Made by a program: the position numbers and the translations under genes. Positions 1-64,000 of a DNA stretch of 64,000 nt are shown one piece after another. Source of the stretch: Squalus acanthias (lineage: Eukaryota); the NCBI GenBank assembly GCA_030390025.1, contig CM059432.1, positions 1,054,001 to 1,118,000 of the forward strand, read 5' to 3'. The notes under the pieces were generated by a model. It did no database searches, was not told the DNA's origin, and saw nothing but the letters and a program-made list of their open reading frames with translations. Each line of letters starts with the position of its first letter. Position 1 is the stretch's first letter.

Positions 1-984
1 TAAAGCAAATCATTCAAAGCAAATCTATTCAAAACACACCAGTGACATCTCTTGGCAGAAAAATGGTACTAAACTCCAACTATATCTTGCTGTCTTTTGG
101 TGCTGTATAATGTTTGAAGTTGCTTGTATAAATATCATTGTTAAGCACCAAAACCAACAACCTCAACCTGCACAAAATGTTATTGATATTTAGGTTGTGT
201 AGAGTGGATTTATATGTTATTAATGCGCCTTGGGAGGATTTTCTACATTAAAGGCGCTATATAAATGCAAGTTGTTGTTATTTCTTAATCCTCCGCCCTT
301 CCTAGACTTCAGCTCATCCAAAACTCAGTGTACCCAGACCCTCACTAAGTTCCACTCACCCATCACCCCTGGTGCATTTCACCCTCCCTTCACCCTACCA
401 TTGGCAGTCATGCTTTCAGCCGCCTAGGCCCTCTGCTCTGGAATTTCTTCCCGAAGCCGCTCCACCTGGCTCTCCTTTAAGATCTTCCTTAAAACCCACC
501 TCTTTGACCAAGCTTTTTGTCACCCCCGCCTATAAGAACATAAGAAATAGACGCAGGAGTCGGCCATTCAGCCCTTCGAGCCTGCTCGCCATTCAATAAG
601 ATCATGGGTGATCTTCGACCTCAACTCCACCTTCCTGCCCAATCCCCATATCCCTTGGTTCCCTTAGTATCCAAAAATCTATCGATCTCTGTCTTGAATA
701 TACTCAGCAACTGACCATCCACAGCACGCTGTGAAGTGTCTTGTGTTGGTTTTCTACATTAAAGGCACAATGCAGAGGCAATTGTTTGTTGATAATGGCT
801 GTATAAATCAAGAGTAATTGACCCGTAAAGCAGATGTTTCTAACTATTTGAACCTGGTCAGAGTTGAATAGAGTGGAATTTGGCACAGATACCTTTGTAG
901 GCCAAATCTTGCAGTCTGATCTTGGACTTTGGTGACCTCCTTTAGGAGAGTGAATGGATTGGTTATAATTTTTTTGAATTTATT

Positions 985-1685
985 CTTTCATGGGATGTGG
1001 GCGTCGCTGGCAAGGCCAGCATTTATTGCCCATCCCTAGTTGCCCTGGAGAAGGTGGTGGTGAGCCACCTTCTTGAACCGCTGCAGTCCGTGTGGTGATC
1101 GTACTTCCACAGTTAGGTAGGGAGTTCCAGGATTTTGACCCAGCGACGATGAAGTACCGGCGATATACTTCTAAGTCAGGATGGTGTGTGACTTGGAGGG
1201 GAACTTGGAGGTGGTGGTGTTCCCACGCGCCTGCTGCCCTTGTCCTTCTAGGTGGAAGAGGTCGCGGGTTTGGGAGGTGCTGCCGAAGAAGCCTTGGCGA
1301 GTTGCTGCAGTGCATCTTGTAGATGGTACACACTGCAGCCACGGTACGCCAGTGGTGGAGGGAGTGAATGTTTAAGGTGGTGGATGGGGTGCCAATCAAG
1401 CGGGCGAGCTTCTTGAGTGTTGTTGGAGCTGCGCTCATCCAGGCAAGTGGAGAGTATTCCATCACACTCCTTACTTGTGCCTTGTAGATGGTGGAAAGGC
1501 TTTGGGGAGTCAGGAGGTGAGACACTCACCGCAGAATACCTAGCCTCTGATCTGCTCTTGTTGCCACAGTATTTATGCGGCCGGTCCAATTAAGTTTCTG
1601 GTTAATGGTGACCCCCAGGATGTTGATAGTGGGGGATTCGGCAATGGAAATGCTGTTGAATGTCAAGGGGAGGGGATTAGACTAT
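985..1685 (-). mobile_element. Non-LTR retrotransposon 3' fragment (RT C-terminus; clade uncertain)
   Basis: ORF 980..1525 YKAQVRSVMEYSPLAWMSAAPTTLKK; tail GGGCAATAAATGCTGGCCTTGCCAGCGACGCCCACATCCC; similar copies at ~36063..36625(-), ~39970..40640(-), ~53972..54230(+). Confidence 0.8.
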
Positions 1686-1845
1686 TAACAAATGCAGTAA
1701 CATTGCTTTGGCTAATACTGTTCAAGTGAATAAGCATATTTAATAATACATTGCGGAGTAGTAGAATTCTTATTTGTGCAAGTGATTCTCCATATAGTGA
1801 AATCTCAGTCACAACAATTCCACTGCAGGAAAGCATGGAACATCT

Positions 1846-2157
1846 ACAACAACAACTTGCATTTATATAGCACCTTTAATGACGTAAAATGTCCCAAGGT
1901 GCCTCACAGGAGCGATATTCGGACAGGTAACCAAAAGCTTGGTCAAAGAGGTAGGTTTTAAGCAGCGTCATGAAGGAGGAGAGAGCGGTAGCTAGGCGGA
2001 GAGGTTTAGGGAGGGAGTTCCAGAGCTCGGGGCCCAGGCAGCTGAAGGCACGACCGGCAATGGTGGAGCGATGAAAATCAGGGATGCGCAAGAGGCCGGA
2101 ATTGGAGGAGCGCAGAGATCTCGGAGGGTTGTGCGGCTCGAGGAGGTTACAAGATAT
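1846..2157 (-). mobile_element. L2-type LINE 3' fragment
   Basis: GRAFSCLGPELWNSLP...LKTYLF peptide and GCTATATAAATGCAAGTTGTTGTT tail; related copies at ~221..530, 6350..6870, 23670..24150, 27752..28250, 34500..34975, 37262..37730, 41045..41395, 53450..53665, 55405..55980, 59290..59958, 62920..63310. Confidence 0.8.
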
Positions 2158-2341
2158 TTCCCCACAGTGAAGGAGGGAGGGATGGCAATTGGATGGTCAG
2201 TCAACTTGGAGCACTTAATAGTGGCCAAAGAACTTTTATAGAGATATTAGAAAGTGTCTCTTTTTATAGTGTGAATTAAGAGTCTTTAATATGGAGACAT
2301 GTAACATGAGACAGAAAGTCACGATCCAATTCTTTTCATAG

Positions 2342-2458
2342 AAAAAATACAATGAACTGGATGATAAGCAGACGGAAATCTCAAGTTTGCTTCGAATGGC
2401 TGATGTTACCCTCACTAATCTGAACAACATGCTCCGAATGTTGGATGAGAGTCAGGAG
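2342..2458 (+). CDS. LAMA3: Laminin alpha exon 1 in window (coiled coil)
   Basis: ttttcatag|...|gtaaga; 117 nt, phase 0/0; KKYNELDDKQTEISSLLRMADVTLTNLNNMLRMLDESQE. Confidence 0.85.
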
Positions 2459-2552
2459 GTAAGAGGAAGCGTTCTTCACCAGCACCTGTTCTTGATATAC
2501 CAAATAGTACTTCACGCTCTTACTCATATTTTCACATTTTTATATTAACCAG

Positions 2553-2707
2553 GATTACGAAAAACACGGAGCTGAGTTAGATGGAGCCTTATCGTCACTT
2601 GATGAAAGACTTCAAAAACTTGAGGATGCAACCAGCAAGGAACCCATTGTGGTTAGTGCTGAGAGACATGCCGAAAAGTTGGATCAGCTGTCAAAGCAGC
2701 TCCAGAG
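2553..2707 (+). CDS. LAMA3: Laminin alpha exon 2 (coiled coil)
   Basis: aaccag|...|gtgaga; 155 nt, phase 0/2; DYEKHGAELDGA...AERHAEKLDQLSKQLQ. Confidence 0.9.
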
Positions 2708-3124
2708 GTGAGAGGGACATGGGAATCGGGCGGGAAAGTGGAGTTGAGGTAGAAGATCAGCCATGATCTTATTGAATGGCAGAGCAGGCTCGAGGGGCTG
2801 AATGGCCGACTCCTGCTCCTAATTCTTATGTTCTTATGTAAGAGCACCTGCTGGTTGAAAAAGTATGCAACAAACACGGACTGGCACAACAAGTCCGTGA
2901 GTTGGTGTTGCTAACTACTACATCTTGGAGGAGAGAGACTGGATTGACTCCCACATTTTGCCTTCTCAAGCATGCTCCACCTCTCAGCTTGGGAAGATGC
3001 ATGCTTGGAGTGACAATAAGAAGGAGAAAATAACACAGCGCTGATTTTTTTCTAACCATTTCCCAGGTGCAAAGGTCAGGAAAAGGAAGGGTGAAGATCT
3101 GTGACACTAGCTCTCTGACCTCTT

Positions 3125-3562
3125 TGTCAGCCGTGGCTCAGTGGGTAGCACCCACGCCTCTGAGTCAGAAGGTTCAAGTCCCACTCCAGAGACCTGAGCA
3201 CATAATCTAGGCTAACATTTCAGCGTAGTACTGTGGGAGGGCTGCACTGTCGGAGGTGCCGTCTTTTGGATGAGACTTTAAACCAAGGCACTGTCTGCCC
3301 GTAAAAGATCCCGTGGCACTATTTCGAAGAAGAGCAGGGGAGTTATCTCCTGTATCCTGGCCAACATTTATCCCTCAACCAACATCACAAAAACAGTTTA
3401 TCTGGTCATTATCACATTGCTGTTTGTGGGACCTTGCTGTGCGCAAATTGGCTGCCACATTTCCTACATTACAACAGTGACTACACTTCAAAATTGTCTG
3501 CAAAGCGCTTTGGGACGTCCTGAGGTTGTGAACGGTGCTATATAAATGCAAGTCTTTTCTTT
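3125..3562 (+). mobile_element. tRNA-derived SINE with Deu-like core and L2-like tail
   Basis: A box GTGGCTCAGTGGG, B box GGTTCAAGTCC, core GCTGCACTGTCGGAGGTGCCGTCTTT(C)GGATGAGAC, tail GCTATATAAATGCAAGTCTTT; many copies in the window. Confidence 0.8.
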
Positions 3563-3802
3563 ACATTCCCCCGGGATTCACGGCAATAGGCACAGGCACA
3601 ATGCACTCATTTAAATGCGGGAGGCGGGGACTTATTGTCTCATTTTCCTGTGCCCAGACGTCAAGGTGCACCAGGATTAGAGGGTCTTGAGGGGACCCGG
3701 CAGCAAGGCCAAAGGGTACCTCACTTCTTCAGTTTCACCACAATGATGTTGGGGCATTGTCCAACAGCAGCCCCGAGACCCAAGGCCAATGGACAGGCCC
3801 AG

Positions 3803-4163
3803 CAGGGTTGCCAACTCTGGACGTACTCCTGGAGATAGCGTCACATGACCGTCCCACATCCAACCACCCCGCTTTCGCCATTGGTCCAGTCCTCACGGTA
3901 CATTGCCTTCCCACGGCCAATTGGAAAGCCAAGAGATTCTCCTTTACCTGATTGGATGCTTATTGACTGTCACTTAAACTGCGTTTTTCTCCTAACCTCC
4001 AATAATATTGTAACTAATTAATGGAAGTGATCAAAAGAAACTGGAAAAAAAACATTTTAATGCCCCAAATAACTTTTCTCCAGGTTGGTTGGAAGCAGTG
4101 TCCAGGAGGTTAATCTTTAATTCCTGGAGACTCCAGGGCAATCCTGGAGGGTTGGCGACCCTA
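3803..4163. mobile_element. hAT-type (Blackjack-like) non-autonomous DNA transposon
   Basis: TIRs CAGGGTTGCCAAC / GTTGGCGACCCTA; flanks aggcccag / aggcctgg (6/8 match, putative TSD). Confidence 0.6.
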
Positions 4164-5157
4164 AGGCCTGGGGCCATGTCCCTGTTCCCAGCACAACCCT
4201 GCCAACACCTCCCCTCATTTTGGCATTACTCTTGATTTATTTTTTAACCAACTTCTGGTCCAGTAATTCATTCTACGCTGGATTCCTGTGTCTTTTAGTT
4301 TAATTCGGAGTCTTTAATGTGGGACTTTGTCTATAAAAAAAACCCACTTTTTTGAAAGGCTGGGTCAACTGTAACATAGAGAGTTCCAAATCTAAGATGT
4401 TCTGATTGTCTGACAGTTTATAGAGTTCAGACCCGTGGAACAGACAACACAAAACCCAATGAATCTGTGAAACTTCTTTTACTTAAAAATCAACAAGAGA
4501 TTACAAGTAATTACCAGAATACAAACTGTACTCAATTCATGTACTTATCACAAGCAAACATCGAAAATCATTTATTTTAAGCTCAGGTGATTATAAGAAA
4601 AACCACATACGTACTAACACCAGATGAGAGGTCAACTCAACAATGACTAGACGTATGACTTTAACTGGCAACTGACCAGGTCGCCCTCGACTGCAGCCAT
4701 GAATGTCAGTGTCCAATATCACTTATACCCCAAAACTTGGCAACTCGCCCACAGCATTCGTGTCCCAAACTGTGTGATTAACGTTGTTTTTCTCTCTCTC
4801 CTTCTATCTGTTTTGACGCTAAGTTAACCAAGGCCAGACATTCAAGGGTTGGAGAGAGTCGTTGTTTTTACATTTGCAGGTTGTTGACTCGTGGTTCTCA
4901 CAGAATTTTCAAGATCTTATTTTTTGAAGGAAAAATACCAGCACATCATGTTTTAGCCAAGCAGTCTCTTGCCCTCAAAGCTTGTCGGTACATTTGGTCA
5001 CTTTTAGATTCAGTCAAGTTTACCATGGACAATATTACAGTAACTCATACCATTTAACTGTCCTAATTATCAATAATGTGTTTCGATGCGTTAATATTTA
5101 TGTAGAATTTTTTTTTAAAATTTTAACTTTGGTTTCAAATTGTTTACATTCTAACAG

Positions 5158-5299
5158 AGCAATAGAAAAAGAAAACCAGGATTCCTTAATCCAACGTGTT
5201 CTCAATGCCTCCGATGCCTATGAGAACATAATCAACGCAGTGAATGCAGCAGAGACAGCGGCCAAGAAAGCAGCGGATGCGGCAGATGATGCTTTGCAG
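5158..5299 (+). CDS. LAMA3: Laminin alpha exon 3 (coiled coil)
   Basis: ctaacag|...|gtaaac; 142 nt, phase 2/0; AIEKENQDSLIQRVLNASDAYENIINAVNAAETAAKKAADAADDALQ. Confidence 0.92.
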
Positions 5300-6921
5300 G
5301 TAAACGTCACACCAGCGGGGAAAGTGCAGTTGGTCAAATGCTGGGAGTGGGTGGATGGAAACATGCACTAAATTGTATAAATATATAGCTTTTAAATCAC
5401 TGGTTAGGCCTCAGCTGCAGTACTGCATCCTATTCTAGGCATCACACTTCAGGAAGGCCTTGGAGAAGGTGGAGAGTTCTTGGGGAGGATGTAGGGCTGG
5501 AGGAGGTGACAGCGCTGGGGCGGGGCGAGGCCATGGAAGGATTCAAAGCTGAGGATGAGAATTTAAAAATCGTGCTCTGGAATTTCTTTCCTAAAACTCT
5601 CCACCTCTTTCTCCTGCTTTAAGACCCTTCCTAAAACCTGCCTCTTTGACCAAGATTTTAGTCAGTTATGTGGAGAGACTAGCGAAGCTGGGATTGTTCT
5701 CCTTAGAGCAGAGACGGTTAAGGGGCAATTTAATTGGGGTGTTCCAAATTATGAAGCGTTTTGATAGAGTAAATAAGGAGAAACTGTTTCCACTGGCAGG
5801 AAGGTCGGTAACCAGAGGACACAGATTTAAGATAATTGGCAAAAAAGATGAGGAGAATTTTTTTTACACGGCGAGTTGTTGTGATCTGGAACGCGCTACC
5901 TGAAAGGGCGGTGGAAGCAGATTCAATAGTAACTTTCAAAAGGGGCTTGGATAAATACTTGAAAAGGATAAATTTGCAGGGCTACAGGGAAAGAGCAGGG
6001 GGGAGCAGGACTAATTGGAGAGCTCTTTCAAAGAGCCGGCACAGGCAACATGGGCCAATTGGCCTCCTTCTTTGCTGTATGATTCCAGTCACCCCTCCCA
6101 ATAGTCGTTCTTTGGCTCGGTGTCAATTTTTGTTTGATAACGCTCCTGTGAAGTGCCTTGAGACTTTGCCTACGTTAAAGACGCTCTATAAGTAGAAGTT
6201 GTTGCTATTGTTGTAAATGAAGATGACCCTGCACAGTCCACGAACGTAAATATGGCAGAATTCGGCCAAAATGGAAGATTCCATCTTCTGTGTATTCCAC
6301 CCTTTATAATGACAAAACAGTATGGAATTTTTCGTTAAGTTCTTGCAACAGCAACAACAACGTGCATTTATATAGCGCCTTTAATGTAGTAAAATGTCCC
6401 AAGGTGCTTCACACGAGCGATTATCGAAACAAAATTTGACACCAAGCCAGATAAGGAGATTTCAGGACAGATGACTAAAAGTTAGATCGAAGAGGTAGGT
6501 TTCAAGGAGCGTCTTAAATGAGGAAGAGAGGCAGAGAGACAGAGAGGTTTAGGGAGGGAATTCCAGAGCTTAGGCCTAGGCAGCTGGAGGCACAGCCACC
6601 AATGGTGGAGCGATTAAAATAGGGAATCCGCAGAATTGAAGGAGCGCAGAGATCTCGGAGGGTTGTAGGGCTGGAGGAAGTTACAGAGATAGAAAGGGAG
6701 GGGCAAGGCCATGGAGGGATTTGAGAACAAGGATGAGAATTTTAAAATCGAGGCATTGCCAGACCTGGAATCAGTGCAGGTCAGCGAGCACAGGCGTGAT
6801 TGGTGAACGGGACTTGGTGAGAGTTAGGACACGGGGCAGCAGAGTTTTGGATGAGCTCAAGTTTATGGAGAGTTTCAGCAGCAGATGCAGACTTATTGAC
6901 TGCTTTTTATTGTGTTTTTAG

Positions 6922-7024
6922 GCTGTGGTGAAGGAAGATTTGCCTGGACAAGCGTCTGATTTAAACACTAAAAGCGATAAAGTTCTTTCCATGACAAAAG
7001 ATGCTGAAAGGAAATTAGACACAG
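6922..7024 (+). CDS. LAMA3: Laminin alpha exon 4 (coiled coil)
   Basis: tttttag|...|gtggag; 103 nt, phase 0/1; AVVKEDLPGQASDLNTKSDKVLSMTKDAERKLDT. Confidence 0.88.
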
Positions 7025-7704
7025 GTGGAGTATTTACTTGAAGTTATTGTGAGTCCGTGGGGGACTGATGTTGCGACATTAAAGGAACAATCACAAAACG
7101 TTTCAAAAACGTAATGAAAAGATACAAAAAAATGTTGGAAATCTGAAATTAAAAGCTGGAAATGTATAACATTGTGGCCCATACCTGAAATTGATGTTTT
7201 TAAGAACATAAGAATTGGGAGCAGGAGTAGGCCATTCAGTAAGATCATGGCTGATCTTCTACCTCATCTCCACTTTCCTGCACTATCCCCATATCCCTTG
7301 ATTCCCTTAATATTCAAAAATCTATCGATCTCGGTCTTGAATTTACTCAACGACTGAGCATCCACAGCCCTCTGGGGTAGAGAATTCCAAAGATTCACCA
7401 CCCTCTGAGTGAAGAAATTCCTCCTCATCTCAGTGATAAATGGTCGACCCCTTATTCTGAGACTCTGACCCCTGGTTCTAGACTCCCCAGCCAGGGGAAA
7501 CATCCTCCCTGCATCTACCCTGTCAAGCCTTGTAAGAACTTTATATGCTTACAATTCCCATTACACGCACAGACACTGCTTCTGTAATCTGCGTGTTAAA
7601 AATGTCCCCATGACGAATAATTTTTGAAAATCGTTCACAGGATCTTTGTGACTGCTTGCAAGTATTTGCTTCTGCCCAAAAATGTAACTCTTGTCTTTTT
7701 GCAG

Positions 7705-7821
7705 ATGTTCATCCGAGACTCAGAGATGTGAAGAATCGCCTCAGCGACGCGACTAACAAGAAAAATCAATTGCTGCCAGATCTTCCATCACTTCGGAACA
7801 AACTTAAACAAATAAATAGAG
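7705..7821 (+). CDS. LAMA3: Laminin alpha exon 5 (coiled coil)
   Basis: ttttgcag|...|gtatgg; 117 nt, phase 1/1; DVHPRLRDVKNRLSDATNKKNQ...KQINR. Confidence 0.9.
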
Positions 7822-8337
7822 GTATGGATTCATATTTCGTATGTTACCTGGTCTACGTCGTAAGGACAGGAGGAGGCCATTCAGCCCTTGAGCCTGTCCC
7901 GCCATTCAGTTAGATCATGGCTGATCTGTATTTTAACTCCATCTACCCACTTTGGTTCCCTAACCCTTAATACCCCTACCCAACAAAAATCTTTCAATCT
8001 CAGTTTTGAAATTTTAAATTAACCCCCGGCCTCAACAGCTTTTTGGGGGAGAGAGTTCCAGATTTCCACTACCCTTTGTGTGAAGAAGTGCTTCCTGACA
8101 TCACCCCTGAACGGCCTGGCTCTAATTTGAGGGTTATGGCCCCTTGTTCTGGACTCCCCCCCCCCCCCCCCACCAGAGGAAATAGTTTCTCTCTCTCTAC
8201 CCTATCAAATCCTTTAATCATCTTAAACACCTCGATTAGATCACCCCTTAATTTTCTGCACTCGAGGGATGTGTCTTGTCATTATTACATCCTGTTGTTA
8301 CTAAAGTAATCATTTTCAATATGTTCTATTTTTCCAG

Positions 8338-8520
8338 ATGATATCGGTGAGGCTTTAGACCGAGCAAAAGATACTGCCGCTGGAGCAAATGACATGGCTA
8401 CTCGAGTGATGGACAAATTACAGCCAATAATGAATGATGTGAGAAACTTCAACAAGACATCAGACAATATTCCAAACATTGATGAATTTAACACAGCATT
8501 AAATGAAGCAGAAGAATCGG
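8338..8520 (+). CDS. LAMA3: Laminin alpha exon 6 (coiled coil)
   Basis: tttccag|...|gtgagt; 183 nt, phase 1/1; DDIGEALDRAKDTAAGAND...EFNTALNEAEES. Confidence 0.9.
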
Positions 8521-8889
8521 GTGAGTAAAATGGCATCCATTGGAGAGTAATGTAAACTCCCTCCCTGACAGTGGGGGGGAAAGAAAGGAAATGATCTGCT
8601 GTTCTTACCCATTCCGAGCCCACACATGCCTCCAGTCCCACACCAATGTGGGCTGACTCTTAACTGCCCTTTGAAGTGGCCCAGCAAGTCACTCAGTTGA
8701 ATTAAACCACTACAAAGAACACCACACAGACTGCAGATGTTCAAGAAAAAGGCCCTCCACCACCACCTCAGGGCAACTAGGGATGCGCAATAAATAACGG
8801 CCTTGCCAGCGAATGTCCATTCATTATAATATAGAGTGAACTGACATATAATATGCGTCCTTTGAAAATGCTATTTACAGTAATGTAAG

Positions 8890-9470
8890 AAAGCAAGGAA
8901 GTTATGATGAACCTTTATAAAACACTGGTTAGGCCTCAGTATTGTGTCCAATTCTGGGCAACGCACTTTAAGAAGGATGTCACGGCCTTGGAGAGGGGGC
9001 AGAGGAGATTTACTAGAATGGTACCAGGGATGAGGGACTTCAGTTATGTAGAGAGACTGGAGAAGCTGGGGTTGTTCTCCTTCGAGCAATTAAGGGGAGA
9101 TTTAATAGAGGCATTCAAAATTATGAAGGGTTTTGATAGAGTAAATAAGGAGAAATTCTTCCCACTTGTAGAAATGTCAGTAACCAGAGGACACAGATTT
9201 AAGGTAATTGGCAAAGGAACCAGAGGGAGGAGATGAGGAGAAATTTTTTAACGCAGCGAGTTATGATCTGGAATGCGCTGCCTGAAAGGGCGGGGGAAGC
9301 AGATTCAGTAATAACTTTCAAAAGGGGATTGGATAAATACTTAAAGGGGAGAACAATTTGCAGGGCTATGGGGAAAGAGCAGGGGGACTGGGACTAATTG
9401 GAGAGCTCTATCAAAGAGCCGGCACAGGCACGATGGGCCGAATGGCCGCCTTTTGTGCACTATGATTCTG
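8890..9470 (+). mobile_element. CR1 LINE 3' fragment
   Basis: LYKTLVRPQYCVQFW...RFTRM...TRGH peptide; other CR1 3' fragments at ~533..727, 5665..6085, 7203..7545, 7862..8270, 10960..11560, 21075..21370, 25235..25675, 27000..27470, 29760..30790, 35125..35705, 43316..43753, 51961..52305, 56215..56860, 62555..62920. Confidence 0.85.
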
Positions 9471-9554
9471 AACACTAATATGATATTTTCATCAGCTAGG
9501 CTAACAGGTGTTTGCAATAACAATTGAACTTTGGTTATTTCTTCTCTTTCACAG

Positions 9555-9694
9555 TAAGAAATTTGACTGATACCCTACCGGGCCTTGTCCAGAAGCTAAA
9601 GGATTTAAGCCAAATCCAACCTGTCAATAACATCTCCAAAAATATAGACCGAATCAGAGAGCTCATTGATCAGGCCAGGGAAGCTGCAAATAAG
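9555..9694 (+). CDS. LAMA3: Laminin alpha exon 7 (end of coiled coil)
   Basis: ttcacag|...|gtttgt; 140 nt, phase 1/0; VRNLTDTLPGLVQKL...NIDRIRELIDQAREAANK. Confidence 0.93.
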
Positions 9695-9758
9695 GTTTGT
9701 TTTTAAAACATTTTTAGCAACGTCAAAGACTTGTGGATTAAAATCTAGGGGATTGGAT

Positions 9759-9892
9759 CAATGTTCCCTGTAATTTTTTTTTGACCCTGCGGGCCATTGA
9801 AAGTACCGCACGTGCGCGGTTATTACGTTGAAAAGCCGGCTGTGCGGGTTCTCTGGAGCGTTGCGCAGCTGCGTAGCTTAAAGTGAACATTG
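9759..9892. mobile_element. hAT-type MITE, ~140-bp family
   Basis: TIRs CAATGTTCCC / GTGAACATTG; 8-bp TSD gattggat / gattgaat. Confidence 0.7.
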
Positions 9893-10368
9893 GATTGAAT
9901 ACTTATTTGAATTACTTTACATATTAACTAAACTGGTGCTTTCTGTATTATAGAAAGCACCCAAATGTGTGAAGTTAATTTTTTTTTAAATCACCGTTGG
10001 CAACATAGGAACAGGAGGAGGCCATTCAGCCCCTCCAGCCTGTTCCGCTATTCAATTAGATCATGGCTGATCTGTATCTTAACTCCATCTACCCGCCTTG
10101 GTTCCGTAATCCTGCTCTCTCAGGTTGACGGAAAAGATCCCTGGGGACTATTTCGAAGAAGAGCAGGGGAGTTCTCCCCAGTGTCCTGGCCAATATTTGT
10201 CCCTCAACCAACATCACGAGAATGACTCCACTTCAAAAGTACTTCATTGGCTGTAAAGCGCTTTTGGATGTCCTGAGGTCATGAAAGGTGTGATATAAAT
10301 GCAAAGTTCTAGCTTTATTTTATTGAATAATTTTCGAAAACTTTTCTCTTTTCCCTCTGTGGTTGTAG

Positions 10369-10566
10369 ATAAATGTGGCAATGAAATTCAACGGTGATTC
10401 TGGTGTAGAAGTGCGTCTTCCTGACAGTCTAGACCCCTTAAAAGCTTACTCATCTCTACTGTTGTACCTGAAACGGCCAGATAAGGAACCATCCCGAGGA
10501 GACAATATCAGAGGGAAGCGACAGGATTCCAAAAACATGTTTGTTTTCTATCTAGGCAACAAGGAT
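10369..10566 (+). CDS. LAMA3: Laminin alpha exon 8 (LG1 start)
   Basis: ttgtag|...|gtaagt; 198 nt, phase 0/0; INVAMKFNGDSGVEVRLP...NMFVFYLGNKD. Confidence 0.94.
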
Positions 10567-10675
10567 GTAAGTATTCTTCATCCCTTGGTTAAAGGGACGT
10601 GGGCAAGTTACAAGGAGCAAAATGACTAAGTATGCCATCTTACATGTTGTACAAATTATTTCCCTTTGGTACCAG

Positions 10676-10812
10676 ACTTCTAAGGATTACATGGGCATGG
10701 CATTGGAAGATGAGAAGCTGGTTACTGTCTACAAACTAGGAAATCAAGAAGTGAGAATAGCTTCTGACAAACCAGTCAGCACCAAACATTTTGACAATGT
10801 CAAATTCGAGAG
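10676..10812 (+). CDS. LAMA3: Laminin alpha exon 9 (LG1)
   Basis: taccag|...|gtaatg; 137 nt, phase 0/2; TSKDYMGMALEDEKLVTVYKLG...FDNVKFE. Confidence 0.93.
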
Positions 10813-11958
10813 GTAATGCATGGTCTTAACTTATTTCAATTTCTTGTAAAGTTGCTGTTTGTTGCAAATCTGTTCTTTTGTTCTACACACTGTGTAAACA
10901 TATCTGTATAGAGTGCACAAGCAACTTTTCTGCCAGGCAACAAATAAGTGTTTACACAAAGGAACAGGAGGAGGCCATTCAGCTCTCAAGCCTGTTCCTC
11001 CATTCAATTAGATCGTGGTTGATCCGTATCTTAACTCCATCTACCCTCCTTGGTTCCATAACCCTTAATACCCTTACCTAACAAAAATCTATCAATCCCA
11101 GTTTTGGAATTTTCAACTGACCCCGGCCTCAACAGCTTTTTGGGGGAGAGAGTTCCAGATTTTCACTCCCCTTTGTGTGAAGAAGTGCTTCCTGACATCA
11201 CCCCTGAATGGGCTAGCTCTAATTTTAAGGTTATGCCCCCTTGTTCTGGACTCCCCCCACCAGAGGAAATAGTCTCTATCTACCCAATCAAATCCTTTAA
11301 TCATCTTAAACACCTCAATTAGATCACCCCTTAATCTTCTATACTCAAGGCTAGTCCTGTCCTTATAATTTAATGCTTTTAGCCACGGTATCATTTTGGT
11401 GAATCTGCGCTGCACCCCCTCCAAGGCCAGTATATCCTTCCTGAGGTGAGGTGCCCAGAACTGAACCCAGTGCTCCAGTCAGGGTCTAGCCAGAGCTTTA
11501 TACAACTGTAGCATAACTTTGTATTGCAGCCCCCCCCGCTTGATATAAAGGCCAACATTCCAAAGGGTATCCAACCTGCAGCCTTAAGATCATATGCAAC
11601 CCAGCCTTCAAAGCCCAGACAATTTAGCCCTGTGTGCACTTATATTATTTTGTTGGACCTGGAAGTTTGGAAAGGGCTGTTGCCTCTTTGATGAGTAAAT
11701 CTTCAAACAGATCAACAAGATATTTTGGGTAATATGCAGATTAATGGGGACGTGGACTTAAACTTTATACTTGGCGATCGAGGCTCCATGATACATATCT
11801 TTGGCAGCACACTATGACAAAAGCTTGGATAGCTCTGGTTTACACCACAACCCCTATAAAAGTCTCTGCAAATATGTCACTTGTGCAGCCGAGTCTACTG
11901 GAAATGTGTAATTTCCTCATATGAAGTCCTGTGTTTCATGGAAACTCTTCTGTTCTAG

Positions 11959-12124
11959 GATCCTGCAGTACAGCCTCTTAAACTACAGTCGAGTCAATCT
12001 CGGCAGTGGTAAACTAGATGAAAGCATCCCGTACAGAAAAACCGCAAGTGGAGATGACCTGCTACTTAATCTTGATCGAAAGGATACTGTCTTCTATGTT
12101 GGAGGGTTTCCCACAGCTTTTACG
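11959..12124 (+). CDS. LAMA3: Laminin alpha exon 10 (LG1)
   Basis: gttctag|...|gtaaaa; 166 nt, phase 2/0; RILQYSLLNYS...LLLNLDRKDTVFYVGGFPTAFT. Confidence 0.93.
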
Positions 12125-12179
12125 GTAAAAATCAACTATTGTGCTATCTTTATTTAAGGATTCTGTACAATAAACTTTA

Positions 12180-14615
12180 GGAATATAGGAAAAGGAGTAG
12201 GCCATCGCATAAAATTAAATATAATGTATAGCACAGAAATGGGCCATGCGGCCCAACAGGTCCATGCCGGTGTTTATGCTCCACACAAGCCTCCTCCCAC
12301 CTTACTTCATCTCGCCCTACCTACATATCCTTCTATTCCTTTCTCCCTCATGTGCTTGTCTAGCCTCCCCTTAAATGCATCTATACTATTCGCCTCAACC
12401 ACTCCCTGTGGTAGCGAGTTCCACATTCTCACCGCTCTCTGGGTAAAGAAGTTTCTCCTGAATTCCCTATTGGGTTTATTGGTGACTGTCTTATATTTAA
12501 TGCCCCTAGTTTTGGACTCCCCCATAAGTGGAAATATCTTTCCTATGTCAGCCCGTCGAGCCTGTTCCGCCATTCAATTAGATCATGTCTGAACTGTATC
12601 TTAACTCCATCTACTCACCTTGGTTCCGTAACCCTTAATACTCTTGCCGAACAAAAATCTATGAATCTCAGTTTTGAAATTTTCAATTGACCCCCAGTCT
12701 CAACAGCTTTTTGGGAGAGTGTTCCAGATTTCCACTACACTTTGTGTGAAGAAGTGCTTCCCTGAACGGCCTGTTAAGGGTATGCCCCCCTTGTTCTGGA
12801 CTCTCCCACCAGAGGAAATAGTTTCTCAGTATCTACCTGATCAACTCCTTTAATCATCGAAAACACCTCAATTAAATCACCTGTCAATCTTCAATATTCA
12901 AGGGAAAACAAGCCTAGTCTAGGCAACTTGTCCTCATAATTTAACCCTTTTAGCCCCGGTATCATTCTGGTGAATCTGCGCTGCACCCCCTCCAAGGCCG
13001 ATATCTCCTTCCTGAGGTGCGGTACCCAAAACTGACCGCAGTGCTCTAACTAGGGTCTGACCAGAGCTTTTGCGACTGTAACATAACTTCCGCCCTTTTG
13101 TATTCCAGCCCTCTTGACTTAAAGGCCAGCATTCCATTAGCCTTTTTAATTACATAAGAACATAAGAAATAGGAGCAGGAGTCGGCCATTTGGCCCCTCG
13201 AGCTTGCTCCGCCATTCAATAAGATCATGGCTGATCTGATCTTGGCCTCAACTCCACTTTCCTGCCCACTCCCCATAACCCCTGTTTTTCAAAAATCTAT
13301 CTATCTCCGCCTTGAATATATTCAATGACTCAGCCTCCACAGCTCTCTGGAGTAGAGAATTCCAAAGATTCACGACCCTCTGAGAGAAGAAATTCCTCCT
13401 CATCTCCGTTTTAAATGGGCGACTCCTTATTCTGAAACTATGCCCCCTAGTTCTAGATTCCCCCACGAGGGGAAACATCCTCCCTGCATCTACCCTGTCA
13501 AGCCCCCTCAGAATCTTATACATTTCAATAAGATCACCTCTCATTCTTCTAAACTCCAATGAGTATAGGCCCAACCTGCTCAACATTTCCTCATAAGACA
13601 ACCCCTTCAACTCAGGAATCAACCTAGTGAACCTTCTCTGAACTGCCTCCAATGCAAGTATATCCTTCCTTAAATGAGGAGATCAAAACTGTATGCAGTA
13701 CTCCAGGTGTGGTCTTACCAATGCCCTGTACAGTTGTAGCAAACTTCCCTACTTTTATACTCCATCCCCCTTGCAATAAAGGCCAACATTCCATTTGCCT
13801 TCCTAATTACTTGCTGTATCTGCATGCTAACTTCTTGTGTTTCATGTACGAGGAAACTCAGATCGCTCTGTACCACAGCATTCTGTAGTCTCCATTTAAA
13901 TAATATTTTGCTTTTTTATTCTTCCTACCAAAGTGGATAACCTCACATTTTCCCACATTATACTCCATCTGCCAAATTTTTGCTCACTTAACCTATCTAT
14001 ATCCCTTTGCAGATTCATTGTGTACTCCTCACAACTTGCTTTTCCACCTATCTTTGTATCGTCAGCAAATTTGGCAACAGTACACTCGGTCCCTTTATCC
14101 AAGTCATTAATATAGATTGTAAATAGTTGAGGCCCCAGCACTGATCCCTGTGGCACCCCACTAGTTACAGTTTGCCAACCTGAAAATTACCCATTAATTC
14201 CGACTCTCTGTTTTCTGTTAGTTAACCAATCCTCCATCCAATCTAATATATTACCCCCAACACCGTGAGCTCTTATCTTGTGCAGTAACCTTTTATGCAG
14301 CACCTTATCAAATGCCTTCTGGAAATCCAAATACACCACATCTACTGGTTTCCCTTTATCCACCCTGCTCGTTACATCCTCAAAGAACTCTCGTAAATTT
14401 GTCAAACACGATTTCCCTTTCATAAAACCATGTTGACTCTGCTTGATTGTATTAGGATTTTCTAAATACCCTGCTATTCCTTAATAATGGATTCCAGCAT
14501 TTTCCCAATGACAGATGTTGGGCTAACTGGCCTATAGTTTCCTGCTTTCTGTCTCCTTTCTTGAATAGGGGAGTTACATTTGCGGTTTTCCAATCCGCTG
14601 GGACCTCTCCCGAAA
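12180..14615 (-). mobile_element. Stacked CR1 fragments including a ~1.45-kb RT-containing copy (13154..14610)
   Basis: [45 protein letters not shown] motifs on the minus strand, broken by frameshifts. Confidence 0.88.
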
Positions 14616-15241
14616 TGATTTAATTTATTCCATACTATCAATACATACTAATATCCCTGCTTAATTTAAGAAAATGTTGATACAAATTGAATCCGTTGCC
14701 TTTTTTATTTACAGTAAGGATTGCCACAGTGATGTTTATAGTAAGAGTTATAAGACATTCAGTCTGTCCTCCACCAATTTTGGCGTAATAGGGTGGCAGG
14801 AGTCACGTGTGGAGCATAATTCTTTGGAATTCTCTATCCCAGGGGGCTGTGGATGCTGAATCGTTGAGTATATTCAAGGCTGAGATCGATAGATTTTTGG
14901 ATTCTAGGGGAATCAAGGGATATGGGGAAAGTCGAGCTGAGGTTGAAGATCAGCCATGATCTTATTGAATGGCGGAGCAGGCTCGAGGGGCCGTATGGCC
15001 GACTCCTGCTCCTAATTCATATGTTCTTATGTTCTTATAAACATTGACCAGTTGGGTTGAATGGCCTGTAAATTCTATGTAATGAAGCAATCAGCAGCAT
15101 TACCAGGTAATCATTCACCATTCTTACTGTGGGTCACATAAAGTAGCCACGCTTATACGAACCTTGAGCTTCTAAGAATTCTGTATAACCATTTTACTCA
15201 GTATAGAGGATTGTTTTAATTGTAAGCTTTTTTTTATCCAG

Positions 15242-15375
15242 CCTCCGGTTACCTTAAACTATCCCAAATATAAAGGTTGCATTGAACTCGGTGTTTTGAA
15301 TGAGAAATTGATAAGCGTGTACAACTTCGAAAGAACATTCAACATGAATACTTCAAAAGACAGACCGTGTGAAAG
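15242..15375 (+). CDS. LAMA3: Laminin alpha exon 11 (LG1 end)
   Basis: tttatccag|...|gtatgg; 134 nt, phase 0/2; PPVTLNYPKYKGCIELGVLNEKLISVYNFERTFNMNTSKDRPCE. Confidence 0.93.
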
Positions 15376-15446
15376 GTATGGGGCTGGTAACACTTTTTGG
15401 TTTATCCCTGGAGTACATTATTTCATGTGAAATGTTCACCTTCAAT

Positions 15447-18400
15447 AGAAAGAACTTGCGCCTTTTGCAACCTCAGGACATCCCAAAGAACTTTGAATTG
15501 TAGTCACGGTTGTAATGTAGGAAACACGGCAGCCAACTTGTGCACAGTAAGCTCCCACAAACGGCAATGTATTAATGACCAGATAATCTGTATTTTAGTG
15601 ATGTTGGTTGAGGGGTAAATATTGGCCCAGGACACCGGGGAGAACAGATAAAGGGATGACAGGAATGGCAGGGCAGCTCAGTCTAGCGGAGTGCACATCC
15701 TGTGGCATGTGGAAAGTCATGGACGCTTAGCGTTGCATGGATGACTACATGTAGAGTAAGTGTCAGCAGCTGCGACGAATCGCGCGACGATTTACGGAGC
15801 TTGAGCGGCGACTGGAGTCACTGTGGTGCATCCGCGAGGCTGAGAACTTCGTGGATAGCACGTTTAGTGAGGTGGTCACCCCGCAGCCTAAGAGAGAGTG
15901 GACAGAGAGCAAGTGGGTGACCACCAGACAGAAGACCACCAGGCAGGCAATGCAGGAGGTTGGAGGGCATCTCGCTCTCCAACCGGTATTCTATTCTGAG
16001 TACTGGTGGGGGCGATGGTCCCTCTGAGGAGTGCAGTCAGACCCAAGTCCTCGGCACCATGGGTGGCTCCGCTGCATAAGTGGGGGGGGGGGAGGAAAAA
16101 TAGTGGAAGAGCAATAATGGTAGGGGATTCAATAGTGAGGGAAGCAGACAGGTGTTTCTGCGGCCGCAGACGATGACTCCAGGATGGTATGTTGCCTCCC
16201 TGGTGCCAGGGTCAAGAATGTCACTGAACGGCTGCAGAGCATTCTGGGGGGAGAGGGTTAACAACCAGATGTCGTGGTCCATATCGGTACCAATGACATA
16301 GGTAGAAAGAGGGATGAAGTCCTGCAGGCAGAGTTTAGGGAGCTAGGAATCAGATTAAAAAACAGGACCTCAAAGGTAGTAATCTCCGATTACTCCCGGT
16401 GCCACGTGCTAGTGAGTCCAGAAATAGGAGGCTAGAGCAGATGAATGCGTGGTTGGAAGGATGGTGCAGGAGGGAGGGCTTTAGATTCCTGAAGCATTGG
16501 GACTGTTTCTGGGGGAGGTGGGACCTGTACAAGACGGACGGGTTGTACCTGAACAGAGCTGGGACCAATCTCCTCGCAGGGGGGTTTGCTAGTGCTGTTG
16601 GGGAGGGTTTAAACTAGCTTGGCAGGGGGATGGGAACCTAAGAATAGAGTCAGTAGGGAAGGAAGAAAAACTGGAATTGGAAAACATAAACGTAGAAAGT
16701 AAATTGGAAGGACAGAGGAATCAAGGGCTAGATAGTAGTCAGCAAGGAGGTTTGCCTGTACTAAATGGTATATACTTCAATGCAAGGAGTATAGCGAACA
16801 AGGCAGATGAGCTGAGGGCACAGGTAGATACTTGGGACTATGATATTATAGCTATTACAGAGACGTGGCTGAAAGAGGGGCAGGTATGGCAGCTCAACAT
16901 TCCTGGTTACAGGATTTTCAGACGGGATAGAGAGGGAGGTGAAAAGGGAGTGGGGGGGGGGGGTCGTGGCATTGATTAAAGAAACTATTACAGCTCTGAG
17001 GAGGGATGATATGTTGGAGGGATCATCAAACGAGGCCAATATGGGTTGAATTGAAAAACAAAAAAGAGGCGATCACACTGCTGGGAGTGTACTATAGACC
17101 CCCAAACAGTGAGAGGGAGATGGAAGAGCAAATATGCAGACAAATTTCTGAGAAGTGCAAAAACTATAGGGCAGTAATAGTAGGGGATTTCAACTACCCC
17201 AATATTAACTGGGATAAAATTAGTGTGAAGGGTATACAGGGTGCGGAATTCCTAAAATGCATCCAGGAGAACTTTTTTAGCCAGTATGTAGCAAGCCCAA
17301 CAAGGGAGGGGGCGGTTCTGGACTTAGTTTTAGGGAATGAAGCTGGGCAGGTAGAAGGTGTATCAGTGGGGGAGCATTTTGGTACTAGTGACCATAATTC
17401 AATTAGATTTAGGATAGTTATGGAAAAGGACAAGGATAGACCAGGAATAAAAATTCTAAATTGGGGAAAAGCAAATTTTGCTAAGCTCAGAGGGGATTTA
17501 GCCATAATGGACTGGAAACAGCTACTTGAAGGTAAATCAGTGTCAGAGCAGTGGGAGGCATTCAAGGAGGAGATCCGGAGGGTTCAGACCAAATATGTGC
17601 CCTTAAAGAAAAAAGGTGGGACTAACAAATCTAGAGCCCCCTGGATGTCTAGAGACATACAGGGTAGGATAAAGAAAAAAAGGGAGGCGTATGAGAGATA
17701 CCGAGGGCTAAATACTGCAGAATCTTTAGAGGAGTACAGAAAGTGCAGGGGTGCAATTAAAAAGGATATTAGGAAAGCAAAGAGAGAGCATGAAAAATTC
17801 TTGGCAAGTAAAATCAAGGAAAACCCAAAGATGTTTTATAAATATATTAAGAGTAAGAGGATAACTAAAGAAAGGGTAGGGCCTATTAGAGATCATGAGG
17901 GTAATCTGTGGAGGCGGGAGACGTCGGTAGGGTTCTTAATGAATACTTTGCGTCTGTTTTTACAAAGGAGAGGGGCGAAGCAGACATTGCTATCAGGGAG
18001 GAGGAGTGTGAAATATTAGATGAAATAAACATAGTGAGAGAGGAAGTATTAAGGGGTTTAGCAGCTTTAAAAGTGGATAATCCCCAGGCCCGGATGAAAT
18101 GTATCCCAGGCTGTTAAGCGAAGCAAAAGAGGAAATAGCAAAGGCCCTGACCATCATTTTTCAATCCTCTCTGGCTTCAGGTGTGGTGCCGGAGGACTGG
18201 AGGACTACTAATGTGGTACCCTTGTTTAAAAAGGGAGAAAAGGATAGACCGATTAATTACAGGCCAGTCAGCCTAACCTCGGTGGTTGGAAAATAATTGG
18301 AAAGAATTCTGAAGGACAGGATAAATCTTCATTTAGAAAGACACGGATTAATCAAGGATAGTCAGCACGGATTTGTTAAGGGAAGGTCGTGTCTGACAAA

Positions 18401-19872
18401 CTTGATTGAATTTTTTGAGGGGGTAACAAGGAGGGTAGATGAGGGTAGTGCGTTTGATGTAGTGTACATGGACCTTAGCAAGGCTTCTGATAAGGTTCCA
18501 CATGGCAGACTGGTCACGAAGTTAAAAGCCCATGGGATCCACAGCAAAGTGTCAAGTTGGATTCAAAACTGGCTCGGAGGCAGGAAGCAGAGGGTAATGG
18601 TTGATGGGTGTTTTTGTGACTGGAAGGCTGTTTCCAGTGGGGTTCCGCAGGGCTCAGTACTAGGTCCCTTGCTTTTTGTGGTACATATCAATGATCTAGA
18701 CTTGAATATAGTGGGTATGATTAAGAAGTTTGCAGATGATACTAAAATCGGCTGTGTGGTTAATACTGAAGAAGGAAGCTGTAGACTGCAGGAAGATATC
18801 AATAAATTGGTCAGGTGGGCAGAACAGTGGCAAATGGAATTCAATCCGGAGAAGTGTGAGGTAATGCATTTGGGGAGGGCTAACAAGGATAGGGAATACA
18901 CATTAAATGGTAGGACACTGAGTAGTGTAGAGGAACAAAGTGACCTTGGAGTGAATGTCCACAGATCCCTGAAGGTAGCAGGCCAGGTAAATAAGGTGGT
19001 TAAGAAGGCATACGGAATGCTTGCCTTTATTAGCCGTGGCATAGAATACAAGAGCAGGGGGGGTTATGCTTCAACTGTATAAAACACTAGTTAGGCCTCA
19101 GCTAGAGTACTGCGTGCAGTTCTGGTCACCACATTACAGGAAAGATGTGATTGCACTAGAGAGGGTACAGAGGAGATTTACAAGGATGTTGCCGGGAGCA
19201 GAGAATCTTAGCTATGAGGAAAGACTGGATAGGCTGGGTCTGTTTTCCTTGGAACAGAGGAGGCTGAGGGGAGACCTTATTGAGGTGTATAAAATTATGA
19301 GGGGCCCAGATAAAGTGGATAGAAAGGACCTATTTCCTTTGGCAGAGGGGTCAAAAACCAGGGGGCACAGATTTAAAGTAATTGGTGGAAGGTTTAGAGG
19401 GGATTTATGGGGAAATTTCTTCACCCAGAGGGTTGTGGGGGTCTGGAACTCACTGCCTGAAAGGGTGGTAGAGGCAGGAACCTTAACCACATTTAAAAAG
19501 TACTTGGATGTGCACTTGGGATGCTGTAACCTGCAGGGCTACGGACCTAGAGCTGGGAAGTGGGATTAGGCTGGATAGCTCTTTGTTGGCCGGCGCGGAC
19601 ACGGTGGGCCGAAATGGCCTCCTTCCGTGCTGTAACTTTGTATGATTCTATAACTTCCCTGCTCTTCTTCGAAATAGTGGCTGTGGGATTTTTTATGTCC
19701 ACCTGAGAGGGCAGACGGGTCCTCAGTTTAGCAGCACCTCCGACAGAACAACACTTACTCAGTACTGGCACTGGGAGTGTCAGCCTAGATTATGTGTTTA
19801 AGTCTCTGGAGCGGGACTTGAATTCACAATCTTCTGTCTCAGAGGTGAGAGTGCTATCCACTGAGCCACACC
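15447..19872 (-). mobile_element. Deu-type SINE split by the CR1 insertion (15447..15645 + 19652..19872)
   Basis: SINE sequence GGACACCGGGGAGAAC continues as AACTTCCCTGCTCTTCTTCGAAATAG after the CR1. Confidence 0.8.
15646..19651 (+). mobile_element. Near-full-length decayed CR1 LINE (ORF1 with Cys motif, coiled coil and SGNH esterase; ORF2 APE + RT)
   Basis: ORF1 from ATG 15665 (MAGQLSLAECTSCGMW...; HIGTND; DGLYLN) to 16617. ORF2 motifs [46 protein letters not shown], ending at 19569; several frameshifts and stops; CR1-type tail. Confidence 0.93.
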
Positions 19873-19881
19873 GGACACAAG

Positions 19882-20145
19882 GGGCTGGATTTTGATACTG
19901 GGGCGGGTTGGGGTCGTGTCATCCGCATTTCGTGTTATCCACCCACCTGCAATTGGATGTGGGAGATTGATGCAATTTTCACCTAATTGGGCAATTGAGT
20001 TCCAGCATGTGGGAACCCATGAACCAATTAGTGTTTTCAGTCTGAAAGTCACCTCTGATGATGTCATCATTGCTGCTGCATTGAAGGTCTTCAGAGACTG
20101 CCTGGCCTTTGCTGTGAGTGGACCTGGATGCAAAATGAGCAGCAG

Positions 20146-20182
<37 letters not shown>

Positions 20183-20629
20183 CGCGCGCATCCAGGTCCT
20201 CTCACAGCAAAGGCCAGGCAGTCTCTGAAGACATTCAATGCAGCAGCATCAGAGGTGACTTTCAGACCTAATACTACTACTACCTTCATCACATCTCCGT
20301 TGTAATAGTGGACCTGCAGCTGATAGTCAGCTATCCACTTGTGCTCCCGCCAGGTTTCACTGGCGTGTTTCACATCAGGCCTGCTTCACGTGGGAAAAGG
20401 GTTAAACTAGCTAAAACGTTTCAAAATGGCATTACAGAGCCAATTTAGGGCTTGTTAAGGGCTTTAATGGCCTCTCCCGCCTCTTGGAGGCGGGACGGAG
20501 TCGGGAACACCGCACACGATTTTATCAAAATTGCATGGAGGCGGGATCAGGTCCACCCACCACTTTTCGCAATTTTAACCCCCTACACGCCTCCAAACCC
20601 GCCTCCACGGCCCTATGAAAATCCAGCCC
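19882..20629. mobile_element. PIF/Harbinger-like MITE with an internal palindrome
   Basis: TIR GGGCTGGATTTT / AAAATCCAGCCC; 3-bp flanking duplication AAG; same TIR as 51101..51935. Confidence 0.7.
20040..20267. repeat. Long inverted repeat (80-bp arms) around an (AG)15(CG)5 loop
   Basis: Arms 20040..20131 and 20188..20267 are complementary, with 2 mismatches and a 12-nt bulge. Confidence 0.92.
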
Positions 20630-20887
20630 AAGGTCTTTGCCAGCCTCCAGTGAGGGCCTCACACACTGCCCGATACACGCCAGTTAAATTGCCAGTGGGT
20701 GTGAGTGCGATGCCAAGCCAGAGGGGCAGGACACTGTTTCTGTTTAAACCCTCTGCATGCCCCATTCCCAATGGGCGCCGGGGGTTAAGATCGGGCCTTT
20801 GGTGTTTGACTACATTAGCAGCAATTTCGACTCTAATGATTACAGTTTAACCTGATCGCTAACTACCTACATTTTTTTCTTTTACAG

Positions 20888-21044
20888 ATACAAGCCAACT
20901 AAGGAACCGGGAAGTGATGGTTTCTATTTTGATGGAACTGGATATGCACTAATTAACTTGACCAGAGTTTCACAAAGATTAACAATTGAACAAACCGTTC
21001 AAACTTCGACCAAAAATGCAGTACTCTTGTACTTCGAGAAAGAG
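20888..21044 (+). CDS. LAMA3: Laminin alpha exon 12 (LG2 start)
   Basis: tttacag|...|gtaaaa; 157 nt, phase 2/0; YKPTKEPGSDGFYFDGTGYALI...EQTVQTSTKNAVLLYFEKE. Confidence 0.93.
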
Positions 21045-22955
21045 GTAAAAAATACTCCACTGTTTCTGTTTCTTATAGAATTATAGATGTTTACGTCGCA
21101 GAAGGAGGCCATTCAGCCCATCGTGTCTGTGCCGGCCGAAAAAGAGCTATCCAGCCTAATCCCATTTTCCAGCTCTTGGTCCGTAGCCCTGTAGCTTACG
21201 GCTCTTCAAGTGCATATCCAAGTACTTTTTAAATGTGATGAGGGTTTCTGCCTCTACCACCCTTTCAGGTCATATAATCATAGAATGGTTACAGACCCCC
21301 ACCAAACCTCTGGGTGAAAAAAGTTCTCCTCAACTCCCCTCTAATCCTTCTACCAATTACTTTAAATTCAGTTTTTATAAGGTAAGGTGAAAATGTCAAA
21401 ATAATACTCAAGTCCCTCAGTGCTACCACTTATTTGGCCCTCCTGGGTACTGGTACACCTAGAAGTGCATAGGTCTGTCATGTCCCATTACTCCACCTGT
21501 CACACTGTGATAGCATTGTGAATTTACCCCAATATGTGCCAACTCCTCTGTTGCTGTTTCGGAAACTGCTACACCATACCCCAGTGTCTGGATGAAAGGG
21601 TGGGAGATAATCTGTCACTGCGCTCCTGGCAACTTCACTCAATGCCCAATAACTGCGAGACGTGCACTTGCTCAGCTGATGGGCAGGTTTCGGTAATCTG
21701 TCTGCTTGGATGGAGCGGTTCATCGATGCCCCAATACGCTGGTCTCAGTGCGGCAACAAAGGCATGGGGAGAAGCTATTTACTGGCCTAGAAAGTCAGCC
21801 GGGCGGCACTCATTTTTCAGGTGAGGTGGTGCTCGTGCACATTTTTGAACGGAAGTGCACCGCCCGCCATATTGGGAAAGGAAAAGGAAATGTTTTGCGG
21901 TGCCCACACCTGAAACAGGCGTTGGACCCTTTTGCATCTGGAAATAAGGGGCCTAACATCAGGCTGAGGCCAAAAAACAGACCCTGGACCGCCTCCTACC
22001 AAAAGAAGGTACATTTTCAAAACTTACTAGCTGTTGGATCAACTGTTAGTCAGCCTCTTTCCTTCCATGTTTCGCAATGACACCCTTCGAGTAAGCACAA
22101 GACACTTGTTGGCGGAGTCTGCAGAACAGACTTAATTCACATACAGCACGGGTGATCAATCTACACCTTACACAGAGAGAGTAGCTTTGCGATTTCTCTA
22201 TCTTTCGAGCCCTCCAGCTAACTGTTGAAAACCATGCTTCTTTACACACCTTAGTTTACCCACCTCAAAGGTACAGGTCACAGATCAGACCTCATGATTT
22301 ATCTGTTCCTGAAGTCCTTGAGGACCGTCTATTTACATGAACAGCTGTAGTTCTTTACTTCAAAGGTACTTCCCTCAAACAAGAGTTCCTGACCTACCTG
22401 TTCATCGAATCCTTTAAGCAGTTTTATTAACAGCTTATCTTCCTAAACATCCCTTCTATACTATAGTTAATTGATCCCTCTGCCTATGTTTATTACACTA
22501 ACCACTAAAGTTATACTTTAATCACTCATGGTTGATGTCGTCCCAGTCACTTATTTCCTTGCACAGCATCTCTCGTAGATACTCAAACATTTGGAGCAGA
22601 AGATAAGACGTGGTTTCTCTGCGGCAACCCCGCTGCAATCCTGTTCACCTCGGAAAGCCGGTTGCTCCAAGATACAAGGAAGTTTGATTATTAACCCTTA
22701 ACTCTCTAGGATGTCCAACATATAACCTGAATTTTGGAGCTGGGAGGAGCAGATTTAAAGAATACGAGCCGCCAATCCCAACATCCCGCACTCATCACCG
22801 CTGCACCCTTCCCCCGATCACCGGCCTCCGATCCCTTCCCCCGACCTCCAATACCCCTCCCCCCACCCCACCCAATCACCGGCCTCTGCTCCCGTCCTCG
22901 GATACACCTCATCCCCACCCCCTCCACCCCTCCCCCGATCCCCACCCCCCTCCAC

Positions 22956-23222
22956 GATCCCCGGCCTCTGACACCCCTCCCCCGATCCCCGGCCTCTGAC
23001 ACCCCTCCCCCGATCCCCGGCCTCTGACACCCCTCCCCCGATCCCTGGCCTCTGACACCCCTCCCCCGATCCCCGGCCTCTGACACCCCTCCCCCGATCC
23101 CCGGCCTCTGACACCCCTCCCCCGATCCTCGGCCTCTGATACCCCTCCCCCGATCCCCGGCCTCTGACACCCCTCCCTCGATCCCCGGCCTCTGACACCC
23201 CTCCTCCGATCCCCGGCCTCTG
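22956..23222. repeat. 28-bp C-rich minisatellite, ~9.5 copies
   Basis: Unit ATCCCCGGCCTCTGACACCCCTCCCCCG; degenerate copies from ~22810. Confidence 0.92.
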
Positions 23223-24153
23223 TTCCCATTACCGGGCATCTATCCCTTGATCTCTGGCCTCAACTCCACAGCCCCGGCCTCCAATCCCCCTCCCTGGCCC
23301 TCGTTGGCCTGAGGAATGCTGCGACACGAACAGATGCCAGATCTTGGTTTACTCTGGCTGGCTGTTCACGCCAGGCTGGCTCCATTGAAGTGAGGCCTGA
23401 GGCCCAATATTGGGGGCACCATTCAGACACTGGAAATGTAGCAATAATGTGCATGAGAGAACTTCTACCCCATGAAGTTTCAAACCTAGTCACTTGATTC
23501 CTATTAACAAAATAATTTGATGGATGACAAATTACAGTGCATGTAATGCATGTTTAGCTTCTCAGGGTTAATGTTGGAGCACTGATCATATACTACATGT
23601 GTTTTTTATGCTTGTTGATCTTAGTGTTTGTTCAGCCACTAACCACAATTGATGTCATTCCTTCATGACTATTCCAATGCTCTCCTGGCCGGCCTTCCAA
23701 TTTCCACCCTCCGTAAACTTGAATTCATCCAGAACTCTTAATGCCTGTATCCTAACTACATTGGCACCTGGTCCAGCAACACCTCAATTTTAAAATTCTC
23801 ATCCTAGTTTTCAAATCCATCCTTGGCCTCACCCCTCCATATCTCTGTAATCTTCTCCAGCCCCACAACCCTGTGAGATCTCTGCGCTCCTCCAATTCTG
23901 GCCTTCTGCACATCCACTGTTGGCGGCCGTGCCTTCAGCTGCCTGGGTCCTAAGTTCTGGAATTCCCTCCCTGAACCTCTCCGCCTCTCTCTCCTCCTTT
24001 AAGACTCTCCTTAAAACCTACCTCTTTGACCAAGCGCTTGGTCACCTGTCCTAATATCTCCTTTTGTGGCTCAGTGTCAAATTTTATTTGATAACGCTCC
24101 TGTGAAGCGCCTTGGGACGTTTTACTACATTAAAGGCACTATATAAACGCAAA

Positions 24154-24569
24154 ATAAAAACAGAAAAAGCTGGAAACACTCAGCAGGTCAGGCAGCATCA
24201 GTAGAGAGAGAAACAGAGTCAACGTTTCAGGTCGATGACCTTTCGTCAGAACTTAGGGATGTGGCTGTGAAAGTGAGTTTAGGCAGATATCTGATCAAAC
24301 ATGAGACGGGGAATAGAAAGCAATGAAGATGAACAAGGTAAAAGAGACGAACAGAAATCCCGTCAGAGAGAAGAGCAGAACTTCTTCAAGGTGGGCATTC
24401 CTGGAAGAGAAGTGGCAGTGAATTAAACACTAATACAAAAGCAAAACACTGCGGATGCTGAAAATCTTAAATAGAAACAGAAAATGCTGGAAATACTCGG
24501 CAGGTCAGGCAGCATCAGTGGAGAGAGAAACAGAGTCAACGTTTCAGGTCGATGACCTTTCATCAGAAC
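24154..24569 (-). mobile_element. Penelope-like element derivative with two tandem terminal repeats
   Basis: Two ~100-bp direct repeats ACAGAAAA(T/A)GCTGGAAA...CAGAACT, matching the terminus of the GIY-YIG-bearing fragment at 63477; 12-bp TSD tataaa(c/t)gcaaa inside an L2 tail. Confidence 0.75.
24217..24253 (-). ncRNA. Minimal type I hammerhead ribozyme motif (copy A)
   Basis: Minus strand AGUU-CUGACGA-A-AGGUC AUC GACCU-GAAAC-GUU-GACU. Confidence 0.7.
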
Positions 24570-24570
24570 T
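24534..24570 (-). ncRNA. Minimal type I hammerhead ribozyme motif (copy B)
   Basis: Minus strand AGUU-CUGAUGA-A-AGGUC AUC GACCU-GAAAC-GUU-GACU. Confidence 0.72.
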
Positions 24571-24648
24571 ATAAATGCAAATTGTTGTTGTTGCTGTTCA
24601 AACATATTATAGGTTGTGGTTTATAACCAGATTCATTGTTTGTTCCAG

Positions 24649-24768
24649 AATACAAGCGTTGCTCTAACCATTGAGGATGGAAAGTTGGTCTTCAGATATG
24701 ACCTCCGATCAAATTCACCCAAGTTTGTAGAATCAAAGAATCGAATCGATACCACCAAGGAGAATGTG
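24649..24768 (+). CDS. LAMA3: Laminin alpha exon 13 (LG2)
   Basis: tgttccag|...|gtaaat; 120 nt, phase 0/0; NTSVALTIEDGKLVFRYDL...TTKENV. Confidence 0.9.
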
Positions 24769-24923
24769 GTAAATTATATTTTATTGTTGATTTTCTTTTG
24801 AACAAACGGGTAAAATAGAAATACTCGATTAAATTAAATTTCTTTGTTTTGCGAATATATTACAGACACAAAAACCCGAGTAAAAAATTGATATGATATT
24901 TGCTGATTCCTTTGGCATACAGT

Positions 24924-25067
24924 CAGTGTTCCCTTTAATTTTTTTTTTGGGTGCACAGCCCATTCAAAATACCGCGCATGCGGGATTTTTCCCATTTAAA
25001 AGCCGGTGAGCCGGTTGCGCAGGATCTCCAGAGCGCTGCGCAGCCGCACAGCTTAAAGGGAACATTG
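24924..25067. mobile_element. hAT-type MITE, ~140-bp family
   Basis: TIRs CAGTGTTCCC / GGGAACATTG; perfect 8-bp TSD CATACAGT. Confidence 0.8.
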
Positions 25068-25690
25068 CATACAGTATAAATAAATAAAAATGAATAATTA
25101 CTGGCTAGAAATAAGTAAACTATTGTCAAAAGATTTATCTTATATTTCCTGAAAAAAAAATCTAATAATATACTTAAGGATTTCCTGTGAGTGGGAAAAT
25201 TTGGTCTCTTTCTTACCTTTGTCTGTACATCAAATTTTACCGCACAGAAACAGGCCATTCGGCTGAACAAGTCCACGCTGGTGTTTATACTCCACACGAG
25301 CCTCCTCCCACCCCTCTTCATCTCACCCTATCAACATATCCTTCTATTCCTTTCTCCCTCATGTGCTTATCTAGCTTTCCCTCAGAACTGAAAACATCTT
25401 CTCTACGTCTACACATCAAACCTCTCCATTATGTTAAAGGCCTCTATCAGGTCACCTCTCAGTCTTCTCTTCTCTAGAGAAAAGAGCCCCAGCCTGTTCA
25501 ATCTTTCCTGATAGTTATAACCTCACAGTTCTGGTATCATCCTTGTAAATCTTTTTTGCACCTTCTCCAGTGCCTCTATATCCCTGTTAGTAATATGGAG
25601 ACCAGAACTGTTCAGAGTACTCCAAGTGTGGTCTAACCAAGGTTCTATACAAGTTTAATGTAACTTCTCTGCTTTTGAGTGGTATTTAAT

Positions 25691-26432
25691 GGCCCAAAAA
25701 TTAGTGAGGGAGCCTTCGTGCGAGGGTACGGCTTCCCCGCGATCTCTCACTGCGCGCTGGCTTTTTCATTTCCAGCTCGCACGAACTTGATGTTCTAGAC
25801 ATCAGCTGGGCAGTGCTTGCGTATCCCACAGGCGTAGTTAATTCGTGCGAGCTGTGGGATCACGTGATTCAGTTAGAGCCAATGGCAGCACACCATCTTT
25901 CATTCATAGCTTTCACAATCAAGTGCTGTGAAAGCTATGAATCTATACCCCCCAAAAGAACAGCTAAACCTCAATTAAATTAAAAAAAAACCATCACATT
26001 AATAAAATAAGTATAGTTAAATAAATTAACCACTTTAAACAAAAAATTAAATTTTTGAAAAAATTTAAAATCTTTTAAAAAGTTATAAAAATAAACTTAC
26101 CTTTCTTTAAAGTCTCTAAAAAAGATATACCTGTTGAAAAAAATTCAAAATAATACTTAATTAACTACTTACCTTGTTAAAAGAGGGTCTTACGCCTCCT
26201 TTCTTTATGTGCAAAATCTTCCATGCTTACCTGCGCGTCCAAAGCACTAAGTGCACTGTGTGCGCGCAGCCTGTAGCGCGCACGCGGTTCACCTAGGAAC
26301 CACCCCCTTTTGAAATCACCAAGTGCCGGTTTTCAGTGCATGCGCAGTGCATGCAGAAAACCGGCAATTGGAGACAGAATACGCGAGAGTACACAGTGCG
26401 TACTCTCGCGTAGAGGCACTAATTTTTGGGCC
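25691..26432. mobile_element. PIF/Harbinger-like MITE
   Basis: Perfect 16-bp TIR GGCCCAAAAATTAGTG / CACTAATTTTTGGGCC; 3-bp TSD AAT. Confidence 0.8.
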
Positions 26433-26737
26433 AATGTGTTATGTTCCCTGCAAATGCAGAGCTTGTCTCAGTGCCATGTCCAAAGTTTGTGAGGTACTAA
26501 ATGACATTTTCATGATACTCTGTTTCCTGACAATTTTCCAAAAGTTTTTTTGAAGTATCTCAGTGTAAAAATACTTTTCAGAGGGAAAAATTAGTTCTGA
26601 AGAGTCAATGTTGTCAACCGTACTTGAGGTGAAGAGAAATTAACTTAGTTTTCAAGTCTCATCTATCACAATTTATTAATTCTTTGATATTTGTAGTCAA
26701 ACTTACAATTTTCTCTTCAACTCCCATTTACTTTAAG

Positions 26738-26889
26738 ATCAAACTCCAAATGATTAAACGGTCTGGGGACAAGATCCGTGCCTATGTAAACGTTGGCAGT
26801 GACAAGTTTCACGATAACACAGATATTTTCGATGTGATGGACTTCACTAATTATTACCTTGGAGGAATACCGTTACACATTAAGGAAGG
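26738..26889 (+). CDS. LAMA3: Laminin alpha exon 14 (LG2)
   Basis: ctttaag|...|gtatgt; 152 nt, phase 0/2; IKLQMIKRSGDKIRAYVNV...DFTNYYLGGIPLHIKE. Confidence 0.88.
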
Positions 26890-28609
26890 GTATGTTGAAG
26901 TCTTTTTTTTAAAGAAAGCTGGATGCAAGATACAAATGTCTTAAAAAAAAATTTGCCTGCACGACCGTTATTTTACAGCAAAAATAATTTCAATTTAAGA
27001 ACATAAGAACATAAGAAATAGGAGCAGGATTAAGCCATTCGGCCCTTCGAGCCTGCTCCACCATTCAAGATCATGGCTGATCTTCTATCTCAACTCTACA
27101 TTCCCACTCTATCCCCATATCCCTTGATTCCCCATATATCCAAAAATCTATGAATCTCTATCTTGAATATACTCAACGACTGAGCATCCACAGCCCACCG
27201 GGGTAGAGAATTCCAAAGATTCACAGCCCTTTGCGTGAAGAAATTTCTCCTCATCTCCGTCCTAAATGGCCGACCCCTTATCCTGAGACTCTGCCCCCTG
27301 GTTCTAGACTCTCCAGCCAGGGGGAAACAACCTCTCAGCATTAACCCTGTCAAGCCCTTTAAGAATTTAATATGTTTCAATGAGATCACCTCTTATTCTT
27401 CTAAATTCGAGGGACTATAGGCCTAGTCTCCTCAATCTCTCCTCATAGGACAATCCCCCCCCATCCCATAAGGAGTGATTCAGGAGACTAGGCCAAAATT
27501 CCCTAGAATTTACAAGAATGAGATAAACGTAAGATATGAAATTAAAAACCTGACCCCATAATTTCTGCAGAGTTCTCCCACTGTCCGTGGCTGTAACTTC
27601 AGCAGGAGATCAGCGGGACCCTTGGAGAAACACTGTTTCTAACCATTCACACCATTTCACCTGGCAACTCTGCCGATCTACTGCGCAAATTCCAAAATAC
27701 GAGGACTAATTCTACGGGTTTGCGCTCCCCTCACAGAGCTTTGTAAGATGACAACAACAACAACTTGCATTTCTATAGCACCTTTAACGTAGCAAAATGT
27801 CCCAAGGCACTTCATGGGAGCATAATCAGACAGAATTTTACACAGAGGCACATAGAGAGATATTAGGTAACCGAAAGCTTGGTCAAAGAGGTAGGTTTTA
27901 AGGAGCATCTTAAAGGAGGAGGGAGAGGTAGAGGGGCGGAGAGGTTTAGGGAAGGAATTCCGAAGCTTAGGGCCCAGGCAGCTGAAGGCACGGCCACCAA
28001 TGGTGGAGCGATTAAAATGGAGGATGTGCAAGAGGCCAGAAGTGGAGGAGCGCAGAGATCTCGGAGGGTTGTAGGGCTGGAGGAGGTTACAAAGATAGGG
28101 AGTGGCGAGGCCATGGATGGATTTGAACAACAGGATGAGAATTTTAAATTCAAGGTGTTGCCAGACCGGGAGCCAACGTAGGTCAGCGAGCACAGGGGTG
28201 ATGGCTGAACGGGACTTGGTGGAAGATGGGAGGCTGGTCAGGAGAGCAACGCATATTAAGAATTGGGGCGTGAAGGTCAGTGTGTCCAGCATGATTTTCA
28301 GCCCAGACTTTAGTGAACAAATAACTGTGCAAGTCATGAATTCGCAATGTTGATATCCACACCCAGATTTCAGTATGAGCTCCTGTCACATGAGGGTCTC
28401 TGCAAACTCCTCCTTGTTTTTATGTCCTGTACATTTGAACTGGTAGCAACAAAAATGTACAGCATAATATATTCAAACTCTAAGAAAAAATGTAAAGCTG
28501 TGGAAGTGTTCTAAGTACGTTTTTAAAATTATGTTTTATATGGTTTTAATGTTATATATTTTACTAAAAAGAAAATACTTTTTTGATCATTATTGAAACA
28601 GGAAGAGTT

Positions 28610-29732
28610 TTCACAAGATAAGAGCTCATGGTGTTGGGGGTAATATATTAGCATGAATAGAGGATTGGCTAACTAACAAAACAGAGAGTCGGGATAAACA
28701 GGTAATTTTCAGGTTGGCAAACTGTAACTAGTGAGGTGCCACAGGGATCAGTGCTGGGGCCTCAACTGTTTACAACCTATATTAATGACTTGGATGAAGG
28801 GACCGAGTGTACTGTAGCCAAATTTGCTGCTGATACAAAGATAGGTGGGAAAGCAAGTTGTGAGGAGGACACAAAGAATCTGCAAAGGGATATATATAGG
28901 TTAAGTGAGTGGGCAAAAATTTGGCAGATGGAGTATAATGTGGGAAAATGTGAGGTTATCCACTTTGGTAGGAAAAATAAAAAATCAAATTATTATTTAA
29001 ATGGAGAGAGATTACAAAATGCTGCGGTACAGAGGGATCTGGGGGTCCTTGTACATGAAACACAAAAAGTTAGCATGCAGGTACAGCAAGTAATTAGGAA
29101 GGCAAATGGAATGTTGGCAAGGGGGACGGAGTATGAAAGTAGGGAAGTCTTGCTACAACTGTACAGGGCGTTGGTGAGACCACACCTGGAGTACTGCGTA
29201 CAGTTTTGGTCTCCTTATTTAAGGTGGGATATACTTGCATTGGAGGCAGTTCAGAGAAGGTTCACTCGGTTAATTCCTGAGATGAAGGGGTTGTCTTATG
29301 AAGAAAGGTTGAGCAGATTGGGCCTATACTCATTGGAGTTTAGAAGAATGAGAGATGATCTTATTGAAATGTATAAGATTCTGAGGGGGCTCGACAGGGT
29401 AGATGCAGGGAGGATGTTTCCCCTTGTGGGGGAATCTAGAACTAGGGGCATAGTTTCAGAATAAGGGGTCGCCCATTTAAAACGGAGATGAGGAGGAATT
29501 TCTTCTCTCAGAGGGTCGTGAATCTTTGGAATTCTCTACCCCAGAGAGCTGTGGTGGCTGAGTCATTGGAATATATTCAAGGCAGAGATAGACAGATTTT
29601 TGAATGATAAGGGATATGGGGAGCGGACAGGAAAGTGGAGTTGAGGCCAAGATCAGATCAGCCATGATCTTATTGAATGGCGGAGCAGGCTCAAGGGACC
29701 AAATGGCCTACTCCTGCTCCTATTTCTTATGT
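28610..29732 (+). mobile_element. CR1 LINE 3' portion (RT)
   Basis: ORF 28736..29464 PQGSVLGP...KFAADTK...RPHLEYCVQFWSP; tail TTTCTTATGTT; close to the 13154..14610 copy in opposite orientation. Confidence 0.9.
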
Positions 29733-31309
29733 TATTATCAAAGGGCTCCAAGGGATACTTTAAGATGATGAAAGGAGTTGATAGGGTATATGGAGAGAAA
29801 CTATTTCCTCTGGTGGGGGGAGTCCAGAACAAGGGCCTTAACCTTAAAATTAGAGCCAAGCCGATCAAGGGTGATGACAGGAAGCACTTCTTCACACAAA
29901 GGGTAGTGGAAATCTGGAAAGCTCTCCCCCAAAAAGCTGTTGAGCCTGGCTGGTCAATTGAAAATTTCAAAACTGAGATTGATAGATTTTTGTTGGGTAA
30001 GGGTATTAAGGGTTAGGGAACCAAGGCGGGTAAACGGAGCTAAGATACAGATCAGCCATGATCTAATTGAATGGTGAAACAGGCCTGAGGGGCTGAATGG
30101 CCTCCTCCTGTTCCTATGATATATATCATAATAGGGTAGAAATTCAATATTGTATTGAAAAAGTAATTAAAAATGCTGTTTAGGCTTCTTTAATGACTCA
30201 GTGTGCATAATTGTGTGGCTCATTTTGATACTGGTCCACATGGACCAGCAAGATGCCAGCATGACTCCTGGATCTGTGCAGAATTAGTTGATTTCAGTTA
30301 GGGTGGCAGTAAGATCTCAACAGGTCTTGTCCGATGACCCGACCTGGGAACTGCTTGTGTGCCGATCTCAAGCTGGGGTTGTTCTCCTTGGAGCAGAGAA
30401 GACTAAGAGGAGATTTGATGGAGGTGTTTAAAATCATGAAGGGTTTAGACAGAGTAAATAAAGAGAAACTGTTTCCAGTGGCTGAAGGGTCGATAACCAG
30501 AGGACACAGATTTAAGCTAATTGGCAAAAGAACCAGAGGCGACAGGAGGAAAAACTTTTTTTACGCAACGAGTGGTTAGGATTTGGAATACACTGCCTGA
30601 TAGGGTGGTGGAGACAGATTCAATAGTAGCCTTCAAAAGGGAATTGGATAAATACTTGAAGGAGAAAAAATTGCAGGATATGGGGAAAGAGCAGGGGAGT
30701 GGGACTAATGGGATTGCTCTTCGAAAGAGCCGGCGCAGACTCGATGGGCCGAATGGGCTCCTTCTGTGCTGTACTATTCGATGATTCTTTGAAGTAAAGG
30801 ACAAGACCAGGGTGAGCTGCCCTCCTCTTGAATTGAATAACTTGTTGACATTCACTGTCTGGATTCATATACTCAGAATGACCTGGCTGTATAATCATGC
30901 CCAGCGTGTGATCACCTTTAGGAGTGGAAGGAAGAAAACTGGGGCTGGAGGGGGGAAATAAGGAATTACCACATCGGCTGGGGGGAAATGAGATATCTCC
31001 TTATTTTCCTCAATCACACTGGTTAGCCAAGAAGCAATATTTATTACATCCATAGAGATGTCTAAAAGCTGCAACATCGCACCTTCCAAAATTACAAAAG
31101 GCTGCTACATTCGAAAATCACCAGCATTTGCTAAGAATATGCATGACAAGTTAATATATATGTTAGAAGGATATGCTGATAGGGTGAGATGAAGAGGGGT
31201 GGGGGGAGACTCGTGTGGAGCGTAAACGCCGGCACGGACTGGATGGGCCGAGCGGCCTGTTCCTGTGCTGTAAATTCGATGTAATTCTATTTGTTCTTTT
31301 CTGTTGCAG

Positions 31310-31433
31310 ATTAAACATGCCTGTAAAATCATCACTGCGAGCCTGCGTGAAAAATCCCAAAACTAACTACAACAAGGATCTATCCAGGGAATACACCGTT
31401 GGTGTTAGTAAAGGCTGTGCACAAGAGCTCTTG
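31310..31433 (+). CDS. LAMA3: Laminin alpha exon 15 (LG2 end)
   Basis: gttgcag|...|gtgagt; 124 nt, phase 2/0; LNMPVKSSLRACVKN...TVGVSKGCAQELL. Confidence 0.92.
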
Positions 31434-32533
31434 GTGAGTTTTGATATTCAACTGCTGTTGATGGTCAATAATAATGAATGTCTAATAACTGCAACAAATC
31501 ATCGCAACACCTGTCCTGTGGAAGGTGGTGGCCTAGAAATTAGTCTCGGGTGGTGGCGCAAAACGGGCGGTATCGGATCGGATGGGCCGCCCATTATGCG
31601 CAGCGCCTGATATTCAGTTCCATTGCAGTCAATCCAACTGGACATCAGGCACTGCTCATAACGGGCGGCCCATCCGATACCGGCCGAGAGGAATTTCGAG
31701 GCAAGTGATTTTTTTTTTAAATTAAAGAAAGGAAGACTTGCATTTATATACAGCACCTTTCACAACATCAGGACATCCCAAAGCGCTTTACAGCCAATTA
31801 AGTGCTTCTGAAGTGTAGTCACTGTTGTAATATAAGGCAACACGGCAGCCAAATTATGCACAGCAAGCTCCCACATACAGCAATGGGATCGTGACCACAT
31901 AATCTGTTTTAGTGATGTTGGTTGAGGGATAAATATTGTCGTATCAACTCACAAACTCTGTTTAGCTTATTAATAGAGGGAGGCTCGAGTTTGTTAATAT
32001 AAAAATATATTAACATTAATTTTTTAGATTGTCTATTTCTCTTTATTTGCTTCAGTAATCACTGCACATTTTGTCACTGTCTTTTCAGAGATAGTCTTAA
32101 TGTTTCATTGGTACATTAACATTGATGTACTCTGGGAGATTAATTTGAGTAACAACTGGGGAGGTACATGTGACTAAAATTATAGGAAAAATTATAGGAA
32201 AAACATAGATTGTAATGCATAGCCTTTCTATCACTTAGTTAAGACCTGGTTAAGATTTAATAAATAATTGTACTAAGTTGTAGCAAATAAAAATAGTTAA
32301 GCCGTTCAAGAACATCAAGATCTGGAATGCACTGCCTGAAAGGGCAGTAGTAGAAGCAGATTCAAAATTGCAGGGCTTTGGAGAAAGAGCAGGGGGGAGT
32401 GGGACTAATTGGAGAGCTCTTTCAAAGAGCCGGCACAGGCACGATGGGCTGAATTTGCCTCCTTTTGTGCTGTATGATTCTATGAACATATATAGGTACC
32501 TAATGTAATGTTTTCTAATGTTCCTTTCGTTAG

Positions 32534-32671
32534 CTGGTCCGGACTGCCTACTTTAGTGGCAATGGATTATTGGGCCTTTCTGCGACCAACCTCTCCTTTC
32601 CTGAAAATTTCCACGTTGGGTTTGGCTTTACAACTAGCCAGCTCAACAGTCTATTGTTTTCTTATGAAAAG
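32534..32671 (+). CDS. LAMA3: Laminin alpha exon 16 (LG3 start)
   Basis: ttcgttag|...|gtaaga; 138 nt, phase 0/0; LVRTAYFSGNGLLGL...GFGFTTSQLNSLLFSYEK. Confidence 0.92.
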
Positions 32672-32889
32672 GTAAGAAATCTAGTGAGTGGCTTGCTCTA
32701 TCCAATTTTAGTTTAACAGAGCAGCTATACCTCAAATTTTCTTAAAAACATTTTTTTCTTAAAATTAGACGTGTAGCTGTGTTTGTGTAGTATAAGCACG
32801 TGAATGATAGAGACATTCATTGTTCATTTATAAGAAAAAAGCAGAATTGAGCATCAAGCAGGAAGCACCACTTTAAACTTGTTCACTTT

Positions 32890-33885
32890 TCGCATTTCAC
32901 AACCTCAGGACGTCCCAAAGCGCTTTACAGCCAATGAAGTACTTTTTGAAGTGCAGTCACTGTTGTAATGTAGGAAACGCAATCTGATAATGACCAGATA
33001 ATCTGTTTTTGTTATGTTGATTGAGGGATAGATATTGGCCCCAGGACACCAGGGAGAACCTCCCTGCTCTTCTTTGAAATAGTGCCATGGGATCTTTTAC
33101 ATCCACTTGCGAGGGCAGGCGGGGCCTCGGATTAACAGCTCATCCGAAAGGCGGCACCTCCGACAGTGCAGCTCTCCCTCAGTACTGCCCCTCCGACAGT
33201 GCAGCCCTCCCTCAGTACTGCCCCTCCGACAGTGCAGCCCTCCCTCGGTACTGCCCCTCCGACAGTGCAGCGCTCCCTCAGTACTGCCCCTCCGACATTG
33301 CAGCGCTCCCTCAGTACTGCCCCTCCGGCAGTGCAGCCCTCCCTCAGTACTGCCCCTCCGACAGTGCAGCCCTCCCTCAGTACTGCCCCTCCGGCAGTGC
33401 AGCCCTCCCTCAGTACTGCCCCTCCGACAGTGCAGCGCTCCCTCAGTACTGCCCCTCCGACAGTGCAGCGCTCCCTCAGTACTGCCCCTCCGACAGTGCA
33501 GCGCTCCCTCAGTACTGCCCCTCCGACAGTGCAGCGCTCCCTCAGTACTGCCCCTCCGACATTGCAGCGCCCCCTCAGTACTGCCCCTCCGGCAGTGCAG
33601 CCCTCCCTCAGTACTGCCCCTCCGACAGTGCAGCCCTCCCTCAGTACTGCCCCTCCGACAGTGCAGCACTCCCTCAGTACTGCCCCTCCGACAGTGCAGC
33701 ACTCCCTCAGTACAGCCCCTCTGACAGTGCAGCACTCCCTCAGTACTGCCCCTCCGACAGTGCAGCACTCCCTCAGTACTGCACTGGAGTGTCAGCCTAG
33801 ATTTTGTGTTCCAGTCTCGGGAGTGGAACTTGAACCCACCACCTTTTAAGGCGAGAGTGCGGCCCACTGAGCCACAGCTGACACC
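32890..33885 (-). mobile_element. Deu-type SINE with internal tandem expansion
   Basis: SINE tail, core and tRNA-like head flank the 33-bp array. Confidence 0.85.
33159..33782. repeat. 33-bp minisatellite, 19 copies
   Basis: Unit TCCGACAGTGCAGC(G/C/A)CTCCCTCAGTACTGCCCC; SDSAALPQYCP-type unit repeated 19 times in ORF 33087. Confidence 0.95.
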
Positions 33886-34313
33886 TCATTAGTGAACAGG
33901 AGAACATAACACCACTGAAAGCACATGTAGCAGATTATGTACAGATGTTTTAACTCATTAAAATTACATCGCAGCCCAATGATGTCATCGCGGTGCGACC
34001 TCTCCATCTTAAGTAGGCCTCTGCCTGCTTTTATCGGGAGCCTCGTCCAGGGCCTGATTCACCACCGTTAATATGATGGTGGGCGGGAACACAGTGGGTT
34101 GGAGGCGGGATTTTTAATTTCAAGATTGTAACCCCTCGTCTGACATTTTCCTGGCCATCGGGGAGGGAGAGATTAAAATCGAAGCCTGTCTATATATAAG
34201 ACATTTTATGAAACACTTTGCTGTAAATTTTAAAAGTTGTGTGCACTATGGGTTACGAAGCAAAACTGCTCAACTCTAATTCCGAAAATAAAAGTCTTTA
34301 TTTCCTTTTATAG

Positions 34314-34441
34314 GATAACTTTGAAGTTTCGCTGGAAAATGGCAAAATAAAGGTTAAAATTCTGGGCAAAGCCCTAACATCTAGGCGCTCTTTCAATGAT
34401 GGTGCGAACCACTATGTGTCAGTCCAGAGGAGAGGAAATAC
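34314..34441 (+). CDS. LAMA3: Laminin alpha exon 17 (LG3)
   Basis: tttatag|...|gtaagt; 128 nt, phase 0/2; DNFEVSLENGKIKV...SFNDGANHYVSV. Confidence 0.92.
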
Positions 34442-37093
34442 GTAAGTTTCTTACAATTGTTTCCTTTACATTTTATCAATTCAAAGATTTGTCTCCTTCA
34501 GAGGAGCGTGATCAAACAAAATTTGGCACTGAGCCACATAAGGAGATATTAGGGCAGATGATCAAAGGCTTGGTCATAGAGGTAGGTTTTAAGGAGCGTG
34601 TTAAAGGAGGAGAGAGAGGTAGCGAGGCGGAGAGGTTGAGGGAGGGAATTCCAGAGCTTAGGGCCTCGGCAGCTGAAGGCACGGCCACCAATGGTGGAGT
34701 GATTAAAAACGGGGATGCTGAGGAGGGCAGAGATCTCAGAGGGTTGTGGGGTTGGAGGAGGTTACAGAGATAGGGAGGGGGGAGGTCATGGAGGGATTTG
34801 AAAACAAGGATGAGAATTTTAAAATTGAGACGTTGCTTAAGCGGGAGTCAATGTAGGTCAGCGAGCACAGGGGGTGATGGGTGAACAGGACTTGGTGCGA
34901 GTTAGGTCACGGGCAGCAGAGTTTGGATGAGCTCAGGTTTCTGAAGGGTAGAACGTGGGAGGCCGGCCAGGAGACGGCCACACAGCACACAAGCGATGTG
35001 ATTGCTGTAGGGAAAAATATTCCCCATAAGGCTGTTTTCAAATCATTTTATTCCTTCCAATATGATTGTTATTCAATATTATAAATATGATTGAACAAAA
35101 TATGTAACATAACAGCTGAGGATTATAAATCACTGGTTAGGCCTGAGCTGGAGTATTGTGTCCAATTCTGGGCCCCACACTTTAGGAAGGATGTCAATGC
35201 CTTGGAGAGGGTGCGGAGGAGATTTACTGGAATGGTTCCAGGGATGAGGGACTTCAGTTATGTGGAGAGACTGGAGAAGCTGGGATTGTTCTCCTTAGAG
35301 CAGAGAAGGTTAAGAGGAGATTTGATAGACGTCTTCAAAAATATGAAGGGTTGTGATAGAGTAAACAAGGTAAAACTGTTTCCACTGGCAGGAGGGTCGG
35401 TAACCAGAGGACACAGATTTAAGGTAATTGGCAAAAGAACCAGAGGGGAGAGGAGGAGATTTTTTATTATATAAATGCAGCGAGTTGTTATGATCTGGAA
35501 TGCACTGCCTAAAAGGGCGGTGGAAGAAGATTCAGTAGTAACATTCAAAAGAGGATTAGATAAGTACTTGAAGGAGAAAATTTTGCAGGGCTATGGGGAA
35601 AGAGCGGGGGAGTGGAACTAATTGGATAGCTTTTTCAAAGAGCTGGTACAGGCATGATGGGCCGAATGGCCTCCTTCTGTGCTGTAAGATGCTATGATTC
35701 GATGATCAATCCCCTTACAAAGGTGGCCACAAAGGATAATTGGTGACGTCTGATGGGTGGGGTGGGGGAGAGGTAGGGGAAGCTGATCAATCCTCTGCAT
35801 GGCTGACAGGAGTTGAATTTTCAAGCTGCGTGGGGTAGCTGGACATTGGGGACGCACCACCTGCACCATGCATAATGGGTGCTCTTCCAATGATGCAGCA
35901 AACCCGGGTGGAGTCAGCACTGGAGGGAACCAGTGGGTGCGATCTTCCAGGATCGCAACCCGTGGATTTCCAGCGCCATCGTAAACGTGACTGGTGGGGA
36001 CGAGTGGCTCCCAATTCTGGGGCTCAAACCCATGATTTGATAATGTGAGCTAGTTTTTCTTTATTCATTCTTGGGATGCGGGCGTCGCTGGCAAGGCCTG
36101 CATTCCTTTCCCATCCCTATTTGCCCTGAGAAGATGGTGGTGAGCTGCCTTCTTGAACCGCTGCAGTCCATGTGGTGAAGGCGCTCTCACAGTGCTGTGC
36201 GGGAGCGAGTTTCAGGATTTTGACCCAGCGACGTTGAAAGAATAGCTGATATATTTCCAAGTCAGGATGGTGTGTGACCTGGAGGGGAACTTGGAGGTGA
36301 TGGTGCTCCCATGCATCTATTGCCCTTGACCCTCTAGGTGGTAGAGGTCATGGGTTTGGGAGGTGCTGTCGAAGAATCCTTGGCGAGTTGCTGCGGTGCA
36401 TCTTGTAGATGGTACACACTGCAAACATGGTGCGCCGGTGGTGGAGGGAGTGAATGTTTAAGGTGGTGGATGGGCTGTTGATCAAGCGGGCTGCTTTGTC
36501 CTGGATGGTGTCGAACTTCTTGAGTGTTGTTGGAGCTGCACTCATCCAGGCAAGTGGAGAGTATTCCATCACACTCCTGACTTGTGCCTTGTAGGTGGTG
36601 GAAAGGCTTTGGGGTGTCAGGTGCTGAGCCTTGATATAGTTATGCTATATTATTTTCACATTAATGAAGTAGCACTTCATATGATACGTAAAACAAAATG
36701 AAATATTTAGAAATTCATGATTTGTAGGTACACTCCTAATTGTAATGAATTTGTGACTATTTTCCTGATTAGCTCTAAGCTGAGTAATGTGGAACTCGCT
36801 ACCACATGGAGTGGTTGAGGCGAATAGCATAGATGCATTTAAGCTAGATAAGCACATGAGGGAGAAAGGAATAGAAGGGCATGCTGATAGGATGAGATGA
36901 AGAGGGGTGGGAGGAGGCTGGTGTGGAGCATAAACACCAGCATAGACCAGTTGGGCCGAATGGCCTGTTTCTGTGCTGTAAATTCTGTGTAATGTTCTTA
37001 CATAAACAAATGTTGATCATTTCTGTTGTGTTCTTTATTTCTTGAGAATCTGCTGCTCTGTATTTACTACTTTGTCTTTTTTTTAAATTCCAG

Positions 37094-37237
37094 GGTCTAT
37101 CTGAATGTAGATGATTCAGACAGGCAAGAAAAAGAATTAGGATCTGGCCAGCTGGCCCCGAAGGTCTCGGTATACCTGGGTGGGGACAAAGAGACAAAGA
37201 ATTTTGTTGGCTGCATCAGCAATGTTTTCCTAAAAAG
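37094..37237 (+). CDS. LAMA3: Laminin alpha exon 18 (LG3)
   Basis: attccag|...|gtaaat; 144 nt, phase 2/2; VYLNVDD...VYLGGDKETKNFVGCISNVFLK. Confidence 0.93.
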
Positions 37238-38624
37238 GTAAATTTCTCTTTCATTTAACTAGTGGGACTGCACCCGTTCACCCATCACCCCTGTGCTCGC
37301 TGACCCACATTGGCTCCCAGTTAAGCATCGCATCGATTTCAAAATTCTCATCCTTGTTTTCAAATCCCTCCATGGCCTCGCCCCTCCCTATCTCTGTAAT
37401 CTCCTTCAGCCCCACAACCCCCCCCCCCGCCCCCCGAGATATCTGCGCTCCTCTAATTCTGCCCACTTGAGCATCGCTGATTATAATCGCTCAACCTTCG
37501 GTGGCCATGCCTTCTGTCGCCTAGGCCTAAACCTCTCCGCCTCGCTACCTCTCTTTCCTCCTTTAAGACGCTCCTTAAAACCTACCTCTTTGACAAAGCT
37601 TTTGGTTGCCTGTCCCTAATTTAACCTTATGTGGCTCGGCGTCAAATTTTTTGTCTTAAATACTCCTGTGCAGCGCATTGGGACGTTTTACTACGTTAAA
37701 GGCGCTAATAAGTACAAGTTGTTGTTGTTGTAGTATACAAGGACAAATGTAACCTGTTTCAACTAACGTTAAGAAACCGCTTTACACAGTGAGTGGTGAG
37801 AATGTGGAACTCGCTCTCACAGGGAGTGGTTGAGGTGAATTTAGGTAGAAGCTGGATAAACACGAGGCAGACAGGAATAGAAGGTTATGCTGATAGTGTG
37901 AGATGAAGAGGGGTGGGAGGAGGCTTGTGTGGAGAATAAACACCAGCATGGACCAGTTGGGTCGAATGGCCTGTTTCTGTGCTGTAAATTGTATGTAATT
38001 GAGTATTGACTAGTACAATGAGCTTGTGATCATACTGTTCAAATCCTGGTTGATGTTGAGAGCAGCAACACTGGAACATTTGGGCAGAGTAATAATCAAT
38101 AATAATTATTATTTTCTACAAAATTATCGTCACTTCCCAAGCAAAACATCTGTGCTTGAATGCTCGTCTTGACTCTGGTTTGTATTTGGTGTCCCTTGCA
38201 GGGCTTTGCATTATCACAAGCTCTCATCTGGTTAGGTGGAGCTTAAACATTTAAAAAAATTAAATACAAAAATGCATCAGAGTCTCCAGTATTTTGTACG
38301 TTTTAGTAAACTGCCAACCAGACTCGCTGGCTGTGCTTTTGGCTGACTCGTGCCACTAGATGGAAAAGTAAACTGAGAAGAGTAACGCCAGGAGACCTTT
38401 CTTTTAATTTGTTCTTGGAAGGTGGGTGACCCTGGCAAGCTCACATTTATTGTGGTGGTTATTAAGAGTGAACCACATCATGTGGAGTTGGAGTCGCGTG
38501 TAGGCCAGACCGGGCAAGGATGACCTAAACATTGCATCCAAATTAAGTATCTCAACATTTGAGCTACATGTATTAAGTATACAATTCACTGAAGGCCATA
38601 TAGAAATACTTTATATAAACCTAA

Positions 38625-39063
38625 AAAGACTTGCATTTCTATAGCGCCTTTCACAACCTCAGGATGTCCCAAAGTCCTTTACAGCCAATTAAGTACTTTT
38701 GAAGTGTAATCACTGTTGTAATGTAGCAAACGTGGCAGCCAATTTGTGCACAGCAGGATCCCACAAACTGCAACGAGATAATGTTTTTTAGTGATGTTGG
38801 TTGAGGGATAAATATTGGACAGGATACTGGGGAGAACTCCCCTGCTCGTCTTTGAAATAGAGCCATGGGATCTTTTACGTCCACCTGAGAGGGCAGACGG
38901 GGCCTCGATTTACCATCTCATCTGAAAGACGGCACCTCAGACAGTGCAGCGCTCCCTCAGCACTGCACTGGGAATGTCAGCCTAGATTTTGTGCTCAAGT
39001 ACTTGGAGCGGGGTGTGAACCCACGACGTCCTGACTCAAAGTCGAGAGTGCTACCCACTGAGC
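38625..39063 (-). mobile_element. Deu-type SINE, near full length
   Basis: Reverse complement of the 3125 copy; others at ~31735..31940, 42450..42880, 52620..52840, 60280..60660, 62355..62528. Confidence 0.8.
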
Positions 39064-39399
39064 ATAAGATTAACACTGTGATTCTTACCACAGAATAGGA
39101 CCATATGGTACTTTAGTCATTATGCTTGCGGTCGGATACGAAAATCTTGGATGTGGGTATTATATTCAGTGACAGAAATTATCCTGTGGGGATGAACACT
39201 GTGTACTTGCATTAGAAGGTATATACAGTTCAGCTGTTGTACATTTTATCCTATCTCACTGGTTTACCTAAAGAATTTATAAAGAGACTGAAAATAAATT
39301 AGTAATGGTGATGTTGTAGAATACATTGATAACTTTGCTGTTCTAAGCAGATGTTTTGGGGGCTGCAAAGGACATGGCTAATCACTGCTCTCTCTTTAG

Positions 39400-39547
39400 G
39401 GATTATCAATCTCCTGCAGTTGAAAATTTGGTATTTTCAACGGAGCAGTCTGGAGTGTACCTGGACACCTGTCCCCAGCAGAGAGCCCCAGAAATGCTCA
39501 TGTTGAAAGAAAGCAGAAAGTCGAATGGTCAAGAGACAGTTAATAAG
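39400..39547 (+). CDS. LAMA3: Laminin alpha exon 19 (LG3 end / LG3-LG4 linker)
   Basis: ctctttag|...|gtatgc; 148 nt, phase 2/0; DYQSPAVENL...GVYLDTCPQQRAPEMLMLKESRKSNGQETVNK. Confidence 0.9.
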
Positions 39548-39649
39548 GTATGCAAACCTTTCTTGGTATCGCAATATCTGGAGTAACATTAATAAACAAA
39601 GTGTCTCTGTCAGTAAATGTATGTTGATGGAACATTTCCTTTGTCACAG

Positions 39650-39825
39650 AACGGAAAGAATCATAAAGTTGTTCCTGATCATTCAACGAAAGAAAATGTG
39701 GCACAAGAATTAGAAGGGTGTCAGTTGCCATGGCAACCAAAAGCAATCAATGGCGCCTACCAATTTGGAGATTCGCCCGATAGCCGATTGGAATATGACC
39801 TTTTGCCTGAATCGTTTAAAGAAAG
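39650..39825 (+). CDS. LAMA3: Laminin alpha exon 20 (linker / LG4 start)
   Basis: tgtcacag|...|gtaaaa; 176 nt, phase 0/2; ...GCQLPWQPKAINGAYQFGDSPDSRLEY. Confidence 0.9.
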
Positions 39826-40748
39826 GTAAAAATGTGTGGTGGTTGTTGTTATTTTACTTATATGTCTACTGCTATGAATGTTTTCAGAACATCTGTCACA
39901 TTTCAGCTATCACACACTTCTGATGTCACACTGCCAAGTGCCAAAAGTATTTAAAAGGAAGTTTTTAAAAATTCATTCACGGGATGTGGGCGTCGCTGGC
40001 AAGGCCGGCATTTATTGCCCATCCCTAGTTGCCCTTGAGAAGGTGGTGGTGAGCCGCCGCCTTGAACCGCTGCAGTCCGTGTGGTGAAGGTGCTCCCACA
40101 GTGCTGTTAGGGAGAGAGTTGCAGGATTTTGACCCAGCGACGGTGAAGGAACGGCCGATATACTTCCAAGTCAGGATGGTGTGTGACTTGGAGGGGAACC
40201 TGGAGGTGGTGGTGTTCCCATGCGCCTGCTGCCCTTGTCCTTCTAGGTGGTAGAGGTCGCGGGTTTGGGAGGTGCTGCCGAAGAAGCCTTGGCGAGTTGC
40301 TACAGTGCATCTTGTAGATGGTACACACTCATCCAAGCAAGTGGAGAGTATTCCATCACACTCCTTACTTGTGCCTTGTAGGTGGTGGAAAGGCTTTGGG
40401 GAGTCAGGAGGTGGGTCACTCGCTGCAGAATACCCAGCCTCTGACCTGTTCTTGTTGCCACAGTATTTATGTGGCTGGTCCAGTTAAGTTTTTGTCAATG
40501 GTGACGCCCAGGATGTTGATGGTGGGGAATTCGGCGATGGTAATCCGTTGAATGTTAAGGGGAGGTGGCTAGACTCTCGCTGGTCATTGCCTGGCACCTG
40601 TCTGGTGCGAATGTTACTTGCCACTTATCAGCCCAAGTACATTGTGTATTGTGCAGTTTAGTGCTCGTGTTAGAAAACAGTGCACACAGCGAGCAACACC
40701 ACAAAAAGCACTTGAGTATATTTTAAATGTGACATTTACACATTTCAG

Positions 40749-40938
40749 GTCAAAGTTCTCCATCGATGTGCGAACTGTTGCAGTAGAAGGAACCATCTTT
40801 TATGTAGCAGATAAGTCGGAGAAATCCTACATGACGCTTTACGTTTTGAAAGGCCGTTTCTTTTTTTCCTTTGTTGTTGATGGGCAACAACTAAGAATTA
40901 AGAGCAAAGCGAAGCACAATGATGGGCAGTGGCATACA
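40749..40938 (+). CDS. LAMA3: Laminin alpha exon 21 (LG4)
   Basis: atttcag|...|gtaagt; 190 nt, phase 2/0; SKFSIDVRTVAVEGTIFYV...LRIKSKAKHNDGQWHT. Confidence 0.94.
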
Positions 40939-41980
40939 GTAAGTAAAGCAAACAACAGCTAGTAGCTGCAGCTATACGATTGTATATGAAAAAGGTACTT
41001 TTAGCAACCTGTACCTTTAGTTTATCTCGTCAGAATCCATTGCCTCTCCTCCTCATCTCTGCAACCTCCTCCAGCCCTACAATCTTCGGAGATCTCTGCG
41101 TTCCTCCAATTCTGGCCTCTTGCGCATCCACAATTTCCTTCTCTCCATCATTGGCGGCCGTACCTTTAGCTGCTCTGGCTCTGTACTCTGGAACTCCCTC
41201 GCTAAACCTTTCTTACCTCTCTCTCTCCTCCTTTAAGACGCTCCTTAAAACCTACCTCTTGCACCAAGCTTTTGGTCACCTGTCCTAATATCGCCTTATG
41301 TGGCTCGGTGTCAAAGTTTGTCTGATAATCGCTCCTGTGAAGCATCTTCGAATGTTTTACTACATCAAAGGTGCTATATAAATGCAGGTTGTTGTTTATG
41401 ATATTTTGACCACAGCAATACAGAAGGGAAATTGCAATGTTTATGCTGGACCACAAGAGATGAATAACTTATACTAATGCATAGGATGTGACTTGTACAT
41501 TGGATTCTGCACGAAATAAATTGGAAGGTTTCATAGAAATGAGAATTGTCAAAAGCACAGGGCTGAAGAAGGCCATTCGGCCCATCCAACAATCCTCCCC
41601 AACTGGAGTCATCTACTCTAATTCCATTTCCCTGCTCTTTGCTCCCACTCTTTAATATTTTTCTCTGAGTGTTTAATTTGCGCTTTAATGTCATGATTGA
41701 CTTCGTTTCAATAGGTATTTGTGGTAAAGCATCCCATACCCTAATTACCCTGTGCATTAAAAAAAACTCCAAATTCATCCAAGTTTTTGTTAATATTTCA
41801 CAATCCTGAATATGAAAAATTTCAAAAATTAGTGATGTAAAATTCGACTTGGGTTAAGAAATTCATACAGCAATACAATTTACAACACAGAAACCATTGA
41901 ATAAGTAAGTATTACTTCAAATTATGCTATAAATTCCTGTACTGATATCTGCATAATTTGTCAATTTTTTTTTTTAAAAG

Positions 41981-42133
41981 GTGGTGTTTAGTAGAGAAAA
42001 TAACAAGGGAAAGCTTGTTATTGACGGACTTCGGACACGACAGGACAGCATTGCCAGTAGTCCACTCTTGAGAGTTGAATCACCATTCTATCTGGGTGGA
42101 TTACCATCAGGCAAAGGACAGCGCAATCAGAAG
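41981..42133 (+). CDS. LAMA3: Laminin alpha exon 22 (LG4)
   Basis: ttttaaaag|...|gtaatg; 153 nt, phase 0/0; VVFSRENNKGKLVIDGLR...SPFYLGGLPSGKGQRNQK. Confidence 0.93.
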
Positions 42134-44037
42134 GTAATGTGAAATTTACAATTCTCATCCTTGTGTTCAGATCCCTCAGGGCTTTGCCCATCCCTATCTC
42201 TGTAACCCCCGACAGCCCTCTGAGATCGCTGCGCTCCTCCAATTCTGGCCTCTTGCGCAGCCTTGATTTCCTTCACCCCACCATTGGCGGCCGCGTCTTC
42301 AGCTGCCTGGGCCCCGAGCTCTGGAGTTCCCTCCCTAAACCTCTCTGGCTCTCTCTCCTCTTTAAGACGCTGCTTAAAATCTACCTCACTTGTCCTACTA
42401 TCTCCTTATGTGGTTCAGTGTCAAACTTTGTCTGATTATGCTCCTGTGGTCAGAAGGTTGTGGACTCAAGTCCCACTCCAGAGACTTGACCACAAAAATC
42501 TAGGCTGACACTCCCAGTGCAGTGCCGAGGGAGTGCTGCACTGTCAGAGGTGCCGTCTTTCGGATGAGACGTTAAACCGAGGCCCCGTCTGCTCTCTCAG
42601 GTTGACATAAAAGATCCCATGGCATTATTTTCGAAGAAGAGCAGGGGAGTTATCCCCGGTGTCCTGGCCAATATTTATCCCTCAATCAACATCACAAAAA
42701 CAGATTATCTGGTCATTAGGACATTGCTGTTTGTGGGACCTTGCAGTGCACAAATTGGCTGCCGCGTTTCCCACATTACAACAGTGACTCCACTTCAAAA
42801 AGTACTTCATTGGCTGTAAAGCGCTTTGGGCGTCCTGAGGTCATGAAAGGGGCTATATTATTGCAAGCCTTTCTTTTTTTCCTTTCTGTGAAGTGCTTTG
42901 GGACATTTTTACTACATTAAAGGCACTATATAAATGCAAGTGGTTGTAGGTCAGGTCCTAACTCAAGTTTCACCTGAGATTCGTGAGCCACTTACTAGGG
43001 AAGACTAGCTGAGCTTCCCATTATCTTCCTCGTGGTTTTTATCTTCGGAGGTGGGTTTAAACCAAATCTAAAGAGTCCCATCTACCCGTTACAGTGGGCG
43101 GAAGGCCACCCGAATCCATCAGGCACAAGTGTCCCCGCTGGATGCCAGTCTAGTATTGAGAGCCAGCGTCTAGTCTCCGCTCACCGGGGCTGTCTGAAGT
43201 GGTGCCCGAACCCAACCTTTCTCGCTCAGAGGCGGGAATGGCTATTTCTAGGACAAGATGAATATTCAGTCACAAAAACAGAAAATACTGGAGACACTCA
43301 GCAGGTCAAGCAGCATTAGTTATGTAGAGAGACTGGAGAAGCTGGGATTCTTCTTCTTAGAGCAGAGAAGATTAAGGGAGATTTAATAGAGGCGTTCAAA
43401 ATCATGAAGGGGTTTTGACAGAGTAAATAAGGAGAAAATGTTTCCACTGGCAGGAGGGTCGGTAACCAGAGGACACAGATTTAAGGTGATTGTCAAAAGA
43501 ATTAAGGGGGAGATGAAGCGAAGTTTTTTTTATGCAGCGAGTTGTTGTGATCTGGAACGCGCTGCCTGAAAGGGCGGTGGAAGCAGATTCAATCGTAACT
43601 TTCAATAGGGGATGAATAAATACTTGGAAAAGAAAGACTTGCAGGGCTACGGGGAAAGAGCAGGGGGAGTGGGACTAATTGGAGAGCTCTTTCAAAGAGC
43701 CGGCACAGGCACGATGGGCTGACTGGCCTCCTTGTGTGCTGTATGATTCTATGATCTGTGGAAAAAGGAAAAAGTTAAAGTTTCAGATTGATAACCTTTT
43801 GTCAGGACATTCTGTTCTCAATTATATAATATAAGGCATAGTGGTCTGTTGAATGAAGCCTGACTTATGTTGACCATAGCTTCTGGTCCATAAGGAAAAG
43901 AACTATAAATTGCTGTAAAGATTGAGGGCCTTGTCCGTTAAATAGGGTCCTCATTTAGGTTTAGTTGACAAATAACCCAAAAATCTCTCTTGTGATTGTA
44001 ATTTTATTCCATTAATAATCTTTTATTTGCCAAGCAG

Positions 44038-44194
44038 CTACCAAGACACAGTTTCCATGGATGTATAAGAAACTTTAAACTGGACGGTAACCAACTGCAT
44101 TCCCCTTCGCGTACATTTGGAGTCACACCATGCTTTGACGGCAACTCTGAGCAAGGAGCTTATTTCTCAGCTGAAGGAGGATACGTTGTTTTAG
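44038..44194 (+). CDS. LAMA3: Laminin alpha exon 23 (LG4 end / LG5 start); may start at 44035 (NAGNAG)
   Basis: caagcag|...|gttcgt; 157 nt, phase 0/1; LPRHSFHGCIRNFKLDG...FGVTPCFDGNSEQGAYFSAEGGYVVL. Confidence 0.92.
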
Positions 44195-44989
44195 GTTCGT
44201 TAAATCTTTAATTTATTAGTGCCTTCTGGAAAAAACTCTTCGAAACTGCTGAAAATGTTTTTTGCATTCACGTATCAGGAAAATTAACTCTTCAGTTCGG
44301 GTCTCAACTGAAATGATTTGGTCGTCGTAGAATCAGAAGCACGGAAGGAGGCCGTTGGGACAATCGTGCCTGTGCCGGCTCTTTGAAAGAGCTCTCCAAT
44401 TAGTCTCACTCCCTTAGCTCTTTCCCCATAGCCCTGAAAATTTTCCTTTTCAAGTATTTATCCAAGTCCCTTTTTGAAAGTTACTATTGAATCTGCTTCC
44501 ACCGACCGCCCTGTCGTATAATATTTTTGCTCCCTAGCCAAATTTTCAGAAGTCAAACATATTTTTGATTACCAACAATATTATATTACTGTCAATATAT
44601 TTTGTCAAAAATTGGCATTTTTATAAATTTATTAATTTGCAGTAATTCAGTTCTCAAAGTTAATTTTGTCCGGGAGCACTATGGGTTATTACAGTTTGAT
44701 GTAACCTTGAGACCCAGGGCTAATTCAAATTTTAGTTCCACCTCTATCAGGTGGATTAGTGGATTGATGTACACGGGCTGGTGACCAAATAGTAATCAGA
44801 GTCCTGCAGATGCTCTTTATGTTTCTCATCTAGTTATTCCCCAGATACCGCATCTCTCCTTCCCTCTAGTTACTGCTTCCCCTGCATGTAAACGAATCTC
44901 TCAGCCCATTTCTCTCCTAATGCTGCTTCATAACTCGCTACTAGGAAGTGCATGAGAGCAACACTCGTTGATTTGCCCCTTGATTTTAT

Positions 44990-45500
44990 AGGCTGACGCT
45001 CCCAGTGCAGTACTGAGGGAGCGCTGCACTGTCGTAGGGGGCAGTACTGAGGGAGCGCTGCACTGTCGTAGGGGCAGTACTGAGGGAGCGCTGCACTGTC
45101 GTAGGGGCAGTGCTGAGGGAGTGCTGCACTGTCGTAGGGGCAGTACTGAGGGAGTGCTGCACTGTCGGAGGTGCCGTCTTTTCGGATGAGACGTTAAACC
45201 GAGGCCCCGTCTGCCCCCTCAGGTGGACGTAAAAGGTCCCATGGCATTATTGCGGAGAACAGCAAGGGAGTTATCTCCGGTGTCCTGGCCAATATTTATC
45301 CCTCAACCAACATCACTAAAACTGATTAACTGGTCATTATCACATTGCTGTTTGTGGGACCTTGATGTGTAAAAATTTTGTGCTCCGTTTCCTACATTGC
45401 AACAGTGACTACACTTCAAAAAGTACTTCATTGGCTGTAAAACTCTTTGGGACGTCCTGAGGTTGTGAAAGGCGCTATATAAGTGCAAGTCTTTCTTTCT
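44990..45500 (+). mobile_element. Deu-type SINE (5'-truncated) with 5 x 33-bp expansion (45007..45171)
   Basis: GCAGTACTGAGGGAG(C/T)GCTGCACTGTCGTAGGG repeated, then normal SINE core and tail. Confidence 0.85.
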
Positions 45501-46328
45501 TTTTCTCTCTCTTCCTTCCTTCCTCCCTCCCTCCCTCCCTTCCTTCCCCTCCCTCCCTTCCTTCCTCCCTTCCTTCCTTCCTCCCTCCCTCCCTTTCCCT
45601 CCATCCCTCCCTTCCTTTCCCTCCATCCCTCCCTTCCTTTCCCTCCATCCCTCCCTCCATCCTTCCCTCCCTCCCTTCCTTTCCCTCCATCCCTCCCTTC
45701 CTTTCCCTCCCTCTCCCTCCCTTCCTTCCCCTCCCTCCCTCCCTTCCCTCCCTCCCCTTCCTTCCTTCCCTTCCTCCCTTCCTTCCCTTCCCTCCCTCCC
45801 TTCCTTCCCTCCCTCCCTCCCCTTCCTTCCTTCCGCTCCCTCCCTTCCCCTCCCTTCCTTCCCCTCCCTTCCCTCCCTCCCTTCCTTCCCTTCCTTCCGC
45901 TCCCTCCCTTCCTTCCTTCCCTTCCTTCCTTCCCCTCCCTTCCCCTCCCTCCTTCCCTTCCCTCCTTCCCTTCCTTCCTTCCGCTCCCTCCCTTCCTTCC
46001 GCTCCCTCCCTTCCTTCCTTCCGCTCCCTCCCTTCCCCTCCCTCCCTCCCTTCCCCTCCCTCCCTCCCTTCCCTCCCCTCCCTCCTTCCTTCCCCTCCCT
46101 CCTTCCCCTCCCTCCCTTCCCTCCTTCCCCTCCCTCCCTTCCCTCCTTCCCTTCGTTCCTTCCGCTCCCTCCCTTCCTTCCCCTCCCTCCCTTCCTTCCC
46201 CTCCCTCCCTTCCTTCCCCTCCCTCCCTTCCTTCCCCTCCCTCCCTTCCTTCCCCTCCCTCCCTTCCCTCCTTCCCTTCCTTCCTTCCGCTCCCTCCCTC
46301 CCTCCCTCCCTCCCTTCCTTCTTCCTTC
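45490..46328. repeat. ~840-bp polypyrimidine/polypurine low-complexity tract, (CCTT)/(CCCT)n
   Basis: Almost exclusively C/T on the + strand, starting at the SINE tail. Confidence 0.95.
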
Positions 46329-46474
46329 GCTGAAACTGCATATTTACTTGGTGTGGAATCACAAGTTGCAAACAGGCATCCCATCATCCTGCAGCACAGC
46401 ACTTTGCTGCCTAAATGCCATAACTGAATATCCCTCATGCAGTTCATTACTGATACCTGAATGCTTGTTTCCAG

Positions 46475-46605
46475 ATAACTCCTTCGTAGTGGGCAAGGAC
46501 TTTGAGCTCCTGTTTGAAGTGCGCCCTCGAAGCCAGACTGGCGTCCTCTTCCATATCAACAGCCCACGGGGAAACTACCTCAGTCTCTATATGTACAAGG
46601 GAAAG
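46475..46605 (+). CDS. LAMA3: Laminin alpha exon 24 (LG5)
   Basis: tttccag|...|gtagga; 131 nt, phase 1/0; DNSFVVGKDFELLFEVRPRSQTGVLFH...YMYKGK. Confidence 0.93.
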
Positions 46606-47931
46606 GTAGGAATGGCCAGTTACATAATCAGCTACACGCCATGAAACTTTCGATATGTTATTTATCTTCTGTCTTTTGCATTAAGTGGTAGTTGCAACTT
46701 TAGGGTCTTGCCCCAGATATCGTCTTGGGTACAGCAGCGCTCGTCATTCCTTGTGATCTGAACTCGATATTCATGCCTTTCGTACATGTATTCCTTCGCT
46801 CTCTCTGCAGGAGGACCGAGCAAGCACTTAGCGAAGTCAGACCAGATGCAAGTCGTTAAGCTGCTTTATTTTGCAGCACTTAAAGCTACGGGGCAACTTA
46901 TTTTAATCAGTACGACTTGTCTTCATGCTTGCCTGCTACAGTGGGTCATCACCTTGCTTAAAACCTAAACCGAATGGCCCAGAATTTCGTGGAGACATTG
47001 CACCATTGCAGTGACACATCTACATTGGAAGGGCCTGTTGTACAGCACTAGAGAATAAGGAAATTCACCACACCATAATTTCCTGGGACTTTTCCGCTGC
47101 TGCTGCACTGTTACCCTTTCCGAAACAGTGAGAAGCTAATGGAGTGAATATTGACACCGCTGTGTCAGCCAATGAGTTGGAGGGGGGGGCGCGATGAGAC
47201 TTGTAGTAAAAAGAGTCTATTTACTCACAAACTACAGCAGAGTCTCCTGACTACAGCAGGATTATTTCTCCAGCAAAATTCAGTGAGTGGAGGATAATTA
47301 CACGATACAAATGATGCGCGTGAAATCGATCCCAGTCACTTCCAGCAGTGCAGTCTCCAGGCGTGATTGACAGGGGAATTTACCCGATCATCTCCATTCT
47401 GGCTGGGAATAATGGTGTCACTATATGCAGCCAGAAGTTAATTATCCAAGCTCTTCCCCCTCCCCCCCGCCCCCATTAAAGTCAACGGCAATCGCAAATT
47501 TCTTGAATTAAAACCACTTTTGTCACCGCTGCCCCATAGACTGAAAGATTATGATGCTGGAGGGCCTCTGGTGATCTGGCAGCTGCCTGATTTATTGCTC
47601 CAAGATCAGCTTCCTTTAAACATATTTTCAATACCCGCATAAATTATTTATCATCAGCTTTAGCAACAGCAGTTGGGCCGGAAGCATTACATCTACAGCT
47701 CAGTGGAGCAATTAACAATGCTTTTTGCATTGAAAATATTCGCACACTCTGTTTGATCTTGGGTACATGGGCAGGAATAGCCGGCATAGAGCGGAGCCTG
47801 CCCATCCTTGTAGAATGAAGAAACACTTGTGAGAGATGATCAAATCTATCACGTGATTGTAACTGCTCACGCTTTCATCATAATCATTTTGAGAGCCGCG
47901 CTTTATAGGTGATGTTATAGTCGCTGCCTCA

Positions 47932-48912
47932 GTGTCAGCCCGTGGCTCAGTGGGTAGCACTCTCGCCTCTGAGTCAGAAGGTCGTGGGTTCAAGTCCCAC
48001 TCCAGAGACTTGAGCAAAAATCTAGGCTGACACTCCCAGTGCAGTGCTGAGGGAGCGCTGCCCTGTCAGAGGTGCCGTCTTTCGGATGAGGCGTTAAACT
48101 GAGGCCCCACCTTTCCTCACTGTTGGACGTAAAAGATCCCTCAGCCACTATTGGAAGAAGAGCCGAGGAGCTCTCCCTGGTGTCATGGCCAATATTTAGC
48201 CAATTTGCTCACAGCAAGGTCCAACAAAGAACAATGTGTTAATGGCCAGATAATCTGTTTTAGTGATGTTGGCTGAAGGATAAATATTAGCCAGGACACC
48301 GGGGAGAACTCCCCTGCTCTTCTTCCAACAGTGGCAGTGGATCTTTTACATTCATCTGAGAGGGAAGATAGGGCCTTGTTTAACATCTCATCTGAAAGAC
48401 GGCACGTCCGACAGTGCAGCGCTCCCTCAGTACTGCCCCTCCGACAGTGCAGCGCTCCCTCAGTACTGCCCCTCCGACAGTGCGGCACTCCCTCAGTACT
48501 GCCCCTCCGACAGTGCTGCGCTCCCTTAGTACTGCCCCTCCGTCAATACGGCGCTTCCTCAGTACTGCCCCTCCGACAATACGGCGCTTCCTCAGTACTG
48601 CCCCTCCGACAGTGCAGCGCTCCCTCAGTACTGCCCCTCCGACAATACGGCGCTTCCTCAGTACTGCCCCTCCGACAGTGCAGCGCTCCCTCAGTACTGC
48701 CCCTCCGACAATACGGCGCTTCCTCAGTACTGCCCCTCCGACAGTGCGGCGCTCCCTCAGTACTGCCCCTCCGACAATACGGCGCTTCCTCAGTACTGCC
48801 CCTCCGACAGTGCGGCGCTTCCTCAGTACTGCCCCTCCGACAGTGCGGCGCTTCCTCAGTACTGCCCCTCCGACAGTGCGGCGCTTCCTCAGTACTGCAC
48901 TGGGAGTGTCAG
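47932..48912. mobile_element. Two Deu-type SINE fragments in inverted orientation (+47932..48200, -48200..48912)
   Basis: + strand head and core followed directly by a - strand core that contains the 33-bp array. Confidence 0.8.
48407..48898. repeat. 33-bp minisatellite, 15 copies
   Basis: LRQCSAPSVLP / LRQYGASSVLP-type units repeated 15 times in ORF 48331. Confidence 0.95.
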
Positions 48913-50188
48913 TCGGTGAGCTACGGTCTTTAAATATATATATATTGCCGAAAATGTTAATTCTCTGAAACAAAAGGTGACACCTCCTTACCCCAAGAAA
49001 AAGCAATCTGCAATAAGCAATATATTTATTATTCCAAAAATACTGTCAATTTGCCTTCTAAATCTTATCCAGATAATCTTGAATCTATAAAACACTTCAG
49101 TGTGTGAGATCTTAGTGCCAAACCTGGCTGCTTACTTTGTTTTTATTTTGTTTGTACATATAATTACATTTCTTCTCTCCTCATTTTGGAGACATAAACT
49201 AGTTATTCTTGACATACAAACATCAATCACAGACCGCTAACCTAATTACATCGCAACCCCACCTCCGTACAATGTACTAAATTTTTTTTTAAGACTTGGA
49301 ACAAACATTAATTGATATGTTTCCCTTTGAGACTTGTTTTATAGATACGTATAAAACCTGGCACTTAAATGCTTTACTGATTGCCTGTGATTGTGGGGGA
49401 AGAGTAACGCAGTTGTAAAGTGTGTATGGGTTTGTTGATTGATAGGATGGCAACTGAAGCGTGACTTCTTAATTTTTACTTCGATGAAAGAACTCAATTT
49501 TGCCTCTCGTTTCTCCAAATTGTTCGGTTTTGTTTTGAAGAGCACAGTAATCAGTAATCATTGCCTCTGTTAATTTAATCTTTGATTAGATGTGACTCGG
49601 ATAATGCAATGTTCAGCGCCTAGCAGCACTGACGCGCATCAGGCATGAGTTCAAGCGTGATTTCCCTGCATTATCTGATGCTCGAAGTGTGCTCAACCCC
49701 TGTTTTCCCAGTGCACTATGAAGCACCTTCAAATTGGGATCCATAAAAGTGACCATGAGGCTGTTGGATTGTCGATAAAACCCAACTGGAATGTCCTTTA
49801 GGGAAGGAAGCCTGCCGTCCTTACCTGGTCTGGGCCTCGATGTGACTCCAGACCCAGATCAACGTGCTTGACTCCCGACTGGCCTCTGAAGTGGTCACTC
49901 AGTTATATCATAGGGACGCCCACATTCTAAAAATGATTTATTTTGATGTAAAGTTATACTTTCTTTGCCATGGACCAGATAGATAAAATTAATCAGTCCA
50001 CAAATAATATGAAACCAAGATTTGTTGTTGTATAAATGTTAAAGAAACTGCCTCCGGTTTTGCTCCCCTGGAACTTATCAATGTGGAGAGCGCTGACCAT
50101 TTTCGGTCGCATTGCTTTCAATATGAGGAACAACAAAGGCTGGCTTTTTTTTTTAAATCATGAAACATGTTCTAATTTTTGTTCACAG

Positions 50189-50279
50189 GTTACTGTCCAT
50201 GTAAACAATGGAGCTGGTGATTTCAACACATCAGTCACACCTCAATCACTGTGCGATGGACAGTGGCACAGAATAGCAG
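50189..50279 (+). CDS. LAMA3: Laminin alpha exon 25 (LG5)
   Basis: ttcacag|...|gtaaga; 91 nt, phase 0/1; VTVHVNNGAGDFNTSVTPQSLCDGQWHRIA. Confidence 0.94.
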
Positions 50280-51100
50280 GTAAGAATACTTCAGTGTAGC
50301 TCTAAGCCCGTCTTTACTGCAGAAATAAACAACCACGGAATCTTTTAAATGCAGGCAGGTTAGGAATCAAACGCCAGATCTACCAGAACATTCATTAGAA
50401 AGCTTTGTTGTTTATTAATATTTTTTTTTAACAAGAATGAAAATAGATCCATTATCATGCTGTACGCCTGGTAGAGATCTGACCGGTTTGGTGACAGCAG
50501 ATTTTTGAGGATCAGTTCAGGCAGAGCTCAGTGTTGATCAAATAAACATTGTTTATCGGGAGATAGAAGAGGCCAAGGTTGGGAAGAAGTGAAATGAGAC
50601 CTGCGGCCTGAAGCTGGAGTGGGGGGTGGGCGGGGTAGGGTTCCCAATCCTCCCGAAACGACCGGGAGTTCCCCGGAATTGGGAATTCTTCTCTCCCGAG
50701 CGTTGCCGCCAGCAGCTTGAGAGATCAGCCATTTAAAATTCCCGCCGCTGTGCGTCCCGTCTTCCCCCAACTACCCCCACCCCGCCCCCCCCACTCCCGC
50801 TCCGTGACGTCACCGGCTACTATTAGAGAAACCTACGGCTCGGTGACATCACCCGACCACTGCCGCGTGGAGCGCAGTTGGGAGGTGCAGGGGCTCTGAA
50901 ATCGCGGTGGGTGGGGGGGGGTGGTGAGTGGGCTCTGAAATGGGGGGACACTCTCAAATGGGGGGGCTCTGAAATGGGGAGGCTCTGAAATCAGGGGGGG
51001 CTCGAGTGGGGGAAAATGGGGGCTTGGGATATATACTTTGATTTGATATTATTCATACTTAAATAGTAAAACTTACAGCACTTTGGGAAGCGGAGATATT

Positions 51101-51935
51101 GGGCTGGATTTTATGAATGGAGACATGTTGGAGGCGGGACTGCTGCTTGCCGGGTTTCAGTCCCGCTTCCATGAGCTTCTGGCCAACCAGCGGGATTTTC
51201 CCCTGATTGACCTTGTTAAGCCCGCCCGGCGGGCTCAGCAGGCCAATTAGGGGGAAGTCAGTGACAGAGCACATCAACGTATGACGTGTCATCTGTCAAG
51301 AATTTTTGAAAGAAGAAATGTCATCGTTTGACAGCTCTGTGAAGCTGTCAAACACTGACATTCTGTGTAGTTTGATCAGTCCTTGTGTTCAGGACTCATC
51401 AAACCTTTCTACTTTGCAGAAATTAGCTGGCTATTGTATCGGAGGATGCAACAGCCAGTCTGTGATCTCTACAATGGAGATGTCGGGGACTCCAGCTCCA
51501 CAGCGGCCGAAGGCTGTAGGTAGGAACAAAGATAAGTTAACATTTTCTAACACTTTACACTCACCTCACATACTTACCACTCCACACTTGCACCCATCAC
51601 TCACCTCTACATCACACTTTCAGACCCCTCCGACCCCCGCAGACCTCCTACTTGCCTCCTACACCCCGGCGGGTTTCCCCCAGGTCGGGAAGCCCGCACT
51701 TCTGGAAGAAAAATGGGGATAATCCTATTTTCTGCCTGTTAACAGGCAGTTAATAGGCTTTAATCTCTTCCCACCTCCAAGGAGACGGGACCTGGGGCGG
51801 GACGGCTTCCCGCCTCCTGGTAAGAGGGCACGGAGGCGGGTTGGGGGTGGGTTTGCCACCCGCCCCCAAATTCTGCAACTTTCCCGGCAGTCCCGCCTCC
51901 ATACCCGCCTCCTCGGGGCTGATAAAATCCAGCCC
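51101..51935. mobile_element. PIF/Harbinger-like MITE
   Basis: 14-bp TIR GGGCTGGATTTTAT / ATAAAATCCAGCCC; 3-bp TSD ATT. Confidence 0.8.
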
Positions 51936-53198
51936 ATTGCGTTTGTTAGAGCATAGGATATGAAGGGTTTTGATTGAGTAAATAAGGAGCAACTGTTTCC
52001 AGTGGCAGGAGGGTCGGTAACCAGAGGACACAGATTTGAGATAATTGGCAAAAGAACCAGAGGGAGGAGAATTTTTTTCACGCAGTGAGTTGTTGTGATC
52101 TGGAACGCGCTGCCTGAAAGGGCGGAGGAAGCAGATTCAATAATAACTTTCAAAAGGGAATTGGATAAATACTTGAAGGAGGACTAATTTGCAGGGCTGT
52201 GGGGAAAGAGCAGGGGAGGGTGGGACTAATTGGAGAGCTCGTTCAAAGAGCCGGCACAGGCACGATGGGCCGAATGGCCTCCTTCTGCGCTGTATGATTC
52301 TATGAGGCAGCTTTTCTTTTAGTTCCAGCAAACACTGCTGCTGTTTAAATTGCAAATAAATGTATATAACAGATTTATGGAAATGTTGGATTGATGCCCG
52401 GACCAATTTCTGGTGATAATTAACTAAATATCCATTAGCTGTTCTAATGGGAGTAAGATTTCTGCGCCTTTCACCACACAAAAGTCTAGTGTTTAAAAAT
52501 CACATGGCTTACATCATATCCCAGAAAAAGAATGTTCCTGGATTGCTCTTGGCTTTTTGTTTGTTTGTTATAAAAAATTTATTGGCTGCTCCTGTACCAA
52601 AAAGACTCAAGAAAAAGAGAGACTTGCATTTCTATAGCGCCTTTCACAACCTCAAGACGTCCCAAAGCGCTTTACAGCCAATGAAGTACTTTTTGAAGTG
52701 TAGTCACTGATGTAATATAGGAAACGCGGCAGCCAAGTAGCGCACAGCAAGCTCCCAGAAACAGCAACGTGATAATGACCAGATCATCACGTTTTAGTGA
52801 TGTTGATTGAGGCATAAATATTGACCCATGACACCGGACACGTATCGGACAAGTGAAATATTAAGTCGTTATTTGCAACTCTGGTAAATAGGAGCATATA
52901 TCCAAACATTCATAGCTTTACCAAATGTATAAAAGAAAGACTTGCATTTATACAGCTCCTTTCACGACCTAAAGATGTTTTAGGAACAGGAGGTGGCCAT
53001 TCAGCCCCTCGGACCTGTTCTGCCATTCAATTAGATCACGGCCGATCTGTGTCTTGTCTCCATCTACCCGCCTTGGTTCCGTTACCCTTACCCAACAAAA
53101 AAATGTCAATCTCAGTTTTAATTGACGTAGCCTTCACAGCCAATGAAGTACATTTTTGAAGTGTAAGTCACTGTTGTATGTCTTTTATTCTAATGCAG

Positions 53199-53318
53199 TG
53201 ATCAAAAGAAATAATGTGGTGCAGCTTGACGTGGATGCAGAGCGTGACCATGTTGTCGGACCTTCTGCTTCACTCTCCACCGACACCGCGGACCCTCTCT
53301 ATGTTGGTGGCATCCCAG
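53199..53318 (+). CDS. LAMA3: Laminin alpha exon 26 (LG5)
   Basis: taatgcag|...|gtaaga; 120 nt, phase 1/1; VIKRNNVVQLDVDAERDHVVGP...DPLYVGGIP. Confidence 0.93.
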
Positions 53319-54847
53319 GTAAGATGCTTGTTATTAAAGTAAAAATGATCGCTTTGAGGTTTCCCCTTGTGATTTCAAGTTTCAACTGTTTCTCTCATTC
53401 AGTCAATGATGTAACTATTCCTCTCAAATAATGGCAAACGTTCCAATGACAACAACAACTTCCATTTATACAGCGCCTTTAACCTAGTAAAACGTCCCAA
53501 GGCGCTTCACAGGAGCGATTATCAAAATAAATTTGACACCGAGCCACATAAGGAGATATTAGGACAGGCGACGAAGAGGTAGGTTTTAAGGAGCGTCTTA
53601 AAGGAGGAGAGAGCGGTAGAGAGGCAAAAGTGGTTTAGGGAGGGAATTCCAGAGCTTAGGGCCTATGTCACTAAACACATGGAGGTGCACATGAAGAAAC
53701 CGGGTTGAGTCATGGAGATTAGTGCCTGAACTAGCAACTCACCTTGGAATGACCCTTCTGAGGCTGGAGAACAGGGTGTGGTTTGAGGCACGTGTACCCT
53801 TGGTGATCCAGATGGCAGTTTTAGTTTCTATCCACAAAAAGTGGGACAGAAAACTAGTATGGAATCTCACTGATATCAAAGAAAAACTTGCATTTATATA
53901 GCGCCTTTCACGACCTCAGGACGTTTCAAAGAGCTTTACAGCCAATGAAGTACTTTTGAAATGTAGCCACTGCACATGGGAACACCACCACCTCCAAGTT
54001 CCCCTCCAAGTCACACATCACCCTGACTTGGAAGTATATCGGCCATTCCTTCATTGTCGCTGGGTCAAAATCCTGGAACTCCCTCCATAACAGCACTGTG
54101 GGAGCGCCTTCACCACACAGACTGCAGCGGTTCAAGAAGGCGGCTCACCACCACCTTCTCGAGGGCAATTAGGGATGGGCAATAAATGCCGGCCTTGCCA
54201 GCGACGCCCACATCCCATGAATGAATAAATTAAAAAAAAACTGTTGTAATGTAGGAAAAGCGGCATTCAATTTATGCACAGCAGGATCCCACAAGCAGCG
54301 ATGAGGTAATGACCAGATAATCTGTTTTTAGTGATGCTGATTGAGGGATAAATATTGGGCAGGACACCGGGGAGAACTCGCCTGCTCAAGTAGTGCTTTA
54401 ATGCTCAGGGCATAAAATGGAAAAAAGAGAAAACACTGCCTTAATAACACGAATGAAATGTCACCCTAATCATGCAATCATGTATGGGGTACGGTAGCAT
54501 AGTGGTTATGTTACTGGACTAGTAATCCAGAGGCCTGGACTAATGAGCTGATGAAAGAGTTCAAATCCCACCATGGCAGCTGAGGAATTTAAAATTCAAT
54601 GGGGAGCGGGCGGGAAAGTGGAGTTGAGGCCAAGATCAGATCAGCCATGATCTTATTTAATGGCGGAGCAGGTTTGAATGGCCGACTCCTGCTCCTATTT
54701 CTTATGTTCTAATATATTTTAGTAATAAGAGAGCTATTGGCTCAAACTTTTGGCACATGCTTTCGAATGAGGTGTTTCGCGAGTTATAGTTATTAATATC
54801 AAAGTGTTGTTTTATTCTAAAATCTATTGATCTTTTTCAAATTGCAG

Positions 54848-54993
54848 ATGCGGTGCAGGTACCTCAGTTCCCAGCTCGCACTCCATTCATTGGCTGCATG
54901 ACCAACGTAAAGATCAATGTGAAGCCAGTATCGTTCAGGAAAGCAGCGGAGGTCCATGGTGCTGTTAGCGTATCTCGGTGCCCTGCCGTGTAA
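54848..54993 (+). CDS. LAMA3: Laminin alpha terminal coding exon (LG5 end, stop)
   Basis: attgcag|; phase 1; DAVQVPQFPARTPFIGCMTNVKINVKPVSFRKAAEVHGAVSVSRCPAV*, TAA at 54991-54993. Confidence 0.94.
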
Positions 54994-55338
54994 ACTCCGA
55001 CTACTATCCGTGTCTGCAAAGATAATTCTACCTTCCTGCACCTGATCGTAATGGACGACTGAACCACTGTCAAAATGCAGAACTATTAATTTATTGTAAT
55101 TCGGACTCGCATTCTTCTAGTTTCAGTCAATTGAATTTGACACACTTATGTTTGGCTTAAAATAACGGCAATTCTTTACTATTAAACGAAAAAAGACCCA
55201 CTAACTTTGTGAAATGTGATTCGGATATTTTACTTTCTAACTGGTGCTATATTCTGTGGGGCCAAATACATTACTAAATTTTGCTGCTAATTTTATATTT
55301 TTATACTTGAATAATTAATATGCTAAACGTATTTCTTA

Positions 55339-55344
55339 AATAAA
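55339..55344 (+). promoter_or_regulatory. Candidate polyadenylation signal AATAAA of the laminin gene (ATTAAA also at 55181)
   Basis: AATAAA about 345 nt after the stop codon in an AT-rich 3' UTR, just before an L2 fragment. Confidence 0.5.
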
Positions 55345-56891
55345 CTCGATTGAACCATCATTAGTAAAAGCTTTATAAAATTATTATCCATGTCTTTGTT
55401 ACCGCTAGACTTGACTATTCCAACGCACGCCTGGCCGGCCTTCCATCTCCGTAAACTTCAGATCAACCAAAACTCTGCTGCCCGTGTCCTAACTTGCACC
55501 AAGTCTTGTTCATTCAACATCCCTGTGCTCGCTGACCTACATTGGCTCCCGATTAAGCAATGCCCCGATTTTAAAATTCTCATCCTCGTGTTCAAATCCC
55601 TCCATGGCCTCGCCCCTCCCTTTCTCTGTAACCTCCTGCAGCCCTACAACCCCCCCCCTTCCCCCGCCCCCCGAGATCTCTGCGCTCCTCCAATTCTGAC
55701 CTCTTGAGCATCCCCGATTTTAATCGCTCCACCATTGGCGGCCGTGCCTTCAGCTGCCTGGGCCCTAAGCTCTGGAATTCCCTCCCTAAACTTCTCCTCC
55801 TCTCTCTCTCTCCTTTAGGATGCTCTTTAAAACCTACCTCATTGAGCAAACTTTTGGTCACCTGCCCATATATCTCCTTATGTGGCTCGGTGTCAAATTT
55901 TGTTTTAGAACGCTCCTATGAAGCACCGTGGGACGTTTTACTATGTTAAAGGCGCTATATAAATAAAAGTTGTTATTTTTTTGGTGAGGGTATACAATAT
56001 TCCAGCAAGGGAATTTTTTTCCCCTGTGCTGCCTGATTGGGAACACAAGAGAGGTCTGAGGCAGACACAGTTGCAGGTTTTGCCTCTTCTGGCACGCACA
56101 TCTGGCTCCTGAAGTATGGCTGAGACTGAAGATGTAGTGGAGTGAAGCCTGGGACTTGTGTCTCTCCACTTCATGGCACTACACATTGCTGCTCCAATGC
56201 ATTTCTCTGCCAAAACTAGGGGGCCATAAATATAAGATAGTCACCAATAAGAACATAAGAATTAGCCACACTGCCCCTTGAGCCTGCTCCGCCATTCAAT
56301 AAGATCATGGCTGATCTTTGACCTCAACTCCACTTTCCTGCCCTATGCCGATATCCCTTGATTCCCCTAGAGTCCAAAAATCTATCGATCTCAGTCTTGT
56401 ACATACTCAGTATAATGACTGAGCATCCACAGCCCTTTGGGGTAGAGAATTCCAAAGAGTCACAACCCTCAGTGAAGAAATTTCTCCTCATCTCAGCCTT
56501 AAATAGCCGACCCCTTATCCTGAGACTGTGACCCCTGGTTCTAGACTCTCCAGCCAGGAGAAACAGCCTCTCAGCATCTAACCTGTCAAGCCCTCTAAGA
56601 ATTTTGGAATTCAGGAGAAACTGCTTTACTCAGAGAGTGGTGAGAATGTGGAACTCGCTACCACATGAAGTGGTTGAGGTGAATAGCACAGATGCATTTA
56701 AGGGGAAGCTGGATAAGCACATGAGGGAGAGAGGAATAGAAGGATATGTTGATAGTGTGAAACAAAGTGAGGTGAGAGGAGGCTCGTGTGGAGCATAGAC
56801 ACCGGCATGGACCAGTTGGGCCGAGTGGCCTGTTTCTGTGCTATAAATTTTATGTAATTCTACCTAATCAGAGCCTAAAGTAAAAAAAAAC

Positions 56892-57060
56892 TTCAGGAAA
56901 GCAGCGGAAGTCCATGGTCCTGTTAGCGTGACTCGGTGCCCTGCCCCGTAAACACTGACTACTACCGGTACCTGCAGAGTTCATTCTGCCTTCCTGCACT
57001 TGGTCGTAATGGGCGACTGAACCACTGTCAAAATGCAGAACTATTAATTTATTGTAACTC
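56892..57060 (+). repeat. Diverged duplicate of terminal exon end + proximal 3' UTR (source 54934..55102)
   Basis: 169-bp collinear copy; encodes FRKAAEVHGPVSVTRCPAP* versus FRKAAEVHGAVSVSRCPAV*. Confidence 0.9.
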
Positions 57061-57400
57061 AGCAGCTCTGTTGGGATCTGAAGACAAATGACAGGCTACC
57101 ATATCCCACAGGGACTCTGGGGTAAATCTTAACCTAATCCGCCCGTCGGGAAACTGACGGGATCGAGTGCAACTCTGGTTTCACACCCCGACCTATTTTA
57201 CGCCCAATTGAAGTCAATGGAGAGCAGCCCGGGACCGGGTTTTCCAATGCGAAATTGGTGGAGAGTAATATAGTGTGGGGTGTAAAACCGCCGTTAGACC
57301 CGATCCGTGGGATTCCCGCACAGCGAGTTTGATTATAAAATGACCCCCCTCCCCTCCCCCGCCACTCCGTGGCAACACGATTCCAACTAAGGGTATCTAC

Positions 57401-57529
57401 CAATGTTCCCCCCCTATGCGGGTGGTCCCGCGCAGGCCACTCACCAGCTGTTGCCGCTGGAAAAGATACCGCGCATGCGCGGCAAATTTAAAGGGACCGC
57501 GCACGGAAAAAAAATTAGAGGGAACATTG
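57401..57529. mobile_element. hAT-type MITE, ~140-bp family (opposite orientation)
   Basis: TIRs CAATGTTCCC / GGGAACATTG; flanks gtatctac / atgtctac (6/8). Confidence 0.65.
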
Positions 57530-60500
57530 ATGTCTACCCAAAGCACTAAAAAGTCTGTTCTCATTTCAGATACTGACAAAACTAAAGGGTTTTTCAGCAA
57601 TTTGTTTTTATTTTATATTTTCAGTATTTGCAGTTTTTCTCATTAAAACCCATATATGAATTCTAAGGATTTGTGGCAATCCACTTCATACAAATGTTAT
57701 ATAAACGCATTTGGAGCACAGTTTAGTTTCAATTCATTTCCACCCCCGTGCCCCCCCCCCTCAATTTTTCTTGAGTTTCAATGCTTTTCTATTTGAATCT
57801 TTAATGTTTTGATTGCATATTTCATCATGGGTCCTTGTCTGATATTTATACCTTGGGAACAACATGAGAAAGTGCATCACATCTCTGATAGAAAATACCA
57901 AGGGATTCACGTGATCACGTCAAGCTATAATTGCAGGATAATAACGTTAAAAAAAGGGGTTATCTAGTCATTTATCACATTGCTGTTTGTGGGACCTTGC
58001 TGTGCACAAATTGGCCGCCGTATTTCCTACAAGACAACTTGCAAGAGTCATTGCAAAAAACACTGAAATACTCACAATGTGAATGTTTTCAAGCTGTTCA
58101 TTCCTCTATTGCAGCTGCTCTGATGTCAATGGAATCACAAACAGCAACTGAAAATAAATTATTACAAAAATAAACAAAAACATCCACAAATTCATGCTCT
58201 AATGGCAAGAATGAACTCAATATATTGGAGGAGAGAGGGTTAACACCGAATATCGATTTTAACCCTACCCGCTCAGCAGAGGCTGGTGGCTGGGCAGTTA
58301 ATAATGATCAGGTTACTTACTTTACCAGCTCAGATCCCGACTACTTGAGATATTAACCCGCAGGGGGATGAGGCGCCCACCTAAAGCCACTTAAATCGAT
58401 GCAAATCGGGGTACCATTGTGCCGATAGGCCACTGCAATTTTAACTGGGGCCTGAGCGGGGAAACCGCAGCGTTCCTCCAGACCCCATAATGAAAGCTGT
58501 GGCCTCTTCTGCCCGCGCCCCCCACTCCCTCCCTACTCTCCTGGGAGATCCTCCTCCAAAACCCCCTCCCCTCCACCTTGGCCGCCCGATCTTCGCTTGC
58601 TGACATCGGCTCCGCACCTTCTTCAGGCCCACTCTGGGCGGGAAATAGGCCGGCAGCAATTAAGCACAGCTTGGCGGTTAAAATCGCCGTGGCTTTCCTG
58701 CTTTCTTCCGCCTCTGCCGGGCGCTGAAATCAACTGGCGGGAATCCCACTCCGGGTTAAAATCCGCCTCTAATTCTCTGTTTTAGCCAAACATCTAAGAA
58801 AGGAAAAAAGAACTTGCATTTCTCCAGCGCCTTTCACGGCCTCAGGACGTCCCAAAGTGTTTCACAGCCAATGAAGTACTTCCGAAGTGTAGTCAGTGTC
58901 GACTGGACATGCGACTGCTCAAGCATTATTGCCTAATTATAAGACCACCAAAACTTTATCAACAAAAATATCATACTTTTCAGGGTAACAAATTCAAAAA
59001 TTCTAGTTAACTTTCTATTTAGAATTCATAATAATGAAAGTTTTTTTTCTCTAAAGAATGCATACATAGCGGTTTAGTTTTATATTTGATTAACATTAAT
59101 GTTAGGAAAGACCCATATTCTTCACTAGTCAAAATTGAGCTCTCAGAACTGTCTCCAGGTGGTTAAAGTTTCGCTGACCCAAATTTTGCTTTCACACCGT
59201 GTAGCCACTTGGGGAAACTTGGAAGCCTTAACTTGTTTGTCTGCTGTTATGTCGCAGTTGTTAACCCATTTATTTTCAATGTGGTAACACCTCCGTAACA
59301 TCACCTGTTTCCGCCCTTGCCTCAGCTCATCCGCTGCTGAAACCCTCATCCATGCCTTTGTTAACTCTAGACTTGACTATTCCAACGCACTCCTGGCTGG
59401 CCTCCCACATTCTACTCTATGTAAACCTGAGTTCATCCAAAACTAGGCTGCCCGTGTCCTAACTCGCACCAAATCCCGTTTGCCCATCACCCCTGTGCTC
59501 GCTGACCTACATTGGCTCCCGGTTAAGCAGCGCCTCGATTTCAAAATTCTCATCCTTGTTTTCAAATCCCTCCATGGCCTCGCCCCTTCCTATCTCTGTA
59601 ATCTCCTTCAGCCCCACAACTCCCCCACCCCATCTCCCAGAGATATCTGCGCTCCTCTAATTCTGCCCTCTTGAGCATCCCTGATAATAATCACTTAACC
59701 ATTGGTGGCCGTGCCTTCTGTTGCCTGGGCCCGAAGCTCTGGAATTCCCTGCCTAAACCTCTCCGCCTCGTTACCTCTCTTACCTCCTTTAAGACGCTCC
59801 TTAAAACCTACCTCTTTGACCAAGCTTTTGGTCACCTGCCCTAATTTCTCCTTGTGTGGCTCGGTGTCAAATTTTTTGTCTTATAATACTCCTGTGAAGC
59901 GCCTTGGGATGTTTTACTACGTTAAAGGCACTATATAAATACAAGTTGTTGTTGTTGGTGGCACCTCCATTAAAATAGCAGACAGAAGAGTGTCATATGA
60001 CCATGTTAAGCATTCAACAACAACAACAACTTGTATGCATTCGTTAAAATGACAACCTAAATCCTAGGCTGATGTTTGGACGAAAATTTGGCTTCAGACC
60101 ATCCAAATTACATTAATGCAAAACTTTAGATGTGCATCTTCATTTATTCATGGTTCAGTGATGTTCGTGAGTTGTATGTTTTCTGTCACTCATGAAATAA
60201 ACAGAACATTACCTCAGCTCATTGTTTTTTGTGTGATATGTGTCTGATTCCCTTTTTATAATCAAGGGTAGGCTGATAATCAGTGGGTTGCACTCTCGCC
60301 TCTGAGTCAGAGGTCTTGGTTAAAGACTCACTCCAGAGACTTCAGCACAAAATCTAGGCTGACACTCCCAGTGCCAGTGCTGAGGGAGTGCTGCACTGCC
60401 GGAGGTGCTGTCTTTCGGATGAGACATTAAACCGAGGCCCCGTCTGCTCTCTCAGGTGGACGTAAAAGATCCCATGGTATTATTTCGAAGAAGAGCAGGG

Positions 60501-60755
60501 AAATTCTCCCCGGTGTCCTGGGCCAATATTTATCCCTCAACCAACACCTAAAAACCGATGATCTGGTCATTATCACATTGCTGTTTGTGGGAGCTTGCTG
60601 TGCGCAAATTGGTTGCTGTGTTTCCTGCATTACAACAGTGACTGCACTTCAAAAGTACTTAAGCAAAATACTGCGGATGCTGGAAATCTGAAATAAAAAC
60701 AGAAAATGCTGGAAATACTCAGTAGGTCAGGCAGCATCTGTAGAGAGAGAAACAA

Positions 60756-60792
60756 AGTTAACGTTTCAGGTCGATGACCCTTCATCAGAACT
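60756..60792 (-). ncRNA. Minimal hammerhead ribozyme motif (copy C)
   Basis: Minus strand AGUU-CUGAUGA-A-GGGUC AUC GACCU-GAAAC-GUU-AACU. Confidence 0.7.
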
Positions 60793-60860
60793 GGAAAAAG
60801 TTAAGAGATGTAACAGATTTTTAAGCAGGGGGCAGAGGAGGAAAGAACAAAAGGGAAGGT

Positions 60861-62210
60861 CATAGAGTCATAACGGCACAGGAGGCCATTCGGCCCATCG
60901 AGTCCGTGCCAGCTCTCTGTAGAGTAATCCAGTCAGTCCCATTCCCCCGCTCTATCCCCGTAGCCCTGCAAGTTTATTTCCCTCAAGTGCCTATCCAGTC
61001 TCCTTTTGAAAACACTGAGTGTCTCCGCTTCGACCACTTCCGTTGGCAGCGAGTTCCAGGTCCATCTCGCTGCGTAAAAAGGTTTTTCCTCACCTCCCCC
61101 CTGTATCTCTTGCCCAAAACCTTAAATCTGTGTCCCCTAGTCCTTGTACCATCAACTAGTGGGAACAGCCTTTCCCCGTCTAGCCTATCCAAACCCGTCA
61201 TAATCTTGTACACCTCTATCAAATCACCCCTCAACCTCCTTTGCTCTAATGAAAACAAATCCAGCTTCTCCAACCTGTCCTTGTAGCTAAGATCCCCCAT
61301 CCCCGGAACCATTCTGGTAAATCTCCTCTGCACCCTCTCAAGGGCCTTCACATCCTTCCTAAAGTGTGGTGACCAGAACTGGGCGCAATACTCCAGTTGT
61401 GGCCTAACCAGCGCTTTATAAAGGTTCAGCATAACTTCTTTACTTTTGTACTCAATACCTCTGTTTATGAAGCCCAAGATGCCATATGCTTTGCTAACCA
61501 CTCTCTCAATATGTCCCGCCACCTTCAGGGACCTATGCACATTAACTCCCAGGTCCCTCTGTCCCTGCACATTCTTTAAAACTGTGCCATTAAGTATATA
61601 TTGCCTCTCCCTGTTCCTTCGGCCAAAATGCATCACCTCACACTTCCCTGTATTAAATTCCATCTGCCACTTGTCTGCCCATTCTGCTAGCCTTTCTATG
61701 TCCTGTTGCAGTTGATTGGTATCATCCTCACTGTTTGCCACACCCCCAAGTTTGGTGTCATTGGCAAATTTAGAAATTCTACTCTGTATTCCAATATCCA
61801 GGTCATTTATATATATCAAAAAAAGCAGTGGCCCCAGCACTGACCCTTGGGGAACACCACTGTCTACCATCCTCCAGTCTGAAAAACAGCCATTTACCAC
61901 AACTCGCTGTTTTCTGTCTTTAAGCCAATTCCTTACCCAAGCTGCCACTGACCCACCTATTCCATGAACCTCAATTTTGTTAACCAGTCTTCTATGTGGT
62001 ACTTTGTCAAACGCCTTCCGAATATCCATGTAGACAACATCCATTACATTCCCTTCAACAATCCTCCCTGTTACTTCATCAAAAAATTCAATTAGATTAG
62101 TCAAACACGATCTGCCTTTTATAAATCCATGTTGGCTCTCCTTAGTTAGCTTAAACCTCTCCAAGTGCCCATTAATTTTTTCCTTGATTATTATTTCTAA
62201 AACTTTAATC
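60861..62210 (-). mobile_element. CR1 LINE 3' portion with long RT ORF
   Basis: ORF 60983..62212 (409 aa): [36 protein letters not shown]. Confidence 0.92.
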
Positions 62211-63476
62211 AAGGATAATCATGGAAGTCAGGAGAGATTAAAAGACAAAAGGGATGATGATGCAAGGCAAAAGGAGATGGTAATGGGACAAGTTAAGAAA
62301 CAAAAGATGACTCTAGATGAGGTGTAAATGGGAATGGCAGAATCATCAATAGTGCCAAGGGATCTTTTACATCTCATCCAAAAGACAATACCTCCGACAA
62401 TGCAGCACTCCCTCAACACTGCACTGGAGTGTCAGCCTAGCTTTATGTGTGCAAGTCCCTGGAGTGGGACTTGAACCCACAACCTTCTGATTCAGAGGCG
62501 AGTGTGCTACCAACTGAGCCACAGCTGATATGGGAGAATCTGGGAAGGTTGGGAACATAGAATCATAGAATGGTTACAGCACGGAAGGCCATTCAGCCCA
62601 TCAGGCCCGTGCTGACTCTCAGCTAGTCCCCCCCACTCCCCTGCCCTTTCCCCGTAGCCCTGCAATTTTATTTCCTTCAGATATTTATCCAACTCCCGTT
62701 TGAAAGATAAGATTGAGTCTGCCTCCACCACCCTCTCAGGCAGTGAATTCCAGATCCTAACCACTCGCTGCGTAAAAAAGCTTTTCCTCATGTCGCCTTT
62801 GGTTCTTTTGCCAATCACCTTAATTCTGTGTCCTCTGGTTCTCGACCCTTCTGCCAATGGGAACAGTTTCTCTCTATCTGCTCTGTCCAGACCCCTCATG
62901 ATTTTGAACACCTCTATCAACAACAGCAACAACAACTTGTATTTATATAGCGCCTTTAACGTAGTATAACGTCCCAAGGCGCTGCACAGGAGTATTTTAA
63001 GACAAAAAATTTGACAACGAGCCACACAAGGATAAATTAGGGCAGGTGACCAAAAGCTTGGTCAAAGAGGTAGGTTTTAAGGAGCGTCTTAAAGGAGAAG
63101 AAAGAGGTAGAGAGGTTAAGGGAGGGAATTCCAGAGCTTAGGGCCCAGGCAGCTAAAGACATGGCCACCAGCGGTGGAACGATTAAAATCGGGGATGCTC
63201 AAGAGGGCAGAATTGGAGGAGCGCAGAGATCTTGGAGGTGGATTGTGGGACTGGAGGAGGTTACAGAGATAGGGATGGGGGCGAGGCCATGGAGGGATGA
63301 GAATTTTGAAATCGGCAGATTGAGTCTGCCTCATTTCCAACATTACAACTGTGACTACACTCCACAAAAGTACTTCATTGGCTGTAAAGTGCTTTGAGAC
63401 GTCCGGTGGTTGTGAAAGGCGCCATATAAATGCAAGTCTTTCTTCCTTTCTTTTCTGCACTATCAAATCTGCTCTC

Positions 63477-63923
63477 AATCTTAAATAACAACAGAAAGTG
63501 CTGGAAACACTCAGCAGGTCAGACAGCATCGAGGAGAGGAGAAACAGAGTCAACGTTTCGGGTCGAACCCTTCATCAGAACTGGAAAAGGTTAGGGAAGA
63601 GAGATTTTTAAGCAGGGGCAGGGAGGAGGGAAGGAAAGAACAAAGGGAAGGTCTGTGATAGGATGAGATTGACTGGCAAAAGGGATGATGGTGCGAGGCA
63701 AAAGGAGAGGTAATGGGACAAGTTGAGAAACAAAAGATGGCTCTAGATGATGTGTGGATGATGATGGCAGCAACATTAACAGCTACCATGTGAGAAAACA
63801 AGAGAGAAAAAAAAAGGAAGAAATACAGGGTCCAATTTGTAGTCTGAAATTGTTGAACTCAATGTTGAGTCCAGAAGGCTGTAAAGCGCCTAATAGAAAG
63901 ATGAGGTGCTGTTCCTCGAGCTG
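63477..63923 (-). mobile_element. Penelope-like element 3' fragment (end of GIY-YIG endonuclease + terminal repeat)
   Basis: QLEEQHLIFLLGALQPSGLNIEFNNF peptide, typical of the Penelope GIY-YIG C-terminus, followed by the hammerhead-bearing terminus. Confidence 0.8.
63548..63582 (-). ncRNA. Minimal hammerhead ribozyme motif (copy D)
   Basis: Minus strand AGUU-CUGAUGA-A-GGGU UCG ACCC-GAAAC-GUU-GACU. Confidence 0.7.
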
Positions 63924-64000
63924 ACATAAGTAGTAAGAGCAGGAGTCAGCCATATGGCCCCTCGAGCCTGCTCCGCCATTCAATAAGATCATGGCTGATC

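Follow-up and report, generated by a model that had tools for sequence, protein, structure and literature searches.

The 64-kb window (the whole stretch of DNA that was analysed) carries a laminin alpha gene on the plus strand. An insertion of a Penelope-like element (PLE) lies within an intron of this gene on the opposite strand. It has a target-site duplication (TSD) on either side and interrupts a host repeat, which we take to be L2. The insertion consists of two terminal direct repeats (arms), each with a hammerhead motif, and a spacer that contains a leader and the decayed start of an open reading frame (ORF). Three further copies of the same family lie within the window. The features are as follows.

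9521-50296, plus strand: laminin alpha chain gene, with exons for domain II and several LG modules
24142..24153: left copy of the TSD; its final 2 nt could equally belong to the element's 3' end
24152..24253, minus strand: 3' arm, hammerhead and 65 nt of downstream pseudo-LTR; ends where most family copies end
24217..24253 (read 24253-24217), minus strand: minimal type I hammerhead, 3' copy, predicted cut after 24221
24254..24262, minus strand: putative junction, where the ORF merges into pseudo-LTR letters just upstream of the hammerhead, with 9 nt missing
24258..24398 (read 24398-24258), minus strand: decayed ORF start, first 47 codons with 2 stops, from translation and protein match
24399..24468, minus strand: leader, about 30 nt of further "tail"-like pseudo-LTR (shared with the 60661 copy) and 40 nt before the ATG
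24469..24570, minus strand: 5' arm, hammerhead and downstream pseudo-LTR; the 5' end of the insertion is the first base of stem I
24534..24570 (read 24570-24534), minus strand: minimal type I hammerhead, 5' copy, predicted cut after 24538
24570..24581: right copy of the TSD, followed by the (GTT)n tail of the host repeat
24649..24768, plus strand: laminin alpha exon with AG/GT borders, 67 nt downstream of the insertion and not part of the element
43274-43808, minus strand: degenerate family copy whose core is damaged and which is interrupted by about 430 nt of other repeat
60661-62352, minus strand: family copy with an intact hammerhead and a 30-nt tail, split by a LINE fragment
63477-63923, minus strand: 5'-truncated 3' end of a family copy, about 300 nt of repeat and a 30-codon frame ending LQPSGLNIEF

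The host gene was recognized from nine laminin matches among 134 frames scanned; three further frames gave weak, unrelated matches. Among frames in unique stretches, the plus-strand frame at 9521-9703 matched Laminin domain II (E = 3e-14) and 40576-40959 matched Laminin G on the plus strand (E = 1e-9). Weaker plus-strand Laminin G matches were found at 10571, 24613, 34314, 37017, 41978, and 50036, and the nine include one at 10369. The exon next to the insertion (24649-24768) had a weak Laminin G match in Pfam that fell under the cut-off (E = 0.007). It was covered in the probable RNA run X15 (depth 11.3), with the following intron uncovered. Transcribed from the minus strand, the hammerheads are the reverse complement of the laminin pre-mRNA and cannot cut it. 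All four hammerhead-bearing insertions (24152-24570, 43274-43808, 60661-62352, and 63477-63923) are antisense to the laminin gene, which was traced as far as 50.3 kb; the number is too small for a test. Other repeats in the window include a 144-bp MITE-like element with 15-nt inverted ends at 24924-25067 (a similar end lies near 57490-57531), a broken LINE with endonuclease and RT frames at 16593-19566 on the plus strand, and a GC-rich minisatellite with a period of about 27 nt at ~22700-23230. Long overlapping stop-free frames at 33.1-33.9, 45.3-46.6, and 48.2-49.0 kb suggest further simple arrays.

Each arm opens, on the minus strand, with a 37-nt motif that comprises a 4-bp stem I, CUGANGA, one unpaired A, a stem II of 5 bp with a 3-nt loop, GAAAC, GUU, and the return of stem I. 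A 4-nt palindrome occupies the place of a would-be stem III between two copies of the motif. The original prediction had called two minus-strand hammerheads at 24217..24253 and 24534..24570, and the motif elements were found at exactly these positions; the predicted cuts after 24538 and 24221 reproduce the 317-nt spacing that it gave. The 26-nt core pattern matched at three places in the window (both arms and 60763-60788) and at none in 100 shuffles. Both motifs carry the type I core (CUGANGA ... GAAA ... NUH, with helices I and II), the unpaired base between 9 and 10.1, and the palindromic stem III segment. Neither arm has the G10.1-C11.1 pair, which is replaced by A-U; the 63.5 kb copy does have G-C at this place, and the 60.7 kb copy has G-U. 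A U-G pair lies beside the predicted cut site in both motifs of the insertion. The assignment to Penelope-type minimal hammerheads agrees with the features given in the available part of PMC4209133, except for the A-U opening of stem II.

Over the five window copies, 95% of 40 stem cells were paired and one pair was changed on both sides; covariation among these copies was not above that of shuffles (377/500). A scan with hammerhead models had been proposed as a check. Rfam returned no family at gathering score over the whole window, and none of the seven weak matches in 23800-25000 (E up to 10) was to a hammerhead model, a result that would be expected for a motif lacking stem III. When the 417-nt RNA was folded with a nested model, in which a dimer is not representable, stem I reached a probability of up to 0.04 and the inter-copy stem III one of about 0. 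DNA pattern scans gave no match in metagenome contigs, viral contigs, or prokaryote genomes, as expected for vertebrate DNA.

The two arms (24152-24253 and 24469-24570) are, as had been claimed, direct repeats. They are 102 nt long, 94% identical (differing at 6 of 102 sites), and 317 nt apart from start to start. They have two minority letters in common (24200/24517 and 24220/24537), which indicates that both derive from one source.

The TSD copies (24142-24153 and 24570-24581) are identical at 11 of 12 positions, cannot be extended, and enclose 416 bp, and the target site is AT-rich. A motif scan for the tail of the host repeat found 16 places; the 15 that are other copies each have the TSD motif once. 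Loose ends at 24152 continue directly into the (GTT)n tail in all four runs compared. The claim of one insertion with a TSD was borne out by the duplication, the 416 bp that it encloses, and the single motif in the other host-repeat copies. Two separate truncated PLE insertions lying side by side were considered, given that PLEs tend to target earlier copies or their neighbourhood (PMC6765202, available part) and that the family is dense in the window. We regard this as very unlikely: one TSD pair surrounds the whole, no inner TSD was found within the insertion, the arms share their two minority letters, and the letters at the internal junction resemble pseudo-LTR.

The insertion had been described as ORF-less. 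Reverse transcriptase (RT) and endonuclease sequences are indeed absent, but the statement that there is no ORF did not stand, as the spacer holds the decayed first 47 codons of one. HMMER was used to search the spacer frame against 1.84 billion proteins, giving 11 matches, with the full query covered only by P0003, a predicted protein of the horn shark, Heterodontus francisci, which marks the genome as shark-like. P0003 was the best match to the 47-residue frame (E = 6e-12), is identical at 34 of 47 residues (72%), and carries on in frame past the point where the spacer breaks off. The other 10 matches (multi-stretch, 33-48% identity) were set aside as likely compositional. Substitution of family-majority letters restored the P0003 residue at seven of the eight spacer sites tested, the first stop included. 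Longer protein relatives of the family were also sought, and none scored in word-based protein searches (21, 126, and 2 candidates); the ESM Atlas held no usable match for residues 73-153 of P0003, and Pfam none for P0001. In the horn-shark gene model, residues 73-153 of P0003 represent about 80 residues of the PLE family ORF start with sequence of other origin on both sides; a repeat that became an exon or an error of annotation may account for this.

The leader was delimited from the alignment of the 60661-60792 copy with 24439-24570, and steps in depth are also present. The ATG lies 139 nt past the 5' cut site. The decayed ORF start makes up 45% of the unit, retains about 145 nt of the ORF, and encodes nothing functional. 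The order of the element is thus hammerhead, leader, and ORF start, which is the layout of a 5' pseudo-LTR, followed directly by the second hammerhead end. In the likely reading, the two hammerheads lie close together only because the middle of the element is gone.

At the junction, 24254-24262 matched the two window copies at 7 of 9 and 8 of 10 positions, a level of which 7/9 is reached by random 9-mers in about 5% of trials, and matched the consensus of the family's loose ends at 8 of 9 when read by eye. Five of the junction letters are at the same time part of the final ORF codons. Together, this modest evidence suggests a short-homology join. None of the 32 contig pieces listed spanned the junction at 24254. 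An origin by back-splicing or aberrant splicing was considered in view of an acceptor-like CAG ahead of the hammerhead in longer copies, and was set aside since the junction letters fit the upstream pseudo-LTR.

The three further family copies differ in their state of preservation. The copy at 63477-63923 has a stem II of 4 bp that opens with G-C and shares minority letters with both arms. Its 30-residue frame at 63831-63920 (P0014), which we take to be the C-terminus of a PLE GIY-YIG endonuclease, had no match in Pfam, the ESM Atlas, or the protein search, and no search tied an RT or GIY-YIG domain to the family. The LINE fragment within the 60661-62352 copy holds an RT frame at 60986-62218 (RVT_1, E = 4e-25). 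A weak match at 57591-57638 lacks a hammerhead and was not counted as a family copy. The family shows traits of PLEs, namely variable 5' truncation, inverted junctions, an optional tail of 30-40 nt, and a TSD in an AT-rich target.

Abundance was investigated in four of the 24 runs listed, of which X1 and X6 (both over the counting limits) and X5 (read to about 55%) are DNA and X15 is probably RNA. Depth here is the summed contig depth relative to the single-copy flank and is not a copy number. In contigs of these three related DNA runs, the arms reached a depth of about 3e5 times that of the single-copy flank, and the hammerhead motif is plainly present there in very large numbers. Depth dropped about 10-fold just past 24460, the position equivalent to the 3' end of the insertion, which indicates that the insertion starts where copies of the family usually have their 3' end. 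Within the spacer, depth in flank units fell from bin 24358-24391 to bin 24256-24289, from 14,488 to 916 in X1 (~16-fold), from 37,876 to 1,181 in X5 (~32-fold), and from 35,577 to 1,418 in X6 (~25-fold). Such a gradient is expected if the place within the ORF start at which copies break off varies. Amplification of a 317-nt unit would instead raise depth evenly over the whole spacer.

These depths also bear on a low-copy, non-autonomous mini-PLE, which would be made from uncut linear RNA, keep its cis signals, and be moved in trans with the hammerheads as passengers. The depth of the junction-side bin is far over single copy, and the lowest spacer bin, still at about 900-1,400 flank units, leaves room for a small family. 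About 145 nt of the ORF is kept; the minimum template and proposed protein-binding region of the anole PLE is the first 172 nt (PMC11167929, available part), and non-autonomous PLE derivatives are known (PMC8557442, available part). Countering this are the graded spacer depth, the near-private letters of the spacer, and the lack of a second spacer copy within the window. The letters of the 24152-24570 copy at 24307 and 24311 made up 0.2-0.7% of depth, or 2-13 times the single-copy level; such letters may postdate the insertion and would then be compatible with sister copies. On balance, we consider a mini-PLE quite unlikely.

The original prediction had instead proposed that the unit is retrozyme-like and could set free a 317-nt RNA, possibly to be mobilised. 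In such a non-LTR retrozyme, a 317-nt circle would arise from double hammerhead cleavage and ligation and would be reverse-transcribed for 1.3 turns by a PLE RT. The geometry of one unit plus a 102-nt repeat fits the model of more-than-unit copying described in the available part of PMC4209133, the cores are intact, the stem III segments are palindromic, and the minority letters are common to both arms. A length of 317 nt is also within the range of animal retrozymes, with a mean of 363 bp in the one chondrichthyan sampled (bioRxiv 10.64898/2026.07.22.740005, available part). The insertion extends beyond the 317-nt cleavage product on both sides, by 33 nt upstream and by about 67 nt downstream. 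Its template was therefore either a linear RNA that had stayed uncut or a circle that was read for over one full turn. Copying of a circle would, however, have to halt no more than one or two bases from the junction inside that circle. The hammerhead 5' boundary appears to be a general stopping point among family copies: the 43.8 kb copy likewise begins at it (43808), and 2 of the 15 joints listed are opposite-strand joints at 24252/24253. A general stop at this boundary explains the matching ends without a circle, and it also softens the argument against a circle.

Expression and folding were examined for signs of such a circle. In X15, the spacer-to-arm depth ratio was 0.0031, compared with 0.0030-0.0039 in DNA, which is no enrichment of the spacer. 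The letters of the 24152-24570 copy had zero depth in X15 at six of the seven diagnostic sites, in what is a single run guessed to be RNA and available as contigs only, in which rare variants are dropped and from which poly(A) selection would lose circles. X15 also contains a depth-493 contig over 24317-24466 (record 16) with a 3-nt deletion, which represents the ORF start of another member; some copy is therefore highly transcribed. The predicted 317-nt circle folded at -48.6 kcal/mol, against -51.2 +/- 4.7 kcal/mol for shuffles, 74 of 100 of which folded at least as well (z = +0.54). Its paired fraction of 49% was like that of the shuffles, and the linear 419-nt fold gave z = +0.99. Published retrozyme circles are, by contrast, highly self-paired (PMC7229834, available part).

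Further points weigh against a retrozyme. A tandem array is absent at the locus, and both motifs have A-U rather than the usual G-C at the base of stem II, with U-G beside the cut site. Among Xenopus dimers, one of nine cleaved in vitro (bioRxiv 10.64898/2026.07.22.740005, available part). We consider a retrozyme origin unlikely. A related reading is that the locus is the fossil of a retrozyme birth, in which an internally deleted PLE with only its hammerhead, RT start site, and first 145 nt of ORF (the likely signal for RT binding) gave a 317-nt circle that was copied 1.3 times. This is also improbable, at about the level of the retrozyme itself. If true, it would be direct evidence at the genome level that a circle can be reverse-transcribed for more than one unit, and would link the circle-based copying proposed for Penelope elements with an actual insertion. 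It would also reveal the cis signals on which a PLE-derived retrozyme depends and so delimit a minimal unit that can move.

The age of the insertion was assessed in related organisms. Organism B has a single-copy contig (record 32, depth 17.4) that starts in the unique flank, reaches 28 nt into the hammerhead, and differs from the window at 20 of 404 letters. With an empty site, 19 of 27 positions there would be different, and at most nine contig differences are unplaced in the tables listed. These differences are too few for an empty site, so this related species shares the insertion, which is therefore older than a split with an intron divergence of about 5%. The unique flank contigs of organism A break off at 24571 and are uninformative on the insertion. 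The insertion is old and probably inactive.

Taken together, the unit is likely a one-off deleted copy of an abundant PLE, inserted once and long ago, without its middle part and probably inactive. The proposed mobile 317-nt RNA was not supported: the spacer is the parent's leader and ORF start, its depth is graded, the letters of this copy are missing from X15 at most diagnostic sites, the circle is not unusually paired, and the copy is old and common to a second species. The favoured outcome is a one-off unit without similar copies or transcripts, which the original prediction had named as the finding that would speak against it.

The following course of events would account for the deleted PLE. 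The sequence shows that a single insertion into an AT-rich site left the 12-bp TSD and that the spacer is the family's ORF start. The element's own endonuclease and RT may have started target-primed reverse transcription at the normal tail site, on uncut RNA. The remainder of the ORF would then have dropped out where a few letters are common to both sides; a jump of the RT and a deletion from the DNA at a later time would look the same. Copying would have halted at the 5' edge of the upstream hammerhead, a boundary where further copies stop or change strand. PLEs typically show partial tandems, 5' truncation, and tails (PMC8557442), and a TSD-flanked PLE copy with a microhomology deletion is known (PMC3846280), as described in the available parts of these papers. 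A template of uncut RNA agrees with the one PLE examined in vitro, PAc of Anolis, for which the available part of PMC11167929 reports that uncut RNA is the main substrate, that the hammerhead is dispensable (mutants insert normally), that the RT starts internally, and that targets are AT-rich. Minimal hammerheads themselves have low activity, with none in the monomer and weak activity in the dimer (PMC4209133, available part).

As one of very many decayed Penelope-type ends, the locus in its likely reading matters little. It does illustrate that simple deletion can bring two hammerheads to within a few hundred bases of each other, a layout that pipelines based on tandem repeats may count as an active retrozyme.

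The comparisons that follow refer to the available parts of the papers cited. Minimal hammerheads at PLE ends (2014), animal retrozymes (2020), and a PLE origin of the latter with one chondrichthyan (2026 preprint) are already in print. The family itself is undescribed in the literature covered on shark Penelope elements and hammerheads and on solo pseudo-LTRs and internal deletions, a scope that left out most subscription papers; the supplements of the 2026 preprint may list it. The motifs resemble the minimal hammerheads of PLEs (Cervera and De la Pena 2014, PMC4209133) in their type I fold, intact core, 4-bp helix I, unpaired base 9/10.1, palindromic 15.2/16.2, and lack of loop 3, and many dispersed solo copies occur in both. 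They differ in that helix II here has 5 bp and opens with A-U, where the published motifs have a conserved G-C, and in that the motifs here are direct and 317 nt apart with the ORF missing, compared with about 3 kb there.

The non-LTR retrozymes of animals (Cervera and De la Pena 2020, PMC7229834; Li et al., bioRxiv 10.64898/2026.07.22.740005) have in common with the locus a unit of about 300 nt, a GC content of 43%, two consecutive type I motifs, a TSD of >4 bp, and a PLE origin. In contrast, the locus has only 1.3 units, no array, and a minimal rather than a canonical motif. It is also not highly self-paired, contains a decayed ORF start, and shows no sign of sister copies nor, in the probable RNA run X15, of expression.

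Internally deleted and partial-tandem Penelope copies, such as a derivative of Pen2_Av in Adineta vaga (PMC3846280) and Poseidon PAc of Anolis carolinensis (PMC11167929), share with the locus a TSD, terminal repeats, a short-homology internal deletion, an AT-rich target, and 3' ends that are set by internal RT start sites, with an optional tail of 30-40 nt. The repeats are direct here and inverted in the Pen2 derivative. Most 3' ends of the present family fall upstream of the ATG, whereas those of PAc lie 111-118 nt inside the ORF. The extension of about 30 nt in the 60661 copy is likened to the optional tail of PLEs (PMC8557442).
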